Source of the DNA: Blepharisma stoltei ATCC 30299 | Lineage: Eukaryota; Protista; Ciliophora | Direction: 5' to 3' | Length of the DNA stretch: 64,000 nt | Assembly: GCA_965603825.1 (NCBI GenBank) | Contig: CBFDEM010000053.1 | Location: 992,001 to 1,056,000 of the forward strand | Shown here: positions 1 to 64,000 of the stretch, piece after piece | Layout: each line of letters starts with the position of its first letter | Numbering within the stretch: the stretch's first letter is position 1 | Notes under the pieces: model-generated | Told to the model about the DNA's origin: nothing | Seen by the model: the letters and a program-made list of their open reading frames with translations, nothing else | Databases searched by the model: none | Position numbers and translations under genes: made by a program

Positions 1-627
1 GGCTTAGACCAAGTATTTATTGTCTTTTTTGATTATTTTACTATAGAACTATAATTCGGAATAAATATGGCACATTCTCCAAGATTTATGTGACTTTTAT
101 ATTCAACTATCAACTTTTAAAATATTTCTTATAAACTTAGATTCTTTTCTGTTGTATGTATATTTTATTTGGAACATCAAAGATTAAATTCTTATATATT
201 TATATTATTATAGTAAATTAATTATTTTTGAATTTTTTGCACTTGAAATAATTCAGCTTTCATTTTAAAATTTAAGGAAACAGTTTCACTGGCCTTTTAA
301 AGGTTTTTTATATGCTTCTTTGTCAAAAACTGTGCTTTTATAATAAAAATATAATAATTTTAGTCTGCAGAAGTGTCAGTCACAAATATAATAATTTATT
401 ATAGTCAAAACCATAAGATTGATTATAGTGCATAAACCAAAAATTTTAATAAAATTTGCACTAGGATAGATAAGATTGTTATTTTACTAGTAAATGATTT
501 TTTGATCTATTTTATAATTAATCAACATAGCCATTACAGGAATAATAACATACTCGCATTTTATCATTCTAACATTTTGTATTAATTTAATTAAATCACC
601 ATTTTAATATCATATTATATATAGAAA

Positions 628-2835
628 TTAGCAAAAAAGTTCTGGATGCAAGTATACTAGGCTATCCATGAACTTATTATTTTCTAAGCATTCTATATGA
701 GCAGCTCTTCCAATCCATTGATCAAAGCTTCTGATTTCTTCTTTATAATGGACATCAATTCTATGAATTCTTTCTCTTTTACTCAACAACTTTTTAGCCA
801 TTTCTCTTAATACACTTGAATGAGATAAATTTGATGGAGCTTCAATTCTTGCTGAATAATGCGGAATATAATGATCTTGTGGCGAACTTATCAAGATCAT
901 ATGACTAAACCAGTCTAATCCGAACCCATCAGAGAGCTTATAAATCAAGCCATTTATCGGATTTTCATTGTCTGCGAATGTCAGCTCTTTAAAGCTAATG
1001 CATTTTTTGAATTTTTTTAACACTCACATTCCAGCCTTTAAGATATTACTAGCTCCTTCCATAACACCAAGATGAGGACAAGATAGAGTCAGAAATAAGT
1101 GCATATGGCTTGAGTAGCTTGACAAATGAGGTAAAGCTGCTCTAATTATTAAACCACCTAGCGAATGCCCAATAAAACTAAGCTTACCTATAGGCCTATA
1201 GGTAGCGAATTCCTCCATATAAGCAATAACTTCATCAGCTAATTTTTTCCCTAATTCTGCTATTGAAAGATCTGTATTTTCTTCATTAGTAGTAGAAGAA
1301 AATAAGAATGTGCTTGGAAAAACAAGGCTAATTCTATTCTTTAGTATCCTCATATCATTAGAATTTCCTTGATACCCGTGCGCAAATACAATGATATGAG
1401 ACGAAAGACCTGAAGTTTTCCTATTTCTTGAAAGCATTGAGGAATCAATACCTGCAAGCTCAATAGTTCCATTAGGAATAGTCGTATCTAATAAGCAAAA
1501 TTCTTCAACCATTATTGGGCAATTTTGATAGTTAAAGAATGCTACCTCATCATAAATATGAGGGAGCTTCATTTTACTATTCAGCATTTCGTATTTCTTT
1601 TCACGGACGCTCCTAAGTGTTTGTTCAATTTTAGAGTCATCAACAATCATCCCGAGATCTTTTGACCTCATAACTCTTCTTATTAAGAAAGTGCTGAGTC
1701 TTTGCCTAATTAAAATTTGATTTTTCTCAACTAGCACCATTGAAACGGATTTTGATTTTTGCAGGACTTCTAAAAACCGATGCCAGAGTTGGAAAATTTG
1801 GCCTGCAACCATATTGAATTCCATAAGCATAGCAGTTGCAATTGTTCTAGTATCATGAGAAGCAATTCTGCAACTAAAAGGGATTTCCCCTTTAACTTGT
1901 TCCTCTCCTACATCGTCTTCAGGCTCATTATCTTCAGTAGAAGCTGCTGTCCTTTGCAGTGTATCTTTAATTTCTTTTAAGCTTGGATACGGAGCTTGTA
2001 TTGCACTCCCAGGTAAAGTAAGAGTTTGCGGAATCGTCAAAAATCCATATTTATTTCTTTCTTTTTCGTTCAGACATTTTCCGACTACTTGCATATAATG
2101 TTCCCTCAATTTTTCAAAATTTTTAATAAGTGGCTTCATGAAATTATTATAGATAACGTCAGTTTCGACATTCCCTGCATATGCCTTGGATGACCCATTT
2201 TTACTTTTGAATAAAAATTCACTGACGCTTTGGCTAAGGTCACTTTTCTTTTTCTTTTCGTTTAAATTTCCTCTGAAATGGTAGTCAAGGAGCACATAAT
2301 GCAGAGTTGCTTTTAAGATTGAGCTGTGATCATCATCAAAGATAATTGGGACATAACTTGACTTGAAACTTCTAGGAAATGATAGAACATAGATGACTTC
2401 AGATAAAGTGATCATTTCTAGCCCATCACCTGCTGCTTGGAAAGCATCTTCTGGGGCTAGCTTTCCTTTTAAGTCTGCATATAGGAGCTCTGTGAGCAGC
2501 TTGAAATGTGGCTGCTTAAAATCTTCTTTTATTTCCATATCGGCACGGAAATAAATTGTTTCGTTGAAATCAACGACTTCATCACAATATCGAAGTAAGA
2601 ACTTGCGAGATTCGACTGAAAAATCTTTTACGTGCATTTGTTGTATAAAGTGAGGATCAAGATTTGATTTTGGGGTTGTGTTTATTATGACATTGTAAGG
2701 GTATGCAAAATTTTTTTCTTCGTCTGACATGTAGTATAGCGAGAAACGAAGACCGTAAACTCCTTGATGAAACAAATCAACGTTTCGAAAAGACTCTAAG
2801 CGAAGTGCAAATTCTATTACACCTTGAACGGACAT
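628..2835 (-). CDS. FAM135/DUF676-type putative serine esterase (alpha/beta hydrolase C-terminus)
   Basis: ORFs 1024..2835 and 628..1023 join through one TGA=Trp (KAGM-W-MLKK). N-terminus FRNVDLFHQGVY; hydrolase motifs HGYQGNSNDM and SFIGHSLGGLIIR. Ends TAA. Confidence 0.85.
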
Positions 2836-3148
2836 TTATATGCTATTAACGAAACCCTTAAGAATTAAATGAAAATCGAATCTTATAGATTTAACAAGTC
2901 TAATAATAAGTTCACACAACCCAATATTTCAAAATTCTGTTAATATTTGCAATCAATTTCAAATCTTATTATTCCTCCCTTATTAATAATCAGTCCAAAA
3001 TCATCTCAATCTCCTATCAATCTCTTTCAATTTTCATCCCTCTTTCAAAAGCACAATCGTTTGTCCTTATTTCCATATATTTCAAATTTATATCTCCTTT
3101 CTGTTCTTTAATACCCTGAATCAGCTTCAATAATTTATCTGCTCTAAA

Positions 3149-5803
3149 ATGGACAAAAAACCTGCTCGCATGCAACCTCGCAAAAGCATCACTGGCGAAG
3201 AAGAAAAGAAAATCCCAGTCCGTTCCTCTATGCCGCGCAACCCCGTTAAGAAGAACAAACCAGTTGTGGATACGCGAAAAGTGTCTTCAGTATCGTTAGA
3301 TGCACCCAACGCTTTAGTAGTCGATAAGCCCAAATCATCTCGTGACAAAGAATTGATCAACACAGCCCTGAACAAGCATTTTATCTTCACCAGCTTAGCT
3401 GACGAAAATAGAGGACTCCTAATTGACCATATGAAGCATTATACTTTGGGCCCGCTTGAAGTCGTTTTTGAGCAAGACCAGCCAGGAAACACTTTTTTCA
3501 TTGTGGCTTCTGGCAAATTAGAAGTTTATGTCAATGGCAAGAAGGTAAAAACTTTAGGCGCAGGCGACAGTTTTGGGGAACTCGCATTGCTGCACGACTC
3601 CCCAAGGTCTGCGACAATTCAAACTGCAGAAAGAACCACATTGTGGGGACTTGATAGGAAAACGTTTCGCCATGCAGTTGAGACTGTTAATGCACAGAAT
3701 TACCAAGAAAATAAGCAGTTTATTGAAAGTGTACCGCTTTTTAGGATTTTGACACCTGTACAGAGAGACGCGCTTGTGGGGTCATTGTCGACGCTGAAAT
3801 TTAGACCACAGGAAAGGATTGTGAGTGAAGGAGACCCTGGGGACCTCTTTTATGTGATAAAAGAAGGTAGTGTAAGCTGCACCCAAGAAGGAAGGGAAAT
3901 CAGACAAATGTTTAGAGGAGACTTCTTTGGTGAGCAAGCCCTGCTTTATAACTGTGTTAGAACGGCAAGCATAACAGCTATTGATGATATTAAATGTGTG
4001 GCAATTGGCAGGGAAAGGCTCACAAAAGCCTTGGGGAACCAGCTGCAGCATATCATCTATCAAAATACTAAAAGGATGGCAATTGATGCTTCAACTACTC
4101 TGAGCCGCCTCACAAAGGACCAAACTGACAGAGTTATCAACGTGCTAAAAGTTATCACTTATACAAACGGCCAAGTTGTGGTCAGACAAGGAACTCCAAA
4201 AGGCAGGCATTTGTGAATGGTAATGAAAGGGAGCCTCACATATAGAAACGGAAATGAGTGTGCTGGCGTATTTCAATGCATTGGCGACCAAGACATCACT
4301 AATAGTCCTTCAGGAGACTACAATGAAGATATCCTGGCTCATGGTGAAGCAATCGTTGCAGAATGCACTCGAGAGGAGTTTGAAGAGTGCATTGGTGGAG
4401 TTTTCAGCCAAGTTACCACCAATAATGAAGCTCATTCAGTGCTCAAAAGAGTCCAACTGCTAAGAGGGCTCAGTTCTGACAGATTCCAGGCACTTATTCG
4501 TGCGCTCCAAATCCGTGAGTATTCTAACCAAGAAGTAATCGTCCAACAAAATAACCCAGGCGACTGCTTTTTTATCATAAAAACTGGAAAAGTGGATGTA
4601 ATAAAAGATGGAATCAACGTAAGGACAATAACTAAACATGATTATTTCGGAGAAAGAAGCGTCCTTTTCAATCATTTTAGGAGTGCCACAATTGTAGCAA
4701 ATGGCCCAGTTTCTTGCTGGGTGCTGCACCAGCAAGATTTTTTAAATATCATTGATGAAAATATTAGGCAGCATTTACAAAAACGAATTGAACTGCAAGA
4801 TGATAACATCACTCTCCAAGACCTAGCAATTGTAAAAGTTCTTGGAAAAGGCATGTTTGGGAACGTCTTTTTAGCTGTCCACAAAGAAAAAGGCCACCTC
4901 TATGCACTTAAAACAGTCGATCGGCAAAAAATCGAGAGATACGAAATCCAAGAAAACTTGGTATTAGAAAGGAAAATTTTGCTTCAGCTAGACCATACTT
5001 TGATACTAAAATTGGTCAGAACTTTCAAAGACCCCCGCCGTGTATACTTTTTAACTGAGTTTGTAAGAGGAATGGACCTATTTGATGTGCTCCGACAGCT
5101 TAATCTGGTAACAGACAAAGACGCGAAATTCTACACATCAAGCTTAGTAGCCATTCTAGAGCATCTTCATGAGCGCGACATCATCTATCGTGACTTAAAG
5201 CCAGAAAATGTTATGATAGATGACGAAGGTTATACAAAATTGATTGATTTTGGAACAGCAAAAATAGTGAGCGGCCGCACATACACAATTGTTGGGACTC
5301 CTCACTATATGGCTCCAGAAGTTATAGTAGGGAAAGGATATAGCGTAGCTGTAGATTATTGAAGTGTAGGTATCATGCTTTATGAGTTCATGTGCGGAGG
5401 TGTGCCGTTTGGAGAAGAAGAGGAGGACCCGTTTGCGATCTATGAAAAAGTCCTGGAACGACGACTGATATATCCAGCTTTTGTGGATCCAAGAATGCCT
5501 TCAAAACCGATTATTGAGCAGCTGCTTTCAAAGAACCCAGCAATGAGGACAGGAGGAAGTATTGAGAATTTGAAAGCGCACCCTTGGTTTAATGGCTTTA
5601 ATTGGGATCAATTGTTGTCTCGGCAATTAGAACCTCCTTATAGGCCTAGGGTTTCTGATCTTTCTAGAGAAGTGCAAGCTTCCTTGAAAAACAAACGTAG
5701 TATTAGTGACATTATTTCTATAGAGGAAGCCAGCGAAGATATACCACAAACTAAGTCAAGAAAGCCAAAGAGCGTCTTCAATAACTGGGATGAAGAGTTT
5801 TAA
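3149..5803 (+). CDS. PKG: cGMP-dependent protein kinase (multiple cNMP-binding domains + AGC kinase)
   Basis: cNMP motifs FGELALL..SPRSAT, FGEQALL..VRTAS and FGERSVL..FRSAT; kinase motifs GKGMFG, YRDLKPEN, DFG and GTPHYMAPE. TGA at 4214 and 5360 read as Trp (DY-W-SVG). Confidence 0.93.
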
Positions 5804-5820
5804 GCCTAATTATAATTAAA

Positions 5821-6591
5821 ATGGACCAAAGCTGTTTGGATGAGCAATTTGGTGAAAAACTGAAATGCCCAGTTTGCTTGAAGATATATACACCTCCAGT
5901 TTATTTATGCAGATTAAGACATAGCATGTGCTCACTCTGTGCAGCAAATATAAAAAATTGCCCATCCTGCAAAGAGAAATTTGTAGCAAATTCAAGGAAT
6001 ATAGAGATTGAAAATATGCTAGAACAAATTTTGGTGCATTGCAGGTTCCAAGGCTGCACAGAAATAGTTTCTTTGTTCAATATGCCCGAGCATAATAAAA
6101 TCCATCAAACTAGTACACTATCAAGGTGCCTAGAATGTAAAAGCAATGAGGAAGATTTGATTACACATTTACTGCTAGGGCATGATTATCCAGATATAGC
6201 TATGGATGAGGAAGGAGGGTTAAGATCATTTTCAGGGCCAATTAGATCATGAAATAAAAATACTGATTGGCCGAAAGGGATTTGAAGAATTGGAAACGAT
6301 CCTTTGATCGTCTATGCTAAAACTTATTTAGGAGTATTCCACATCTATTTATATAAAGTAACAAGAAACCCCATAAGCATTAGTCTCAGAGTCGAAACTC
6401 CTCGATGTGCAACAATTTCCAAGTGGAAAGTCCCACATGTATCTGAATATGAAATTAACAGTCAAAAGCCTCATTTTAATTGTGATGTTAACGTTTTATT
6501 GAACTTCGTGAAAATTCAGGAGGGAGGCGAAGATATTTTAAAGCTCTGGATTAGAGTTATAAAAAAGCTCGATCACAATAATGCTGCCTAA
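5821..6591 (+). CDS. Sina/SIAH-like RING E3 ubiquitin ligase
   Basis: CPVC..C.LRH.MC..C..CPSC RING, then RNIEIE and a zinc finger (CRFQGC..H). In-frame TGAs at 6250 and 6283 join the two track ORFs. Confidence 0.75.
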
Positions 6592-6885
6592 TTTGATAGA
6601 TATGCCTAATTATGCAGACCAAATTTTGTCTTGTTTTTCAAAATGTTCTCGAAGTTTTTCAGCATTAATTTTCATGTGCCAATTATCCATTAATAAAAAT
6701 TTCTTTAAATTGATCTAATAATCAAATTAAGTCTTCATGCTTAATTTCATGGTTTTTAACATAAATAGGCTTTTGAAGCTACTTTTGATTTGTGCTGGTA
6801 ATCTATAGTAAAATCAAAAAAAATTATTATTTTAATATATTTATTATATATTTTAGTTGAAACTGCCTGCTGAAATAAACTAATC

Positions 6886-7683
6886 ATGTACATGACATTA
6901 AAGTCAAGGCAAAGTATCACACACAGCACTATCAAAAATGGCCCAGAGATGGGTGACTCAAGTTTAGCACTTGAAATTAAAGCTAACCAAATTCACAAGC
7001 CTCTCTTCTCATTTGTTGCAAAATCAATCAAGCCAGCCAAATCTAAAAAAGATCTATCACTCAATGATTCTTTCTCCAAAACTTCTCAATTATATAGCAA
7101 AATTTCATCATCAACCCATGATCTTGAACCGAAATATTTTCGCTTGCTTGATCTTTCGCAATCTTATAATAGTCGCGACGAAGCTGAGGGCATTCTTGAT
7201 GAACCCTCTTTAAGCCAAACTGGCATAAAGCAGCACAGAATAATGCAGCAATATGTTGAACTTTTTCGAGCTCACATAAAAAGCAACTTGAATATCTCGG
7301 TTTCTAATAAAATCCGATATTCAAGCAAAGAAAAATATATAAAAGAGCTTCGAAAACTTGAAAAAAATACGGGAAGCTTATTAAATCAATCAATGATTGA
7401 TTTTCAAGGGAAAGAAAGAAGGCGTGCAAGTAAATCAATGATTGCTCAGTCTAGACAATCAATCAATGAGTCCAGGCTGAAAGCACAAGCTCCATCTAAA
7501 AATTTCTTAAATCCTATATACTTCTCTGATGATCAATCAACCAATTCCAGCCAAAAATCATTAATTCCTCCAGTACGAAGGCCAAATCGAGACTTGTCTC
7601 TTTGCTCTTGGGCAACTGATCATAGTGAATCTCGACCTAAATTTCCTAATATTCATGTATCAAATAATCATTTGTGCCCTTAA
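6886..7683 (+). CDS. hypothetical Ser/Lys-rich protein
   Basis: 265-aa ATG-TAA ORF with no recognisable domain. Confidence 0.65.
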   Translation: MYMTLKSRQSITHSTIKNGPEMGDSSLALEIKANQIHKPLFSFVAKSIKPAKSKKDLSLNDSFSKTSQLYSKISSSTHDLEPKYFRLLDLSQSYNSRDEAEGILDEPSLSQTGIKQHRIMQQYVELFRAHIKSNLNISVSNKIRYSSKEKYIKELRKLEKNTGSLLNQSMIDFQGKERRRASKSMIAQSRQSINESRLKAQAPSKNFLNPIYFSDDQSTNSSQKSLIPPVRRPNRDLSLCSWATDHSESRPKFPNIHVSNNHLCP

Positions 7684-7821
7684 ATTATATCGATTTAAAC
7701 ACATTATATAAATGTAAATTTGTCTGAAATTAAATAAATATCTATTTGTATCTTAATCAAATCTTATAATAATGATTTGATTTCAACGTAAATTTGAGAC
7801 ATAATACCTAGGAGTTATTTA

Positions 7822-8424
7822 ATGTCTAGTGATGGAGACTCACTTTTCAGGCTAAATGTTCAGCATATTACCAAGCCTTCATCATTCTATAAGCAACGAC
7901 AGCTTGAATGCTACCAACCTCAAGGCTCTCCCACAAAAGTGGAGAATAAATATAAAAATTTAGTCCCATGTCGATGGAATCCATCCGGATGAAGATACTC
8001 TGAAAATTCCTCCCCAGTCCCCAAATCTAATCAACCTCTTAGAAAAAGTGCAAACTTGAGTGTAAATGATTCCTATTTTACAACAAGCTACGATAATAGT
8101 TTTTCAGCTATAAGCACCAAAGACAACAAGAAATGAAATCCTCGAGTTTTCGATCCAAGCATTTCCCGATACAAAATCAAGCCAAGGAACTATGTTTCGC
8201 CAATTCCTCAAGATTATGCTGTATTAAATGAATGCCTGCAGAATACTAAAGCTAAAAAATCATTATCTCAACGACCAAAAGCCTCGAAAATTAAAAATAA
8301 AGAGCTAGATCGATCCATACGCTGGGCAGGAGTTCTAATACACAACAACCCTAATATGTTTAACAAGAAAAAAGCCGAATTTACAGAATTCGTTGACAAT
8401 ATAAGTAAATTTATTATGAATTAA
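7822..8424 (+). CDS. hypothetical protein, 200 aa (absent from ORF track)
   Basis: ATG 7822 (MSSDGDSLFRL) is open to TAA 8422-8424 when two TGAs are read as Trp. Flanked by AT-rich spacers. Confidence 0.65.
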
Positions 8425-8469
8425 TGGAAGTTAATAGTAAGTGTAACATCTTCCAAATAATTAAAAATT

Positions 8470-9681
8470 ATGCACAAGATTAAACTTAGAAATGCACCTC
8501 CAAAAGCCGCATACTTATACTGGCCAGATGGAGAACAAGCACTAATTGAGGCCGAAACCTATGTGGAAAGGCTTATTTTTGATAAACAAGAATACAAAGA
8601 ATGAGAGTTATCCCACCTTGGCCAGCTTGAGAAGCTTCTCCATAATTGCACAGAATTGGCCAAAAGTGAGCTACTGAGATTTTTATATGGGCAAGGCTGG
8701 GATTTGAAAAAAACTGTTGAAGCAATTAAAGCTCACTATCAGTGGAAATCCGAGTGGCCGAACTATATGAGTGTATATCCATTGGTGCAGAATATCTTGA
8801 ACTCAGGTGGCGTCTATATACATGGTCGAGATATTTATTATCGACCCTTAATTATACTTAAACTGTCCAAACTTGCTCAATTTCCTTATCAAGAGCACAT
8901 AGCGTGTGCTTATTTTTTGCTGGAATTTATAATGGACTCAATGTTTTTACCTGGGCAAATAGAAAACTGGGTAATGATTGTAGATTTTGAAGATTTCAAT
9001 GAAGTAAATCAAAATCATGTAAGAAAATTAATTATGGAATTATATACACATTATCAATGCCGACTTGCGAAGGCATATGTTATCAACCCATCTCGGTTGT
9101 GGAAATTACTTATTAATTTATTACCAAATAATACACTTAAGAAGTTTGTGGTTGATGACGTAGAAAAACAATTGTTAAAGGATTTTGGCCCAAGCCAGCT
9201 TGAAATTAAGTACGGAGGGACCGCAAGCAATTTAAAACGTTTTTGGCCGCCTAGAAGGCTGAAATACAATCCTTGCGAAGACGTTTTTTCAAGCTGCTCA
9301 AGTATTCCAGACTCTCCTCTCAAGCAAAACCGAAATTCATTCGAAACCTCAATAAGGCTCGAAGGATGCAGCAGTTTCTTATCTAGCAACATGGACTTTA
9401 AAGAAGAAATCTGGGAACAATGTGAACAAGAGTCCAACACTTTCAGCTTTCTCCAAGAAAATGAGAAAAATATCGAAGAAGAGCACCAAGATGTGATCAA
9501 TTTCGAAAACTTCGCCCAAAGCAATAAAGAAGTAAAGAGCCCTTCAGAAGAGATGACTAGAGCATCATTGAAAGTCCCAATACCTCCGCGAACTTTTTCT
9601 ATCGAAAACTATGAAATAGAGCCAGTTTGGTTCTGCAATGCATGTGTGGGAGATAAAAATTCTTCATGCTGCATCATGTAA
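8470..9681 (+). CDS. CRAL-TRIO/Sec14 lipid-binding protein with C-terminal CaaX
   Basis: ATG 8470 in frame via one TGA. Motifs LLRFL..GWD, GRDIYYRP, PGQIENW..IVD, HYQCRL and LEIKYGGT. Ends SSCCIM. Confidence 0.85.
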
Positions 9682-9703
9682 GCAGATATAATTATAACAA
9701 TTT

Positions 9704-10144
9704 TTAGAAATAACGATTAGCTAATTGCTTTTTGAGTGCTATATTTTCAAGCACGAGTTTGGAATTTTCCAAACTCAACTCTTTTAATTTTTCTTGAAAA
9801 TCAAGCTGTGAGGAAGGAGATTTATCATTTAGCAATTCATTCATAATTTGCTTATGTGAGTTAAGCAGACCTGAAATCTATTTAGAACTTACTTTATCTT
9901 TAAGAATATATGAATACATATTTTCTTCAACTGAACTCATTGATCTCTTATGCGCTATTTTAGAGCTTTTTTCGCCCGTTCCATGAAGGTACTGGAAAAA
10001 TTCTTGTTCAGAGTCAGGGGAATTTATTGGATTTTTCTTAATGGGGCTTGGAGTTTTATAGTCTAAATTCAACAGGTCAGCATTATCATTAATTTTTGTT
10101 TTTACTGGTGAAAGTGTAGAACGCCTCATGATCATATTTTCCAT
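9704..10144 (-). CDS. hypothetical protein with C-terminal coiled coil, two exons
   Basis: The track ORF's TAG is the 3' end of a 15-nt intron (9878-9892). After splicing the frame continues ISGLLNSHK..KELSLENSKLVLENIALKKQL to TAA 9704. Confidence 0.7.
9878..9892 (-). other. 15-nt spliceosomal intron GTAAGTTCTAAATAG
   Basis: GT..AG; removal extends the ORF by 58 codons. Confidence 0.8.
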
Positions 10145-10411
10145 TGTTAAATTATATCTAATTTATTTTTATGCTCCATTTAATAAAAATAGTCTGACCA
10201 TATGAAGATGATGTTATAATAAGATTTATTTTTAAATGGGAGGATTTTTCAAGCCTTTCCAATAACTGCCAAAATAATTCTTCTTCATTTATAAAGAAAG
10301 ATAAAGGACATATCTTATATATTGCAATTTAGTCAACATTTTTGTAAAAAATTATTGGACACTGATTTTTGAATTTCGACTTAGGGGTGGTGATACCACC
10401 TAAATTAAGTT

Positions 10412-10771
10412 TTAGTTAAAGGTTTCATGGTAAACCTCGGCTTGAAACAATTGGTGCTTAGAAAGTTGTCGATGGTGGAATCCAGAACTATCATTGGAGT
10501 CTTCTTCTGGAAAGTGGAAAGCTCTTGTCACTGCTTGGGGAGATAAGGTATTAAAGACCCTATTGAGCAGTCTTGGAGAACTAAGCTTGGTTGGGCTTTC
10601 AAAATCTGATTGTCGGTAAGCTGGTGAAGCTGGCATACTCTGCGTGTTACTTGGATTTCTTATTGGAGAGTCATATTGGGTCTTTATAGCCAGATCTGTT
10701 GACTTCTGTAGGGAGTTGTGTTCATTTCCGTATGAGTATTGGTTTGAAAAATTACTTGTTTTGTTTCCCAT
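10412..10771 (-). CDS. hypothetical protein, possible N-myristoylation (MGNKTS)
   Basis: 119-aa ATG-TAA ORF, SP-rich, MGxxxS N-terminus. Confidence 0.6.
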   Translation of the reverse strand: MGNKTSNFSNQYSYGNEHNSLQKSTDLAIKTQYDSPIRNPSNTQSMPASPAYRQSDFESPTKLSSPRLLNRVFNTLSPQAVTRAFHFPEEDSNDSSGFHHRQLSKHQLFQAEVYHETFN

Positions 10772-10913
10772 TCCTTAAAGATATGGATTTATTTTTATTG
10801 ATCATTGTAAAATCGGTTGATAACTTAAATCTAATATTGAATATTTTAATTTTAAACAGGCAAATTGCTAATTTTTTAAATTCTCTTAAAAAGAGCATTT
10901 ACAAAAATTAACC

Positions 10914-11798
10914 ATGGTCTCAAGCGTAGCCACGACTGATTTCTCATCTGAAATTGGCTTCAACAAATTCCCTTATTTGGTGGTGAAAATTCCTGAAGCT
11001 AGAAACCTAGCATATTTCTCAGAAAACTGCTCACAATTTACTCCTTATGTCAAAGTCTCAGTTGGTTCTCGATCTTATTCTACAAGTGCCCAAGTCGTCT
11101 CAGACGCTGTCTATTGAGATGAAACTTTTGAAATTTCTGGAGACAGCCAGAAACCTCTTATTTGTTGCCTTATGGATAGGGATGAATTCGATGGCGATAT
11201 AATGCTCGCTGGCTTGGCGATCCCCAGAGAGTTGATAAAGCAATTCATAGAAGAAACAACTCTGTGAATCAGGCTGCGGAATTTTACACAAGGCCTGAAC
11301 ACTACAGCTTCTTTTGAAGAGTCCCAAGCAATCAGACCTTTTTGTGACGAGTTAAAAGTTGCGAACCCTGAAGAGTGCATTGAGCCAATTATTTGTTTAA
11401 AATTGACTTATTACGGGCTTGATTGCCTGAAGGAGTATAATGCTGAAATCACAGACTATGAATCGGCAGTGAAAAGTGGTGAATTATTCACTCAATACAC
11501 ATTGACTATTACCAGAAGGGACGGATATGCTTGGAAAATTAAATTTAGATACAGTCAGCTAGACAATATTAGGAAGAGCCTGATTTTGCAGTTTCCTGAG
11601 CTTAAAAAACTGTGCTTCCCTCGGAAGACTTTTTCATTGCTCAGCATCGTTTCGTTGAAGAGTCAGTTTGATGAAGGACTTCTTGAGAAAAGGAAATCAG
11701 AGATGGAAAAGTTTTTGAATTATGTTTTGAAGTGCAGATACCATGAAAGAAGCCAGGAGTTTAGTGAGTTCCTTCAAATGCCAGCAGGAGTAAATTAA
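10914..11798 (+). CDS. C2 domain + PX domain protein
   Basis: C2 motifs EARNL..TPYVKV..VY-W(TGA)-DETF..MDRD; a second TGA at about 11265; PX motifs YTL..FRYSQL..LCFPRK..LEKRKSEMEKFLN. Confidence 0.8.
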
Positions 11799-11907
11799 AT
11801 TAATGCTGATTTTATAGATAAGTGATAGTTAATAAGCTAATAAGACAGATGAAAGCAGACATATTTGTTATTGAGTTGTTCTAATTTATCATCCAATAAT
11901 AGTAAAT

Positions 11908-13989
11908 ATGTATTTGCTTGTGTTTCACTTTCCCAAGCCAGAAGAAAAGGATAAGACCACAATTGTTGAAAATGTTGAGGAAATCCTTATGGATGTCTTT
12001 CGGAAAAGTGATATCGGGCTGTTTGAGTTTCCTGAAAAAGTCCCTTCATTGCATAGTTTATATAGCAGAAAAAATTGCACAAGATATGAAGTATTAGAAT
12101 TAATCCGCATTGGTGTAGTAGAGATACTACACCATTACTGTGGTATGGGCACTTATATGTTCCAGAGCAGAGATGACGATGAAATATTTTGCAAAATTGA
12201 GTGCACAGATGATATTTTATATGAAGAAGCAGATTTAAGCTGCTATAAACTTCAAATGAACAGCGATTTGGAAGAAATCCCCAAAGTCAAAGAAATGATG
12301 CCTTACATACCATTCAGCAAAGAAAAATATTCGAAAAATCATAATCTCTATGCTAGATTTGGTGATGGACTGCTAAGAAATGTGGACAAAATCAGACTTA
12401 TGGAAAGAATTATAAGATCTCATTTAAACGTCGAAATGATGATTAAGCATCAGCTTATCATAGATTTCTTCCCACTGCACGAGGAAAGTGAGATCACGTT
12501 TTTTAAGTCAACTCTGCTGAAGTATACAGAATTATCAATTGATGTGCCTATTCAAAGGATCAGAGACTATTTTGGGGAAAAAGTGGCATTTTATTATCTT
12601 TGGCTGCAGTTTTACACAAATAAGCTGTTCGTTTTAAGCTTTTTAGGCCTTATTTTATGAATAGTAGGGTTTTTGAGATTTGGAACTAAAGATTCAAATT
12701 CTATATCGGTATATGAGTGGGGAGAATTGCTTTTTGCAGTTATTGTCTGCTTGTGGGCAGCATTTTTCCAAATTTTCTGGGAGAGGCTATCAAAATTTTA
12801 TGCATGCAAATTCGGAACGCAAGATTCTAAGGAACAAGAACAAGAAAGAGAAGATTTTTCAGGAACTTTAGTAAAGAATCAAATCACTGGGATGGTTGAA
12901 AAAGTTTTTCCTAAAAAACAAAGGTTATTAAGACAAGCAATTTCCTATTGCTCTACATTATTTATGATCGGATTTGTTATTGCTCTAACAATGTCCCTCT
13001 TTATCTATAGAGCAATTCTTTTAGAAGGTGGATCAAGAGGATACGGACCTATGATTTTAGCAATTGCCAATACCCTTCAAATCGTAATCATGAACAAGAT
13101 ATACGACTGGATGGCCGAAAAGCTTAATGACTGGGAAAACCATAAGACCCAATCAGACTACGAAAATGCATTTATTGTCAAAAAAGTCGGCTACCAATTT
13201 GTCAATTACTATATTTCTCTCTTTTACATAGCTTTTATCAAAGAACACTTCGAAGGATGCGACAATAAGAATTGCATGGCAGAGCTCAACTATAACTTGT
13301 GGGTCATGTTTATCATAAACCTCGTATTTAATGTAATCGAAATCACGTCACCTATACTTTCAGCTCAAGCTAAGCTTGGCGAAGAAGAAAAAAAAGTGCA
13401 GTTAATGCATGCCCAAGGAAAAGTCGCTAGAATTGAAATGAGTTACGCAGAAGCCCAAGGGAAATTCGAAAAAATTGAGCTGCTAGGCGAATATTTGGAA
13501 TTGGCTATGAATTATGGATATATCATTTTCTTTTGTGTCGCATTTCCATTGGGGCCTTTTATTTATTGGCTTTACAATATCCTAGAATTGAGATCAGACT
13601 CATATAAGTTTTTGACTCTGAGTAAAAGACCATTCCCTCAGGAAGCCTCAGACATTGGAGTTTGGTCAGACGTCATGAAATTCTTGTCATTTGTTGCAGT
13701 TATTACCAATATTGGACTGATGATTTTCACCAAGAACCTATTCTTATTGCCAGCTGCTGATAGATGGTGGGTGTTTATTATAATCGAGCATACAATTTTG
13801 CTGCTTATGATAATGCTTATTAACCATTATCCAAGTGTCAGCGAATTTTTAAAGAATTTAGAAATAAGACATGATATCTTAACAAAACTCCACTTCTACC
13901 AAAATCTAACCAAAGAAGGAAGCAAAAAAGCGTTTGAGGTCAAGTTTACAGTTGATCCACAAGTTAACTTTAAGGATAATGAAAAGTAA
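11908..13989 (+). CDS. anoctamin/TMEM16 Ca2+-activated channel or scramblase
   Basis: FPLH, IRDYFGEKVAFYYLWL, WENHKT..YEN, FVNYY.SLFYIAF, EYLE..NYGY, NILELRSD and DIGVW motifs. One TGA=Trp at 12658. Confidence 0.92.
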
Positions 13990-14066
13990 TTAACTAGGAT
14001 TTTAATAAGAAATTGAACTCTATAGTCCGAAAAAACCTAAAACTCATTAATCTCATTAATTAGATA

Positions 14067-15338
14067 TTAATGGTACCTCATTATTTCTTGTATGAAGAAC
14101 TCTCTCAACTGTTGGGCTGTGATGTTTTCTATATGTTCGAATTCAAAATCAGCTGGAACTTCTGCGTCAATTTCTTTATTTTGATCTCTGATGTCATCAA
14201 AGTAAGGATTCCTCAAAGCTTCAATACATGATATCCTTCTTCTTGGGTTGAACAAAATCATTTGCTCCATTAGATCGATAAGGTTTCTATTAGAATGCGG
14301 GTAAATCATTTGCAGGCTTTTCTTTTCTCTTTCTCCAAAAGAGTTTAAGTATAATAAAGCTTTGTCATCAGTAATAAAAGAAATGTCTTCAGCAGTTGGG
14401 GTTCCAATGACTTCGAATATCACATTTAGCTGATCGCTATTGCTGCTTGGAAAGCCTGCCCTTCTGTTTTTGGTTTTATGATCAGGACTTAGAGGGAAGC
14501 ATGAATTTCCTGGGAATAATGGGCTCCTGTCCATGAAGGTCGGAGCATTTTCTCTTAGCATTCCACACAGTTCAGCAATAACGCAACCTAAACTCCAGAC
14601 ATCAATTGCTTTAGTGTATTCTCTTTCTAGTAAAATTAATTCTGGCGCTCTATACCATCTCGTTACTACATGTCCAGTTAATTCAGTTTTGGCTTGCAAG
14701 CCTCCTTTACTTCTTGCTAGCTTTGGCTTTCCTCCAGCCGGTTTTGGGGGCTCAGGCTGTTTTACATGAATCGGTTCATCAAATTCATCTTCCATATTCC
14801 CCGCTTCTTTTGTTTCCTCAGTCACACTTCTCGCTAGCCCGAAGTCACAGATTTTTACCTCGCAATCTTCATTGAGTAAAATATTGGCTGGTTTCAGATC
14901 TCTATGGAGGATGTTTGCGCTGTGGATGTACTTTAGGCCACAGATAGTGTTGTAAACAATAAGCTGGATATGGTCTTCTTCAAGATTTACTGGGCTTTTC
15001 ACCAGTTTTTTTAAATCTGACTGTGCATGCTCCATCACAATATAAAGTTCATTGAAATGGTTCAAGTCTTTTGGAAGGAGGATTTCCCTGAGCTTGACAA
15101 CATTAGGATGGTTCAGATATTTCAAAATAGCGACTTCTCGGAGCAGGCGTTTGCAATCTATCAAGTCATCAAAAATCTTAGTCATTTGTTTGATTGCTAC
15201 CTTTTCACCTGTCGGTACATGTCTTCCCTCACATACCATGCCATAAGAGCCTGAGCCTATTTGCTTGATTATTTGATAGTTTGGCCCTACATCCCAATCT
15301 ACTGCTTGTTTGGGGATATTGAGCTTTTTTCCAGCCAT
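14067..15338 (-). CDS. atypical MAP kinase with TGH activation loop (Pfmap-2-like alveolate clade)
   Basis: GSGSYG, HRDLKPAN, DFGLAR, LTGHVVTRWYRAPE and PLFPGNSCFPLSP insert. Confidence 0.92.
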   Translation of the reverse strand: MAGKKLNIPKQAVDWDVGPNYQIIKQIGSGSYGMVCEGRHVPTGEKVAIKQMTKIFDDLIDCKRLLREVAILKYLNHPNVVKLREILLPKDLNHFNELYIVMEHAQSDLKKLVKSPVNLEEDHIQLIVYNTICGLKYIHSANILHRDLKPANILLNEDCEVKICDFGLARSVTEETKEAGNMEDEFDEPIHVKQPEPPKPAGGKPKLARSKGGLQAKTELTGHVVTRWYRAPELILLEREYTKAIDVWSLGCVIAELCGMLRENAPTFMDRSPLFPGNSCFPLSPDHKTKNRRAGFPSSNSDQLNVIFEVIGTPTAEDISFITDDKALLYLNSFGEREKKSLQMIYPHSNRNLIDLMEQMILFNPRRRISCIEALRNPYFDDIRDQNKEIDAEVPADFEFEHIENITAQQLREFFIQEIMRYH

Positions 15339-15394
15339 AATTAAGTGAAACCTATAATTTAAAAGAAAGCTTATATCTCAGTTTTTTATTTAAA

Positions 15395-16078
15395 TTACCG
15401 TTTTGGCTTCTTTATTGGCTCAATGTAATCGAACTCTTCCAAAGCTAAGGAATTCACGCTTTGGTCATAGCCCAATGATGATGTTCCACCAGACTCGACA
15501 AGTTCGTCATGCTTATAATCTTCAATTGATTCTCTGGATTCGATATTTTCTTCTATTGAAGATCCTGATTCAAGATGATGGTCTTGGTACATTCGCTGGG
15601 ATCTTGGAGACATATGGCCTGGAGGCTTTTGCTGGTTTTTATTTGAGACATTTGGAAGCTCTGGCTCTTCTTCTTCCTCTTCAGAGTCCTCAGTTGTCCC
15701 TTCAATTTCTTCATCACCTGGAGGGAAAAGGCCTTCAACAATTGCTAGTAAAATTGGCCTATTCGGCGCTGATTTTACACCAAAAATACGCTCAAGCTGC
15801 TGAACGCTTTCATTTCCTGCTGGAATTTGGCTTTCTTGTAAAAATATATCCAAAGTATGCTTAATTTTAAAGCACTCTAAAAAATTTCGTGCAAGCTCAG
15901 AACATATTTGTCCGATTTCTGTTTCTAAAATCTTTTTGGTTTCTGGGCGTTTGAAGCCTGCTTTGCTTTCATGCATATCCACAGCTTGGAAAATTTTGGC
16001 TCTTAATGCAGCTCTTATATAGTCAAGAACTCCTGTTTGTTCAAGTTCTTGATAAATTGAATTTTGCAATTCTTCCAT
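15395..16078 (-). CDS. FOP/FGFR1OP (CEP43)-like LisH basal-body protein
   Basis: N-terminus ELEQTGVLDYIRAALRAKIF..FLECFKIKHTLDIFLQE; acidic tail ending DQSVNSLALEEFDYIE. Confidence 0.75.
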   Translation of the reverse strand: MEELQNSIYQELEQTGVLDYIRAALRAKIFQAVDMHESKAGFKRPETKKILETEIGQICSELARNFLECFKIKHTLDIFLQESQIPAGNESVQQLERIFGVKSAPNRPILLAIVEGLFPPGDEEIEGTTEDSEEEEEEPELPNVSNKNQQKPPGHMSPRSQRMYQDHHLESGSSIEENIESRESIEDYKHDELVESGGTSSLGYDQSVNSLALEEFDYIEPIKKPKR

Positions 16079-16291
16079 TTATTCAAAATGATACCTTTTG
16101 AATTGAATAAATGCAATAAAAACATTCAGATTGTACAGGAAATTATTATTTTCAAAATAATTTAATTAGCTTTCAATTATATTTGTAGTCATTATTAAGA
16201 ATTACGTCTTTTTTATATTTAAATGATGAGAATTAACAAGCAAATAAAAATCAAATATGAAATCGAATATAATGATAAATAGAGGAGAAAG

Positions 16292-17581
16292 ATGTTTGAC
16301 TTAAAAAAGATCACGATTTTATCCTCAAATTTTTTAACATTTGTGGCCTATGGAGTTCTTGGTCCATTCTTCCCAAAAGTAGCTGACAGCAAAGGTGTTT
16401 CTCAATGAACAATTGGAATTATATTTAGTATAGTCCCAATTGTATCAATCCCTACCATGGCATTTGTCAATGCTTACATGTACAAAATGGGCCGACGATT
16501 CACATATTTAATCTCCTTATTTTTACAAGGGGTCTCAATGATTCTTTTATGTTTCCTGGAGAGCTTAGATGAAACTGATTTAGTTATTGTAAGCGTAATT
16601 TCTCGACTGATACTAGGAGTTGCAACAGGATTTATATGAGTCTCTACATTTGCAATAGTGACAACAGAATTTAAAGATCACATTACAGAAGCAATAGGGC
16701 ATATGGAATCAGCTGTAGGGTTAGGGTTAGTTGGAGGTCCGCTAATTGGAACAGCTTTGTACGTTATTGGAGGATTTTCTACTATTTTTATTACAATTGG
16801 GACTGTCTTTATGGTATTTGTACCAATCGCCTTCTTTAGTCTCAACCACTTGGAACAATATTTACCAAGTCAAGAAAAAGTTGGCGCAATTAAACTGTTT
16901 TGAAAGCCTGTAAAATTTATATAGCAAATCCGGTTGACTTCTTATATACCTTTTATTGTGACAATCACAATGGGATTCATGATCAGCTCAATGGCTCTAC
17001 ACTTAAAAGATTTTGGGGTTGGGCAAGAGATGATTGGAGTCCTTTTTGCTGTTGATGCAATTAGCTACGGCATAGGAGGAATTATTTTTTCGAAATTATC
17101 AGTAAAGATTGACAAAAGAATTATGATGATCGTAGGATTACTTGGAATGACCATAACTATGATATGTATGGGGCCTGCTCCATTTTTGCCTAGCAAGCTT
17201 GGAATCGTTATTGCCTCTTTACCTCTCTTGGGATCAACAAATTCATTGACTTATGGTAAACTATAATTAGTTCCATCGCTTCCTTATATGATTGAGAAAT
17301 CAATTACAAAATATAATTATGAAGAAACCCCTCACTTGAGCGATGCATTATCATCCATAGTTAATATATCGTTTTCTGTAGGCGAAGCTTTGGGCAACAT
17401 AGGTGCTGGAATTATGGTTGATTTTATTGGCTTCGAATATAGTACATTCATTATTTCTATTTTGATCTTCGTTCTAGCTATAATATTTTTGCTATCATCA
17501 GAAATCCTTGTTTCACCACAGAAGACTATAAAAGTAAATGAAGATGATGACTTAATGAAACCGTTGGACTCTATTGGATAA
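16292..17581 (+). CDS. MFS transporter (SLC18B1-like)
   Basis: ATG 16292; GPFFP..A..KG, SRLILG, GLGLVGGPLIG. Three TGA=Trp and two 15-nt introns unify four track ORFs. Confidence 0.85.
16910..16924 (+). other. 15-nt intron GTAAAATTTATATAG
   Basis: Removes the in-frame TAG in the MFS gene. Confidence 0.85.
17256..17270 (+). other. 15-nt intron GTAAACTATAATTAG
   Basis: Removes an in-frame TAA; spliced product TY-V-PSLPYM is typical of this MFS family. Confidence 0.85.
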
Positions 17582-17865
17582 TTTGGCCTAATTCTTATTA
17601 GATTGTGCATATATTTATACAAAATATAACTTAATCACAATTCGATAGCATATGTTGTTTTAATCTATCGCAAATTCATTTTTATAAATATTAGAGCCTA
17701 GGAAATTTTATTTGGTAAATAGTAAAATTACATAAAGGTTATAATTACCAAAATTATAACTCCTTTTCGTTTTTTCGAACTTTCAAATAAATCTAATGAC
17801 TTTATATGTAAATATTAAATTTTCTACCAAAATCACAAATTAATTAAATTTAAAAATAAGCAAGT

Positions 17866-19368
17866 TTAAGTTTGCTTCTTTTTATTCGATTTTTCTCTGT
17901 TTTTGCTTAGCCTCCTTTTTTTCCTGGTTTTTACTTTCGGATTTATATTTGTTTTATTATTTGCATCTGTGCTATTTTCTTTTGATTTGATTACTTCTTT
18001 CTTTTTCTCAGCTTTCCTATCATCAACTGTTTTAGCTTTTATAACTTTTTCATTTATCTCATCTACCCCAGGTGTATCAGGATCCTCAAGATTCTCGGTT
18101 TTATCAGTTTTTTCAATAATTTCCCCTATTTTTGTATCATCAATACTGGGTGATATTGATGGAGTTTCAACAATAGTTGAAACTTCAACATCATTCTTAG
18201 GCTTAAAACTTGTCTGTATTTTCAGAGAGCCAAACGATGATCTAGTAAGTATTTTTTTTACATCTGCTAAATATTTTCTAACATTTAAGAGAGTAAAAAA
18301 CATCTTTCCTAAATATCATATTAAAAGCAGCCCAAAAACTAATAAATTCCTATATTCAGGATAATTAGTAGAAGAGATTCCAATGATGGAGCATAAAATA
18401 GATAATCTTAAAAGCCTTTGAAAAATTTCTTCCAAGTTAAAGAGCTTTGAACTATAAGGTAGGTAAATTATTGTATATGATGTTATAAATATACTTACTG
18501 CTATTATAGCGAACAGCTGTATACTTTTATAAGATGAGATAAAACATATCACACACGCTATTATAGCTAATTCTAACTGCAAAACCAATATATGAAATTC
18601 CCTTGCGCATGGTTTATAAACCCTATAGTCAGACCCACATTTTATTCTAATATTTGGTTCATCAAGCCTATCACGAAACTTACACCGCAGTAGAATGATT
18701 TTTCCAAACGGATAGCAGATAAATACAAAAAACGATACAATAACACATAATGCGCTGTTTCAATCAGGTTTTGCTCCATCGGTTATAAATTTTAATTCAA
18801 CAAACAAATTAAAGGCAAGTTTGAAGTAAATAACTTTTAGCAACTGCTGTCCGATCTCAAATTCTAAAATTTCTTTGAGAAAAAAATTTTTAAATTTCAT
18901 TAGGCAGGTTCCAATTTTTACAAATAAATATACGGTAATATAAAGAATCGCTGCTATAAAGCAAGTAAAAGAGTTATTGAAATAGTATGGAGTCCATTCT
19001 CCACTTGCGGTAAAATCTGAAGTAAAGTTCCTCGGTGTTTGAGTAATAAACTGTTCTGCTTTTGAATCTAAATAATTGAAATAGATCCAGCATTTATTCG
19101 CACCGAGCATATTGTAGCTACCAGTTGGGAAATCCATACTTAAATAAGCAATAGAATCCAAAGCTTGTAGTTGAATTATAGTATAAACGATGTGATCGCA
19201 TAACTCTTCAATATTACTCCTAATTTTTGGAGTTCGAACCATATACAGAAAAATCAAATTTCATAAATAGATTGAAATGATCAATATTCCGAAAGCTAAA
19301 AAGCACATCTCTGCCTTGTCTTCATCCAAATTTATAGTTGCTGCAGACATTCTTCGAATATTCTCCAT
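17866..19368 (-). CDS. multi-pass membrane protein with charged C-terminal tail (about 500 aa)
   Basis: ATG 19368; three track ORFs are contiguous through three TGAs; several hydrophobic segments; ends TAA 17866. Confidence 0.7.
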
Positions 19369-19771
19369 TTACAGAATAAGTGTTAATTTTTAATATAATT
19401 TTAATGCGACAAGATATATATGCAGGAGAAGAACTAAATGCTAATTATATATATCAATTTATTTTTAATTATTAAACTGTAAAAGAAACTTATAATGCAT
19501 ATTTAATTATTTTTGTTCGCCCCAACTGCATATCATCATAGATCAATCCTGATTCCATTTTTATCGCTCTGGGTGCTCAAAATACAATTTAGGACCTGTT
19601 AATTATTTTTATTTGAATAACGAAATGGAAATAAATTTATTTGGAATTTTTATGAGCAATATCGTTTATAAAATAAAAGAGAAAACTATTTTAGTATTGT
19701 TATTAAATCTCAAGAAACTTATAAAGTTTAAATTTGTATATTTTCGAGTCAAAATTTGAAGAAAAAGAATT

Positions 19772-21037
19772 ATGGCTATAATGAAGGATAAACTAAGGCC
19801 TAAAGAATCAGACAAAAATTTTTCTCTTCTGACCAAGTCTTTCTCAAAACATCTAATTGCAGGTGCAGGGGATAAGCCAAAAGACGCAATCGTCCAACCT
19901 TTGGCAAGCAAAATTACTGAGACCTTGCCAGTCGAGCAAAAAGCAACCAAAACAGAATCTACCTGCTCCGCATCTAATGACTTAAAGCCTCATCCACAAA
20001 TCACTCCGCCCCTTGAAAATGAAAAATCGCCACTTGCCATCTCACAGCTTATTCGTGAAGGCTGATCAAAATTTCAAGATTCTCAATTTTCCCAAGGTGC
20101 AGAAATTCTTGATATAGCATTGAAAAAATCGGAGCCTGGGAGCCTGATATATTTCGACATTTTATATTTGATTGGGCGGTGCCATATGAATTTTAATTTA
20201 GAATCGGCATCAAATATTTTCCAGCAGCTCCTTGAGAGAAACACTGAGGAGCCAATTTATTGAAATGGGTTTGGGGACATATTAGGCAAATTAAAAAAGT
20301 ATTATGAAGCATTTCAATGCTTTTTGAAAGTAATAACTTTGGATAAACACTTTATTGAAGCATGAATTAACATTGGAATCATTTATGATTTGTGCCAGAA
20401 GCCACAAAATGCTGATACATCATATCAGGTAGCTTTTAAAATTAAGTCAAAAAATCAGAAAATCAGATTAAATGTGGAGAAAATGATGAAATCTCGACAT
20501 CTTCAGCTTGAATTTGTGCAACCTGATATTATTGATCCTACAAAAAGTCCATTTACCAAGTCCCCAACTGCTCCTGCTCATAATACTCTATTAGCAGAAG
20601 TCGATCCAAAGATAGAAAGTAAGCAGAAAAGAATTAAAACCGATAGGCCAAATGAGCTAGTTAAACCTGAAGAAATAATCCAAAGCACTCCACAAGAGTC
20701 AATTAAAATGGAAGATTCTATAAATATTATAAGACCTCAATTATTGGTCCCAGCTGGAACTTCAATTGAAAATATGAGCCCAATCCCAATAACAGCCGCA
20801 CCCTTAGGTTCCAGAATTCAGATGCCTTCAATTGCCCAATTTCACGCAGGCTTTCTTTCATTCTTGAACTGGTACTCATCCGAAATTCAACGTAGGAAGC
20901 AACATCCAAAAAATTCTCCAAAACAATCAGAAGAAACAATCAAAAATGAAGAGCCTGCAAACATGCTTCTTAATCTTACTCCAGCAAAAAGGCAAAAGAC
21001 CACCAAAGGCAATGGCAAAAAGAAACGAAAAATATAA
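19772..21037 (+). CDS. TPR-repeat protein (Cyc8/Ssn6-like repeats) with basic NLS-like tail
   Basis: Through TGAs: LYLIGRCH, Y-W-NGFG..YEAFQCF.KV..LD and A-W-INIGIIY. C-terminus KKKRKI. Confidence 0.75.
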
Positions 21038-21056
21038 TAGCTTGTTAATTTAAAAT

Positions 21057-23459
21057 ATGGAGTCAAAACTCAAAAAAATAGCTCCAGCTGTTGGGGCATT
21101 TTCTGTGTTTATTTACATATACCCAGAGAAGCTCTATACTATTTTTTGGTTTTGTGGCGGGGTTTGATTCACGATTTTATTACAACTGGCAGTTTATTAT
21201 TTATTTTTATTGAAAGAGCCTAGAGAAAAGTTAGAAGAGCCGAAAACTGATAGGAAAATTAATTTGAGAAAAGATTCAGCAGAAAGAATTGAAATGAGAA
21301 GGGAGCAGCACGATGCAACTCCAAGAAGAAGCTTAAAAAGAAGAGAAACAATGGTACCTTGCCTATGCAAAGGATCTGAATTTAATTCTCTTGCAAGTGG
21401 GTCTGATTCTACTATTACTGAGCTTGTTCAGTATATGAAAGATTTAGTCCAAATCGAAAAAGCATATGGGCAAGCTCTATCAAAAATCGGCGAAATTTCA
21501 TTCCTCACCAAAGTTATCAGCAAACAAAATAAATCACAACTGTTTGGAAATTTAAAAGTCACTTTAAATCAAATTGGAATCAACCATACAGATGAAGCTA
21601 AATATCTATCAGATAGCTTGATTGAACATTTATTAGTTGTCGAGAAAGAAATGAAATCTAAGCATAAGGAGCTTGCGCAAAAACTCAAAAATTTCTATGG
21701 GAATGTTGAAGCTGCCGCAAATGATCTCCAAAAAGTTCAAACAAAGCTTACTGAAACTCAAAATGCCCAACAAAAAGCACAAAATGAATATAAAGATATC
21801 AAAAACATAGGATTTGAAGTCATAGCCAAAAGAGAAATGAAATTAAAACTGATAAGCAGCGAGCTATCTACTCTTCAGCACACACTCCAACAAATGAAAG
21901 ACAAACTAAATGAAGAAATCTATAAATATCTCCCCAAAGCAAAAGAAGTTTTTGAAGAGTTCAAAGTTCTTCGACATCAAAAAGCATCTCAATATATTTC
22001 ATGTGTAAAAAGCTGAATAAATAGCCTAGAAAGCTGCATGAGCAATAATCTGCAGGTTTGGCATAAAAATAATGATGAGTCAATGTATACAGAAGGGGAT
22101 GAAATCCTTGATATCGATGAAGAAGTCAAAGCTAATGAAAGCTCTCTCAATTGGAATAAAAGGCAGAGGTCATTAGAAATGAAAGAGGAAAAATTCGGGA
22201 TAAAAGACATCAAAGACATCTGGGCTAAAGCTGTAAATAGAATTACAGCAGTTAATCAGCAGGAAATTGAAGATTTAGATAAGAAAGCAAAAGAAGTCAA
22301 AAACTACTTTGAAGATATAACCGCCTTTATCAAAAACTTGATAAGTGCAGAAAGAAATTACGCCAGTGAGTTAAATCTCATTATTGAGGCCTGGCATAAT
22401 TTAGATGAGCTAGGAATTGGCGATGAATGAAGGAGCACTGCGAAGGACTTTGAGTTTGTTACAGAAGCCATTGAAAGGCATTCAGAAGAAGTTGAAGGGG
22501 TTAGGGAAGAGCTTAATAACTTTGAAGTCTATTTGTCTGATTTTTATGAGCTATTAGATAAAGCAAAAGGAACTCCAGAACTTTTGCAGAAGGTTAAGGA
22601 AAAATTATCAGAGCTGATAATACTAAAAGACAGGCTAGATGAAACTTGCAAAGCCAAGCTTACTATTGCACTTGGCAATAAGCTAAAAGAATGCCACAAA
22701 TTTTTATCTTCTTTGCATCACATGGACGATGCTGAAGATATTGAAGTGTTCGGACAATTTTCTGATAAGGCAAAAAACCATAGAGAGCAATGCCCATATT
22801 TTATTCAGGAAATTGTCCCAGAGTCTGGAAGTGAAAATACAACAGTAACTCGGATCCAAACTGGCTCAGCAGAATCTTCGGTGTGGCTTAACGAGTTGCT
22901 TTCTACTTATATATCTGAGTGAATTGATGCTCCCAGATTCCAAAAGTGGATTTGTCGAAGGCTTAAAAAGGTCTACAACAAAGACAGGCCTGAAATTATT
23001 AGTGAAATCAACGTCAGAAATGTTGAATTAGGTGGTCAATCACCTATTGTCAGTGAGTTTACTCCACTGTCAAAGGACTCTGAGCTAGACTTTTACTATG
23101 AGTTTGATCTGGTCTTTGAAGGCCAAGTTATTATTAACATAGATTTTCAAGTTCTTTTGGGTCCCGCCAAAATCCCAATTTATGTACGAATAATTTTGCA
23201 CTCATTCAATGGAAGGGTGATGCTATTTTATACTCCTTCAGACAAGGGAATGTCATGGTACTCTTTGACTGCAAAACCTGATCTTAGAATTACTTTGGAG
23301 CCAGTGCTTGGAAAAGCAAATAAAGTGGAACTGAAAAAATTCCCACAATTAATTGCATTTTTGATGAAAGGAGTTGATAAAAAGCTTGAAAAGTTTATTT
23401 TCCCCAATACAAGGTCTATTAAAATTCCTAAAGGGAAAAAACCTATATTTAGACTATAA
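21057..23459 (+). CDS. N-terminal TM + F-BAR-like coiled coils + C-terminal SMP lipid-transfer domain (800 aa)
   Basis: One frame from ATG 21057 to TAA 23459 via four TGAs. FCH-like YMKDLVQIEKAYGQALSKI and FIKNLISAERNYASEL; SMP motifs ESSVWLN..RPEIISEI.V..VELG..SP, WYS..KPDL and FIFPN. Confidence 0.8.
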
Positions 23460-23637
23460 ATTAAGATATGTTAGAATTAGAGCTGAAAAATTAAAACCAG
23501 TTAAATCAAGCTGGTCTTAAAGAATTTTAATCATAATTTATGCTCGATCCTTGGATTTTACTGAAATTGAAGTGAGCTAGTTTCCATATAAATATTGATT
23601 TTTTGGGCATTTTCTAAACTCATAACAAATATCTAAT

Positions 23638-25170
23638 ATGGAAAATAGACAAACTCTTAGGATCAACATAAAGACTATTTCTGGCCAAGTCAAAGATTTG
23701 GAAGTCACTAACGATGTATTTTCTAAGTAGATCTTAGTCTCAGACTTAAAAGTAGAAATATCCAAGCATTTTGAAGCTCCCGTCCCCAGACAAAGATTGA
23801 TATATCAAGCCAGACTTTTAAAAGATACCCAAAGTCTTAGTCACTATGTAAAAGAAAGTGGCATTACAATTCATATGCTCCTTCAATCTCTTGAAGGCTC
23901 AAGCTCACAAGATACTTCTTCCCAGGCTCCTCAACCTAATCCCAATCAGTCTAATGAAAATCAATTTAGGTCTTCTAATCCTTTTGAATCACTTGGAGAT
24001 GCTTCAAATTTTATTCCAAACTTCCACTATTCTAATCCCATGGTACTTGGCTTCTTAAACTTAAACATTCCAAACTTAGTAAATAGGGCAAGAGAAAATG
24101 GCATTAACCCGCCTGAAGAAAACACTGCCTTGCTTACAGAAATTCTTCAGTATTACAATTTATTGCTTTTCCATATTTCAGCTTTAAGTAGGATTGTCCC
24201 AGTATTACAGAATTTGATCACTTATCAATACTCCATCACCTTTCTAGGCGCAGCGCAGTTAAGCACTATAAATCCTCCAGCAATATTTACGAATCTGGCA
24301 CATTCAGCACTAATGATGATAGAGGGACTCAGAGCTATATTATGCAGAATTGAAAACAGAGAAGCTGGCTCTTTTCTAGACTCATTCAATGGATTTCAAA
24401 TATTTGCAAATTCATTATCAATTCTTTTGTCTACAATCGAGAATTTTTCTAATCCAGATAACATGCATGAAATACTTGGCCCGAACTATGATATTAAATT
24501 AGATTCTATCATATCGATTTTTGAAGGATTTACTGGAGAAAGCAGACCCGAGTGACTACGGACTCTTTCAAATCTAAGTATTGGTGAAGCTTTTGAGAGC
24601 TTTTTTAGTAATTGGAGTGCTTTTAATTGCATATTTCCAGTGCTGAAGTCTTGGCTATCTAGTATGGTTTCAACAGGCGAGATAAATCTTAATGAAGAAT
24701 TTTTTGAAGAAAATGATCATTTTCCTCCTATCCCTGAAAGATTTAATCCTAAAATGAAATCAGGGATTAATTTGGACCAAGAATTAAAGAATTCTACTAA
24801 CTTTTGGGTTAAAAAGACATCGAATCACATTCTTAATTACCAAGGAACAAATGGAATGGCTGAATTGAAAAGAAATATATGCTGTTACTGTGGTAACTTA
24901 GTGGATATAGCAGTTGAAGCTCTGCATGGAAATGTATCAGATGGTAAAGACTTGATGGTAAGCACACTATTGGAAATCATCGTGGATATATTTCCAGGAA
25001 CTCTCACAAGCCAAGTAAGAAATTCATTGACAAACACACTGAATATTTCATTTACAAACTTTCATGATTGCTATTTGAAATATAAAAATGAAAATAGTAG
25101 TAATATCAATAGTATGATATCAGTTCCAGAAAACTTTTCTATAGGTAGTGAAATTTCTGATGAAGAGTAA
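23638..25170 (+). CDS. ubiquitin-like domain protein (BAG6-like N-terminus)
   Basis: INIKTISG..VSDLKVEI..RQRLIYQARLLKD..TIHM. One 15-nt intron and TGA at 24553. Confidence 0.75.
23716..23730 (+). other. 15-nt intron GTATTTTCTAAGTAG
   Basis: Removal restores a complete Ubl domain. Confidence 0.88.
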
Positions 25171-25462
25171 ATGGTAATTAATAATTTCAATCTGTTCAAT
25201 TAAAAATAGATTTTATATTTTTCCTTAATACATTAAATATTAAAGTGCATTCCAGCAATTTTAAATATTGAATTCAATTTACTCAAATTTATTAAGATTA
25301 GGCACCACTAAGGAATAGCAGCACCATCCATTTAATTGAAACAATCAGATTTCTCTAAAAGGGCTATTTCATTTAAAATTTTAAATTTAAGACAAAGATA
25401 GCCTTAATTTTAGCTATAGGCACAATAATGAGAGCTTAGCTCACGTTTTTGATATGAATTTA

Positions 25463-25708
25463 TTAAAACTTTGAAGGAGGAGCTTTTGACTGGAAACAAG
25501 ATTTAGGCATTCTTCCTTGATTGAAGGAACTTCCAACTTGAGTTCTAGGGTCTGCAGTTCCAGAAAAGCATTTTTCGTGATACATAAGTCTTATTTTTCG
25601 TCCATCTCGATAGATGATTCTTTCACCTTTATCGATTGCACGATGGCATTCTCTGCAATTGTGTCCGTATCTAGAAGCAACCATATGGCCGATGGTTCAA
25701 TAATCCAT
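25463..25708 (-). CDS. small PARP-type zinc-finger-like protein (81 aa)
   Basis: ATG 25708 MDY-W(TGA)-TIGHMVASRYGHN-CREC..IDKGERI..YHEKCF, a CX2C..HX2C pattern. Confidence 0.7.
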
Positions 25709-25843
25709 TTAATTATATTTATTATAGATCTTTTAAAAATAATTATTGATATAAATATCGATATTTTAGTTAAAGAAAAATGCATGCAATAATTATGATA
25801 TAAATATTCTAAATATTATACCCTGATTAAAATTTCATAACTA

Positions 25844-26695
25844 ATGAATGAAAATGCCACAGAGCTAGAAGCTACAGTTCTTAACTGTAACAGACTTGCA
25901 ATGGACTATCTGAAACTTGAAGATTTCAAGCAAAGCCTGACTCTTCTGAAGCGTGCAGAAACAATTTTAAACAACGAAGAAGACACCTTCAGCTCAATAC
26001 CAAATAGACTAAAGCTGATGGGAATAACTCTCAACAACCTAGGCTGTTACTATAAAAAGCGAAAACAAATCAAAGTCGCCCTCAACTACTTACGCCAAGC
26101 TCTACAAGTCGAGCTTCAAACACAATCAGATAACGTAAATATAGCAGGAACTCATTTAAACATCTGTGCAATTCTATCATCACTCTCAAAACACGAGCAG
26201 TCCTTCCAGCATGCCAGACAAGCTATGGCTCTGCTTGAAGAAGCAAGATCTCAAGAAGCTTTATCCCAAGAAAAAGGCCTAAATTTGGCAACAAGTCTAG
26301 TGATTTCTTATCATAATGCTGGAGCTGAATTGGAGCATATGAGCAAGATGTCTGAAGCTTTGCAGTATTATGAAAGTGCGTGAAAAATTTCAAAAAAAGA
26401 ACTAGGAGGGAAAAACCCACTCACAGTCAACATGCTGGAAGCTTTTAATAATTTATCGATGAAATTCAACAACAGCTTTTCTGTGCTGAGGTCAGAAAGA
26501 AATAGAATTACTCCATTGAGGACCAGAGGGAGCGCTTCTGATGTGCCGAATACAGTTAGAGAAAAGCTACCATCGATTACTCCTCCAAGGATGAGAAATG
26601 GGAGAAACACTGGGAATTCGATTTCTCCTGGAAGAGATTTTAGAGTTCCTGAAACGATTGAGAAAATTAGGTCTATGGTGTCAAGGGCTCATTAA
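25844..26695 (+). CDS. TPR-repeat protein
   Basis: ITLNNLGCYY..ALNYL, THLNICAILS and SYHNAG.E repeats; TGA=Trp at 26381. Confidence 0.8.
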
Positions 26696-26702
26696 TGAAA
26701 TA

Positions 26703-27848
26703 TTATATATGTTTAACTATTTCTTGTGTTAATTTGGAGAACTCTTCTTTGTCTGTCAGCTTCCTTCTATTGAAATTGGTAACCAAATGGCTCTTTAGAT
26801 CTTCATGCTGCTCGAGGATATTTAGCCTGCATAAACTCCATAGCGAATGCACAACAGAAATATCTGAAAGTCTTTCTCCTTCATTTATATAGGCTTTTAT
26901 CATTCCAATTGTCCACTCCACAAATTCACGTCTTTTTGCATTACCTTTTACTGCCAGTGGTAAATATCTTGCATATGCAAATAATAGTCCAACTGCATCT
27001 CCAATTTCCATTTGTTTCCCATGCGGATTTTCAATGATTTCTTTTTCAACATCATCGTACAAATCAACAGTCCCTTGTCCAACCTTTATAAAGCTTGCTA
27101 AACAATGTGCTAAGCTTCTTGTATCCATTATACGCTTATTTTCTCTTATTTGTTTATTAAACAATGCAAAAAGTTCTTCATTTCCTAGGTTTTTAAGTCC
27201 AAACATATAGATGATAATACTCAAATCTTCACCATACAGGTCTTTCGATATTCTAAACACTTGTCCTTCTAAGGCAACTAGAAATTTATCGTCAATTAAA
27301 TTCTTGCTTCCATAAACTTTTACAATAGTAGCCACGCACTTCGCATTCATTTTGTTTTCTTTGCAGATTTTATTTTTTATGATATCTCTCAGGTTTATCC
27401 AAAATTCCTCTGAACCTTTATCGGCTTGGTCAAATGACCTGACAATGCATTGTATGTTTTCATAGTTGATAGAGTCAGCAAGGCCTTTTATTAAACGCTT
27501 TTCGATGCTTGACCACATGATATCATCATCAATATTTAAATTGATGAGATGAATCAGCAAAGTTTGAATTGTGTTCATTCCATAGTCATCGGTAAGCAGG
27601 GGGATTTCTTTAATTGCTTTTTGTACGGCAGGTAGTTTTGTCCAAGTTATGGATTCTATGTTAACAAGTCTTTGGGCTGCTCTGTATAGTGCAGCTAAGG
27701 CTTTAACTGGCTTTTCTCGAATTCAAGGCTTGTAGTTATTAGAGTTGTTTAAACAATCAAGATGTGTTTGCAGCTCATTTGGAAGTTTTCCAATTTCATC
27801 AAAACTAGCAAATCTATTGAGATTTCTCAGACACCGAAAAATTATCAT
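26703..27848 (-). CDS. helical-repeat (FAST/RAP or heptatricopeptide-like) protein, probably mitochondrial
   Basis: ATG 27848 MIIFRCLRNLNRFASF (presequence-like), in frame via one TGA. Repeats of about 37 aa, each with IVRSF..GSEEFW, IIYMF..GNEELF or CLASF..GTVDLY. Confidence 0.65.
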
Positions 27849-28350
27849 TTTATTGATAAATATTTACCATTTTTTAAAGCATTTCCATAGAGACGACAAC
27901 GCTTTAAAATTTAATTGGCATCATTTAGGCTGTTTATGCAGCTTTAATACATAATTTATCTCCTAAACTCAATAATTTTAGAAATTGCCGATGTGGATTT
28001 TTAATTTCTGATAAAAAAATTGATATAATTTTTGGATTTTCTTTCTTTATTCATGGCTTTGAAGAAAAATAGATCGAATTTTATCTATTTGAAACTCTAA
28101 TTAATTCCTATTTCTGAATTTTTATTTGACGAAAACCCATTTTGGTTCACCATTCAAAAAATGGTGCAAGGCCAGGATCTGAACCAGCATCAAAATGCCT
28201 GAGGACAGGAAACAAAGACGACCGAAAATCCTTGACCACTGCCTTTGAAGCACATGGGCTGACTTCTGGTTCTTCTAATTTTCTATAATTAAGCTAAAAA
28301 ATTGAGATAAGCTATATATAGTTTCTATGTAAGACCATACATATATTAAT

Positions 28351-28689
28351 ATGGCAAAACAAGGAGGTAAGGCTAAAGCTGCAAAGAAGCAAAAAAGAGT
28401 GAAGAAAGATAAGTCTGGACCAAAAAAACCTAAGTCAGCTTTCATGTTCTTCTCTCAAGATAGAAGACAGACACTTAAAACTGAGCAGCCTGATCTCAAA
28501 ATTACCGAACAATCGAAAGTAATTGGTAAGGAATGGGGCGAATTAACTGATGCCGAAAAAGCCCCTTATCAAGAAAAAGCTAATCAAGATAGAGAAAGAT
28601 ACAATAAGGAGAAGGCCTCAAGTCCTAAGGAAGAAGAAAAGAAGGAAGAGCCTGAAGGTGACGAAGAGGATGAGGAGTCAGAAGATTAA
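28351..28689 (+). CDS. HMG-box chromatin protein (Nhp6/HMGB-like)
   Basis: PKKPKSAFMFFS..IGKEW..L...EK.PY..A..DRERY; basic N-terminus, acidic tail. Confidence 0.92.
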   Translation: MAKQGGKAKAAKKQKRVKKDKSGPKKPKSAFMFFSQDRRQTLKTEQPDLKITEQSKVIGKEWGELTDAEKAPYQEKANQDRERYNKEKASSPKEEEKKEEPEGDEEDEESED

Positions 28690-29196
28690 TTATTTTCTAA
28701 TAAAATAAATCAAAAAATTCAAAATCATTTTAAATATTTTTTGACTGTTTATATCATTTTGAGCTCATTGTCGAGGAATTAGCCTCAGCTTTGTAAGAGC
28801 GGAATAAATAAGCAATCGGAAGGAATTGAATAAATTTATTGGCGAGATATATTTTCTTAAAAATAGATGGCAATAGGAGTGAATCGGCTATAACTCCATT
28901 TACTGATGAAGGATTAATTTTCTATCGAAAAATCAGCGGCAAAGACAATTCTCCAACCTTTTTTTCATTACTCTTAAAATATCCTTATATATGCCATATA
29001 AATAATTTCCAAAAATAATTAAAAATAAAGCATTTATTTGGGGCTTTTTTCTCTCTTGAAAAGTATTAGAAGAAAAATATTTAGATGTAAACAAGCATCA
29101 AGGATATTGATGTCTAAAATCAAAAATTCGGTTTTTTATTTCTATAGCTGCGTGCATCAAATAATATTATATCTTACAACTATAATCAACTTAGAC

Positions 29197-30075
29197 TTAT
29201 TCAAATTTTAGCTTCCTTTTTTGAAAATAACTGTAAATTAGATAGCAAAACAAAATAACGCCAAACAATCCTAGACAAATTCATGCTATAAAAAGAAAGG
29301 AAAAAGGATGGCTCATAGGTGGATTGGTTCAACTGGCATCATCAATTACACTTCTAATGGTGCTGCTTTGAATTGGCTTATCAATAAAAATTTCATAATA
29401 TCACCTTCCGTTTACTTTAGAATGTGTAGGAATTGTATCTATATTTACAGAAAAATTTACTTGGATTCCTTCGAAATTATATTCGTTTATATAATATTTG
29501 AAATAACCATATTGGCTAGATGGTCGATTATAATCTATAAAATTCAATATTAAATATCCTTTCATTATATTCGAAGTAATAAAACTTCCATCATTATAAA
29601 CATATATGAATTCAGTATTATCAAGGATGGTGATGCTATTTGTATCATTGAAGTCTTGCAAATAATATTCATCGATATATGTTCCATTTGTAATAGTTTT
29701 GCATTGTGGCTTTACTGTCCATAACAAATTTGTTTGGTTTGATACCCTTAAGCAGTTTGAAAATCCAGGTATGGATGGGTTATATTTAGAATTGAAAATG
29801 CAAGAATCCATGATAGGAAATATCAAGGTTAAATCACAGTTTATTTTCCGCTTTTTCTCACAATATAGCCCATAATAGTCCTCAGGGCATAAGCAAGCAT
29901 CTGAAATAAAGGTAGATTGCTCACACTGATTGCTGCTCACATTTAAGTAATACTCATCCCGAGACACTTGGATTCCATTGCAATAATAATTATCACCCAT
30001 TATACGGACCAGATGACCATATTCAGAGCAGGATAGAGTGTCCACAGTAATTATGAGAATATAAATTAATATCAT
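29197..30075 (-). CDS. single-pass surface protein with EGF-like Cys motif
   Basis: Signal peptide and CLCPEDYYGLYC. Continues past TGA 29401 and two more TGAs to a TM helix (FLFIAWICLGLFGVILFCYLIY), KRK, and TAA 29197. Confidence 0.75.
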
Positions 30076-30207
30076 CTTTTAATTAAATTTGGATTTATTT
30101 ATAAATATGGATCAGATAAGATACAAATTTATTTTATGATCAAAAAATATGTTTAGATTTTCGTAATTATTCAGGGTATTTAAAGAAAAATTGCTCTTGT
30201 TGATTAA

Positions 30208-30280
30208 TCCGAGATAGTATAGTGGTCAAGTATCCCTGCCTGTCACGCAGGGGACCCGGGTTCAATTCCCGGTCTCGGAG
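30208..30280 (+). tRNA. tRNA-Asp (GUC)
   Basis: Acceptor stem TCCGAGA/TCTCGGA; anticodon arm CCTGC-CTGTCAC-GCAGG; T arm CCGGG-TTCAATT-CCCGG. Confidence 0.97.
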
Positions 30281-30286
30281 TTTTTT
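30281..30286 (+). terminator. Pol III oligo-T terminator
   Basis: T6 run immediately after the tRNA. Confidence 0.8.
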
Positions 30287-30671
30287 ATCTCATAATTCTT
30301 TATTTTTATATGATAAATGCAGCATGATTTTGCTTATTTTATTTACGTGGAAAATTGATTAATAATTTTGCTATAGTGAATTATTAAGTTACTATTTATA
30401 ATTAAAAAGCTGGCAGGAGCTGAGATTCCAATGAAAATAATGAATTCATTTGAAGCACTCTCAAATGATAATAAGTTAATCAAGCAGAAATAAATTATTA
30501 AAGCTAAAAATTGGATAAATAATTTGCTTTAGTAAAATGATCAAAAGTCCAATAATGTTATTAGCAACTATGCAATAATAAATGTTTGCCATACTGAATT
30601 TATTTTATTTTCAATCAGCTCTAAACGAAATCAAATTGAAAGAAAATCTTTTTGAAAATTTTATTAAAAGC

Positions 30672-31502
30672 TTAACTTTTCGCTCTATTCTTAAAATGTG
30701 TGTCCAATCTATCTAACAAAGAAACTGTAAGACAAGCATCAATAATATACTGCACAATTCTAAACTGCCATCCAGAGCACACAATCCTTATTTTTCCAAT
30801 ATTACTTTTCTCATTATCTATAAATTTCTTCAAAACTCCCCATGTAGATTTCCCTTCCATTTCTCCATATTTTTGCAGCTGAGTTTTTGCAAAATCTAAA
30901 GGCATGACCGCTGCTGTATTAATAACTCCAACTATAGCTCCTATAATTAAAAGTTCTGAATACAGTAGCTCTTCTTTATGTGTATATTTTTTTGTTATTT
31001 CTTTAAAAAACGAAGTGCAGCCTAAAAACGTAACTCAAGAAATAGTCTGCTTGAATAATAATGGCTGAATCCCTCTGAAAGCTTCATGCTTTAAGTTCTT
31101 TTCTCGAAAAAATTGTCTAATCGTTGCTTTCGGTGATGTCATAATCCAAGTCTTAAGTCTTTCTAAAGGGCAGATTATATAGCCTTCTATCGCAGCAATA
31201 GAAAGTCCAGTCAGTGTTTGCACAGCATTTTCGTTCCTTATAAAAGTTCTAAAAATTCTTGGAAAGTGAACCATCATTGGAAATCTATATGCCTGCTTAA
31301 AAGAATTTCTAATGGCATTAGGGATTAGTCCTGTGTATAGTTTTAGAATCCCATTACTTTTGATATCGTTTATCACAAATTTATAAGGATCAACATGCGG
31401 ATTTGCTTGGACTTGTGTTTTTATATATTCAAAAGGATGCTCAAAAGGTAAAGCAGCTATAGTTCTTGAAATTCCTATTAAGCTGGCATAAAAAATGTCC
31501 AT
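30672..31502 (-). CDS. mitochondrial carrier (SLC25) protein
   Basis: Three Px[DE]xxK signatures (PFEYIK, PLERLK, PLDFAK); TGA=Trp at 31035. Confidence 0.9.
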
Positions 31503-31529
31503 TTTATCATTAACTTAAAAAGAAAAATT

Positions 31530-34298
31530 TTAATAATCGAAAGGAGGTGGGGATAAATCTCCCTTTTGAGAATTGAGAGATAAGCAACTTGGCTTTCTAA
31601 ATCGACTATGCAGCGGGGAATTTTCCAAACTCAGTTTTGATGGTCTAACAATAGCCATCTGAGTATCTTTCCACAGCTTTTCAAGCTTAATAATGAATTC
31701 CTTTGTCAACTCTAAATTCTGAGTTTTCATTTGTGGAATCGCCACATTTTCTTGGATTTCCATATATTTTTTAATCCACTCCCCTAATACCTCATGCAGT
31801 TTATTGATTTCTAGTTGCTTTCTCATTAATTCTTTTTCGCATATATTTTTGAGTCCTTCCAAATATATTTTCCATCTTGATTTTTCTTTCATATAAATTT
31901 CAAGATTTTGCTTCTGGTAAGTTTCAAGGAGGGATTTAAAAACGTTGCATTCATTTTTTACTTGCTCATACCCATTCTTCATATTATGGCTGAACATTGT
32001 TTGAAGCTGTAGGTTGGTTTCTAAACTCCGGAACTTGAACCCATCTTCGTGTTCTGTAAATGAAGATTTTTGATGCGAAAAGTCTTCAAAATGGTGCTTG
32101 ATGACTGATATTGATGTTTTCATTCTTGAGCCTTTCCTCACGATAGCTGGAGTTTCCAAAGTGGTATGAGGAATTTGCTTAATAGGCCTTATAATCTTTC
32201 CTTTGAAATTGTTGCTGCTTTCGATCACATGCTCTTTATTTCAGTGCTCAGTTTCAAGTTTTTCTATAATACTTATCAGTTTATTATAAGATTCATTTAA
32301 ATGATTTATCATTTGTTCGTATTCAGAAATTCTTTTTTCTTGATTTCTCACAAGCAACACTTTCAAGTTAAATTTTTCTTTTAGTAAGTTATATTTCCAT
32401 TGAGTATCATAATAGCATCTCAAGAGTTCACTATTGGCAACCCCAGATTGTATTATTTGCTTTTTTAATTGAAAAATGATAATTTCGTTACTCAGCTTAG
32501 TATCGTTTTCTAATGCTGAGCACAGTTCTTGAGTGTATTGGTCTTGAGACTGTATATATTCTTCGTCTAGAGGAATATCAATTCCTATTTCTGACTGCTT
32601 ATAAGCTTTCAAGTAGGATTCTTCAGTGTAAACTCTTTGCTCAGTTGTTAGGAGCATATCTGTTTTTGGGTCTACGAATTCCCACTCTGCCACATTTTCT
32701 CCTGCGTTTAATTTTCCTAAGGTGATACTAAACCTCTCACTCATTTGACTGAGATGGTGTTTTAAAATTTCAACTTGGCGATGCAAGATTTCATTTTCCT
32801 TTACCAGCAGCCTAACAGAATCTTCGTCGCTTGATTTAATTATAGATACTTTTTTGTACATTTCAAAATATTCCAGCGCTGAAGCTTCAGCTTTCAGTCT
32901 TTTTTTCCTTTCACTATTCAATTCTTTTTCGAGCTCTGCAATTCTTTCATTTGAGGCTTCTTTTTCTTGCTTCAAATTAGCTAATTCTTCAGCATATTGG
33001 TCGTAATGAAGTAAATCTTCAAGACCTTTGGATTTGTCTTGGTTAAAAGAAGGTCCAAAATCTTCAATAGAGGTTGGAGAAAAAAGGTCATCTGTAGGAG
33101 CTGTAGATATATTTGTCAAACTTCGAGCTATCATTATAGGAGATGTGATTTCACTTGAGTAGTGTCCTCTTAATCTGGAAATTTCATCTTTTGCCTCAGT
33201 TAGCTGCTGCTTCAGCTGATTGATCATTCGAATGTATTCTTCTGGAGACCTTTTAATATTCATTTTCGCTTGGTTTTTTATTGTTTTTGCTCTTTGAGCA
33301 AATTTTAAAGTATTTAGTGTGTCGTCAAAGTTCCTAGGATGTGGCGAGCAGCAGACGATTAAAGTGGTTTTATAGTTTCCACCTAATGATTCCTGCAATA
33401 ACCTTGTTAGTTTTGAATCTCTGTATGGAATATGATCAGACCCATTTGTGAGTGCATGAATAACGTTTCCAAGAGCACTTAATGACAAATTAATTTTTTT
33501 AGCTTCTTCTAGCTTATTTCCCGTAACGCCAGTTTGGTTGATTTTTTCACATCCAGCTAAATCGACTAAATTTAATATCCCTCGCTTTTCAGAGTCATTG
33601 GAGAGCTTCTGGTTTATTTCTAACATAAATAATTGGTGGCTTCTTGAGCTTACGCTATTCATTTTTGTAGACGCCACTGTGCGATTGCTTTCTCCTAACG
33701 ACAAAACATCCATTATTTCTTCTTCACATACCACATACATTTCAGTCAGCCCATGCACATAAATTCCTTTTCTTGGGTCTTCTTTAATTTTTAAATTCGC
33801 ACTGTTATTTCCTAGTAAGTCCTTAAGTTTTTCTTTATAAATTTCTAGCATAGAGCATTTTAATGTGATTTCTGCTTCATTCTTAATGTTTGCTAGTGAC
33901 TCAAAAACTAATCCACTAGCTCTTGGAATGATACCTTGAGATTCTTTGTCGTAAATATCAAGACCCATCATTGTAAAAGATTTTCCAGAGCCAGTTTGGC
34001 CATAAGCAAAGACTGTACCATTATACCCAGTCAGGACATCTTCAATAATTGGCTTGCCAATGAATTCAAAAATATCGCTTTGAGAAGTGTCTGGTGAAAA
34101 AACTTTATCATAAACGAATGGATCTGAGTCCAATCCTTGCTTTACTACTACACTGGTTTCGTTAGGGAAAGAATACAGATCGAGTTTTGTTTCTGGAAGC
34201 TGTAGCTCTATATCAATCAAGGGTCTGAACCTTGCAATAACTTTTATATTTTTACCAGTTTCCTCCCTTTCTCTAATAGAAGTTTTGCTTCTTCTCAT
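31530..34298 (-). CDS. N-terminal motor kinesin (kinesin-1-like) with coiled-coil stalk
   Basis: GQTGSGKS, NSVSSRSH, LVDLAGCE and HIPYRDSKLTRLLQESLGGN; TGA at 32241 joins the tail ORF. Confidence 0.92.
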
Positions 34299-35058
34299 AT
34301 TATTTTGAGAAGGGATATATCGTAGATAGAAATAGATCTCAAAATCTTTTAGATAGAAATTTTTAAAAAATTAGTTTTTGAGGTATTTCATTGGGTCAGC
34401 ATAAGCCTAAAATTTAAGAAATTACATAGATAATTTTTAAAATAGATAGTATTATATTAATCCTTTAACCTTGATGCTTTGAGAGTTTTTATACTTATTG
34501 AAGTTAAATTATTGACAATTCATTACTAAAGTTCTGTTTATGTTATACCAAAGTTGAAATCAATTTTTTTTTAATTGAAGCGTTAAAAGCAACACTTATG
34601 TCTATTAATCTTATTTAATAACTTTTGGGCAGGAACAAGCTCTTGATTGAGCCAATTTAATCCAGTAGTAGTTTTGTATGCAACTATAAAATTGTTAAAA
34701 TTAATGAGAAAATAGGAAAGCTTAAATAATCATTTTTTAATCTTCAGTTAAATTTCTCCTTATTATATATTATTCCTTATAACTGAAAAACTCTCTGACT
34801 TTAAAAAAAATTATTTAACTAATCAAAATATTAATGATTCTTTGAAAGCTTTTGGCAATTTTTTAATATCAAATTTATTAGATTGACCCATATAATCTCC
34901 TGAAAAGCTTTTTGATTTTCTTAGTTTTCTTTTACTAATTAAAATAAAAATATTTTAATCCATTTCCTTAGTAAACTTAGTCCATGAAATTCATATAATT
35001 TTAAAATGTAACCCGCCCATATTTATCTTAACTAAATTAAAGTTCAAACCTTTGCTAT

Positions 35059-35991
35059 ATGGAAACATTTCATCCTTTAGATCAGCATTGCTTCAATGGT
35101 AGGCCGGATTACCGCTTTGAAAAACTTATAGGTTCTGGGAGTTTTGGATCAGTGTACAAAGCTTACAGCATTCAGAACAATCTCGCAGTCGCTATAAAAA
35201 GATCTGCTAAATCTGGAAGTCTAGTTTCCCGAGAATATAAGATTCTGAAAGAGACCGCTTCATCAGAAAACTGCGTCAGGCTCCTCGATATATTTTATTC
35301 GATAACAGAAGATGGCAAATACATACAACACCTCGTATTTGAATATTTGCCTGAAAATCTCTCACGATTTATAAGGAATCGTAAAAGAGCACACCACCCT
35401 TTAGATCATGCTGAAATCTGCTCAATTTTCAAGCAAATTTTGCAAGGGCTGCAGTTCATTCATGGCAAAAACATCCTTCATAGAGATCTCAAGCCTGAAA
35501 ATGTTTTAATTGATCCTATTACAATGAAAGTAAAATTATGCGATTTTGGCAGCGCAAAAATTCAAACTGATAAAAACACGCCTTTTATTGTTTCAAGGTA
35601 TTATAGAGCTCCAGAGCTAATATTTTGTAATTGTAAATACGGAAGTGAAATCGATATATGAGCAGCAGGATGCATTTTTCTTGAACTGTTTTTGGGCTCA
35701 CCTGTCTTTTTAGGAAAAAATGAAGGAAATCAATTTATACAGCAAGCTAATATTCTCGGACCCCCATCATTAAGTGACATAATAAGACTCACTGAAAACA
35801 CACAAATAAAGCCAAAAATTGCAGCAAAGGCAATAAAAATCGGCAAAAAACAAAACATTTTGGAGTTCTTAAGAAGGAGTCCAAAAGCTAATGAAGCCTT
35901 GGATCTTATTCAAAATATGCTATCATGAGATCCCACTAAGCGCCCAAGTGCCACAGAGTGCTTAAATCATCCTTTTTTCGATGTGTGCTAA
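35059..35991 (+). CDS. GSK3-like CMGC protein kinase
   Basis: GSGSFGSVY, HRDLKPEN, KLCDFGSAK, SRYYRAPEL, DI-W(TGA)-AAGC and LS-W(TGA)-DPTKR..HPFF; TAA 35989. Confidence 0.88.
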
Positions 35992-36039
35992 TAATCTTAA
36001 CTGCAAAAATAATTAAAAAGTATTACGAATTAATAAAAA

Positions 36040-36354
36040 ATGAGCGGGACTGAAGTTTCAGATGATCTAAGCGCTACATCAACACCGATCATGTTTATGA
36101 GCCCAGAAAGCTCGGTTAAAAAAATAAAAATTGTGGTAGGAACTATTTAGTCTGCTGAACTTCTTAAAAGATTAGGGATCGAAGGTAAAAAGCGATTTAC
36201 AAAGACTCCAATACGATGCGATTCGACCCGAAAACGATTTATTAGGATTCCTCGAATACTAAGCCCGAGAAAACCTGCAACTCCAAGCATTTTCAGAGCT
36301 ATGAGAGGGCCACCAAAATTAATTGTTACTTATAAAGAGAGCACAAATAAATAA
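36040..36354 (+). CDS. small basic hypothetical protein, two exons (absent from track)
   Basis: AAAATG start; intron 36136-36150; 99 aa to TAA. Confidence 0.55.
36136..36150 (+). other. 15-nt intron GTAGGAACTATTTAG
   Basis: Matches the local intron consensus and removes an in-frame TAG. Confidence 0.65.
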
Positions 36355-36417
36355 TTGATATTATATATGCAGAATTGGCTGCTGTTTTAATTGCAGAGAT
36401 TTAATAATTTTAAAGAA

Positions 36418-36640
36418 ATGGTGAGAACAACTGAAGGGACCTTTATTTCTTGGTATTATTTATGATAGTGATGAGCCAATTAAACAGTTTTTGAGGAATT
36501 TGGACCAGACTCATAAATTCATACTGAGAGATTTGGGAGAAGGCCAGCTGTTTATAAAATCGGATAAGAGAAATTTCGTAAAAGAAGAAGTTGAAAAATT
36601 TTTAGATCAGCATACTTTTAAAAGACCAGAGCTTGCTTAG
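36418..36640 (+). CDS. TFB5: TFIIH subunit p8/TTDA (68 aa, absent from track)
   Basis: Spliced product MVRTTEGTFISCDEPIKQFLRNLDQTHKFILRDLGEGQLFI..FLDQHTF follows the Tfb5 pattern G..I.CD...KQFL..LD..FI..D. Confidence 0.88.
36453..36468 (+). other. 16-nt intron GTATTATTTATGATAG
   Basis: Removal recreates the conserved Cys-Asp of Tfb5 and restores the frame. Confidence 0.9.
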
Positions 36641-37035
36641 ATTTTAATATATTAGTAATAAATTATAGTTCATGAGTTTGCACATGTCAAGCTCTTTTGA
36701 ATGGGCTGAAATAATTTTATTTCTATGATTTAAGAGTGAATTGAAAAGATTTCTAATAATAAAGATTGATAAATGTAAAAAATATTAATTTTGAATTTAA
36801 AAATTTGTGATTAAAATAATTTATTTATGATAACACTATTTCCACAATTATTTATATAAAATTAATAGGCTCAAGAGAATTATGGCATTAATTTAATATT
36901 TAAAATCGCTTTATATAGATTTATTGCAATGAAATTTCAGTTAATTTATATTATATTTGGATGTTTATATAATAAATTTTGATAAGTATCTCATTTTGAA
37001 CTTTATTGATATTAATCCTTTAGGTATTCCTCATA

Positions 37036-38763
37036 ATGGCCGACATCACTTACAGTGACATTATTCAATTCATCCACCTTTCACTTATCCCACAAGTTGG
37101 CCAAACTAAATCAGAAATTCTCAATAAGCTGATAACTTACAACTACACCTTGAGTTTAAAAGACTTGCAGGAAATGGAACAAGAAATTACTAATCTTTTT
37201 TCTACAAATACCCAGATCGCTCAGGCTGCCCAAAACCTTTACTATGCTTGTTATTTTCAAGCGGTTTTGGACACCCATCCATTTGATACAACGTATTTAT
37301 CCTTTACAATCGATGTCATTTCCTACCTCCGTGAGCATTGCCCAGAATTAGATATAAAAGAGTCTGTTTACTCAATCCTCTGCAAAGTTGTCATAGCCCT
37401 AATTTCATGCAAAGACATAAACGACGTTTTTAATTGGGCTGATAAAATAAAGCAAATTAAAGAGCAACTACAGTATAATGAGACAGAAGTTGAAGAAGCC
37501 TGGGTGACCACAAAAATCAAGACGATTTTGCTAGAAAGGGTGTGTGATCCTAACAAAGAAACAATAAAATGGTGCATTCAAGCCATAAAGATGATTGAAA
37601 GCTCAGGATTCAATATAACTTATATAAAACAAGTTGCTATAAAAAATGCACTGGATTGGATTGAGACTACCAACGATATCTTAAATATAGCAGAAATCAC
37701 TGGAGACCCAGTTCAAAAAGATGAAGATGGGGCCAGAGAAATTCTGGAGCTTTTAAAAGAACTGCAGATTGGCGATGAAGAAGTCACTTCTGCAATAAAT
37801 GCTTTAAGTGATAAATTTGGAGTAAAGCTAAGTCCTGAAGCTCAGACTAAAACAGTAATAGCAAAAGAAAGGATCAAGTTTTTGTATCCTCCGTTATACT
37901 CAAATACAAATGAGCTTACCAAGCTGAATATCACGGTGTGGAAAGGAGTTCTTGACGGCTCAAAAGAAATTGCTATAAAATCTTATAGCCACTGGAAAGC
38001 AGAATTACTGAACCAATATCAAAAAGAAAGAGAAATTCTTGAAGGGATTTCAGGTCAGCACTCCACATTTTTAGAGTTTTACGGGTCATATACAGAAGAA
38101 GTGATTGAAAGGGGAAACAGAATGTATTCGTTTGCAATGGCAATGGAACTGTGCGAGACCACTTTAATTGTTGATATCACAAGAAGGGCCCGAGAAATAA
38201 GGCCTTACAATATATCAGAATATCAAACTTTAGTTTCAAGCCTTTTGGAAGGTTTCAGCTACCTTGAAGCAAGAAAAATTTACCACCAAGATATCAAGCC
38301 TCACAATATATTTATAACAAGAGACGGAAAACCAAAAATTGCTGATTTCAGTGTTTCCATGACAACAGAAGTGAGACTGACTTCTTTTATGACAACTGGA
38401 ATGAATTTGATTCAAGGAACAGAAGGATATATGTCTCCTGAACTCCATAAAGCTTACAAAGAACTTAAAGCTAGCCCTAATGCCCCTAAGAAGATCAAGT
38501 ACAAGCCAAGCAAATCTGATGTCTACTCTTTAGGTTTGGTGTTTTTACAAATGTATACCTTATCTCCTGTAGATGGATACAATGAAGAAGAATTTCAGCC
38601 TCATTTGCAGGAATATGTGGCACAATTCCAGCCAGAATGGGTGGCTAATATGCTAAAAAAGATGCTAAATCCAGATGCAAGGAAAAGAATAAGCTTTGTA
38701 AAAATGTACTCGCAAATCAATAGCGATCCAACTTATGTAGCTTCTTATCAGACACCTCAATAA
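37036..38763 (+). CDS. divergent protein kinase with about 280-aa unassigned helical N-terminus
   Basis: IAIK, HQDIKPHN, DFS, GTEGYMSPE and DVYSLG motifs; no GxGxxG loop. Confidence 0.85.
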   Translation: MADITYSDIIQFIHLSLIPQVGQTKSEILNKLITYNYTLSLKDLQEMEQEITNLFSTNTQIAQAAQNLYYACYFQAVLDTHPFDTTYLSFTIDVISYLREHCPELDIKESVYSILCKVVIALISCKDINDVFNWADKIKQIKEQLQYNETEVEEAWVTTKIKTILLERVCDPNKETIKWCIQAIKMIESSGFNITYIKQVAIKNALDWIETTNDILNIAEITGDPVQKDEDGAREILELLKELQIGDEEVTSAINALSDKFGVKLSPEAQTKTVIAKERIKFLYPPLYSNTNELTKLNITVWKGVLDGSKEIAIKSYSHWKAELLNQYQKEREILEGISGQHSTFLEFYGSYTEEVIERGNRMYSFAMAMELCETTLIVDITRRAREIRPYNISEYQTLVSSLLEGFSYLEARKIYHQDIKPHNIFITRDGKPKIADFSVSMTTEVRLTSFMTTGMNLIQGTEGYMSPELHKAYKELKASPNAPKKIKYKPSKSDVYSLGLVFLQMYTLSPVDGYNEEEFQPHLQEYVAQFQPEWVANMLKKMLNPDARKRISFVKMYSQINSDPTYVASYQTPQ

Positions 38764-38880
38764 TTAAATAAATTAATTATTATAATAAAAAACGAAAATT
38801 CTTAAATTTTTCAATTATATATTTGCTCTATATATTATTGCAAATTCTTATAAACAATATATTATGTAAAGTTTTTTTTT

Positions 38881-39666
38881 CTAGCTGTTACCCACAAAAA
38901 ACGTAATAAAAATTATCACCATAACTGGTAATGATAAAATTAAACCAATTTTCGTTCCAAAAGCTTGGAATTTACTTAATTTGACAAACTTCAATATAAG
39001 CAAGCTTAAAAAGCTTAGAACAAGCCCAGTAAGAATCCCTAAAATAAAGTTCAATCCATCCCCTTTTTCATGCAATTTGCTGAGCATGATTCTGCTTCGT
39101 TCATCTGGATTAGCATTAATTATTGGAAGTTTTCCTTCAAGCCATTTTTCTTCCAAAACAATTTTTTCTTCTTCGCTGTCTTTGTTGATCCCACTATAAA
39201 CACACATAGCATGGAAATGAAACTTCATTCCATGAATATCATCAGCACTATATCCAGACTCTTCTAGCTTATCCAAGCCTCGAGCTTGTGATCTTCTCAA
39301 CATTGTTCTTGACGATCCGGGCTGCTCATCAACCGGATCAGTAACAAAGCCGTGAATCACGCACTTATCATGCAGTTTATAAACCGAAATAAGATGAGAA
39401 TCCACTAAGACTCTGCCTCCATAAATAAGCCTTATGCATTTGCTTTCTTCGATTTCTTTAGCGAAGAGCCGAGTCTTTATATTTCCAACTAGTTCTGTGA
39501 GTGGGTCAAGAGAAATAGTACGGACATCAGTATCAGTGACTTTTACGAAAATTGTGATGTGGTTTGGGTTGGCAGTGGGGTCGCTTGACTCTTCGGGCCC
39601 TGAAAACAAGTGCATAGGCTGCTGGCTCTCAAGTGACTCTTCCACGATTTCATCATATTTGCCCAT
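38881..39666 (-). CDS. Dsc3/TMUB-like ubiquitin-like membrane protein
   Basis: Ubl (IRLIYGGRVL..VIHG), RGLDKLEESGYSADDI..F, LEEKW and C-terminal TM helices. Confidence 0.75.
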   Translation of the reverse strand: MGKYDEIVEESLESQQPMHLFSGPEESSDPTANPNHITIFVKVTDTDVRTISLDPLTELVGNIKTRLFAKEIEESKCIRLIYGGRVLVDSHLISVYKLHDKCVIHGFVTDPVDEQPGSSRTMLRRSQARGLDKLEESGYSADDIHGMKFHFHAMCVYSGINKDSEEEKIVLEEKWLEGKLPIINANPDERSRIMLSKLHEKGDGLNFILGILTGLVLSFLSLLILKFVKLSKFQAFGTKIGLILSLPVMVIIFITFFVGNS

Positions 39667-39706
39667 TTGATTATTTAAATACCATTTATATGATGGTTGT
39701 TACTAA

Positions 39707-41430
39707 CTATCTTAAAGCTTGCTGTGCATAGTACTTGACGTCTTTGTCAGGGTCTCTTGATAGGTCTTGCAGGAGGTTTCTGAACTGAGAGACGTCGATT
39801 TTGGTGGAAAGTTTTTTGATCGTTTTGCACAGGACTAATCTGACATTGGCTACCTTATCCCTTGCTGCTTCGTTGAAGATGGGCACGTATTGGTCTGAGT
39901 TCACATAGATGCTTCCCATTGCTTTAATGATAGTGACTCTTGCTATGCAGTTGGCTTGGTTATGATAAATTTCTTCTAGCTTCGTTAAAAACTCAGCGAC
40001 TGTCCATTCAGGGGTCATGATGGTTGTTAAAGTATTCAGCTCTTCAATTCCTGCTTCTCTCACGTCGTTTACAGGGTCTGTCAAAAATGCTACATAAATT
40101 TGCTGCAGATGTCTTATAAATGCTTCTTCTCCCAGATGTCTTGTGATATCAACACAACTTTTGATGACTGCTTGTCTTAATCTCCACTGAGGTGACTCTC
40201 TAACTAAAGTCGTCATTTGGTTAACAATAGGTGGTGAAAGCAATTCAATTCCTATAGCTGCAGCTAAATTTCCTAAGCCTTCTACCATCTTCATTTTGAC
40301 CTCAAAACTTTCATCATTCAGCAGCACAAGCACAATAGGAGTGATTTTAGCAGAAGCAAACTCTCTGCCTACGTATTGGACCATTTCTGAAATCACTTCA
40401 GCACAATTTTTCCTGACTTTTGGGTTTAAAGATAAATCTGAAGATATAGCTTCGACTGTCGGAAACACCAAATTTTGTATTTTTTCTCTGTTGATAGAGT
40501 TCATTGTGCCTTTCAGTGAATGTAAAGCTATCGATTTCACATCTGCTTCTACGTCTCTCAAAAGCTGCACAAAGGTTTGGATCAGTGAGTTTTCTGTGAT
40601 TTCTTTTCCTAGCGACTCAGCCAATTGTGGGAATTTCTGGGCAAAATGATACCTTACTCTCCAGGATTTGTCTTCTCCTACAAGAAGGATGATTGGGAGT
40701 GCATGCAATTTATTTTCTTCTTTACTTAAAAGCTTTGCGACCTCAATCATTGAATCAACGCACAAAGTTCTGACCTGATCTTGCTCATCCTGGGCTAGCT
40801 GTCTCAAGTCAGGAATTAATTCAGAAATCAAAAAAGGTTTTTCAATGACTTTTGCAAAAATTCCCATTTCAATAACTGCCGCTCTTCTTACCATTGGAGT
40901 ATCTTCGTGGCTCAGTTCTAAAAATTTTTGCCTCAGTTTTTCTTTGAAATTTCCACTTCTTGGATAAGCTGCCCCAAAAAGAGTGACAGCAGAAATCCTT
41001 GATGAGAAGTTCTCAGCAGCTGAAAGTTTTAGCACAGAAGGAACAAGTAAATTGATTATATCGCTGTCTGGGAGGACTTCAGCTATTGTTTTTATCGATC
41101 TCACAGCTTGTTCTCTCACAACAGTCTCATCCATCATAGCAAGTGTTTCTAGCAACGGGAGCAAGACACTCGGGTTGGGCAAAAATGATGACAAATTACC
41201 GAGTTCTTGAGCTAAGGCAAAGAGGACTTCGTCTTCTTCGTTTGTCAAAGCTGAGTAAAGTATTACTTGATAAATAAGGCAGTAATTGGCTCTGAACTTT
41301 TTCTGGGCCTAAAATAGTCGCGATAATTTGTATGCGATGAATTGCATTGACTTTGACGTATACTTCATCAGTGCTCATTTCTTCGCGAAGCAAGTCTAAG
41401 GGGTTCGGCTCTACATTAGAAAATACCCAT
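39707..41430 (-). CDS. PPP2R1: protein phosphatase 2A scaffold subunit A (HEAT repeats)
   Basis: EDEVL.ALA.ELG, ETVVRE.AV, DTPMVRRAA, DKSWRVRY and DPDKDVKYYA. Two 16-nt introns give the N-terminus MEPNPLDLLREEM. Confidence 0.93.
41251..41266 (-). other. 16-nt intron GTAATACTTTACTCAG
   Basis: Joins LLPYLS to TLTNEEDEVL in frame; the only CAG acceptor seen. Confidence 0.85.
41411..41426 (-). other. 16-nt intron GTATTTTCTAATGTAG
   Basis: Links ATG G to AG CCG AAC CCC, supplying the missing start codon. Confidence 0.85.
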
Positions 41431-41454
41431 TGCGCTCTTTTATATAATATTAAA

Positions 41455-44344
41455 TTAATTATGGTTAAATGTTTCAGAAAGCTTATGCAGATGAAGCCTT
41501 GGGACTTCTGTTGGGATTTGACTGAGATATTGCTCTTTTAATGTGACATTTTGGAGGTTTAGCAGAATTTCACTGTATTCTATAAGCCCATTCTGATTTA
41601 TATCTGCAAATCCGCTTAACTTGAGAGCTAAGGCATGGTCAATAGGCAGTTCAAGCCAGAGCAGCATGTTTTCGAATTCTTGAAAAGTAAGAGAAGTATC
41701 CTGGTCTGCATCCATCTTCTCAAATAGCTCATTTACCGAAGTTTTCTTTTCAATCAGCTTTTCTTTCATCATGGCTCAATATTTCTCAGCTTCTTCTCTG
41801 AAATCTTCTCTAAATTTTTGAGTTGAAAATTTATTAATTTTTTTTGGATTGCTTGTAAATGATTTATTTTTGAAGTCTTTTTTCAATTCATTATAGTAAT
41901 TTTCCAGCTCGTCTTTTGTATATATATTTTCAGTCAGATTTGTTTCTCCTTTTAAAAGCCTGATGACAACCTTTTCATAAATTAAGTCCATCATATCAAT
42001 CGCTATATCTAAAGCAGTTTTTCCAGAGGCAGTCAAAAGAGAAATATTGGCGCCCATTTGAATTAGCGTTCGAATCGCCATAAGTTGCCGATTTTCCACA
42101 GCCACATGCAATGCAGATAGTTTCTTCTTCGGAGTTTGATCATTTACAGAGTATTTTTTGGACTCAATACATTGTCTTATTTTTTCAGCACTCCCATCTT
42201 TTGCATGATCCCAAATGTGATAGAATGAATCTGTAAGCTTACTTGAGGAATCTAAGTCTTTTGGTTTTCGCTGTCTGATATCACTTTGCCCTCGCAAAAT
42301 ATTTTTATCACTGTCTAGCTTTATGAGAAATTCAATCATTTCTGCATGAGACTGAAGCGTAGAGATATGCAAGGCATTCTGTAATTTTTCATTTTTAGCA
42401 TATATGCTTGAACCATGCTCTATTAATAGCTGAGCAAGATCTAGGCGCTTATTCTGGACTGCTAGCAAAAATGGAGTAGCTTTTCGAGAGCAAGGAATTT
42501 CTAGAACTTTTGATAGAGAGGAAATTCCTGCTCTTTGAAGCTCAATAGGGGCTTCTGGATCTATACAAATGGTTTCTCTAATTTTGAATATTTTTAAAAG
42601 ATACTGTACAATATTTATTGGAGCAAAAATGCAAGCAATATGCAAAGCGTTTCAGCCTTCTTGAGTTTGCTCATCTGAAGCTTTTCAGCTTTGAGAAACT
42701 CATGATTTCACCCCAAAGTGCATATCAACATCTCCATCAACAGATCCTTCAAGTAGAAGTTTCAGAGTTTTTAAATATCCCGCAGCAACAGCAAAATGCA
42801 AAGCGTTTCATCCTCGTTTATTAGCATGCAATGGACTTGCTTTTTTTTCTAATAAAATGCTTACGGCTTCTATATTTTTTTTCTTGATGGCTGAAATAAG
42901 ATAATTTTCACTCAAATCTCCGTGGATATGCTGCAAGACTTCTTTTTCATCCAGAGCTTGCAAATCTCTATTGTCGAGTCTAAATCTACCCTTACATTTC
43001 AGAAGGTTTGAGAATTTTAATTTTTCCAACTGAAACTGAATGTCTGATCATGCTAACAAGCAAGGATGTGATTTTTTTGTCGTTTGAGAGCTCAATTGGT
43101 CTTTTTTGAAGGAGATCTTCTTGCCTTGGATTTGCGCCTCCTTCAAGCAAAAACCTTACAATTTGGTACTTATTATTCATAACTGCAAAATGAAGAGCTG
43201 ATCTGCCACACTCATCAACCCAATTGATATATTTTTGTTTTTCAATTTTATTCTGAGAAACTGAAATTTCTTCTGATTGATCCATTTTCCGTATCATTTG
43301 TTGGATTCCTTCATGGAAGCAGGATAGATCTAAATTCTGGAAAAATCGTTCTCTGGACTTTTCATGACTTATTGGCAAGGATTCAGACTTTTCACTTACA
43401 ATTGGCTTGTATTTCCTGTATTTTATAAGCCTTGCAATTGTGAAATGGTTTTCTTTTGTTTTCATCAAGTTAATAGTTTTACAAGCGTTTTTAGCACCTC
43501 TTAGCAAATATTCAACTAATTTGACATTATCTTGAAAAGATGAGTAGTGTAGAGGAGTTCTGCCTTTTTCATCTATAAGTCTCGGATCTGCTCCAACTTC
43601 TAATAGCATTACCAAGGCTTTTTCAAACCCCATCGCAGCCGCATAATGAAGCGGAGTCCTATTATATTGATCTCTCACATTTGCTCTAAGCATTCTTTCA
43701 TAATCATCATTTGCAGAGTCTAAAGTTGCTTCAACAGCCCTTAAATTTTCACTTAAAACAGCATGCAAAGTCGACAAAACGAAGCTTTGATTATATTTCA
43801 ACCCTTTTTTAACAATAGTTTTACTTGCCTTTATTCTTTTTTCAACTTTAATTTCGTATTGATCATTAAGATCACGAGAAATTTTTTTCTTTCTTCTTTC
43901 CTCTGCTCTTTCCAGAACATTTTCTATGCTGAGTTCTCTATTAATTGTTTTAACGTCAGCTACAGTAAATGAGTGATTCATTTTTGGCTGAATTTGCTCC
44001 TTTATGATTCTTTCTTTAAGTTTTTGCTTGATCATGTTGAATCTAAGTTCTTTGAGCTTTAAAATCTTTTCCGAGTTTTTAAGTTCTTCGTTAGAATAGT
44101 CGAAAAATCTTCTAGGTTTGAATTTATCTTTTTTTAATGTTTCAGATTTTTTGAGATTGTCGCTAATATTGATCGGAGGTAAAGTTAGAGTTTCTCCTAA
44201 GTTTGGTGATTTTTCTTCTATTGCTGAAACATTTAAATCTGGTACAAAATTAGGTCTGATGTGCATTGTATTATTTAACTGATGTAAGGTAATGTTATCA
44301 AGATCACCGAAATAGTCTAAATCGTTTTCTTCCATTTTAAACAT
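41455..44344 (-). CDS. ankyrin-repeat protein with C-terminal EF-hand pair
   Basis: Many TPLH/ALH ankyrin repeats including G-W(TGA)-NALH twice; EF loops DADQDTSLTFQE and DINQNGLIEYSE; one 16-nt intron. Confidence 0.85.
42980..42995 (-). other. 16-nt intron GTAAGGGTAGATTTAG
   Basis: Resolves the frame change between track ORFs 42992..44362 and 42808..43029. Confidence 0.8.
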
Positions 44345-44403
44345 TTTATTAAAGATATCCAATTTTCTGAGATTATTATAAAATTTGAGTGAAATAATTT
44401 TAC

Positions 44404-46302
44404 TTATTTTTTATTGTTTGAGCTGGATGGCGAACTCTTTTTTCTTTTGAACGTAGAAACATTCAAAATTCTTGGATTTTTATTTAATTCAATTTGAGGT
44501 GCCTTTACGCTTTGGCTAGATTTAATTGCTGGTGCTGAGCTTGACCTCTTAATCTGTGACAGGCTTTCTGATTTTTTGATATTATGATTTGATTTTGGTG
44601 CTGGTTTTTCAGTCAATTTTGTTTTATCATGCATTGATTTCGGTCTTTCTTCACGCTTTGCTTGACTTTGCATTGGTTTTTTATTTTCATCTGTATGCTT
44701 TTTATTCTGAGTTGCTCTTGGAGCTGATTTAGGCCTTTCAGCAGATTTTATTTTGTCTTGAGTTGCATTTTGTGCTGATTTTGATCTTCCATGTGCAGAC
44801 TTTTTATTTTTACTTGCATCATTCTCATTTTTATTGCGTCCCTCATGTTTTTTGCCTTTGTGTTTTAATTTTTCAACTTGGAGTTTATGCAAAACGTTGG
44901 CTTCATTTCCTCGCATACGTTTCTTTTTTTGAGGTTTTATCGATTCTCTAATTTCATTTATGCTGCTTCTAAAAGCTGAAGTTTCCCATTTATACATTTT
45001 TTGTCCTTGCTTATCCTTTTCAGTAGGTCTATATTCATGCTTCCCTTTAGAATTTGGGTTTTCTTTTGTTTTAGTTTTTTTCTCATCCTCTGCATATTTT
45101 TGCAATTTGGCTGGGATTTCGAGTTTACTCTCTTTAAATATGTTAATCATAAATTCAGCACGAACTTTATCTTCAGGCGTAAAAAAAGAAATAGCAGACC
45201 CTTGCAGCCCAGCTCTTGCCGTCCTTCCAACTCTGTGGACATAGTCTCTAGCACTTTCTGGCATATCGAAATTTATAACTGTCTTTATATCTTTTACATC
45301 AAGCCCTCTAGCAGCTAGATCTGTTGCTATTAAAATTCTGCTAAAGCCTAATGCGAACTGCTGTAGAGCAGTTGTCCTTTCTGACTGTGTTTTATCGCTA
45401 TGAATTGAAGAAACCTTGTAGCCTTCAAAAGACAAATGTGCAGCCAACCTATCACAAGCTTTTTTTGTTTCAACAAATATTAGGACCCTTGATTTAATAG
45501 GATTTAGCTTCAGAATTTCTAAAAGCTTTTTGAGCTTTTCGCCTTCTTCAATCATCTCAATTTTGTGAGAAATATCAGAATTAATGGTTAACTCCCCTGA
45601 TCCAATTCTAACTTCCTCTGGGTCTTTCATGAACTCCTTTGATATTTTTTGGATAGAGTCTGGGAAAGTTGCAGAAAACATCAAAGTCTGCCGATTACTT
45701 CCGATTTCTTGGACAATTTTTTTAATAGAGTTTTCAAATCCCATATCAAGCATTTTGTCGACTTCATCAATAACAAAATAGCTTACTTTGCTAAGTTTAG
45801 CAGCTCCTTCTATGATGTAGTCTATAAGCCTCCCTGGAGTTGCAATAAGCATAGGCTTCCCTTTGAATAAATTTGATCTCTGATCTTCTTTGTCAACTCC
45901 TCCAAACACGCATGAGCTTTTAATGTCAAGAGGATGCCCATAGTGATTAAATTCCTTAGAAGTTTGCAAAGCAAGCTCTCTTGTGGGAGAAATCACAAGC
46001 GCTATTGGACCATCACCTCTCTATATAGATTTTACTTCTATTTTTTCCCTGCTATTTATGTGTACTATTGCAGGTGCAACAAATGCAAGAGTCTTTCCTG
46101 ATCCTGTTTTCGCGATGCCAATCAAGTCTTTCCCTTTCAAAATCGGTCCCCAGCATTTATCTTGAATCTCTGTTGGCTTTGTAAACCCTGCCTCTGAGAA
46201 GCTTTTAAGAATTTCTGACGGAAAGTTGAATTTTTCAAATGCTCCAACAGCAGTTGTTGGCTTGGAAAATCTTGCAAAAAGACGATGGGCTCTAAAAAGC
46301 AT
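44404..46302 (-). CDS. DEAD-box RNA helicase (Dbp2/DDX5-like core), likely mitochondrial
   Basis: Q motif [35 protein letters not shown] and HRVGRTAR; presequence-like [13 protein letters not shown]; one 15-nt intron. Confidence 0.9.
46021..46035 (-). other. 15-nt intron GTAAAATCTATATAG
   Basis: Removal joins motif I to [17 protein letters not shown]. Confidence 0.92.
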
Positions 46303-46351
46303 TGTAAAAATCCATATTTTAAAGATGTGATAAAAATAAACAATTTATAGT

Positions 46352-49300
46352 TTAAGCGCTCTGATCTTCATTGGCTTTCAGCAAATACGTTTTGATAACT
46401 CGATTCACTGAGGGTATATCTACTTCTTGATGAAATCTGAACTTAAATGCCCCAGGCTTGTAATTATCAATCACCATCATGCTATCTTCACTTATGCAGA
46501 TAGCCCCAGGAACTCCATTGCTCTCCATCTTATTCGCTATCAGGACATCAGATCCAAAAATATCATACCTTATAATATTAGCTCCTGCAATCCCTCCAAT
46601 TATACTGCCTGTATGGATCCCAACCCTCATTTTTAAATTCAAAATTAAGCCATCATTTACAATATCAATTGTCTGGAGAAGCGCTTGTGCAAAATTTATT
46701 ATGTTAAGGCACTCTTGTGAAGGATTTCTTTCATAATCAGTGCCATTGAGCCCCATTGCAACATAGCAATCGCCAATTGTGTGGACTTTATATACATTGA
46801 ACTCAACACATAATTTGTCAAATCTCGTGAAAAATTCAGAAAGCATGCCAACCACCTCTTTTGCTTCTTTATTGGAAGATCATAATGTAAATCCTGCTAT
46901 ATCTGCATATAGCATTGTAACGTTGGAAAAGGTATCAGCGATTGCTATTTCTTCTCTTAAATTGCGAAATACATGTGGAGGCATCATTTGAGTTAATAAA
47001 GCTTCTATTTTCTCAATTTCTCTATTTGAGGCATTTTCGATAGCAAGAAATCTTCTGAGGTTTTTTTCTCTATAGAATGTGACGAACTGTACAATTGTAG
47101 TATAGCCCAGAACCATTATTGCTTCCTGGACTGCAAACATATGGTTTGAGAAAAACAATGAAATAATCCAAAAAATAGCTAATGATAAAGATACCACAAA
47201 TAAATTTTTGAAAAATAACCCTGTGCATTGGAGAAGAATGAAATACATAAGAAATATGCTTGTAATCGCTGAAAACTCTTCAGATGTTTCAGTTTGCCAG
47301 AATTCGATAATAATTTTAGCAATTATTGACAGTGCATAAAATATTTCAAGAGTAATAGAAAAGAGCTTTTTTGTGTGCATTCGTTTTATGACGGTAACAG
47401 TCACTGCATAAATGATAGTTTCAATACTGAAAAAGCAAAGGTCGGCTATTTTATACGATTTTGGTTCTTCGTTAATTGCATCTGCTAAATTTGTCAACAC
47501 CAAAATAAAACAGCTTACAAGCCCAACATAGTTGCCAAAAATTAGAGCTGAAGAATAGTTTCTCAGCATTTGATGCCTGACTATTCTATCTTCATGAGTT
47601 TCATTTATATTAAACGGACAAAAATCTTCTATATTAAAATCTTCTTTAGGGATTTTTATGTTTGACGTTGATAAATCAGACGATTTGCGGTCAGACAAGA
47701 TAGTTGAATGGTTGCTAAAAGGAATTGAATCAAGCCTTATGCTGCTTTGCAAGCTAGCCCTCATTATTGGACTATTATTTCCTCATTGGACTTGGACTGT
47801 TGGCAATAGAGGCACCATATCTTTAAAGTCATCTTCAGGCGACTGGTTTAGACTTACCAAGACTGTATTCATTTGTCCTTTTCCTTTTACACTAATCGAT
47901 TTTTTGATAAATGAAAGTCCTGTATAATCTCCTAGATGGCTATAAGTATTTTCTGAAATTTGAATTTTTGAAGAGTCAGTAAGGGTAGAAGCCATCCTAC
48001 TTGCAGTATTTACAGTATCACCAACCAGTGAAAATTGCGGTTTATGATATCCTACAACTCCTGCAGTTACTGGTCCTGTGTGAATCCCAATTTTTACTTT
48101 CAAAGGCTCTCCTTTACTTAAAAAAATTTTCTCAACTGTGCTCAATATTTTTAAGCCCATCTCAACACATCTTCTTGAATGAGGAATTGATCTGAAATAA
48201 GGTGATAATTCTATTTCACTGTCTTTAAGACCTGCACATGCCATATATACATTCCCAACAGTTTCTATTTTAGTGACTCCTGTGTTGTCACAAATATTAT
48301 CAAATTTCCTATAAATTTCATCTAAAAACTGAGTAATCTCGCTGCTGGGGTAATTTGAGATAATGTCCTCAAAATCATCTATATCACAGAAAAGGATAGA
48401 AACAACCCCCTGATCTTCTGCGATATATCTTATTCCATCTTTTACTCTTTTCCTCACAAACGCAGGCAACACAAAATTCAGCACCTGCTCTGATTTTTCC
48501 ATCTCACTATCTACTTTCTTCAAGAAAGTTCATCTTATTCGTTTTGTTTTAGAAGCAATATATACTCTTGCTGAAGAAATTGAAGAAACAGCTATATAAA
48601 GAGTTATCACTTCTATTACATAAACTGGGTCAATTTGTGAATGCATAATAATACATCCACCATATAGGAAAATTGTAATAAATGTTACGAAGTTCATTTC
48701 AATTCATATGCCGCTGACTCCTAAAAGGAAAAGAGGGGACCAATATAAATAAAGCTGCGTTGCTATAATTTTATACTGAAAAATATTGATACAATAAATG
48801 ATCATGTTAAAACTCACTGCTAAGATCACCATCTCTTTATGATATATTTGAAATAAAGATGTCAGTGAGAGTACTAATAGTACGAAATAAATAAAGAAAG
48901 TGACAATAATGAAGATGCCAAAGGATTCAGGAGTGTCTGAATTGCTTATTTCATAAATTTCAAGTCCTAAAAATGATAAATAAGAACACCATAAAAATAT
49001 TCGAAAATTATTGGAATTGTGGTTTGAATAAATTTGAAAATCGCTCTCAACCATTTTTGATCTGAATTTCAAGGTCCATGGATTTATTGCATAGGAATCG
49101 TGGTTGTGCTTGAATGAGGTCGATTTTTTGTAGACAGACTCCATTTTATCTTTAAATTCTTCTAATCTTGAAGACACTTTTAGAGAGAAGATGTTTTTGC
49201 CTTTGACTTTTATCAAATCTACAAGTCTTGGATGGAAAAGTATTAAATAGAATTTGAAGAAAAAACTAATTGTCAAGCACATTAAAGGAAAAATAATGAA

Positions 49301-52300
49301 ATAAATTCACAGGAGCGGACTTTCATATAAAACATCTAAAATTCCAAACTCTTCTTCTTTGTAATCATTAGATTTTACATTCAAAAATATTATTAAGCTT
49401 ATGATAGAGACTAGATATGAGCATATTGTTCACATATTGAAAGCATTGACTTCAACTATAATATAGGCCATTGAAGCCCCATATAGTGTAAGAAATATTA
49501 TTATTTCCATTGTGTAAATATCTAGAGTAAACCCTTTATCATTTATCAGATTTTGTATAAGATAAATTGGCCAGTATATAATTACTGCATATAAAGCGGC
49601 TGCAACAATTAGCATTATAAACTTTTTGGTCCCAAGTAAAACATAGTGATTGCATGTAGTGTAGACTTGAGGGAATTTATAAATTTGGCGACTGCTCAAA
49701 TCTTCATCAAAAAGCTCACTTCCGACAATAGGAATTAATATCAAGAAAAATAGATAAAAATCGAGCAAGTCTTGGTCAAGCATTGAGTCGCAATTGGAAT
49801 ATGAAGAATTGCAGTAAAATAGCATAATAAAAGTTATCAAATAATTCACAAAAAATGACAGCATAATAACTTTTGATAATATAATAAACTTGGTATGGCC
49901 ATGATACAAAAGTAGCTCTTTTAGCTGAGAAAATCTTTGTATTGCAGCATGCCCAACATGCTCAGTGCTTGATCTTACAATTCCAACACCTAGATGGGCA
50001 GTTTTTATCATTTCGATGTCGCTTGATTCATCTCCAATCGCAAGCGTTGTTGGGTCATAAGAAAACCCAGTTCTTAAAAATCTTACAATTGTTGCTTTAT
50101 CGCTAGGAAGTAAAGAATGAAAACATACACTTTCTGCTGAACACAGTAATGCGGCTAAATATTTTCTATTTTCTTCAGACTTTAAGCCATATTCAACAAC
50201 ACTCCTATCGATTGATAGCACAAAGCTAACACCACTTGGATCAACTGAGTCAGCAAGAGGAGATCTTAGCCTACCTCCTTTAGAGATATTTGATATTAAA
50301 AATGGATTTACTGATCTTCTGCGCACCTTACTTTTGCGTCGAACTCTATAAGGTGTACTAGATACATAACGGCTTGAAGAATATGCTGGGTGTTGAATGC
50401 TATTTTGATAAAGCATTTCAAAATTTGACATAACTCGATGAGGATTATTATCAAATGATGATTCATCCTTTAATAGTGTCGAAACACCCGTATTAGTATT
50501 TGAGGTAAGGTGAAAAAGATTGATTTTTATCTGATCGATTAATTCCACAGTACAGTCTCAGAGAGAAATTACAGGGGTTATTTTTGAAATATTTGCACTT
50601 GATTTGAGCAAGCCTGATGTAACTCCAACACTTAAGGTATTTTCTTCATTATCTCCACTTAGAATCCAGATTTTTATTCCCGCTTTTGTCAAAGTCTCAA
50701 TAGTTTCTTTTGTTTCATCTAAGACTGTTTCTTCAAGGCCGACTGCTCCCAAGAATTTCGCTTCTTTTTCAAGCTTTGTGAATAAATCTTCAATTTTTTT
50801 ATCACAGATTGCAGGAAGAAGCTTAAAGTTATGATAATCAATTTCAAACTCCTCTGTTTCCTTTTTACTTAATTTCCTAAGCCCGAAGACAATAATTTTT
50901 TTATCTGCCATTTCAGAATGAGTTAATAAATCATCAATATATGCTACATCTTCAGAAGTTTCATAAAATAGCTTCATCATCGCTTCATTAGATCCACTTA
51001 TATATAAAATTGATGTTTCAGTTTTCGGGTTGCTAATGATAATTCGCGATTTTTTTACACTGTGAGATTTTCTTTGATGACCAATTATTTTTAATTTGAG
51101 TTCTTCATCTAATATGGTAATATCACAATCAAAGGTTGATTTTTTTTTAAGCTTTATTCCCAAATCTTTACTTGCCTCAATCATAGCTTTTTCCTCATTT
51201 GAAATTGGGCTCGAAGTTTTGTCGGATCTCATAAATGTGCTATTGCATACAGCCATACATATGAGGAAATGATAAAAAACTGAATCTGATTCAGAATTCA
51301 TAAAATCTGTCTTTAAATCAGCAAACGACTTGAAGTTTTTAGAATTAGTCCTAAGTAGCTCAGGAATAATAAGTGGAACCCTTGTATCTGATTTATCATG
51401 ATGATAATAGCTTTCACAAGGAGATTGACAAAAATCAGAGCTATCTCTTATATAAATATCACCAGCTACTATGCATGTTTGCAATTTAATATCACCATTG
51501 GTTAAAGTCCCAGTCTTGTCTGCTAAAATATATTCAACTTGTCCTGCATCTTGCAAAGAGGATAGAGAATTGATGTGAATGTCATGAAACTTTCTGAGGC
51601 TAAACGAAAAAATTAGCTTTACAGTTCTGAATGTAATAAATAAAGATATAGGGATAAGATAGCTGTATAAAATTATAATGCTTGCAATAAAATGTGCGGT
51701 ATCTTCATCTTTTCAATAATTACTGTTGAAGATGTTATAAATGACAGTTATTAATATCAAAATTGCTGCAAAACACATCATCACAAAAACTATTTTATTC
51801 ATCCTTTTGTTGAAGGCTGAAAACTGTTCTCTAAATTTCAGTTTATTACCAGTGTTTTCGTATGTGTATATTACAACTCCTAAAATTCACTCTGAATCTA
51901 TTAGCTTAGCTCCTTGTGGGATATAGTTCGACGCAGAAAGCGCGCTGGATTTTGGGTTAGATTCAAGTCTTATTGATCCCTTAAATTCTCCAGAAGTCTT
52001 ATTGACTGGGATTTTTATGATTGCTTTTATGCGGCTAATTAAAGCTATGACTTCAAATTCGTTTGCCTCCACTGCAAACTCCATTGTTTCTTTGATAGGT
52101 TTTTTTGATTCAAAGCTTGATTCACCAATAACTCCTAGCATATCCACGTAAATTTCAGATTCTCCGCTTTTTACACATAACAATAAAATATCTGCTGGAC
52201 ACGCTTCTTTTTCTCTAATTTGAATAACATCCCCAATCTTGATGTCTTTGCTCTTTTTCGAGACAAAATTAAATCCATCACAAACTAGATATTCTTTATT

Positions 52301-52651
52301 GTTTATGTAGTTGTCATGAATATGATTTGGTATGTCATGATAAGCATCTGAAATTAAAGTGATGAAAAGCAAAACCATAAAGGGAATAATAACAGCTGAA
52401 TTGTATATGTTTGTAGTTGATAAGTGTAGCTGCAAAATAGATATAAAAAGAAATCAAAAATATCATAAATCAGAAAATTGAATAAAGATATTTTTTGGAA
52501 TAAGGTTCCATAATGTGTACTTGGCTGATTTAACTTCATTGCTGATTGACTTAAAAACATTTTCGCTGTGACTTAATAGGTAAATTACTCGCCAATTGTC
52601 AGGTTTTAGTTTGTCTTTTGGTTGCTGAAAAGGAAAATTCATTGCTTTCAT
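46352..52651 (-). CDS. P4-type ATPase-like / guanylyl cyclase fusion protein (about 2100 aa)
   Basis: One uninterrupted frame with about 11 TGA=Trp. ATPase motifs SAKYT..LIPK, PADILLL, IPISL, DKTGTLT, KIWILSGD and LAIGD; two cyclase domains (KIETVG..GDTVNTASRM; YADIAGFT..HTIGDCY). Confidence 0.92.
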
Positions 52652-52865
52652 TATAATAGAAGTTATTTGTGTTACTTTGGATTTATTTATAACCAATTTT
52701 TGCAAATAGGAAAGAAACTTATTAATTTTGTATATAAAAAATTTAAATCCACTTAATAATAGAGCATATAAAAGTATTTATTAACTTTCACAAACGATAA
52801 ATAAGGACAAGGCAGAAATAATTTGATATAGTACAAATATAAAATTCAAAATTTTAGAAATTTTT

Positions 52866-54230
52866 TTACTTCACTATAACTGATGAAATGGATGGAATTA
52901 TGTCATTTGGAGTTGGAGCCCCAGGGACTTCAGGCTCACTGAAGCTTCATAAAGTTTGAACTGATTGATCTCCACTTTTTGGCTTTTGATCTAGCTTTTC
53001 AGCTAATTCTAACACTCTTGATATGCTTTGAAGAGTAGATATCTGCTTGAGCTGCTCGATTTCACTTTCTGAAATATAATTATTGAGCCCTTTAAGCATT
53101 TTTTTCATAGAATTAATTGTTTTTCCTTTGCTTTCAAACTCAATAAGTTCAGTCAGCTGAATTTCTTTTTCTATTAAAGCGTTATCAACTCTGGCATAGT
53201 CTTGGTGCAGTTTATTAAGCTGCCCAGTCAAAGTTTTTATTTCATCTTTCAGTTTTTCTTCTCTTTCTTCTCATTTTCTTTCCAGCTTTTTCATTTCTTC
53301 TCTCTGAGTATCAATTTCTTGTCTTATTTTCATTTTTATCCCTTCAGCAGCATCATTGATTGTATAATCATGAGCAATCATTGCTTGGTCAAAGAGTTTG
53401 GTTACAAGTCTTCACATCATTTCAATCATTATTGCTTCATTATCATTCCCCTTTTGTTTTTCGCTTCGTATCAGCTCTCTTATGAGTGTTGTATATGCTG
53501 CTAATTTTTCTTGAAAATCAGTTCTTGTTATTTTCAGTAAATCCTTCGGATGGTCATTTATAGAGCTTTTTAAGGCTTCTTCAAGCTGATAAAAGAGCCC
53601 AATCCCAGGGGCAGGAGACATGATTTCTTCGCTCCTAGCAACTTGATAATTCATCTGCAAGTCCATTTTCAAATTTTGGAGAAATCGAAATGAATCTAAA
53701 AAAGAGTCTAAATCTTTTCGCTCCTGAGCTACAGAGGCTGATTTTATTACTTTAAACTTTTCTTCATCTTCAAGGTGCTCGATTCTATATATAGGATTTT
53801 TGTTACTGCGATGCTTTCTGTCGGCTCTTGCTCCTCGATAAAGTCGTTCACTGCTGAACTCTTGGACTACTGTACGATCTCGTAGAGAGTCTGGCTGCTT
53901 CAGTTCATTTTCTCTTGCTGAATAAAGGAAATTTAAGGTTTTTGTTTTAACAGGGCTTATTAAAGGTTGGCTTTCAAATACATCTATTTGTGGATTTGTG
54001 ATTTGGGAGCTAGAAATATGACTAGTTCTTACAGGAATTGGAGATGAAAATATATTTGCAGAGGATTTTGAAAGATTGATCAATCTCTTATTCATCATTC
54101 TGTAATCAGACAAAATATCAGATCTATCTTGTGAGTCTGGAATTGGGATTGGAGATGTATTATAGACAATCCTATCGACATTCTTCATGAAGTTTTTTTG
54201 TTTTTGGCGAACTCTGAAATTTGTGCTCAT
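52866..54230 (-). CDS. coiled-coil protein, weak resemblance to the axonemal dynein light chain domain
   Basis: Track ORFs joined by three TGAs to TAA 52866; AYTTLIRELIR..MM-W segment followed by heptads. Confidence 0.65.
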
Positions 54231-54540
54231 TTTTTTAGACTGCAGTTATATATTAATATTATAGTTTTCTTTTTAAATTTGATGGGTTGCCTTTGGAATT
54301 TTAAAAAGATAATTATTTTAACTTTTATAATTTTAATCATGAATAATTATTAAGCTTGACATGCTTTTCTTAACTAAATCAAATCAATAAATCAAATAAT
54401 CTGATTACTTTCTTTAAAAATTATCAGAAGTAATATTAAATTAATAATTTCGGTCTCTTAGTCTGAATCAATCTTTCCTCATCTAAAAAGATTTCTGCTA
54501 ATATATATTAACAATTTATCATATCAATCATATAATTATA

Positions 54541-57477
54541 ATGGAATTCAAAAAACCACACTCTGTCAGATCCCACAAGAATTCTCATTCCAGAAGTCCC
54601 CGAAGGCATTCCTCATCTTCAACTTCGTTTTCCAACTCCCGTAATGCAAGACTAGGCTCAACTCCTTTATATTTTAAAGGCACCCCAGGAGTAAAACTAG
54701 GAGATCGAACTCCTACAAGAGAAACTCCAAGACGAGACGAGCCTCACTCCGACTATGGTCCTGAATACCGTGCTTTAGAATGGGAAAGTCGTCAAGTCGT
54801 AGACTATGAATGATACGACTGTGACGAAGGCGGATTTTTGATGAAAGGCGAAGACGAATTCGCATATCGTGAAGACTTTTATCAAGCTCCTACTAAAAAA
54901 GGGATGAATTTAGGATCGCTAAAAAAGCTTGAAAGAAGCCAAGATAACGACAAATGGGAACTTAACAGAATGGTTAGCTCTGGAACTATTCGATTGAACC
55001 ACGCAGAAGAAGATAATGAAGATGAAGAAGAAAATCGCGTGATCCTTATGGTCCACAACACCAAACCGCCTTTTCTTGACGGCAGAATTGTGTTTACAAC
55101 TCAAATGGAGCCAATCCAAGTCGTAAAAAATCCTCAATCTGATATCGCAATTTTGGCAAGGAAAGGATCCACTGTTGTAAAAGTTGTCAGAGAAAGAAAT
55201 GAAAGGAACAAAATGAGAGACAAATTTTGGGACATTTCTGGGACAAGCCTTGGAAATTTGTTGGGAGTCCAAAAAGAAGAAGAAATTGACACAACTCGGT
55301 ATGATGATGAAGGGAATTTCGACTACAAAGCAGACTCACAGTATGCAAAATCAATGAAAAACTTTGAAGCGATCAGCGATTTTGCAAGAAGCAAAACTGT
55401 TAAGCAGCAGAGAGAATATTTACCCATTTTTTCTGTAAGAGATGAGCTGCTTAATGTGATTAGAGAAAATAGAATTGTTATTATCGTTGGGGAAACTGGA
55501 TCAGGGAAAACCACGCAGCTTACACAGTATTTGTATGAAGAAGGATACACAAAATATGGAGTCATTGGCTGCACACAGCCAAGAAGAGTAGCAGCTGTAT
55601 CAGTAGCTAAAAGAGTAAGTGAAGAAATGTCATGCAAGCTTGGTGAAATTGTAGGATATGCTATTAGATTTGAAGACTGCACAAGTGAAAATACAGTGCT
55701 TAAGTATATGACTGATGGAGTGCTGCTGAGAGAGTCTCTCAATGAAGCTGATCTTGATCAGTATTCGGCAATCATTATGGATGAAGCCCATGAAAGGTCA
55801 CTTCATACTGATGTTCTCTTTGGAATATTAAAAAAAATCGTAGCAAGAAGACGTGATTTAAGACTTATCATTACTTCCGCGACTATGAATGCTCAGAAGT
55901 TTTCTGAATTCTTTGGAGGAGCGCCAATCTACTCAATCCCTGGTAGGACTTTCCCAGTTGATACTATTTTTTCGAAAACCCCTGTTGACGACTATGTAGA
56001 TATGGCAGTCAAGCAAGCTATCGCAATCCACTTGCAGCAGCCTCCAGGCGATATTTTAATTTTTATGACTGGGCAAGAAGATATCATGGCAACTTGTGTT
56101 CTTCTCAATGAAAGAATTGCTGAACTAGGCACTGCAGCTCCAAAAATCAAAGTTCTTCCGATTTATTCACAACTTCCATCTGAAAACCAAGCAAAAATTT
56201 TTGAAAAATCAGACATAAGGAAATGTGTGGTAGCAACAAATATAGCAGAGACCTCACTTACAGTAGATGGGGTGAAGTATGTCATTGATACAGGATTTTG
56301 CAAGCTCAAAGTATTTAATCCAAAAATTGGTATGGATGCCCTACAGATTACACCAATTTCTCAAGCTAATGCTAATCAGAGGCAAGGCAGAGCTGGAAGA
56401 ACTGGACCAGGAATTTGTTATAGGCTTTATACTGATACTATTTATAGAGAAGACTTGCTAGAAAATAACATCCCAGAAATCCAAAGAACAAATTTAGCAA
56501 ATGTCGTGCTTCTGTTGAAGAGTCTGAATATTGATAACTTGTTGCAGTTTGATTTTATGGATCCTCCTCCACAAGACAATATTTTGAACTCTATGTATCA
56601 ACTGTGAATATTAGGAGCTTTAAATGATACAGGAGGCCTCACTGATCTGGGCAAGAAAATGGTTGAATTTCCTTTGGATCCACCCCTTTCGAAAATGCTT
56701 TTGGAATCAGAAAAGTATCGCTGCACGTCAGAATTGCTAACAATTGTGTCTATGCTTTCTGTCCCAAGTGTATTTTATAGGCCGAAAGACAGAGAAACAG
56801 ATGCTGATTCAGCTAGAGAAAAGTTTTTTGTCCCTGAAAGTGACCATTTAACACTTCTAAATGTTTATAATCAATGAAAAAATAATGGCTATCGATCTGA
56901 TTGGGCAAATGAGCATTTTATTCATGTGAAAGCACTAAGAAAGGTAAGAGAAGTTCGGGCTCAGCTATTAGATATAATGAACTCATTAAGGATTGAAGAA
57001 ATGTCGTGTGGGAATAACTGAGATATGGTAAGAAAAGTAATTGCTTCAGGATACTTCCATAACTCAGCCAAAATCAAAGGAATTGGAGAATACGTCAACA
57101 TGAGGACAGGGATTCCTTGCATTTTGCACCCATCAAGCGCTTTATTTAGTCTTGGATACACTCCAGATTACATAGTTTACCATGAGCTGACAATGACAAG
57201 CAGAGAATACATGCAATACGTCACTGCAGTCGATCCATACTGGCTTGCTGAGCTTGGGCCAATGTTTTTCAGCACCAAAGATACTTTCAGAGAAATCGAC
57301 AGAAAGAGAAGAAATGAAAAGAAAATGCAGGCTGAAGAAGATATGAAAAGGATCCAATCCACTCTCCTCAATCAAACTCAAAGTGTTGAACCACAAAGGA
57401 GAATCCATTCAGAAATTATCATGCCAGGTCGCGAAAAGACTCCAAAGCGCACACCAAGAATCCACCCTGGGATTTAA
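54541..57477 (+). CDS. PRP16: spliceosomal DEAH helicase Prp16/DHX38
   Basis: [31 protein letters not shown] and [12 protein letters not shown]; four TGAs at Trp positions (54811, 56605, 56875, 57019). Confidence 0.95.
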
Positions 57478-57497
57478 ATAATGGTATTTTAAAAATA

Positions 57498-58061
57498 ATG
57501 CATAAATTCGCTAAAACAATTTTTGTGTTAGGAGGGCCGGCATGTGGCAAGGGCACAGCCTGCAAATCTGCTGAAAAAACTGGCAAGTATTATCACATTT
57601 CAGCAGGAGAATTGTTAAGAGAGCAACTAAATCCCGAGTTATCAGCAATAATAAACCAGCACTTATTAGAAGGAAAAATCGTGCCAGCCAAAATTACAGT
57701 TAAATTGCTAGAGCTTAAGATGAAAACTTTAGGCTGGAATCAAAGGACATTCTTGATTGATGGATTTCCAAGAAACAGAGACAATTACGAGACTTGGGTC
57801 AGTGAAATGAAAGAAGCAGAAATAGAGAAAGTGATTTATATGAATTGTGATTACAAAACAACGATGGAAAGAATGATAAGCAGGAACGAAGGAAGAGAAG
57901 ATGACAGTTTTCAAATTTTAGAAAAGAGATACAACACCTTCCTCACCCAGACCTTACCACTTATTGAAGAATTTAGGACGAAGAGAATATTAAGAGAAAT
58001 TGATTGCTCAAAAACTAAAGAAGAGACATATAATAACTTTATTAATGCTCTTAATAACTAA
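57498..58061 (+). CDS. UMP-CMP kinase (adenylate kinase family)
   Basis: FVLGGPACGKGTAC, HISAGELLR, FLIDGFPRN and GREDD motifs. Confidence 0.9.
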   Translation: MHKFAKTIFVLGGPACGKGTACKSAEKTGKYYHISAGELLREQLNPELSAIINQHLLEGKIVPAKITVKLLELKMKTLGWNQRTFLIDGFPRNRDNYETWVSEMKEAEIEKVIYMNCDYKTTMERMISRNEGREDDSFQILEKRYNTFLTQTLPLIEEFRTKRILREIDCSKTKEETYNNFINALNN

Positions 58062-58087
58062 GTTCTCATGAGAATTCTTAAGTAGTC

Positions 58088-58327
58088 TTAACTGGCTAGA
58101 GCTTTCCCTGTTTCTCTTGCTAGGTGCCTTTCATATCTAAAATAAGCTTGCTGAGCTCGGATATCTGATGGGCACCATCTTCTATAGGCTTGCAAAGTAT
58201 CAGGACAGAGGTAATCATTTTTACTTTTCATCTCGGAGAGGCATTGCTGATGGAGATTGTCTGCAATTATGCATTGCTTGTGACTAATTGAGCCAAATGG
58301 ACTCCCTGAAAAACTAACATGTGCCAT
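58088..58327 (-). CDS. COX6B/COA6-like twin-Cys mitochondrial intermembrane-space protein
   Basis: C-X9-C-X11-C-X10-CP spacing in a 79-aa protein. Confidence 0.65.
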   Translation of the reverse strand: MAHVSFSGSPFGSISHKQCIIADNLHQQCLSEMKSKNDYLCPDTLQAYRRWCPSDIRAQQAYFRYERHLARETGKALAS

Positions 58328-58642
58328 GATGATAACTATTATAATTTATTTAAAATCCCTTGCATGTCTTCAATTGGAGCAGCATCTTAAAGAAATTGGC
58401 CACCCCTTTGGCTAAAATAAATTTATCAAATAAGTGTTTTGATATAAAATTTTTATTTATCAGTGACCAAATGTACAAAATCTTCGACTGATATAAGTAT
58501 TAACAATTTTGTGCCAAGCCTTATGAATCTTCACTATAGCATCATCATTTCTATAAACTGTAACTATTTCACTAAATTTTACTTATATAATCCTTAGCAT
58601 TACTATTAGCAAGTTGAGTAGAATGAGTAGTTAGCACTAAAA

Positions 58643-58969
58643 TTATTCTATCTTTCTGGTGGTTTTATTGCTTTCAAACTCTGCATAAGCCTTTTCAAAA
58701 GTTGCTGCTTTGTTCAAGACGATGATGATTTTCGCTCTGCTTCTGCTGACACCACCATGATCTTCTTCTGACACACTTACAGTCTCAAACTTGGCCAAAG
58801 TGGCATATCCTAATGAGCATAGCATTTCAGCAGCCCTCACAGTGTTCGCAGTGGCCTCGCCTAAGCCATGGAGCTCAACTTGTTCATGCTCTTTCAAGAT
58901 TTCCTTGGCTTGGTACACGAAAGATGTATATTTCCTCTTGAGGCTGACTTTGATCAACTTGTCTTCCAT
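58643..58969 (-). CDS. Alba DNA/RNA-binding protein
   Basis: IKVS..YV..AK..L...E.VELHGLGEA...TVRAAE.L and KIIIVL.K motifs. Confidence 0.88.
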   Translation of the reverse strand: MEDKLIKVSLKRKYTSFVYQAKEILKEHEQVELHGLGEATANTVRAAEMLCSLGYATLAKFETVSVSEEDHGGVSRSRAKIIIVLNKAATFEKAYAEFESNKTTRKIE

Positions 58970-59064
58970 CTTCCTAATTTATGCCATTCACTTAAATTCC
59001 ACCTTAAATTTAACTATGGTTTTCTATTCCATTCAGGCAAAAAACTTACAAATAATCCATTTAA

Positions 59065-59961
59065 ATGAACATCATATCTCCGCAGCCTGAGTATGTTCGT
59101 TCACAGCATAAAGACACAGAAATTATGAGCTATTTCAAAACATCGATGCTGGAGATAGTTGATGCTTGATTCGGATCGAGGATTAACTTGAAATATGCAG
59201 CTGAAATATCAGTGCTTATAGAAATTTTATATTATGCGTCTGGGCTGATTTTTTCAAATACAGATGTGAAGCAGACAATGGGGCAAGAGTATGTGAGTAG
59301 CTCAATAGCTGATTTAGGGAAAGTTGCTAAAATTAAAAGAGTATTGGTAAGCACGAATTACCCAAAAGCTGCACAATTTTTCAGGCCTGGATTGGTAAAG
59401 ATGTGCTTGTACATTTTAGTAAAGACTGTTTTCCCATATGCAATTAAGAAATGAAGCAGGAGAAGTGAGGCAAAGTCAAGGAATACTGAAAATAAATCGT
59501 GATATGACTGTCTGCCAAGTGCTGAAGAGATTTGAGATGAAATTCTATCAAAAGCACATTTAGCTTTGTTTTTATTGACTGGAGTATATGATGAAATTGC
59601 TAAAAGAATCCTCAATTTAGTTTTTGTAAAGACTATTAGAGCGAGAAATCCTTACTTCTTGTATAAAAGATTGGGATATCTCGTTTTAATACAGATTTTT
59701 ATAAGCACATATAAGCTTACAAAAAGATTTTTGCTAAAAATGAGAGCAATGAATGTCACAGAAGCCCAGCAGCTGGAAGAGATATATGATAGCAAGGAAT
59801 GCCCTTTGTGTATGTCGCCGTTAAGAAATCCTTCAGCAACTCCATGCGGACACATCTTTTGCTGGAGCTGCATAATGAGGGCTTCTCAAATAAACCCGAT
59901 TTGCCCAAATTGCAGGCAGCAATGCTTACCCCAATCAATATTGCAGCTGAGAAACCTTTAA
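59065..59961 (+). CDS. PEX10: peroxin Pex10 (Pex2/Pex12 N-terminal domain + RING)
   Basis: PEYVRSQHKD, QTMGQEY, HLALF..G.Y..IAKR and RING TPCGHIFCWSCI..CPNCR; four TGA=Trp. Confidence 0.85.
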
Positions 59962-60014
59962 CTATTCTAATGTATTTCAATTGATTTATTAATGAGAAAA
60001 TTAAAAATTAATTT

Positions 60015-63000
60015 ATGATGAAAGAAGAGAAAAAATATCAATTGGATACTAATGATAAAGAAATTGTTGAGTTTTCAGGAATCACTGATTCAAGCCAAAT
60101 CTATGAAGAGAGACGTTCAAAGGTTAACTTTGAAACAAAAATTGTAAAGGAATTGGATGAAATTCAAAAAGAGGAGAAAAGCGAAGAAATTAAACTTGAT
60201 GAAAAAGCTCTAGATGAAATTGAAAATATTATTGCAAAAGCAGAAAAAGGGCTCGAAAAAAGCTTAGAACAAAAAAAAGTCAACGAGCGAGGAGTTTATA
60301 TCTCAGTTATTGCTTCAACTATTTTTGTAGTCATGTGTATGTTTGTTAACCGAGCTGAGAAAACAGCAGATCTTACTGAGCTAATAGAAAATATTTTATT
60401 AAAAAAACCATGGCAAGTTGGACCAGATCTATATTTTAAGGACATTGAGAAAATTCATGATATTGATAAATATTTGAGGATGGTATTTTTGCCGGGGATT
60501 TTGGGGGATGGCTTTGTGGAAAATTATAATTATGCTGTGGGAATCAGGCTTTCAATAAAATTGGCAAGGATGGAAGATAATCCATTCAGCGAGTATGAAG
60601 AAGCGGTTTGGAAAGTAAGATCGAATCCTGAAATGAGTCCATCTCTTTCAAACTCAGATGAAATTACTCGTCCTCTTTTTGGGTTTACTTATGATCACGG
60701 AGGAGGATTTAGGCATTCGGGAGGGTATGTTCTCTGTTTCTTCAATGATAACTTACAGGAGGCTCTTTTAAAATGAAGGAAGTATAGGGATCTAATGATT
60801 TATTACGAATTTGAAAGCTTGGCGATAGAAACAATACTACACAATTCAAATATGGCTGCTACTTTATACTACTATCAAACAATAGTCCTTGAAAGCACTG
60901 GGAAAATGAGTAAGAAAATTGGAAATTCTGGAATTTTCCCTGAAACATTTGAAACTTATAGTTCTATTGACACAATTTTACTTACTTGTGGCTCAATTTA
61001 TCTAATAGGATTTTTAATACAAGTCTATAATATCTTTCAAACTATTATCCAAACTTTCAAAACGCTATGAGCAAAACTCAAATTTGAATTTGCATGGCAT
61101 GAATGGCTGGAGCTGATATCAATAATTTTTGTTTTGGCATCATTTGGACTATTTGGGAGTGTAATCTTAGGAAATATTGGAAAATATAAACTGCCAATCA
61201 CAGAGGAAAAAGATTTCACTGGATTAGCAGATTACGCAGAATCATTTCGGATATTAGTGAGATTAACAGCTCTAGCTGCTCTCATGACTTCATTTAAGAT
61301 AATTGTTATGCTGAAAAATAAATTTCCTTCATTTGGAGTACTATTTGATACAATTGCTCTTTCAAAAATTTATATCATCAACTTTACCTTAATAATAATG
61401 TTTATCTTTATTTCTTTTACCCTATTCGGGACTTTGGGGTTTGGGCTAACATATAGCAAATATTCGAATTTTGGAGAATCTTTGCTTTCTATAACAAGGG
61501 TTGCTTATGGAGATTTTGACTTAAAGAAGTTGGAAATTGCTAATGTCACGCTAGCACAAATTTTTCTTGTTGTTTTTGATATGTGGGTGTTTTTTATTCT
61601 CAAGAGTACTCTAATTGCCATTGTTATTGGCAGCTATATTGAAGTAAAAAATCGTGATGAACTGCTGCTTCAAGCGAAGGCTGATATGATTAAAGAGAAA
61701 AGTAACAATATTTTTAGAGCTATTATAAACTTTATATTTTGCAGAGCAAAAACAACGTTAAATGAAGATGCATTAGAATATCAACAACTATCAGCACTTG
61801 AAACAATGTCCCCTAGAAAGCAAAATGAAATTAATGAAAGGCTTAGAAAGCTTGAAATATCCATCCGGAATCAGAATCGTCTAAGTATTTTCGATGCAGT
61901 GAAATATAATCTTGGACAGATATCTCAGCTTATGAAGTTTGGTGGAGGGATGATTACTCGTGAACAATTTTTACAGAAAATCAAAGACTGCATTAGAAAA
62001 ATACTAAAGAAAAGAAAAATAGCAGAAATCTTAAGGAAGCAAAGAGGAAATGATGTTGATTATAATTTTACAGTTCTTGCAGATTTACTCATTTTTATTA
62101 TTTTTTGATCCTTATTCATTACTCTTGTAGTAACCAGACTTGAAATTTCTTATGTTTATACTATTTCTACTCAAACAAAAGACTCAATAATTGTTCCAAA
62201 ATTCTATAGCAATTGGCACAATATAACTTTCCAAGAAATCACCACAAGTAAAGATGCGTACAGCTTTATGAACGAAATTTTCAAAAACTATATGCAAAAG
62301 GTAACTGTTAATACCCAAAATAATTGAATAAGCCAAATTAAAGCAAGAATTACATTTACAAGATATCGGATGAGCAAAAATAAAAGCTCATTTTCTAATG
62401 AAGTCATTCAATATGTTATTCCAGATACAGAAACCCAAAATACAACTGATTTCCATGGAGTAGCAACTTTTAAGAAATATATTTATAGCCCATCAGGATC
62501 ATTGAAAACTTACAAGAGTAAAGGAGGATATGTAATAGAGCTAAATAACAAACAAAACATATCCGATATAATCCAGCAAATTGAGCTTGATGATATTTTC
62601 AGTCGCAATCTTAAAGATTTTTATATAGAATGAGTCCTTTACAATCCCAATGTAAATATGTTTTCTTACAGTGTCATACATTTCAACAAGCTCGTTTCAG
62701 GCAATATTGACCCTTCAATTTATTCTGGAGTTATAGATCTTGATATATATAGTTCAGGCTCTCCAATGATTGTTATAAGTATCTTGTTCTTTATGTTCAC
62801 TATTTTATATTTAATCAAATTTTGCTATTCATGATATTTGGTTTGGAAAAAAGTCTATAAACAAAGGAAGGAGAAAACCCTTATTTGAAAAATTGCAAGA
62901 CATGTAATTGATAAAATTGAAGAGAATGAGATCAGCGCAAGAGATCATTGCTTTAGATTTACTAAAAAAGCCTTAACCTGATACTGCTACACCATAATAG

Positions 63001-64000
63001 ATCTATTATATTCAGCATGATTATTAATTAAAGGGGACATTTTTCAATTGTTCAGCATCGTTTCAACAATCATGTCGCTAATGATGATTTATTATGAAAT
63101 AATGCTTGTTCAGAGTAATTTTTATCAAAACTTTAAATTAGATTCTCCTTTTGTGGCTTGAAAGAACTGCATAGGTGAATTTTCGGAAATAAATGATCTT
63201 TTGTATATATCCGGGACATTAGCTATGTTTACGTGCCTAATTTTATTTTTGAGACTTATTCAATATTTTGAATTCAGTGACTATTTATCAAATCTTACAG
63301 ATGTTATTAAATCTGCATCATTTGACTTAGCATTCTTTACAATTGTTTTTATTATTATTTTAGCTGCCTATGCAATTTCTAATTATCTAGTTTTAGGACA
63401 TCATGATATAAGTTTCAAATTCATGGAAAGCTCTTTCTTGTCAACTTATTCAATGCTATTGTGCTATTATGACATCGGCTCAATTTTGCAAGCCGATAAT
63501 TTGTTAGGGGCAATACTTTTTATAAGCTACATGGTGATCTTCAATTTTATGATGCTGAACTTATTTATAGCTATCATTTTTGCTCATTACACAGCACTTA
63601 AATCAACCCGTCCTAAGAAAAGACTTGGATTTTTTGAAAAATTTTGAAAAGTCATTAAATATAAATTTCAAAACAGAAAATTAATTATCGACCCAAATAA
63701 AATCAAAAAAATCGAAGACATCGCTGATGAAAATTTGTTTGTAAATTATAGCCCAACAGTCCTTGAAGATGCATTCATAATTGATGATAAAGCCCATATA
63801 AATTCCTCCTCAAATAAATGGCTCAAGTCTTTAGAAGATGGAGTTTCCGACCATTCAGGGAATGAAATAACTTTTGCTAAATTAAAGGCAGATTTTAGTA
63901 AATATTGTGGCATGATAAACACTGATTTAATTCAGCCAATTCAATTAAATGAAATTTGCTTTATGAATCCAGAAATATGAAAAGACGAGAATGTTGAGCA
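60015..64000 (+). CDS. polycystin (PKD2/TRPP)-like channel with two tandem modules; truncated by window end
   Basis: Single frame with about 12 TGA=Trp. Module 1: GGYV, LHNSN, YSNFGES..YGDFD, TLIAIVIGSY. Module 2: GGYV, LYNPNVNMF, FKFMESS, MLNLFIAIIFAHY. Confidence 0.85.

Follow-up and report, generated by a model that had tools for sequence, protein, structure and literature searches.

The window analysed here, a stretch of 64,000 nucleotides of the Blepharisma stoltei genome, carries on its forward strand an intron-less gene whose predicted product consists of an N-terminal pair of hydrophobic segments, two consecutive helical modules, and a C-terminal SMP domain (Table 1). An in-frame TAA (21051–21053) stands immediately 5′ of the ATG, and the only internal stops of the frame are four TGA codons. 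Read with the standard code, the frame is split into five pieces, of which a standard-code list of open reading frames contains four as gene fragments and omits the N-terminal piece of 36 codons. An earlier reading made from the sequence alone (hereafter, the sequence-only reading) had joined the four listed fragments and the unlisted N-terminus into one open reading frame under TGA=Trp. That assembly is borne out by the uninterrupted frame of 801 codons ending with TAA, and by the database protein P0001 (NCBI/UniRef, 800 aa), whose sequence agrees at every residue with the translation under TGA=Trp. The same entry disposes of the description of the protein as "hidden", being already present with an automatic FCH match and a precomputed Pfam match to PF26547 (PDZD8_N), the latter found also on its orthologues.

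Table 1. Features of the gene and its predicted product (coordinates are those of the window)
Feature	Position	Strand	Remarks
Complete CDS, intron-less	21057..23459	+	801 codons: 800 residues and TAA stop at 23457
RNA-like contigs, one piece each	21064..23478	+	X1, 21064–23474; X2, 21072–23478; X3, 21074–23474
Hydrophobic segment 1, residues 8–22	21078..21122	+	From hydropathy; followed by a conserved Pro-containing turn
Hydrophobic segment 2, residues 26–54	21132..21218	+	From hydropathy
In-frame TGA, codon 37	21165..21167	+	Within second hydrophobic helix; column not kept as Trp among relatives
Arg/Lys/Glu-rich linker, residues 55–97	21219..21347	+	Poorly conserved; low pLDDT at model start
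F-BAR domain, residues 98–346	21348..22094	+	Short helix, FCH helix, two helices of ~85 residues each
Cys-x-Cys motif (C102, C104)	21360..21368	+	N-terminal edge of F-BAR domain; conserved
In-frame TGA, codon 320	22014..22016	+	Trp in 5 of 8 aligned core relatives and in near-identical P0158
Acidic variable linker, residues 347–392	22095..22232	+	Between the helical modules; predicted disordered
Shorter BAR-like three-helix bundle, residues 393–565	22233..22751	+	Starts with an FCH-like helix
In-frame TGA, codon 458	22428..22430	+	Trp in paralogue and several orthologues
His-x3-Cys-Pro motif (H575, C579, P580)	22779..22796	+	Between second bundle and SMP domain; conserved
SMP (TULIP) lipid-transfer domain, residues 606–790	22872..23426	+	Short basic tail after the domain
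In-frame TGA, codon 622	22920..22922	+	First SMP helix; Trp invariant in 12-sequence family alignment

Continuity of the RNA-like contigs and the TGA code

Contigs from three sequencing runs cover the gene, each in one piece whose own length equals the portion aligned to the window. These runs are presumed to be RNA, because the read depth is zero over the intergenic region 23516–23783 and jumps from gene to gene. The contigs have no joints, so that an intron within the reading frame is rejected, and in all three runs they cross the four TGA sites, as expected for the single transcript required by the sequence-only reading, with no end at an internal TGA. The contigs of the gene start 7–17 bases downstream of the ATG and do not fix its 5′ end; a contig of the neighbouring upstream gene ends at 21055.

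Three of the four TGA sites (codons 320, 458, and 622) match conserved Trp residues of orthologues whose genes have no in-frame stop; the column of codon 320 shows L in P0004, Y in P0016, and F in P0017. The TGA at codon 622 lies opposite TGG in the paralogue, and such TGA/TGG exchange occurs in both directions at shared columns of the two genes. Since three sites align with conserved Trp and TGA and TGG are swapped between the paralogues, TGA is, judged by these alignments, read as Trp in this gene. The assignment has been published as UGA=Trp for a 41-Mb, 66% AT genome matching the one here (PMC9942806). The five pieces that the standard code yields would also fit an artefactual long frame, with true TGA stops and several short genes or a pseudogene at the locus. 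That explanation is already refuted, and we give it practically no credence: besides the reciprocal exchange, the stop-free orthologues, and the published code, single RNA-like contigs run across all four sites, and the allelic differences seen in one run are synonymous without exception (6 of 6, at the third codon position).

Domain organization of the predicted protein

Hydropathy of the whole protein confines its hydrophobic windows to residues 8–22 and 26–54 (21078–21218), in agreement with the two short segments placed at about 21085–21210 by the sequence-only reading. An N-terminal profile matches the orthologues at E-values of 1e-17 to 1e-26, and the second segment can still be made out in P0012, P0021, and P0030, which are divergent members. 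The two segments are predicted to form a hairpin or two-helix membrane anchor. The flexible, basic linker that follows is 24% identical between the two paralogues over residues 51–100. A second linker, between the two helical modules, has pLDDT below 50 (model residues 252–290), is little conserved, and varies in length.

The first helical module contains an FCH-like helix at residues 125–143. P0001 as a whole reaches 31.2 bits with Pfam FCH (cut-off, 27.8), and the single FCH stretches score 19.4 and 17.8 bits, each under the cut-off; FCH is the top Pfam match for all four FCH-like segments across both paralogues. The family profile (A6) matches solved F-BAR domains over ~200 columns, including those of GAS7 (3.4e-7), syndapin (4.8e-7), Fes (8.1e-6), and CIP4 (3.7e-5), with PACSIN1 also among the matches. 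In an AlphaFold2 model of the two helical modules (pLDDT, 79.4; pTM, 0.69), helices span model residues 28–55, 73–155, and 162–249. An exhaustive fold search with VIA against 48,161 solved chains returned F-BARs exclusively as its top 13 (227–261 residues aligned) at Z-scores of 11.2–13.5, although, by the program's own guidance, unrelated long helical bundles can reach ~13; the rows under them are short hairpins only. Nearly all of the top 50 Foldseek matches of the helical model are F-BARs, with target-normalised TM mostly 0.55–0.66 for the better-fitting chains and weak E-values (0.015 or worse), and a shape search of the ESM Atlas with the 513-residue helical model gave TM of only 0.17–0.32. 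A generic coiled coil for the middle region is rejected, as the full-domain fold matches are exclusively F-BARs and the sequence profiles match as well; the sequence-only reading had already favoured an F-BAR fold here. On profile and predicted fold together, residues 98–346 are a bona fide F-BAR domain.

The second helical module is a different case. The sequence-only reading had proposed two F-BAR-like regions, of which the first stands as such, whereas the second, acidic and shorter, is a BAR-like bundle with less support. Its FCH-like helix lies at residues 424–442, and FCH is its top Pfam match yet sub-threshold (E 0.004 here and 0.00075 in the paralogue). Comparison of its profile with that of the first module by hhalign gave 86–89% probability, confident over only ~75 columns, and among solved structures it matches GAS7 (5.3e-5) and PACSIN1 (1e-3), with a chemoreceptor coiled coil scoring above both. 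Its best VIA matches, arfaptin (Z-score, 10.3 over 156 residues; rmsd, 2.9) and the Syp1 F-BAR (Z-score, 9.8 over 170 residues), lie within the range of unrelated helical bundles. The second bundle has the appearance of a degenerate copy of the F-BAR module, produced by internal duplication. The net charge of the F-BAR module is +3 over 249 residues here and 0 to +16 in eight other aligned relatives (positive in eight of the nine and zero in one), whereas that of the second bundle is negative in all nine. The last long helix opens with a basic motif, K-x-E-M-K-x-K, that is conserved. The charge asymmetry between the modules is kept in 9 of 9 aligned relatives, and the pTM of the two-module model hints that they pack together.

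Two short motifs flank the helical region (Table 1). Every core database member whose N-terminus is intact (13 in all) has Cys-x-Cys, as does the paralogue, and four divergent members lack it; the motif always co-occurs with His-x3-Cys-Pro. It is possible, speculatively, that the two motifs form a metal site that would clamp both bundles into one unit.

At the C-terminus, the complete SMP domain that the sequence-only reading had placed at about 22869–23420 was recovered at 22872–23426. Pfam MMM1 scores 22.6 bits (cut-off, 21.9), and the family profile matches Mmm1 (1.2e-19), Mdm12 (1.3e-9), and E-Syt2 (4.6e-6). The structure model of the domain (pLDDT, 91.6; pTM, 0.83) has the helix-grip barrel fold, for which Foldseek gives Mmm1 as the best match (E 2.8e-9; TM, 0.68–0.70), followed by Mdm12, E-Syt2 (8.6e-4), TMEM24, and other TULIPs. 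The nearest ESM Atlas clusters are those of Nvj2, Mmm1, and PDZD8 ("Nvj2 protein" being the nearest), while a feature search there gave no usable match. By profile and modelled fold, the C-terminal domain is firmly confirmed as an SMP domain of the Mmm1/Nvj2/PDZD8 type. Conservation within the protein is highest in this domain and lower in the helical region. Detection depended on family-derived profiles: Pfam searches with the individual inter-TGA pieces yielded sub-threshold matches only, and a sequence search of the PDB with the SMP piece alone gave only noise. SMP-profile matches in the genome are limited to two paralogous loci among the best candidates scored. A Pfam SMP_LBD search of the genome gave no match, a blank that is weak evidence.

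Family distribution and comparison with known systems

The paralogue, on the same contig, has an identical layout at 43% identity. The layout recurs in about a dozen metagenomic proteins of 720–800 residues, in Paramecium pentaurelia (CAD8159001.1), and in the EukProt protein P0012 (1,427 aa), on which Pfam FCH reaches 55 bits over two stretches; a database search with the SMP region added five further relatives, whereas the same search with the whole protein (full-length searches being run with P0001) or with the family alignment gave back the query alone, since common coiled-coil words were shared by too many candidates. The next-closest SMP relatives in a large search carry PH domains, and in an unrooted SMP tree a branch with 100/98 support parts the F-BAR/SMP family from this PH–SMP group. 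No PH domain was matched by Pfam on P0001 or nine orthologues, and no C2 domain was matched. No paper in the searchable literature joins an SMP domain with F-BAR, or SMP-LTD with FCH, and a 2024 review names only E-Syt/Tcb, ERMES, TMEM24, PDZD8, and Tex2/Nvj2 (PMC11320393). The sequence-only reading, which knew of no characterised protein combining F-BAR and SMP domains, is supported within that literature, and the combination of anchor, F-BAR, BAR-like bundle, and SMP in one protein is without description in that literature.

Among the characterised families, the layout matches that of Nvj2/Tex2 with BAR modules in place of PH: in each, two hydrophobic helices at the N-terminus are followed by a membrane-binding module, putative in the present protein, and at the C-terminus by an MMM1-type SMP domain (PMC11320393), the PH domain being replaced here by the F-BAR domain and the BAR-like bundle (~470 residues). 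Mmm1 is the best solved SMP match by both profile and fold and likewise has an N-terminal anchor; its SMP domain, however, adjoins the anchor, whereas ~550 residues lie between them here. Within ERMES, Mmm1 partners Mdm12, Mdm34, and Mdm10, in contrast to this genome, where the paralogue is the only other SMP locus among the best candidates scored. Extended synaptotagmins and tricalbins resemble the protein in combining an SMP domain with a hydrophobic hairpin anchor and with a lipid-binding module reaching a second membrane, a role that is predicted for the module here. They differ in having C2 domains, none of which is found here, and in the order of parts, which is reversed here with SMP last; no SMP_LBD match was obtained in the genome. 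PDZD8 shares the N-terminal anchor and the PF26547 match, but has PDZ and C1 domains, which are lacking here, and an SMP domain adjoining the anchor. The distance of the SMP domain from the anchor thus sets the protein apart from E-Syt, Mmm1, and PDZD8 alike.

F-BAR proteins are, as far as is known, soluble, and pair the F-BAR domain with SH3, muHD, RhoGAP, kinase, or WW domains. Residues 98–346 are related to those of GAS7, PACSIN/syndapin, CIP4/FBP17, Fes, FCHo/Syp1, Hof1/Cdc15/Imp2, and PSTPIP1 by sequence-profile homology and the predicted full-length fold. Unlike these proteins, the protein described here is predicted to be membrane-anchored, has a second, acidic BAR-like bundle, and is fused to a lipid-transfer domain.

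Proposed function

SMP proteins carry lipids at membrane contact sites, and to our knowledge every known SMP family is targeted by C2, PH, PDZ/C1, or a partner-binding module. The protein is probably an anchored, curvature-targeted lipid-transfer tether. The hydrophobic pair would fix it to a donor membrane, for which the ER is the likeliest candidate, as with characterised SMP proteins, and the BAR module would fill the slot of PH in Nvj2/Tex2 or of C2 in extended synaptotagmins. The module may bind a second membrane, selecting it by curvature and charge, and would keep the SMP domain ~20 nm from the anchor, where that domain may shuttle glycerolipids between the two bilayers. Several observations speak against the proposal: the net charge of the F-BAR domain is small in this protein, each single FCH stretch scores below the Pfam cut-off, the fold matches of the helical model have weak Foldseek E-values and Z-scores that unrelated helical bundles can approach, and the SMP domain lies farther from the anchor than in E-Syt, Mmm1, and PDZD8. 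A more elaborate version of this proposal, which we regard as doubtful, is that the two helical modules, the F-BAR domain being basic and the BAR-like bundle acidic, fold back on one another to give an asymmetric single-chain BAR unit, clamped by a C-x-C...H-x3-C metal site, that would place the SMP domain at curved contacts, and that the family would be the main or only heterotrich SMP lipid-transfer system, as opposed to the E-Syt, Nvj2, and ERMES types.

The BAR modules might instead neither sense nor bind a second membrane, serving as a rigid dimerising spacer or binding in cis to curved ER tubules. In that case they would determine how far the SMP domain reaches and in what oligomeric state it acts, like the coiled coils of other contact-site proteins. 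The small charge of the first module in this protein, the acidity of the second in all relatives, and the lower conservation of the helical region compared with the SMP domain are consistent with such a role, as is the reported presence of Tex2 on ER tubules (PMC11320393). However, the F-BAR fold and its sequence signature are kept from heterotrichs to Paramecium and P0012, the first module is positively charged in all but one of the nine relatives and reaches +16, and the basic K-x-E-M-K-x-K motif is conserved, so that we assign the spacer role a real but minor share of the probability. A different anchor is also conceivable, in the alveolar sacs, the contractile-vacuole system, or the phagosomal membrane, with the protein acting as a membrane-shaping F-BAR scaffold and its SMP domain serving chiefly to sense lipid or to dimerise. 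The sequence names no anchoring organelle, and F-BAR functions appear to be expanded in this ciliate, since its genome has at least 13 FCH-like loci. Against a scaffold of this kind, every characterised SMP protein that the 2024 review cites is an ER-resident lipid-transfer protein (PMC11320393), and the SMP domain is the part of the protein under the strongest conservation; we consider it improbable.

If the tether proposal is true, lipid transfer would be coupled to membrane curvature within one polypeptide, with F-BAR as the targeting module, and the protein would be a rarity among F-BAR proteins in being membrane-anchored. The curved membrane systems of ciliates, among them alveoli, the spongiome of the contractile vacuole, and phagosomes, are unusually elaborate. 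The homologue in Paramecium, which is amenable to RNAi and tagging, makes the family tractable. As the only SMP loci detected in the genome among the best candidates scored, the two paralogues may handle a large share of the SMP-type lipid traffic.

Reading frame, code and expression

The window lies at positions 992001–1056000 of contig C53 in the assembly (G000; 41.46 Mb, 64 contigs), with an A+T content of ~66%; the somatic genome of Blepharisma stoltei ATCC 30299 has been described as 41 Mbp, 66% AT, with tiny introns, short untranslated regions, and UGA as a tryptophan codon (PMC9942806). The gene at window 21057–23459 (+) comprises 801 codons including the terminal TAA at 23457, has an in-frame TAA two codons 5′ of its ATG, and contains as internal stops only four TGA codons (21165, 22014, 22428, and 22920). 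A listing of ORFs with standard stops gives it as four fragments and leaves out a 36-codon N-terminal piece; translation and listing agree with the sequence-only reading, which had joined four fragments and an unlisted N-terminus into one ORF under TGA = Trp. Four of the 12 Trp codons are TGA and eight are TGG. The TGA codons 320, 458, and 622 are aligned opposite conserved Trp residues of the orthologues, that at 622 being invariant in a 12-sequence alignment, and no in-frame stops were found in orthologous genes on metagenome contigs. In a paralogue, TGA likewise occurs in frame four times, in part at Trp columns occupied by TGG in the window copy; the two genes differ in this way, with TGA in one and TGG in the other, at four Trp columns, two in each direction. 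TGA is read as Trp in this gene, and the gene is real. An artefactual origin of the long ORF is excluded. The gene is not "hidden", as had been proposed, since NCBI/UniRef contains a protein (P0001) with exactly the sequence of the TGA = Trp translation and the gene was already predicted in public annotation.

The locus is present in four sequencing runs, all from one study, whose RNA nature is only guessed. Three of these runs each have one contig that extends from 21064, 21072, or 21074 to 23474 or 23478 without joints, insertions, or deletions. Contigs end at the gene boundaries, the depths of neighbouring genes differ by >10-fold, and depth is zero over 23516–23783 in every run; DNA would not behave this way. 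The contigs, which cannot define transcript ends, start 7–17 bases 3′ of the ATG, and the gene start at 21057 is based on the upstream stop and the conservation of the N-terminus in relatives. In one run, six differences within the gene, all synonymous third-position changes, suggest that the culture harbours a second allele. Short alternative contigs with 4–6 differences each occur in some runs at 22625–22685 and at 20809–20863, the latter with four differences and located in the upstream gene.

The upstream gene has its stop at 21037 and a contig end at 21055, two bases before the ATG, so that the spacer and both untranslated regions fall within ~20 bases (21038–21063). The downstream neighbour (23638–25170, +) can be read as a single protein of 506 residues, ubiquitin-like by eye at its N-terminus, provided that a putative 15-base GT...AG intron containing an in-frame TAG (23716–23730) is removed. 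Depth is zero over its first ~150–250 bases and 200–760 further on; the zero-depth stretch extends across the 3′ intergenic spacer into the beginning of the neighbour, where conserved reads may have been lost to a read filter.

Domain architecture of the protein

The only hydrophobic windows of the 800-residue protein are residues 8–22 and 26–54, an anchor region whose profile matches orthologues with E-values of 1e-17 to 1e-26 and which is followed by a basic, poorly conserved linker. The AlphaFold2 model of residues 92–604, built on a 19-row family alignment (mean pLDDT, 79.4; pTM, 0.69), contains a short helix and one of 28 residues, followed by two long helices (83 and 88 residues); a disordered stretch of 40 residues separates these from three more helices (64, 49, and 45 residues). 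FCH was the top Pfam match, below threshold, for the pieces between TGA codons (E 0.0014 and 0.0041) and, in the paralogue, for each of the two modules (E 0.0041 and 0.00075), and its summed score on the full protein was 31.2 bits (cut-off, 27.8). A module 1 profile of 11 family members matched solved F-BAR domains along almost the entire profile (GAS7, 3.4e-7; Drosophila syndapin, 4.8e-7; Fes, 8.1e-6; CIP4, 3.7e-5; PACSIN1, ~1e-3). The Foldseek top 50 for the helical model were F-BAR domains almost throughout, with weak E-values (0.015 or worse) and target-normalised TM-scores mostly of 0.55–0.66 among the better-fitting chains. In an exhaustive structural comparison with 48,161 chains, the first 13 were F-BAR domains (Hof1, PSTPIP1, Imp2, CIP4, Rgd1, Cdc15, GAS7 twice, GMIP, FCHo2, syndapin, PACSIN2, and srGAP2) with Z-scores of 11.2–13.5, although the search tool warns that Z near 13 is possible by chance for long helical bundles. 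They aligned over 227–261 residues to model residues 7–258 (protein residues 98–349), and below them ranked only hairpins of 70–160 residues. Because the sequence profile, full-domain coverage, and uniform top matches concur, the first helical module is, as profiled and modelled, an F-BAR domain.

Module 2 (residues 393–565) matched module 1 in profile–profile comparison (probability, 86–89%; E 2e-6 to 6e-6), confidently so over ~75 columns, which take in the FCH helix and the beginning of the helix after it. Its profile matched GAS7 (5.3e-5) and PACSIN1 (1e-3), with a chemoreceptor coiled coil scoring above both, and structurally it resembled the arfaptin BAR domain (Z-score, 10.3; rmsd, 2.9 Å over 156 residues) and the Syp1 F-BAR domain (Z-score, 9.8; 170 residues). 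In P0012, a 1,427-residue EukProt relative, Pfam FCH scores 55 bits over both modules in two stretches, which supports an internal duplication. Module 2 thus appears BAR-like, with weaker support than module 1; of the two F-BAR-like regions proposed earlier, the first stands as F-BAR on profiles and fold matches, whereas the second is only BAR-like. Among nine aligned relatives, the net charge of module 1 is zero or positive (0 to +16) and that of module 2 negative in all (−4 to −16).

A pair of Cys/His motifs flanks the two modules. The paralogue and every one of the 13 core database members whose N-terminus is intact have both motifs, and four divergent members have neither; across 17 family members the motifs are thus jointly present or jointly absent. 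This pairing, together with the pTM of the two-module model, suggests that the modules pack together; they may share a metal site, for which the motifs are candidates, but the co-occurrence could also arise from shared ancestry alone.

Locations of the paired motifs and of the paralogue
Feature	Position	Strand	Remarks
Cys-x-Cys (C102, C104)	window 21360–21368	+	just N-terminal to the F-BAR domain
His-x3-Cys-Pro (H575, C579, P580)	window 22779–22796	+	just C-terminal to module 2
Paralogue	G000:C53:165941–168373 (L003:1942–4374, the stretch carrying it)	+	810 residues, 43% identity, same layout

The model of the C-terminal region (residues 598–800; 46-row alignment; pLDDT, 91.6; pTM, 0.83) shows a long twisted sheet preceded by two helices and followed by one at the C-terminus. 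Pfam MMM1 scored 22.6 bits on the full protein (cut-off, 21.9), the 46-row profile matched Mmm1 (1.2e-19), Mdm12 (1.3e-9), and E-Syt2 (4.6e-6), and Foldseek returned Mmm1 (E 2.8e-9; TM 0.68–0.70), then Mdm12, E-Syt2, and TMEM24, and then other TULIP folds. Precomputed public Pfam matches are PF00611 (FCH) and PF26547 (PDZD8_N). On these profiles and this predicted fold, the SMP assignment is firm, and the complete SMP domain noticed in the sequence-only reading is borne out.

Distribution of the family

The paralogue lies on the same contig, ~847 kb before the gene, with anchor, F-BAR, BAR-like, and SMP regions. A profile search with the SMP part against 1.84 billion representatives yielded 249 proteins with E-values of 0.001 or lower. 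The best matches, from gene-dense contigs of freshwater and other metagenomes, are 720–800 residues long and carry their SMP domain at the extreme C-terminus; the anchor and both modules can be recognised in them. CAD8159001.1 of Paramecium pentaurelia, whose only name is 'SMP-LTD domain-containing protein', retains an SMP domain and also module 1 (E 1.5e-13). P0012 combines the anchor and the SMP domain with two modules that are both FCH-positive, and in addition has a long tail. Among the more distant SMP relatives, PH domains, or PH together with RhoGEF, occur but never FCH, and in an unrooted maximum-likelihood tree of 46 SMP domains a 100/98 branch splits the F-BAR/SMP family from the PH-SMP group. 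In the genome, the SMP profile and Pfam MMM1 match the two paralogous loci only and Pfam SMP_LBD gives no match, such blanks being weak evidence; Pfam FCH matches at least 13 loci, seven over the cut-off.

Proposed mode of action

While the composition and order of the domains are shown, the mechanism proposed beyond them is modelled on known SMP and F-BAR proteins. The hydrophobic pair would serve as an anchor, with the ER as the most likely membrane. The partner of the BAR unit would be a second bilayer, curved and anionic, or perhaps curved ER in cis, and glycerolipids would be transferred by the SMP domain at the opposite end. The BAR unit would then occupy the position of the PH domain in Nvj2/Tex2 (PMC11320393) and of the C2 domains in E-Syts. 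Alternatively, the BAR unit might be a spacer or act in cis, and the anchor might reside in a non-ER membrane.

The literature searched gave no paper combining 'SMP domain' with 'F-BAR', or 'SMP-LTD' with 'FCH'; a BAR module occurs in none of the five SMP families that a 2024 review names (PMC11320393), and none of the large ESM Atlas clusters near the protein has FCH. The sequence and its automatic domain matches are public, and the architecture appears undescribed. We infer lipid transfer from the known SMP proteins; the protein would belong with the anchored SMP proteins that transfer lipids, its targeting module being new.
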